This document shows positions 1 through 12,351 of a DNA stretch of 12,351 nt, in pieces. Under the pieces are notes generated by a model. That model was not told the origin of the DNA. It made no database searches and worked only from the letters and a program-made list of their open reading frames with translations. A program made the translations under genes and the position numbers. The stretch is from contig CP070761.1 in the NCBI GenBank assembly GCA_020348985.1, positions 1,191,193 to 1,203,543 on the forward strand, read 5' to 3'. Each line of letters starts with the position of its first letter. The stretch's first letter is position 1. Origin of the DNA: Candidatus Thorarchaeota archaeon (lineage in GTDB: Archaea; Asgardarchaeota; Thorarchaeia; Thorarchaeales; Thorarchaeaceae).

Positions 1-969
1 GGAACCGGCTTTGTCGGAAGCCACTTGGTGAGAATTCTCTGCAAAAAGGAGCACGATGTCACTGTTTTGGTCAGAGAGACTTCAAGCACTTCATTGATTG
101 AAGGGCTCTCTTTCAAAAGAACTGTTGGAGATGTCCGTGACATAGACAGTCTGCTCGCCGGCGTTCAGGAGACTGAATGGCTCTTTCACAATGCAGCAAT
201 CATGTCTGAATGGGGCGGCAAGCAGCGATTCTGGCCTGTGAATGTGGAAGGCACACGAAACATACTCGAAACCGTTAGAAGAAAAGACATCCCCAGGTTG
301 ATCCACACTTCATCAACAGCTGTCTATGGTCCGGACAACAAAACAGAGTACATGACTGAGGACACACCGAAGAGACCTTTCGGAGCCTATCAGAAATCAA
401 AGTGGGCTGCAGAGGAAGCGATACTGGAGTACGCGAATGATTATGGCATCAGAGCAGCAATAGTGAGACCTCCCACTATTATGGGCAGGGGGGATATGTT
501 CACCGGACCCCAGCTGATCAGAATACTCAAAGCAGGAAGGATGGTCTTCTTTGGGGATGGTTCAAATTTGCACAGCATTGTACACGGAGCGGACGCAGCA
601 AGGTGTCTTGTGTTGGCAGGAGAAGGGTTCGACAAAGCAGAGGGCAATGCTTTCAATGTAACTTCCTTCACCACAGAATGGAAAGAGACCATTGATGCCC
701 TAGCAAGAGAGCTCGACATTCCATTGAAGGCGCGACATATTCCCTATAGACTTGCACATGGACTAGGCGCATTCCTAGGAGGGCTGTACAGAGCCTTCCT
801 ACGCTACAACTCCCCCATGTTATCACCACTGAGGGTGAAGCTCTTTGGAACACAGCAAGCTGTCGATGATTCAAAGGCCAGAGAGCGGCTGGGATATGAG
901 CCAAAGTGGGATCTTGAGACAACAGCAAAAGATGTTGTGGAGTGGGGAGGAGAGGTAAAGCCTAGATAG
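1..969 (+). CDS. Extended short-chain dehydrogenase/reductase (NAD-dependent epimerase/dehydratase, 3-beta-HSD-like); 5' end lies outside the window
   Basis: Frame 1 is open from base 1 and reads GTGFVGSHLVRIL, the tail of the Rossmann TGxxGxxG motif, so the TTG at 25 is not the real start. Also has GDVRD, FHNAA, VNVEGTRN, HTSSTAVYG and catalytic YQKSK (YxxxK, 388-402). Stop TAG at 967-969. Confidence 0.92.
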   Translation, partial: GTGFVGSHLVRILCKKEHDVTVLVRETSSTSLIEGLSFKRTVGDVRDIDSLLAGVQETEWLFHNAAIMSEWGGKQRFWPVNVEGTRNILETVRRKDIPRLIHTSSTAVYGPDNKTEYMTEDTPKRPFGAYQKSKWAAEEAILEYANDYGIRAAIVRPPTIMGRGDMFTGPQLIRILKAGRMVFFGDGSNLHSIVHGADAARCLVLAGEGFDKAEGNAFNVTSFTTEWKETIDALARELDIPLKARHIPYRLAHGLGAFLGGLYRAFLRYNSPMLSPLRVKLFGTQQAVDDSKARERLGYEPKWDLETTAKDVVEWGGEVKPR

Positions 970-1028
970 AGATCGAGGACCCTTGGTAGGCGCAATCGTT
1001 ATTGAGGGCTGATACACAACGCAACTGG

Positions 1029-3416
1029 ATGGAAACCAGGAAACTCCACTCTGCCTGTGCACTCAATTGTCCGGACATTTGTGCATACATAGTTCACATT
1101 GAAGAAGGAAGAATAGTACGCTTGGAAGGTGATCCAGAGCATCCGTACACGTTGGGTCGCTGTTGTCCCAAAGGATACGGCCATGTTCTTCGAACCTATT
1201 CAGAAGGCCGGCTTCAGTTTCCAATGAAGAAACAGAAGAATGGAGAGTTTCTTAGAGTCACGTGGGAAGAGGCTCTTGATGACATTGCGGCGGCCTTCAA
1301 TTGTGCAAAGGAGGAGTTCGGCCCACACTCTGTTGGAATCTATTCAGGCTCGGGTAACGATGGGCTGGCACCAAAATATGCTGCTAGATATGCAAATGCA
1401 TTTGGTTGTAGAATGATACCGGGCATAGTTGAGATTTGCTTTCAAGGAGCCTACGAAGGAGCAAGGTTCAATGTTGGGCCATTCCCCCCGCATGAGTTGA
1501 GCGACTGGGCAAACTCAAAGTGCATTCTTGTCTGGGGCACAAACAAGTACGAGTCAAGCATTCACTGTAAGCGAGTGATCGATGATGCAATTGACGCGGG
1601 AGCCAAGCTTGTTGTCATAGATCCGAGAAGGACTCCTCATGCAAAGAGAGCAGACATCTATACGACGATTCGCCCAGGCACAGATGCCGCACTTGCACTA
1701 GGTATGGCCAAAGTCATAATTGAGAAAGAACTTCATAATGTGGGTTTTATTGAGAAGCACGTTTACGGTTTTGAGCAATATAGAGAACGAGCCAGAGAAT
1801 ATGATCTGAAAACAGTCAGTGAGATCACATGGGTGGATGAGAACGTAATCGAAGAGATGGCGGTAATGTTTGCCACCCATGGCCCAGGACTAATCATGAC
1901 AGCACCAGCGGGGATGAATCACTACACGAACGGTACTTGGGCGGCAAGAGCTGTTCATAGCCTCCTGGCCATATGTGGGTATCTGGGCCTCTCTGGTAGT
2001 GGGTTTCAATATCTCTCCTCTGACAACAGCCCGTTCAACGGTCCGGCTGTTCGTCTGGATTACTTGCTTGATGAATCTGTCCAGCCTGTTGTGCCCTCGG
2101 GTACCTATATCCCCGAATTCGTGTTGAGCCAGGAAGAGAGTCCACTTCAGGTCCTGGTCATTCAGGCGGCTAACCCGATGACACAATGGCCCAACACTGA
2201 GAAGACACGAAGTGCTCTGAGGAAGATACCATTCAAGGTCTGCATTGACCAGATGATGACCGATACTGCTAGGCACTGCGATATTGTCCTCCCCGCAACC
2301 ACGCTCTTTGAACATGACAACCTTGTTCATAGCGAGCTCCATAGAATCGTCCAGTACTCACCAAAGCTTGTTGAGCCACAAGGTGAGGCGAAGCATGAGC
2401 TAGAAATCTGGAAATGTATAGCAGAACAAACTGGACTCGAGTCATTTTTCCAGATCACTGAGAGGGACGCCATCCGATTATCTTTGGAAAGCGATGATTG
2501 TAGACACATTACACTAGAGAAGCTGAAGCAACAACCTGAAGGAATCAGGACGTCTGCTCCGGCAATTCCGTTTGCTGAGGGAGATTTCGGGACCCGCTCC
2601 GGCAAAGTGGAGCTTTATTCTGATGAGCTGGAGGAGTTGGGTTACGATCCGCTGCCGTTTCATGAAGAGCCGGCCGAAAGCCCAATGTCGACACCAGATG
2701 TCTTCTCGGAATATCCGCTAATCATGATTACGGGAAGGCTGCGTGAACGTCTGCATTCTCAGTTCACAGCACTAGAAGTCGGCGCAACGGTGACGAACTA
2801 TGTATATTGCACGTCCTGTCAGAAATGCGTGAAGGACTGTCCGGATGAAGCCATATCACTGAGACCCCCAAGCCCAGAAGAAATGGCTAAGCAACCAGCC
2901 TATGAAGAAGAAAGTCGAGCCGAAATGAGAAGCAGACTTGGTGCTTTGGTTAGGGGACTCGCAGTACGCAGTTCAGGAGAAGTGCTGAGGATTCCCAACG
3001 AGATGACAGGGCTTCTAATTCCAGAATGGGACATCGACAAGTGCATTGGATGTAGGGAGTGTAATCTTGACCTCTGTCCTTACAACGTGATAACTGAACC
3101 AATTCGTCTTGTTCCTGAGAAAGAGAGGCCAAACACAAAAGCGATTGTGGTTCTTCATCCACAGACTGCGGATTCCTTGGGACTTGTGGAAGATGATTCG
3201 ATCTATGTTGAATCGAGAAGGGGCAGAGTGGACAACGTTAGACTCAAGCTGTCAGAGGGTCTTGATCCCAGAATCATCTGGGCATCTGATGGTTGGTGGA
3301 ACAGAGAGGGCAACATGAATTTGCTTACAGATGACCGTTATACTTCGTTTGGACATACTCCAGGCTTCAATTCTGTTCTTGTAAGAGTCGGCAAATCTAA
3401 TACCAAACCAAGTTAG
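1029..3416 (+). CDS. Molybdopterin (bis-MGD, DMSO reductase superfamily) oxidoreductase with N-terminal [4Fe-4S] and an internal 2x[4Fe-4S] ferredoxin insertion
   Basis: ATG 1029 (METRKLHSAC) is preferred over TTG 1002. N-terminal CX3CX3CX27C-PKG Fe-S motif. Family motifs VTWEEALD, LVWGTN, VVIDPRRT, IRPGTDAALALG, ANPM..PN, TDTARHCDIVLPA and SGKVELYS. Domain IV motifs ITGR..LHSQF and LHPQTA..LGL...SRRG. Probable Cys Mo ligand in VEICFQG. No twin-arginine signal. Confidence 0.93.
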   Translation: METRKLHSACALNCPDICAYIVHIEEGRIVRLEGDPEHPYTLGRCCPKGYGHVLRTYSEGRLQFPMKKQKNGEFLRVTWEEALDDIAAAFNCAKEEFGPHSVGIYSGSGNDGLAPKYAARYANAFGCRMIPGIVEICFQGAYEGARFNVGPFPPHELSDWANSKCILVWGTNKYESSIHCKRVIDDAIDAGAKLVVIDPRRTPHAKRADIYTTIRPGTDAALALGMAKVIIEKELHNVGFIEKHVYGFEQYRERAREYDLKTVSEITWVDENVIEEMAVMFATHGPGLIMTAPAGMNHYTNGTWAARAVHSLLAICGYLGLSGSGFQYLSSDNSPFNGPAVRLDYLLDESVQPVVPSGTYIPEFVLSQEESPLQVLVIQAANPMTQWPNTEKTRSALRKIPFKVCIDQMMTDTARHCDIVLPATTLFEHDNLVHSELHRIVQYSPKLVEPQGEAKHELEIWKCIAEQTGLESFFQITERDAIRLSLESDDCRHITLEKLKQQPEGIRTSAPAIPFAEGDFGTRSGKVELYSDELEELGYDPLPFHEEPAESPMSTPDVFSEYPLIMITGRLRERLHSQFTALEVGATVTNYVYCTSCQKCVKDCPDEAISLRPPSPEEMAKQPAYEEESRAEMRSRLGALVRGLAVRSSGEVLRIPNEMTGLLIPEWDIDKCIGCRECNLDLCPYNVITEPIRLVPEKERPNTKAIVVLHPQTADSLGLVEDDSIYVESRRGRVDNVRLKLSEGLDPRIIWASDGWWNREGNMNLLTDDRYTSFGHTPGFNSVLVRVGKSNTKPS

Positions 3417-3417
3417 G

Positions 3418-3915
3418 TCACTGTGTCTCGTCATCCATAGTCGGAGGAGGCCAGAGATCGAGCATAATCCTCACGGCAATGATTTGGCCGAAGTGGTGGC
3501 TATTGTGTTGTAGAGCAACAAGAACCCAAGCTCCCGAGGGCCCCCTGGGCCATGTCGGTACTGGTTTTGTCATATCAGTTGAACGGACTATTTTCTCGAG
3601 CTCCTCAATTCCAGTTATGAATTGGGTCACAAGTCTCGGCCACTCATCATCATCCTCGAGCTCCATCTCCGTAGGCCATTCAACCTTGCTTACCTCTCGC
3701 CAGTCCATCTTCTCTCCCTTTAGCATCCTTATTGTGTAGTCCTGCCAAATCTCAGCGTGATGAAGCAGCTCCCAGCATGAGTGCATTTCACTCGAGGGAC
3801 GTTCTCTGGCTTTAGATGGCTCCAATCCGCTGATAGCCTTGGCTGGGTGAACATGAGTATGCTTGGCATAAAGCCCATCAATCAGAATCTCATCGAAGAT
3901 GTCTTGGGGGTTCAT
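3418..3915 (-). CDS. DinB/YfiT-like (DinB_2) four-helix-bundle metalloprotein
   Basis: 165 aa with HSCWELLHH and QHNSHHFGQI, the His triad arrangement typical of the DinB superfamily. Confidence 0.85.
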   Translation of the reverse strand: MNPQDIFDEILIDGLYAKHTHVHPAKAISGLEPSKARERPSSEMHSCWELLHHAEIWQDYTIRMLKGEKMDWREVSKVEWPTEMELEDDDEWPRLVTQFITGIEELEKIVRSTDMTKPVPTWPRGPSGAWVLVALQHNSHHFGQIIAVRIMLDLWPPPTMDDETQ

Positions 3916-4017
3916 GGTTCAGCACCTTCTTGTCGACAACCTAGGTTCATTTCAATCCTGTATCCCAGGACAGAGTAAAGGTAATCCTGGCCAACTCAAG
4001 GATACAGATAGCGAGGG

Positions 4018-4059
4018 TATTATATTGGCTTTACTCTTATCCCACACCTCAGGGATACA
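4018..4059 (+). promoter_or_regulatory. Putative pckG promoter: TATA-like TATTATAT followed by palindrome TATCCC-N8-GGGATA
   Basis: TATTATAT at 4018-4025 in the dinB/pckG divergent gap. TATCCC 4038-4043 and GGGATA 4052-4057 straddle the expected transcription start about 25 nt downstream of the TATA-like box. Confidence 0.45.
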
Positions 4060-4072
4060 CCACATAGGCACT

Positions 4073-4078
4073 GAGGTG
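4073..4078 (+). promoter_or_regulatory. Shine-Dalgarno site (GAGGTG) of pckG
   Basis: GAGGTG lies 5 nt upstream of TTG 4084 and matches the archaeal SD consensus GGAGGTGA. Confidence 0.7.
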
Positions 4079-4083
4079 CTCCG

Positions 4084-5964
4084 TTGAACGAAGTCATGAC
4101 CATCCTAGAATCGTCGCTAACTGACGCCAATTTCCGCAAGCTGCTGGCAATCCCAAACAGGCATGTTCACGAGTTTGTGGCAAACGCAATCGAGCTTTGT
4201 GAACCGATGAAGGTGTTTGTTTGTGATGATAGTGAAATGGATACCGAGTATATCAGAAGAACAGCAATTGCCCGGGGCGAGGAGACTGAGCTGGCAGTTC
4301 GGACACATACTGTTCACTTTGACGGAATGTTTGATCAGGCCAGAGATAGAGAGCATACAATCTATCTTGTTCCAAAGGGCGAAACGCTCGGAAAGCACTT
4401 AATGCAAACAGACAGAGAGAGGGGACTCAAGCTCACCAAGGATCGATTGAGAGGAAGTATGAGAAACAAGAAGATGATAGTACGGTTCTTCTGTCTGGGG
4501 CCAATTGACTCGGTCTTCTCAATCCCGTGCGTTCAGATAACAGATTCATTTTACGTAGCACATAGTGCAGACTTACTTTACAGACATGGCTACAACTTCT
4601 TCAGAAGGCTTCCTGAAGATTCAGAGGTGTTCCGGATGCTTCACTCGTCCGGGAAACTGATGCATTCAGTCAGTATCGACTGGAAAAGGCGTGGTGTTGC
4701 GATTGACTACAGAGAGAACACAGTATACAGTTACAATACACAATATGCCGGAAACACAATTGGACTGAAGAAGCTGGCCCTTCGTCTTGCAATCCGCAAG
4801 GCCAGCAGGGAGGGCTGGCTGGCCGAACACATGTTTCTGATGGCCGTACACGGACCAAACGGAAGGAAGACCTACATGACCGGAGCGTTCCCCTCTGGCT
4901 GCGGAAAGACAAGCACATCGATGATTCCAGGAGCTACTATTGTGGGTGATGACCTGGCTTATCTGAGAAAGGTCTACGGGAAGATTAGAGCGGTCAATGT
5001 CGAAAAAGGAATCTTCGGTATAATTAGGTCTGTCAATGAGAAGGATGACCCTGTTATTTGGGATGTTCTTCAATCAGAGCATCCAGTAATCTTCTCTAAT
5101 GTGCTCATCAATGATGGTGTTCCTTATTGGATAGGTGACGGACGAGAGCCTCCAAAAAGAGGTATCAATTTCTCCGGAGAATGGTTCGAAGGAAAGAAGG
5201 ACGAGAGTGGTGAAGAGATTCCACCTGCACACAAGAATGCGAGGTATACAATAGCTCTCGATGGACTGTCGAACCTCGACGAGACCCTAGACGACGTTGA
5301 TGGTGTCAAGGTAGGCGCGGTGATATACGGAGGTCGCGATACAGACACATGGGTTCCTGTTCAGGAGTCATTTGATTGGGCTCACGGCGTCATAACAATG
5401 GGAGCAAGTCTCGAATCTGAGTCGACAGCTGCAACTCTTGGTCCCAGTGGAGTAAGATTGTTCCAGCCGTTCTCGAACATGGATTTCTTGTCAATCCCCT
5501 TAGGGCGATACATATCAAATCACTTGAGATTCGGGGAGGCAACCGAAGCCCCCCCGAAAGTCTTCGGCGTCAACTACTTCCTGAAGGATTCCAATGGGAA
5601 CTTCATAACTGACAAGCTAGACAAGCGCGTCTGGCTGCAGTGGATGGAGCTTCGTGTCCATGGCGAGGTCAGTGCCATGAAGGCGCCGACAGGACTACTA
5701 CCCTGGTTTGATGACTTGCAGAGACTATTCAGAAGATATCTCAACAAGGAATACACAATGGAGGACTATCTGACACAATTCGAGACACGTGTTCCTGAGC
5801 TAATTTCAAAGATTAACAGGATTGAAAACGAATATCGCGAAGGAGTCACTGATGTACCAGCTCTTCTTTTCAGCATTCTGGAAGAACAGCGTGAAATGTT
5901 GCTGGCAGCTCAGAGAGAACACGGCGACTGCATACCTCCAACGGTATACGACGAGATACACTAG
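4084..5964 (+). CDS. pckG: Phosphoenolpyruvate carboxykinase (GTP)
   Basis: 626 aa with DQAR, QITDSFYV, YAGNTIGLKKLALR, GWLAEHM, kinase-1a GAFPSGCGKT, kinase-2 VGDD, HKNARY, YGGRD and FGVNYF. These are signature motifs of the archaeal-type GTP-PEPCK. TTG start supported by an SD. Confidence 0.97.
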   Translation: MNEVMTILESSLTDANFRKLLAIPNRHVHEFVANAIELCEPMKVFVCDDSEMDTEYIRRTAIARGEETELAVRTHTVHFDGMFDQARDREHTIYLVPKGETLGKHLMQTDRERGLKLTKDRLRGSMRNKKMIVRFFCLGPIDSVFSIPCVQITDSFYVAHSADLLYRHGYNFFRRLPEDSEVFRMLHSSGKLMHSVSIDWKRRGVAIDYRENTVYSYNTQYAGNTIGLKKLALRLAIRKASREGWLAEHMFLMAVHGPNGRKTYMTGAFPSGCGKTSTSMIPGATIVGDDLAYLRKVYGKIRAVNVEKGIFGIIRSVNEKDDPVIWDVLQSEHPVIFSNVLINDGVPYWIGDGREPPKRGINFSGEWFEGKKDESGEEIPPAHKNARYTIALDGLSNLDETLDDVDGVKVGAVIYGGRDTDTWVPVQESFDWAHGVITMGASLESESTAATLGPSGVRLFQPFSNMDFLSIPLGRYISNHLRFGEATEAPPKVFGVNYFLKDSNGNFITDKLDKRVWLQWMELRVHGEVSAMKAPTGLLPWFDDLQRLFRRYLNKEYTMEDYLTQFETRVPELISKINRIENEYREGVTDVPALLFSILEEQREMLLAAQREHGDCIPPTVYDEIH

Positions 5965-5976
5965 GGATTGTCTAAC

Positions 5977-6507
5977 CTAGTCATAGTACTTCACAGCGTC
6001 GTCATGGGTAGAGTAATAATCTTCTGAATTGTCCTCTTCATAGTAACTCTGAGTCTGTGTTGACAAATAGTGGCCCTCAATCGTTGCGGTTCCGTCGTAC
6101 GTTGACAGCTCCGCATGCGTGATATCGTTTCCTTTGTTGTCCTTTATGATCCACTCAGACCTTGCCCGAATTCTGCTAAAGGGCCAATCGTGAAGGCATG
6201 CCTGACGGAACGTGGTTGTTGATTGTCCTGTTACAACGGCCTCTTCATCAGAGACGGGGTCTATGATGAACCGTCTAAGTATCGAAGTATCTACTGATCG
6301 ATGAGCATGCCTAAAGCCACTACTGAGAGACGATTCAATCAACGTGCTGCTTTTTGACATCAAAAGTAAGCAAATGAAGCCAGGAACAAGCACAAGCATG
6401 ATGTAGACGTCAATGCTCGGCAGTACTGATGGTACAAAGTATCCAAAAACACCAAAAGCCACAGCCAAAAGATAGCAAATCCCTATCGAGCGGTTGTAAA
6501 TTGCCAA
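5977..6507 (-). CDS. Hypothetical membrane protein: two N-terminal TM helices, small soluble domain, acidic Tyr-rich tail
   Basis: TTG start with GAGGA just upstream on the minus strand. Hydrophobic segments IGICYLLAVAFGVFGYFV and VYIMLVLVPGFICLLLM. Fills the gap between pckG and the aminopeptidase without overlap. Confidence 0.8.
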   Translation of the reverse strand: MAIYNRSIGICYLLAVAFGVFGYFVPSVLPSIDVYIMLVLVPGFICLLLMSKSSTLIESSLSSGFRHAHRSVDTSILRRFIIDPVSDEEAVVTGQSTTTFRQACLHDWPFSRIRARSEWIIKDNKGNDITHAELSTYDGTATIEGHYLSTQTQSYYEEDNSEDYYSTHDDAVKYYD

Positions 6508-6658
6508 TTCCTCAAGTTTCCCTCCAAACCATTCCAGATGCTGGTTTCACAATCACTTCATACTTTGATACTTCTGCACTTATGCTTTTCATCGGGTCTC
6601 TACTCCCAGCAAAACGTATATCTTCAATCCTAAGGTTGGGCCGGGGCAGGTCGGAAAG

Positions 6659-7726
6659 ATGGATTCCCGAATCGAACATCACGCAAGGATTATCGTAGAA
6701 TGGAGCATTGAGATTAAGCCTGGAGACATGGTTACGATTGCCACATCTCCAGCAGGTCACGACTTAGCCGTCGCCGTGACAAAGGAAGTGGCCAAGGCAG
6801 GTGGCAGGCCTATTACTATGATGCTAAGTGAGGAGATAGACAAAGCAAAGTTTGATGGTGCTAGTGAGGAAGTACTAGAGCTCTTCCCAAAACACCAGAT
6901 GGCCATTGTCGAGAATAGTGATGCATTTGTGTTCATTAGATCGCCCGTAAATACGAGAGCTCTCGCCAGTGTGGACCCCAAGAAGGTCATGTTGGAAAGA
7001 AAGACGATCCGAGAAATAGTCAATCTGCGTCTGCAGAAACGCTGGGTACTCACTGTGCATCCGTGTCTCAGCCTGGCACAACAGGCCAACATGAGCCTGG
7101 AAGAGTATCAGGATTTTGTCTATCGTGCAACTCTCTTGGACTGGAAGAAAGAGAGCAAAAACATGTACCTCATCAAGGAGCATCTTGAGAAACACAAAGA
7201 CATCAGATTTGTTGGACCCGAAACGGACCTTTGGGCGTCAACTGAAGGAAGAATCTGGCTAGCATCGGACGCAAAGCACAATCTGCCTTCGGGAGAAGTG
7301 TTCACTGCCCCCGTCGAGACAGCCGTCGAAGGAAAGATCTACTTCGACATCCCATTCCTGCAGCAAGGCAGGGTTCTGGAGGGTGTCCGCCTCACTTTCG
7401 AGAAGGGCGAAGTGGTTGACTACTCTGCAGAAAAAGAAGAAGGAACGTTGAAGGAGATACTCGAGACAGACGAGGGAGCTCGTCGCCTCGGTGAGATGGC
7501 CATTGGGACGAATAGAGGCATCACCCAATACACACTGAACATGCTATTCGACGAGAAGATTGGGGATACGATTCACTGTGCGCTTGGAAATGCATACAAA
7601 GACAACAACGGGACAAATGAAAGCGCTGTTCATGTGGATATGATCAAGACGATGATCGAGGGCGAGATAACCGCCGGTGATGAAGTCATCTACTCGAAGG
7701 GCAAGTTCTTTTACGAGAATGAATGA
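6659..7726 (+). CDS. Aminopeptidase, peptidase family M29 (AmpS/AmpT/PepS-like thermophilic metalloprotease)
   Basis: 355 aa with IKPGDMV, RWVLTVHP...AQQANMS, NLPSGEVFTAP, LGEMAIG, LFDEKIGDTIHCALGNAY and SAVHVDM. These carry the Glu/His/Asp dimetal ligands and the catalytic Tyr of M29. Confidence 0.95.
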   Translation: MDSRIEHHARIIVEWSIEIKPGDMVTIATSPAGHDLAVAVTKEVAKAGGRPITMMLSEEIDKAKFDGASEEVLELFPKHQMAIVENSDAFVFIRSPVNTRALASVDPKKVMLERKTIREIVNLRLQKRWVLTVHPCLSLAQQANMSLEEYQDFVYRATLLDWKKESKNMYLIKEHLEKHKDIRFVGPETDLWASTEGRIWLASDAKHNLPSGEVFTAPVETAVEGKIYFDIPFLQQGRVLEGVRLTFEKGEVVDYSAEKEEGTLKEILETDEGARRLGEMAIGTNRGITQYTLNMLFDEKIGDTIHCALGNAYKDNNGTNESAVHVDMIKTMIEGEITAGDEVIYSKGKFFYENE

Positions 7727-7845
7727 TAATTGCGCCCGACATCCTGGTTTTGTGTCGTCTGCCGTCGAAAAAGAGAATGAACCTTCCGAAAAATGACTCA
7801 AATCGCGGAAAATGTGCAAAGACCTCACACGGTCATTTTTACTAC

Positions 7846-7857
7846 GAAGCTTAAGAT
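7846..7857 (+). promoter_or_regulatory. Putative BRE/TATA promoter element (GAAGCTTAAG)
   Basis: The identical 10-mer occurs in a second intergenic region at 10970-10979, also upstream of a + strand gene. Confidence 0.45.
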
Positions 7858-7927
7858 AGCATTTTGAACATACCATCGACGCCACCATATCGCCTTGCGT
7901 CACCACCAAACTGGAAGGTATTACAGA

Positions 7928-10102
7928 TTGACATCGAGCGATGCAAGGTCAACTGGTCTCCTCTTTGTATTCGTCATGTTGTACCTTCTGGTCGTTCCTC
8001 TTCAGGCTCAGTACCCTGCAGACCTCGAATCGAAAGAACTCCGAATCACGAATCAAATGACAGAAAGTGCGGTCTCCTCACTCACGAGTCATGGGCCCAT
8101 TTTGATTTCTAGCAACAGAGACTTCCAGAGTCAGGGGTGGCCAGGAAATGGGACAGTGGAGAATCCGTATGTAATTGAAGGGCTTAGCATACAATCAGAA
8201 GAGAATTGCATCTTCGTAACAAGGACGTCGGTTCATTTTGTGGTACGAGACTGTAGGCTGAGTTCTGGCGATGACGATAAGGGAATTGGGATCTTTCTCT
8301 TAAAAGTCTCAAATGCTGTCCTAGAGAACATCACTATCACCGATCTGTCAACAGGGATTCTTGTTGATAGAGTAGCGTATACTTCAATCTCCAGAGTCGT
8401 TTTGTCGAACATAAAGACAGGAATTGTGTTGGATCGGTCTAGCGACATATTGGTAAATCAAACGTCAGTATCCGACAGTGTTTATGGTGTACACGTCAGC
8501 AAGAGTCAGGATTGTGTTATCAGAGATTCAGAAGTTTCTAATTCAGATATTGGTGTGCTCACAGAGGGTAGTTTGGATGTCACTCTTTCAGGCAATCTTG
8601 TCTATGATTGCACCCACGGTTTCTTCATTCATTCCTCACACAGGGGTATTGTACGCGGGAACACCCTTCATGATCTGGCCTATGGGGTGTCAACCTCATA
8701 CTCTGATGATTGCCGCTTGATTGGAAATGAAATTCGGAATTCTGACTACGGTGCCTTTCTCACAAATGGAGATAGACTCAACGCAACAGGAAACGATGTC
8801 CGATCCAACAAGATAGCAGGCATCTATGTTCGGATATCTGAAGATAGCGCTTTCATCGACAACATGATAATGGACAATGCAGGAACTGGTCTGTATTTGA
8901 AAGCAGGCTCGAACTGCAACATATCCACCAATGAGATAGGGTACAATTCGGTGAGCAATGCCGGTGACTACAAAGACGCAACAGTCATCGTCACACTTGA
9001 GAATTCATGGGACGGCAATGCTTGGGGAGACTACCATGGAATTCCTACATACGCAATTCCAGGAGACCGCAAAAGCGTAGACAATTGCCCACATTCGATT
9101 CTGAGGACTCACAGTCCAGATGATGTGGTCTTGGAATTCGGAGAGACAGCTTCTTTCATCTGGAATATTTCAGCGTTCAGGCCAGATCGGTTCGAAGTGT
9201 CGAGGAATGGCGAAGTGTCTCAGAGCGGCAAATGGAATGGATCGAACCTAAGAATAGAACTGGCATCCCTTGACGTGGGCGTTTATGATTACGCTCTGAC
9301 AGTCAACACCACAAGTAGACGAGTTTGGACAGATACTGTATCGGTGAGTGTTTTTGACTCAATAGGGCCAGTTTGGATAGATGGGCCTGAAGATACATCT
9401 ATCGAGTCAGGAGGAAGGTTCTCAATTCAGTTGACTGCATACGACCCATCAGGAATAGATCGCTACTGGGTGAATAACACAGACGATTTTACCATCGACT
9501 TGAATGGAAATGTGAGTGACACACATGTCTTGTCGGTGGGATTGTATTGGCTTGAGATAGGAGTCGCAGATGTATATGGAAATCCTCTGACCACTGTGAT
9601 TACTGTTCATGTGGTTGATACAACAACCCCAATAATCGATGGTCCTAACGACATTTCGATTCATGAGGGCACAGCTGGAGTTGCGATTGTTTGGTCGACG
9701 TTCTATGACCTGAATCCTGGTTCCTATCAGATACTTAGGAATGGAACGATGCTCAGAGAGGGCTTGTGGAATAGCACTTCTGAGTCCTTAGTCATTAGCC
9801 TAGATGATCTTCCGCCCGGAACTTACGTCTACTCATTGATCCTCAGTGATACCAGTGGCAACAGTGTAGAGGATGAAGTGCTTGTCATCGTGACCCCACA
9901 AGAGACTCCCACGACCGAGACTACAACTCCAACCACAACCTCAGGGCAACCTCCAACAACAACTGACACGAGCCTAACTTCCCCGCAGGATAGCAGCATG
10001 GCCCCCCTTGCTACAATAACCGGGTTCTCAGTGGCCGCAGCCATTGTGATTCTCGTTCTTAGTAGAAGGGGAGTCATGCCGCTCTCAAAGAAAGGCAAAT
10101 GA
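7928..10102 (+). CDS. Cell-surface glycoprotein: signal/TM segment, NosD/CASH-type right-handed parallel beta-helix, three Ig/cadherin-like domains, Thr/Pro-rich linker, C-terminal TM anchor
   Basis: TTG 7928 follows GGAAGGT and is preferred over 7895. N-terminal hydrophobic stretch LLFVFVMLYLLVV, then HGPILI...WPGNGTVENPYVIEGLSI and ~22-aa GI.L..S....I.GN repeats. Ig-like repeats span ~9113-9892, then TPTTETTTPTTT, a TM helix (LATITGFSVAAAIVILVL) and a basic tail. Many NxS/T sequons. Confidence 0.9.
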   Translation: MTSSDARSTGLLFVFVMLYLLVVPLQAQYPADLESKELRITNQMTESAVSSLTSHGPILISSNRDFQSQGWPGNGTVENPYVIEGLSIQSEENCIFVTRTSVHFVVRDCRLSSGDDDKGIGIFLLKVSNAVLENITITDLSTGILVDRVAYTSISRVVLSNIKTGIVLDRSSDILVNQTSVSDSVYGVHVSKSQDCVIRDSEVSNSDIGVLTEGSLDVTLSGNLVYDCTHGFFIHSSHRGIVRGNTLHDLAYGVSTSYSDDCRLIGNEIRNSDYGAFLTNGDRLNATGNDVRSNKIAGIYVRISEDSAFIDNMIMDNAGTGLYLKAGSNCNISTNEIGYNSVSNAGDYKDATVIVTLENSWDGNAWGDYHGIPTYAIPGDRKSVDNCPHSILRTHSPDDVVLEFGETASFIWNISAFRPDRFEVSRNGEVSQSGKWNGSNLRIELASLDVGVYDYALTVNTTSRRVWTDTVSVSVFDSIGPVWIDGPEDTSIESGGRFSIQLTAYDPSGIDRYWVNNTDDFTIDLNGNVSDTHVLSVGLYWLEIGVADVYGNPLTTVITVHVVDTTTPIIDGPNDISIHEGTAGVAIVWSTFYDLNPGSYQILRNGTMLREGLWNSTSESLVISLDDLPPGTYVYSLILSDTSGNSVEDEVLVIVTPQETPTTETTTPTTTSGQPPTTTDTSLTSPQDSSMAPLATITGFSVAAAIVILVLSRRGVMPLSKKGK

Positions 10103-10145
10103 CTGAACACAGAATGCAAAGGGGCTTAATAGGCGAAAACAAGAC

Positions 10146-10230
10146 CAGGGGTGGGACCGGCAAGGATTCTTTGGGTGTGGTTATTGTGGTACTTACCGTA
10201 ACCAAGAGTCCCTACTAGCCCACCGACCTG
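10146..10230 (+). other. Long imperfect intergenic hairpin (candidate structured RNA leader or small RNA)
   Basis: Nested pairings: CAGG 10146-49/CCTG 10227-30, GGTGGG 10150-55/CCCACC 10219-24, GGATTCTT 10164-71/AAGAGTCC 10204-11 (one G-U), GGTTA 10179-83/TAACC 10199-203, TGGT 10187-90/ACCG 10195-98 with an ACTT loop. Confidence 0.55.
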
Positions 10231-10233
10231 ACC

Positions 10234-10494
10234 ATGGAAGACGTTGTACTAAAGCCTTTCCAAAGATTGCAGACCAAGATGTCAAAAATGGATGATGCGG
10301 AAAGAAACACTCTACTTGTTTTTAGCAAATCTGCTTCGAGTTTTCCAGTGGCGGAGTTCGAAGAATATATCTGATGAAGTGCTGACTCGCACGCAATATC
10401 CCTGTGTATGATATAGTGGATATGATCTGGAAGCTGCAAACGCAGGGTCGGCTTCTGATCACCAAGAAGAGCGAACGAGGCAAGGTTGGTCTGA
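10234..10494 (+). pseudogene. Apparently frameshifted small gene (possible winged-helix-like protein), or local sequence errors
   Basis: ATG 10234 gives MEDVVLKPFQRLQTKMSKMDDAERNTLLVFSKSASSFPVAEFEEYI, then TGA at 10372. Protein-like sequence continues in another frame (LMKC*LARNIPVYDIVDMIWKLQTQGRLLITKK). A TGA at 10492-10494, in frame with 10234, overlaps the next ATG (TGATG). Confidence 0.45.
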
Positions 10495-10928
10495 TGTCAG
10501 ACGAAATCAAGCAGAAGATTGTCGAGCTTGTTGTGGAACGGGACCTCAGCTCGATTGAGCTTATTAGTGATATGCTGGAAATCGATGAAGATGTGACCTT
10601 AGCGGCCATCCAGGAGCTTCTGAGTGAAGGTCAACTCAAAGGGAATCTGACCGACGACAATACACGATTCTTCAAGGCAGAAATTGATTTGTCAGATAAA
10701 CCAGTCATTCCCAGAGAATCTGAGGAGCCAGATTTTCTGAGGTTCAATCCAAGACCAGGAAGAATAACTGCCTCTATTGGGGCGGTAATCTTGATTGCTG
10801 GCATTGTAGGATACCTTCTATATCAGGACGATATTGCACTCTCAAGCGTTTTCGCCATTATCATGTTCATTGGGGTCTCGATAACAAGCTGCGGCTGCTA
10901 CTACCTGGGGACGAGAAAAACTCCTTGA
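10494..10928 (+). CDS. Hypothetical membrane protein with N-terminal PCI-like winged-helix domain and two C-terminal TM helices
   Basis: ATG 10494 (MSDEIKQKIVELV) is preferred over GTG 10404. Winged-helix pattern SSIELISDMLEIDEDVTLAAIQELLSEGQLKGNL. TM segments ITASIGAVILIAGIVGYLLY and LSSVFAIIMFIGVSITSCGCYYL. Confidence 0.8.
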   Translation: MSDEIKQKIVELVVERDLSSIELISDMLEIDEDVTLAAIQELLSEGQLKGNLTDDNTRFFKAEIDLSDKPVIPRESEEPDFLRFNPRPGRITASIGAVILIAGIVGYLLYQDDIALSSVFAIIMFIGVSITSCGCYYLGTRKTP

Positions 10929-10969
10929 GTAGCCATATGATTCTGTGTTCGAGGTCACTTCCAAAAGGT

Positions 10970-10981
10970 GAAGCTTAAGTA
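10970..10981 (+). promoter_or_regulatory. Putative BRE/TATA promoter element (GAAGCTTAAG) of the TauE-family gene
   Basis: Lies 40 nt upstream of ATG 11020 and is identical to 7846-7855. Confidence 0.5.
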
Positions 10982-11019
10982 CTCCTCAAATTCCCGCCTC
11001 GACACAGGACAGACCAAAG

Positions 11020-11997
11020 ATGCAGGACATAGTATTCCAGCTGCTGCCTATCGTCGCCTTCGCAGTTGGCGTCGGTATCATTTCTGCGATGGTAGGAATC
11101 GGTGGTGGCATCCTGAATACGCCATTATTGATTATTGTCTTCCTTCTGCCTGCACAGCAAGCATCGGCGACCGCGTTGGTTGCTGCACTGTTCATAGCAG
11201 TTGCAGGTACATGGGCGTACGGAAGGCAGAAACCAAGTCCTATCATAACCAAGGTCGGACTTCTCCTAGCAGTCACAACGGCCCCTGGATCCATAATTGG
11301 GGTGGGCCTGCGTGAACTCATCACGGATGACTATCTTCTAAGGCTCGTCTTTGGTGTGTCTCTGTTTCCTGTCGCATTGAAAATGCTCTTCGCGAAGCAG
11401 AAAGGCAGAGGTGATCTTGCGTCGGAGCTTGCAGCCTTTGACGTTTCGGATGTCTCTCGCGAAAGGATGGCATCGGCCCTTCTTGGGGCGTTCATTGGAG
11501 GTGTTGCTGCAGGTCTCTTGGGGATAGGAGGCGGGGCCATTGTTGTACCCGTACTCAACATTCTCGTAGGCCTTCCTATGCATGCCGCAGCTGCAACCTC
11601 AATATTTACTATGATATTCACGGCAGGTGCGGGCACCGCTCGAAACTACATTGGAGGACACGTCGACCTCGTCTTTGGTCTCACGTTGGGCATCGGGATG
11701 CTCATCGGAGCCCAGTTCGGAGCCAGATTCGCGAGCAGAGTGAATGCGGCTCAGCTGAAGAGAATCTTTGGTTTGATTCTGGTGTTTCCGCTTGTGAAGA
11801 TGATGAAACTGGGACAGTTTTGGTTAGACCCTCTTGGAGTTGACTTTCTGCTAGCCACAATAGGAGATGTCATAATCTGGGCAATCATTGTGATACCCAT
11901 TGGCATCGTTAGGATGTATCAGCTCCACAGATCACAGAATGAACAGAACCCATCAACAGAAGAAGCGGAACGTGACATCGGGTCACAGATGACTTGA
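11020..11997 (+). CDS. Sulfite exporter TauE/SafE family (TSUP) permease
   Basis: Twofold internal repeat with signature motifs GIISAMVGIGGGILNTP and GVAAGLLGIGGGAIVVPVL, plus A.ATS-type motifs and G..IGAQFGARF. About 9 TM helices. Confidence 0.93.
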   Translation: MQDIVFQLLPIVAFAVGVGIISAMVGIGGGILNTPLLIIVFLLPAQQASATALVAALFIAVAGTWAYGRQKPSPIITKVGLLLAVTTAPGSIIGVGLRELITDDYLLRLVFGVSLFPVALKMLFAKQKGRGDLASELAAFDVSDVSRERMASALLGAFIGGVAAGLLGIGGGAIVVPVLNILVGLPMHAAAATSIFTMIFTAGAGTARNYIGGHVDLVFGLTLGIGMLIGAQFGARFASRVNAAQLKRIFGLILVFPLVKMMKLGQFWLDPLGVDFLLATIGDVIIWAIIVIPIGIVRMYQLHRSQNEQNPSTEEAERDIGSQMT

Positions 11998-12076
11998 CGG
12001 CTAGGTTGCCAATTTAGAAACTGACAAATCCGTAGTAATATCTCAAGCATCTGAAGCGTAGATGGGAGAGTGTGCC

Positions 12077-12351
12077 ATGAAAGTCATCACTGCATCAAGT
12101 GAGCATATTGATACGATTGTGGGGCACAGGATTGAGATGTTCAGGTCCATGGGCTGGACAGATGAAGAGCTTGAGAACACAAGACCTGTGGTGCAGAGAT
12201 TTCTGCAAGAACATTGGGATCATAACCTTAGAGCCTATCTTGCAGTGGTTGATGGAGAAGTCATCGGCGGCTATGCGATCGGATTGGGAGTGAGCCTGCC
12301 TACGTACAAGAACCCTTCCGGGAGAAGAGCTAGTATTCACAATCTGTATGT
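12077..12351 (+). CDS. GNAT-family N-acetyltransferase (runs off the 3' end of the window; absent from the ORF track)
   Basis: ATG 12077 follows GGGAGAG. The frame is open to the end: MKVITASSEHIDTIVGHRIEMFRSMG...RAYLAVVDGEVIGGYAI...LPTYKNPSGRRASIHNLY, a typical GNAT N-terminal half leading into motif A. Confidence 0.85.
   Translation, partial: MKVITASSEHIDTIVGHRIEMFRSMGWTDEELENTRPVVQRFLQEHWDHNLRAYLAVVDGEVIGGYAIGLGVSLPTYKNPSGRRASIHNLY

Follow-up and report, generated by a model that had tools for sequence, protein, structure and literature searches.

A 12,351-nucleotide stretch of Thorarchaeota DNA (the window) encodes a molybdopterin oxidoreductase (MopB enzyme) whose domain IV is interrupted by a two-cluster ferredoxin domain. 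This architecture is conserved and restricted to a single lineage of the Thorarchaeia, and the inserted domain belongs to a ferredoxin family that is associated in archaeal genomes with HdrA–MvhD gene clusters. Our analysis supports the conclusion that the enzyme and its homologues make up a genuine and conserved subfamily, as yet without a name, of MopB enzymes that are cytoplasmic and stand alone. The fuller explanation that we favour, and to which taken as a whole we give about even chances, is that an oxidoreductase of one Thorarchaeia family, cytoplasmic and with a Cys-ligated Mo/W-bisPGD centre, recruited the inserted ferredoxin, uses it as an internal electron wire, docks MvhD through it and serves as a module of an Hdr-type complex.

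Features of the MopB gene and of the ferredoxin domain inserted in its product, with nucleotide positions in the window
Feature	Position	Strand	Basis and remarks
MopB catalytic subunit gene	1002..3416	+	804-aa ORF (P0001), four-domain Mo/W-bisPGD; ORF list, translation, Pfam
FS0 [4Fe-4S] domain, aa 14-66	1041..1199	+	Pfam Molybdop_Fe4S4; Cys19, Cys23, Cys27, Cys55, plus Lys57
Cys146, predicted Mo/W ligand, motif EICF(E/Q)G	1437..1439	+	aligns with acetylene hydratase Cys141; invariant, 114/114
His585-Ser586 motif, start of domain IV, directly ahead of the insertion	2754..2759	+	114/114; aligns with HS of insert-less relatives
Long-spacer 2x[4Fe-4S] ferredoxin module, aa 589-715	2766..3146	+	Pfam Fer4_9, spacing compared with relatives, homology; net gain ~113 aa
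First cluster motif CxxCxxCxxxCP, CTSCQKCVKDCP, aa 603-614	2808..2843	+	Cys603, 606, 609, 613; each invariant, 114/114
Spacer segment aa 624-671 (helix 641-653 and LAV...IP stretch)	2871..3014	+	predicted MvhD [2Fe-2S] docking surface, from a model
Second cluster motif CxxCxxCx4CP, CIGCRECNLDLCP, aa 681-693	3042..3080	+	Cys681, 684, 687, 692; each invariant, 114/114
Rest of domain IV, aa 705-792, dinucleotide-binding beta-barrel	3114..3377	+	Pfam Molydop_binding, profile positions 22-109

The ATG at position 1029 is probably the true start of the gene, giving a protein of 795 aa; homologues begin about five residues ahead of the HSACALNCPD motif. Three Pfam domains occur in the order expected of the MopB superfamily, all above their cut-offs: Molybdop_Fe4S4 (aa 14–66, 37.4 bits), Molybdopterin (aa 70–475, 166.3 bits) and Molydop_binding (aa 705–792, 59.2 bits). 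The AF2 model of the whole enzyme (pLDDT 90.9, pTM 0.90) has the four-domain fold, the top PDB folds being FdhH, acetylene hydratase and Nap (Foldseek E 1e-46 to 1e-47). A metal ligand, Cys146, lies at the conserved position, and the cofactor pathway is represented in the source genome by the synthesis genes MoaC and MoeA and by a MobA-like gene; a FwdB/FwdD-like pair is also encoded there, the present enzyme being the genome's sole four-domain MopB member. The FS0 cysteines and Lys57, the aligned counterpart of acetylene hydratase Lys48, are invariant or nearly so among 114 family sequences. Together with the invariance of Cys146, this indicates that the redox core is intact, which we count in favour of our explanation.

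A reading made from the sequence alone had placed a 127-aa stretch with two Cys4 motifs between HSQF and VVLHPQTA. Translation returned identical coordinates, with HSQF at aa 585–588 (nt 2754–2765), VVLHPQTA from aa 716 (nt 3147) and a 66-aa spacer (aa 615–680) between the motifs. The same reading expected a Molydop_binding hit split around Fer4 matches, and this is what Pfam returned: the entire Fer4_9 profile was matched over aa 602–697, with a long gap inside the match (E 2.4e-7; 31.1 bits, where 27 is the cut-off), and the Molydop_binding match begins only at profile position 22, so that domain IV is split by a dicluster ferredoxin. Its eight cysteines and Fer4_9 match place the insert among the 2x[4Fe-4S] bacterial-type ferredoxins, and from its sequence it would bind two [4Fe-4S] clusters. 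The second motif has an x4 rather than an x3 spacing, which is unusual and which we count against our explanation; x4 is present in every family variant listed, whereas ferredoxin-family members outside MopB have x3. AF2 pLDDT values over the insert were mostly 80–89. A Foldseek comparison of the isolated insert with the PDB recovered generic dicluster ferredoxins only (PsaC and FwdF-type), weakly and with E > 0.1, and a feature search of the ESM Atlas with the insert gave no usable match; by structure, the insert matched a Thorarchaeota cluster in the Atlas with a TM of 0.73.

The insertion is conserved in the family. None of the eight insert cysteines, whose conservation the sequence-only reading had put forward as a check, varies among 114 homologues from independent assemblies, 99 of which have a Cys613–Cys681 spacer of 67 aa. 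Within the spacer, little or no variation is seen at L646, L653, A654 and P665. The domain IV loop is otherwise short, as that reading held (about 15–25 aa): HS and HP lie 133 aa apart in 96 of 113 family members as against 20 aa apart in 27 of 28 relatives that have no insert, and acetylene hydratase has ∼20 aa at the insertion site. The architecture is confined to one Thorarchaeia family, where it occurs in about 50 of 85 genomes, was found in none of 314 other Asgard genomes, and forms, among 1.84 billion representatives, just one full-length cluster at 50% identity. Those relatives without the insert that come closest share at most 35% identity with the enzyme and have 20 aa at the insertion site; a separate Fer4_11 subunit gene adjoins two of the three, one (P0130) in an operon with Fer4_11 plus NrfD and the other at a Fer4_11 locus in the Asgard genome G104. 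No NCBIfam model matched the enzyme at its cut-off, and the literature that we searched contained no account of this architecture, in line with the suggestion that the subfamily is undescribed.

The origin of the insert is indicated by its spacer. A profile of aa 560–804 matches ferredoxin domains of equal length in one single stretch, and the alignment with Hdr-associated ferredoxin domains continues through the spacer, where L653 and P665 are the only non-Cys positions conserved throughout the broader ferredoxin family. On these grounds, to which the Atlas structure match adds, the insert belongs to an unnamed long-spacer dicluster ferredoxin family. The sole other copy in the source genome, a paralogue sharing 28% identity with the insert (BLASTP E 1e-7), is the final gene of an hdrC-hdrB-FAD-hdrA/mvhD row; Helarchaeota carry the same hdr row with a long-spacer ferredoxin, and in Bathyarchaeia the proteins of a 21-member cluster combine the ferredoxin domain with MvhD in one fused chain, encoded beside hdrA-like genes. 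Long-spacer relatives include the paralogue itself, a 759-aa wHTH+ferredoxin protein of the source genome, a 743-aa Helarchaeota '4Fe-4S binding protein' and a 294-aa Bathyarchaeia MvhD+ferredoxin fusion, each aligning over the whole domain, ∼66-aa spacer included, with the shared motif L..L(I/V)..LAV...(I/V)P and an identity of 23–29%. Unlike the insert, these relatives are C-terminal or free-standing copies with the canonical x3 second motif, and among long-spacer ferredoxins insertion into another fold is seen only in the Thor enzyme family. Two small ferredoxin homologues (P0186 and P0250) lie on contigs too short to show much of their surroundings; P0250 is followed by an HdrC-like gene.

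We modelled the whole enzyme together with the MvhD domain of the HdrA–MvhD fusion encoded in the paralogue's row (G000:C1:3729-5924). The complex prediction gave an ipSAE of 0.63 as against 0.00 for the best of three controls, a score to be read with the caveat that close cousins of a true partner pass such tests too; the genome encodes six MvhD domains, two of them free proteins at about 2.638–2.642 Mb, and the prediction covered one of the six, excised from the fusion protein. Of 80 solved complexes 58 attain the docking mark, as do 2 of 110 mismatched pairs, counts that are approximate, a custom alignment having been used. Contact agreement between docking runs was at least 86% and the pLDDT of the partner at least 80. 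The confident enzyme-side contacts all fell within spacer residues 624–671 and included residues previously found to be conserved. When the PDB was searched by sequence, using either the ferredoxin-family profile or the isolated spacer, no solved chain was found that covers or resembles the spacer, and it is therefore unlikely, at the sequence level, that the docking pass reflects memory of a similar complex. These data point to the spacer as a predicted MvhD docking surface.

In the mechanism that we propose, the usual separate iron–sulfur subunit would be replaced by a two-[4Fe–4S] ferredoxin domain in the first surface loop of domain IV, recruited from the long-spacer dicluster family that in archaea forms part of HdrA–MvhD (flavin-based electron-bifurcating, heterodisulfide-reductase-like) gene clusters. 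The electron path would connect the Mo/W site with the two inserted clusters by way of the proximal pterin and FS0, and the conserved helical spacer would dock an MvhD-type [2Fe–2S] domain, making the enzyme a module that gives electrons to, or takes them from, an Hdr-type complex, much as in the methanogen FdhAB–MvhD–HdrABC. We infer the internal electron wire and the direction of electron flow, and MvhD docking from the model only. MvhD is the known entry point into HdrA for the exchangeable donor modules Mvh, Fdh and Elp (PMC13580544). An extension of our explanation, tentative and with chances clearly short of even, is that the inserted MvhD-docking ferredoxin plugs the MopB subunit straight into the HdrA–MvhD bifurcating complex; the enzyme would then be a fourth exchangeable Hdr module beside Mvh hydrogenase, FdhAB and Elp, the first in non-methanogenic Asgard archaea, and the long spacer a previously unrecognised MvhD-binding motif.

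The genomic setting of the enzyme gene bears on this proposal. Its neighbours are divergent or convergent in all eight contexts inspected, making the gene monocistronic, and no beta or anchor subunit gene stands beside it in the window or at seven homologous loci; nor is there a Tat signal, N-termini being short and an RR-like motif occurring in just 1 of 114 homologues. Both absences had been noted in the sequence-only reading. No hdr or mvhD gene lies next to the enzyme gene in the eight contexts, which counts against an Hdr link, and the gene is neither beside nor fused to an MvhD (FlpD) domain, as other long-spacer members are. The neighbouring genes (DinB_2, PEPCK, M29 peptidase, TauE, a CitMHS/ArsB-type permease and a 1100-aa acetyltransferase) form a vertically inherited synteny block. 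Having anion permeases nearby might suggest that the substrate is an oxyanion, a clue that we judged too weak to use. Pipelines annotate the enzyme as an 'anaerobic selenocysteine-containing dehydrogenase'. Selenocysteine in one orthologue (G341, annotated '1 TGA') was ruled out, the stop lying upstream of the true start and outside the gene.

Monocistrony and the lack of any partner gene in eight contexts are what would be expected of a self-contained enzyme in which the insert replaces a DmsB/PsrB-type beta subunit and exchanges electrons with soluble ferredoxin or another diffusible carrier of that sort, with no physical link to Hdr or MvhD and with its resemblance to Hdr-associated domains reflecting evolutionary source only. 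The nearest relatives, which use a separate Fer4_11 subunit, speak for the same explanation, as does distribution: all 26 genomes sampled from the Thorarchaeia family contain the Hdr-row ferredoxin protein, which appears universal there, but many genomes keep the Hdr row without having the enzyme, a point against Hdr coupling. A simple relay, however, needs no conserved 66-aa spacer, and here the spacer length is fixed and the conserved residues are those common to MvhD-associated homologues and contacted in the docking model. We consider a self-contained enzyme possible but rather doubtful. The sequence-only reading had described a single-chain cytoplasmic enzyme carrying its own electron-transfer module; stand-alone and cytoplasmic it is, but it is probably not self-contained, given an insert from an Hdr/MvhD-tied family and a spacer predicted to dock MvhD. 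By the same two arguments the 66-aa spacer would be a conserved functional part of the domain rather than a linker.

A different possibility is that the inserted clusters lie off the catalytic path, as a redox or oxygen sensor or a brace for domain IV, in an enzyme that is non-redox or self-contained in the manner of acetylene hydratase. The nearest solved relative is indeed the non-redox acetylene hydratase (E 1e-64). Its catalytic Asp13 is nevertheless replaced by Pro24 across the family, the eight cysteines and the ferredoxin fold are strictly retained, and the homologous domains belong to electron-transfer complexes, which together make an off-path role improbable. As for an artefact of assembly or annotation, whether a chimeric join or two genes read as one, we regard it as already refuted and give it practically no weight: over 110 protein clusters, drawn from assemblies made independently and with closed or near-closed contigs among them, show the same unbroken frame, GC content is even across the insert, and conservation of all eight cysteines extends over the 114 homologues. 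The concern over a chimeric assembly raised with the sequence-only reading is thereby answered.

MopB enzymes drive much of the anaerobic cycling of carbon, nitrogen, sulfur, arsenic and selenium. To our knowledge, accounts of their extra Fe–S clusters have up to now concerned either separate subunits or fusions at the N-terminus, and insertion into domain IV is another evolutionary route for wiring them. We also know of no substrates for the many Hdr/MvhD modules of Asgard archaea. If the predicted MvhD docking is true, a molybdo- or tungstoenzyme would be connected with Hdr-type electron bifurcation in these archaea, an unnamed family of ferredoxin domains would gain a function, and a concrete partner pair would be open to testing.

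The best sequence match with a solved structure is acetylene hydratase of Pelobacter acetylenicus (PDB 2e7z; E 1e-64, identity ∼24%, TM by target 0.79), which is likewise cytoplasmic and stand-alone, with FS0, a Cys metal ligand and a lysine placed between the pterin and FS0. The Thor enzyme differs in its FS0 spacing (Cx3Cx3C), in a 113-aa domain IV insert where 2e7z has ∼20 aa and in the replacement of the catalytic Asp after the second FS0 cysteine by Pro24 (110 sequences with an N-terminus; 4 of 114 are gapped), with an Asp one position further on; an acetylene hydratase identity was rejected. Formate dehydrogenase (FdhF/FdhA, TIGR01591) was rejected as well, the score being 273 bits against a cut-off of 666, with Phe147 rather than His after Cys146 and Ser339, invariant in the family, aligned with the catalytic Arg333 of FdhH. 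Since the enzyme fails the defining residues of both, neither role should be assigned to it in metabolic reconstructions. Acetylene-hydratase-like homologues have been reported in an Asgard survey (PMC10100899), and the enzyme may be among the sequences so counted. Polysulfide/thiosulfate reductase (PsrA/PhsA) was also excluded (190.8 bits against a cut-off of 694, no RR motif and no PsrB/PsrC-type genes in eight contexts).

At the level of complexes, the closest parallel to our proposal is the Methanospirillum hungatei FdhAB–MvhD–HdrABC(–Fmd) assembly (PDB 7bkb) with the related Mvh/Elp–Hdr complexes (PMC13580544), in which a MopB subunit feeds the Hdr core through Fe–S clusters and an MvhD [2Fe–2S] adaptor. 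The likeness lies in the predicted contact of the Thor enzyme with MvhD and in the hdrA–mvhD rows that encode relatives of its insert. In the methanogen, however, the link is a separate FdhB, whereas in the Thor enzyme it would be a domain inside the catalytic subunit; moreover, the Thor enzyme does not have the formate dehydrogenase His and Arg, its gene does not lie in an hdr operon and its binding is modelled only. Alpha–beta(–gamma) MopB complexes with a four-cluster Fer4_11 subunit and an NrfD anchor (PsrABC, PDB 2vpw; the P0130 operon) share the catalytic fold and clusters beyond FS0, but the Thor enzyme has neither beta gene, anchor nor Tat signal, and two clusters, not four, would sit within domain IV. 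Extra Fe–S domains in the MopB chain itself are likewise found in FdsA, ForC/YjgC and NuoG (PDB 7vw6, 6tg9, 8rqz); there they lie N-terminal to FS0 and belong to different ferredoxin families, whereas those of the Thor enzyme are placed within domain IV.

Translation of the 804-aa MopB protein (P0001) placed HSQF, both Cys motifs and VVLHPQTA exactly where the sequence-only reading had put them, and the Pfam picture predicted there, a split Molydop_binding domain flanking a Fer4-type match, was recovered. The true start is probably ATG 1029, judging from homologues that begin ∼5 residues ahead of HSACALNCPD; the convergent DinB_2 gene lies 1 base from the end of the P0001 gene. Among 5.8 billion proteins searched, >110 clusters of ∼790 aa matched P0001 at 61–80% identity, and nearly all of those bearing a name carry a Thorarchaeota label. 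The domain IV insert (aa 589–715) and all eight of its cysteines, whose conservation had been proposed as a check, are present without exception in 114 near-full-length sequences, in which the cysteines of FS0 (the N-terminal [4Fe-4S] cluster) and Cys146 are also invariant or nearly so. The segment separating Cys613 from Cys681 is 67 aa long in 99 of these homologues, and all of them retain the unusual CxxCxxCx4CP arrangement in the second motif. From the invariant HS motif to the HP in the first strand of the barrel, 96 of 113 family members have 133 aa, against 20 aa for 27 of 28 insert-less relatives and ∼20 aa for acetylene hydratase. GC content across the insert is even, which together with its conservation in >110 clusters rules out a chimeric assembly.

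Features discussed in the text (unprefixed positions are those of the window)
Feature	Location	Strand	Remarks
P0001 gene	1002-3416	+	single long ORF, 804 aa (ORF list and translation)
Molybdop_Fe4S4	P0001 aa 14-66		Pfam
Molybdopterin	P0001 aa 70-475		Pfam
Fer4_9	P0001 aa 602-697		Pfam; between two parts of Molydop_binding; full dicluster profile, long gap inside
Molydop_binding	P0001 aa 705-792		Pfam; aligned from profile position 22 onward only
Epimerase	1-969		synteny block
DinB_2	3418-3915		synteny block
GTP-PEPCK	4084-5964		synteny block
M29 aminopeptidase	6659-7726		synteny block
TauE	11020-11997		synteny block
NosD/beta-helix protein	7895-10102	+	735 aa
759-aa protein	L015:1471-3750 = G000:C1:1471-3750	-	TrmB/MarR-like winged-helix matches, C-terminal ferredoxin; row extends to 8582
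FwdB-like and adjoining FwdD-like ORFs	G000:C1:2791113-2792774	-	435 aa, Molybdopterin domain; 149 aa, Molydop_binding
133-aa ORF	G000:C1:916109-916306	-	near 914190-915498
Large hdr/mvh row (L019)	G000:C1:2632000-2648000
G192 MopB locus	L025:3696-8507 (G192:C55)		MopB of 695 aa

A profile of aa 560–804, run on a set of 1.84 billion representatives clustered at 50% identity, retrieved one full-length cluster and fragments of the same enzyme family, after which E-values drop from 1e-29 to 1e-15; remaining matches split in two stretches were MopB proteins without the insert. Across 400 Asgard genomes, full-length orthologues (62–69% identity, query ∼10–800) are confined to the family of the window's genome, whose 85 genomes have 38 complete copies and ∼12 cut by contig ends. 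The 314 genomes of other families yielded no insert-bearing orthologue: the matches listed are ≤39% identical and, among them, those reaching the C-terminal part stop at position ∼579–591, just before the insert. The nearest insert-less proteins are 30–35% identical to P0001.

The best solved relative of P0001 is acetylene hydratase (E 1e-64), and the core of an AlphaFold2 model of the whole protein (mean pLDDT 90.9, pTM 0.90) superposes on FdhH, acetylene hydratase and Nap. The predicted metal ligand Cys146 corresponds to Cys141 of acetylene hydratase and Lys57, between FS0 and the pterin, to its Lys48, whereas its catalytic Asp13 corresponds to Pro24, invariant in the family, on which ground we rejected an acetylene hydratase identity. 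Formate dehydrogenase was likewise rejected, the NCBIfam model scoring 273 bits, well short of its cut-off of 666; unlike in formate dehydrogenase, the residue following Cys146 is Phe rather than His, and Arg333 of FdhH is replaced by invariant Ser339. No NCBIfam model reached its cut-off with P0001. A survey counting ‘7 AH-family homologs’ in Asgard MAGs does not mention a ferredoxin insert (PMC10100899), and no formate dehydrogenase is reported in one Thorarchaeota reconstruction (PMC8072921). The window's genome contains MoaC, MoeA and MobA-like genes. P0001 is its only four-domain MopB though not its sole superfamily member, since it also encodes FwdB-like and FwdD-like ORFs that look like a formylmethanofuran-dehydrogenase-type pair.

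In the window and at seven further loci, the enzyme gene is monocistronic and lies in a conserved synteny block (epimerase, 1100-aa acetyltransferase, DinB_2, PEPCK, CitMHS/ArsB-type permease, M29 peptidase and TauE); other Thorarchaeia preserve these neighbours around it, frequently along with the permease and acetyltransferase. The recurring TauE and CitMHS/Na-sulfate-symporter-like neighbours give a weak hint of an oxyanion substrate. Also encoded in the window is a probable surface protein, built of NosD/beta-helix repeats, a Thr/Pro-rich stalk and a C-terminal hydrophobic anchor. None of the eight loci has a gene for an Fe–S subunit, a membrane anchor or an Hdr protein beside the enzyme gene, and P0001 lacks a Tat motif (1 of 114 homologues has an RR-like motif), in line with the earlier claim that Tat signal and neighbouring beta or anchor genes are lacking. 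Downstream of the closest insert-less relative, P0130, come a Fer4_11 subunit and then an NrfD anchor, an insert-less Asgard relative in genome G104 has a Fer4_11 subunit next downstream, and one in G192 is a stand-alone gene. Architecturally, the insert stands in for a separate beta subunit. The stand-alone, insert-less G192 protein, from another Asgard family, is 34% identical, and its gene is divergent from that of a pyruvate-formate-lyase-like glycyl radical enzyme, with a radical-SAM activase adjoining, a neighbourhood that suggests formate metabolism.

The aa 560–804 profile also matched, in one stretch each, ferredoxin domains equal in length to the insert; these occur in ∼160-aa proteins, in 743-aa Helarchaeota proteins and in a 294-aa MvhD(FlpD)–ferredoxin fusion from Bathyarchaeia. 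Because this family alignment continues through the spacer between the two Cys4 motifs (consensus L..L(I/V)..LAV...(I/V)P), we regard the spacer as part of a pre-existing domain and not a linker; the only conserved non-Cys positions of the ferredoxin family are those matching L653 and P665 of P0001. The modelled insert has pLDDT mostly 80–89 and a helix at 641–653. PDB sequence searches gave no solved structure matching the spacer, and the isolated insert resembled only generic dicluster ferredoxins in the PDB; its best structural neighbour (TM 0.73) is an Atlas cluster from Thorarchaeota. The window's genome holds the long-spacer domain exactly twice, in the enzyme and at the C-terminus of the 759-aa winged-helix protein, whose copy is 28% identical to the insert (E 1e-7). 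The gene for this protein, whose family is unnamed, ends a same-strand row encoding HdrC-like, HdrB-like and FAD proteins and an HdrA–MvhD fusion. Helarchaeota have the same gene set in one row (L016, L017), the Bathyarchaeia fusion lies downstream of hdrA-like genes, and an HdrC-like gene comes next after a fragmentary ferredoxin homologue. All 26 genomes sampled from the Thorarchaeia family, enzyme-less genera included, encode the Hdr-row ferredoxin protein. Elsewhere in the window's genome, a large row reads hdrC-hdrB-hdrA(GltD-like fusion)-mvhD-split hdrA-mvhD-mvhG-mvhA, and a stand-alone ORF of 133 aa that matches Molydop_binding (MopB domain IV/FwdD-like) adjoins an 827-aa HdrA–MvhD-type gene and another Fer4 protein, a possible further connection of MopB parts with Hdr modules.

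Since the ferredoxin family accompanies MvhD, we chose as docking partner for the whole enzyme the MvhD domain (aa 585–731) of the Hdr-row HdrA–MvhD fusion, one of six MvhD (FlpD) domains in the genome. The predicted complex scored 0.63 against 0.00 for the best of three controls. Of 80 solved complexes, 58 attain the mark reached by the enzyme–MvhD pair, as do 2 of 110 mismatched pairs; these counts are only rough because we used our own alignment. Contact agreement between runs was at least 86% and partner pLDDT at least 80. Confident contacts on the enzyme side are confined to spacer residues 624–671 and include L646, L653, A654 and P665, already found conserved; those on the MvhD side follow Cys625 and Cys650/655. 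As a prediction and not an experimental result, the model supports enzyme–MvhD binding, a test that close cousins of a true partner can also pass. Most likely, P0001 is a cytoplasmic redox MopB in which a module with two clusters, taken over from Hdr/MvhD systems, replaces the separate Fe–S subunit and would pass electrons on from FS0 to a partner of the MvhD type. The main rival to this predicted MvhD contact is that the inserted module exchanges electrons only with diffusible ferredoxin. The favoured relay to an MvhD-type partner resembles the methanogen FdhA–HdrA complex, in which FdhB and MvhD link FdhA to HdrA (PDB 7bkb; PMC13580544).
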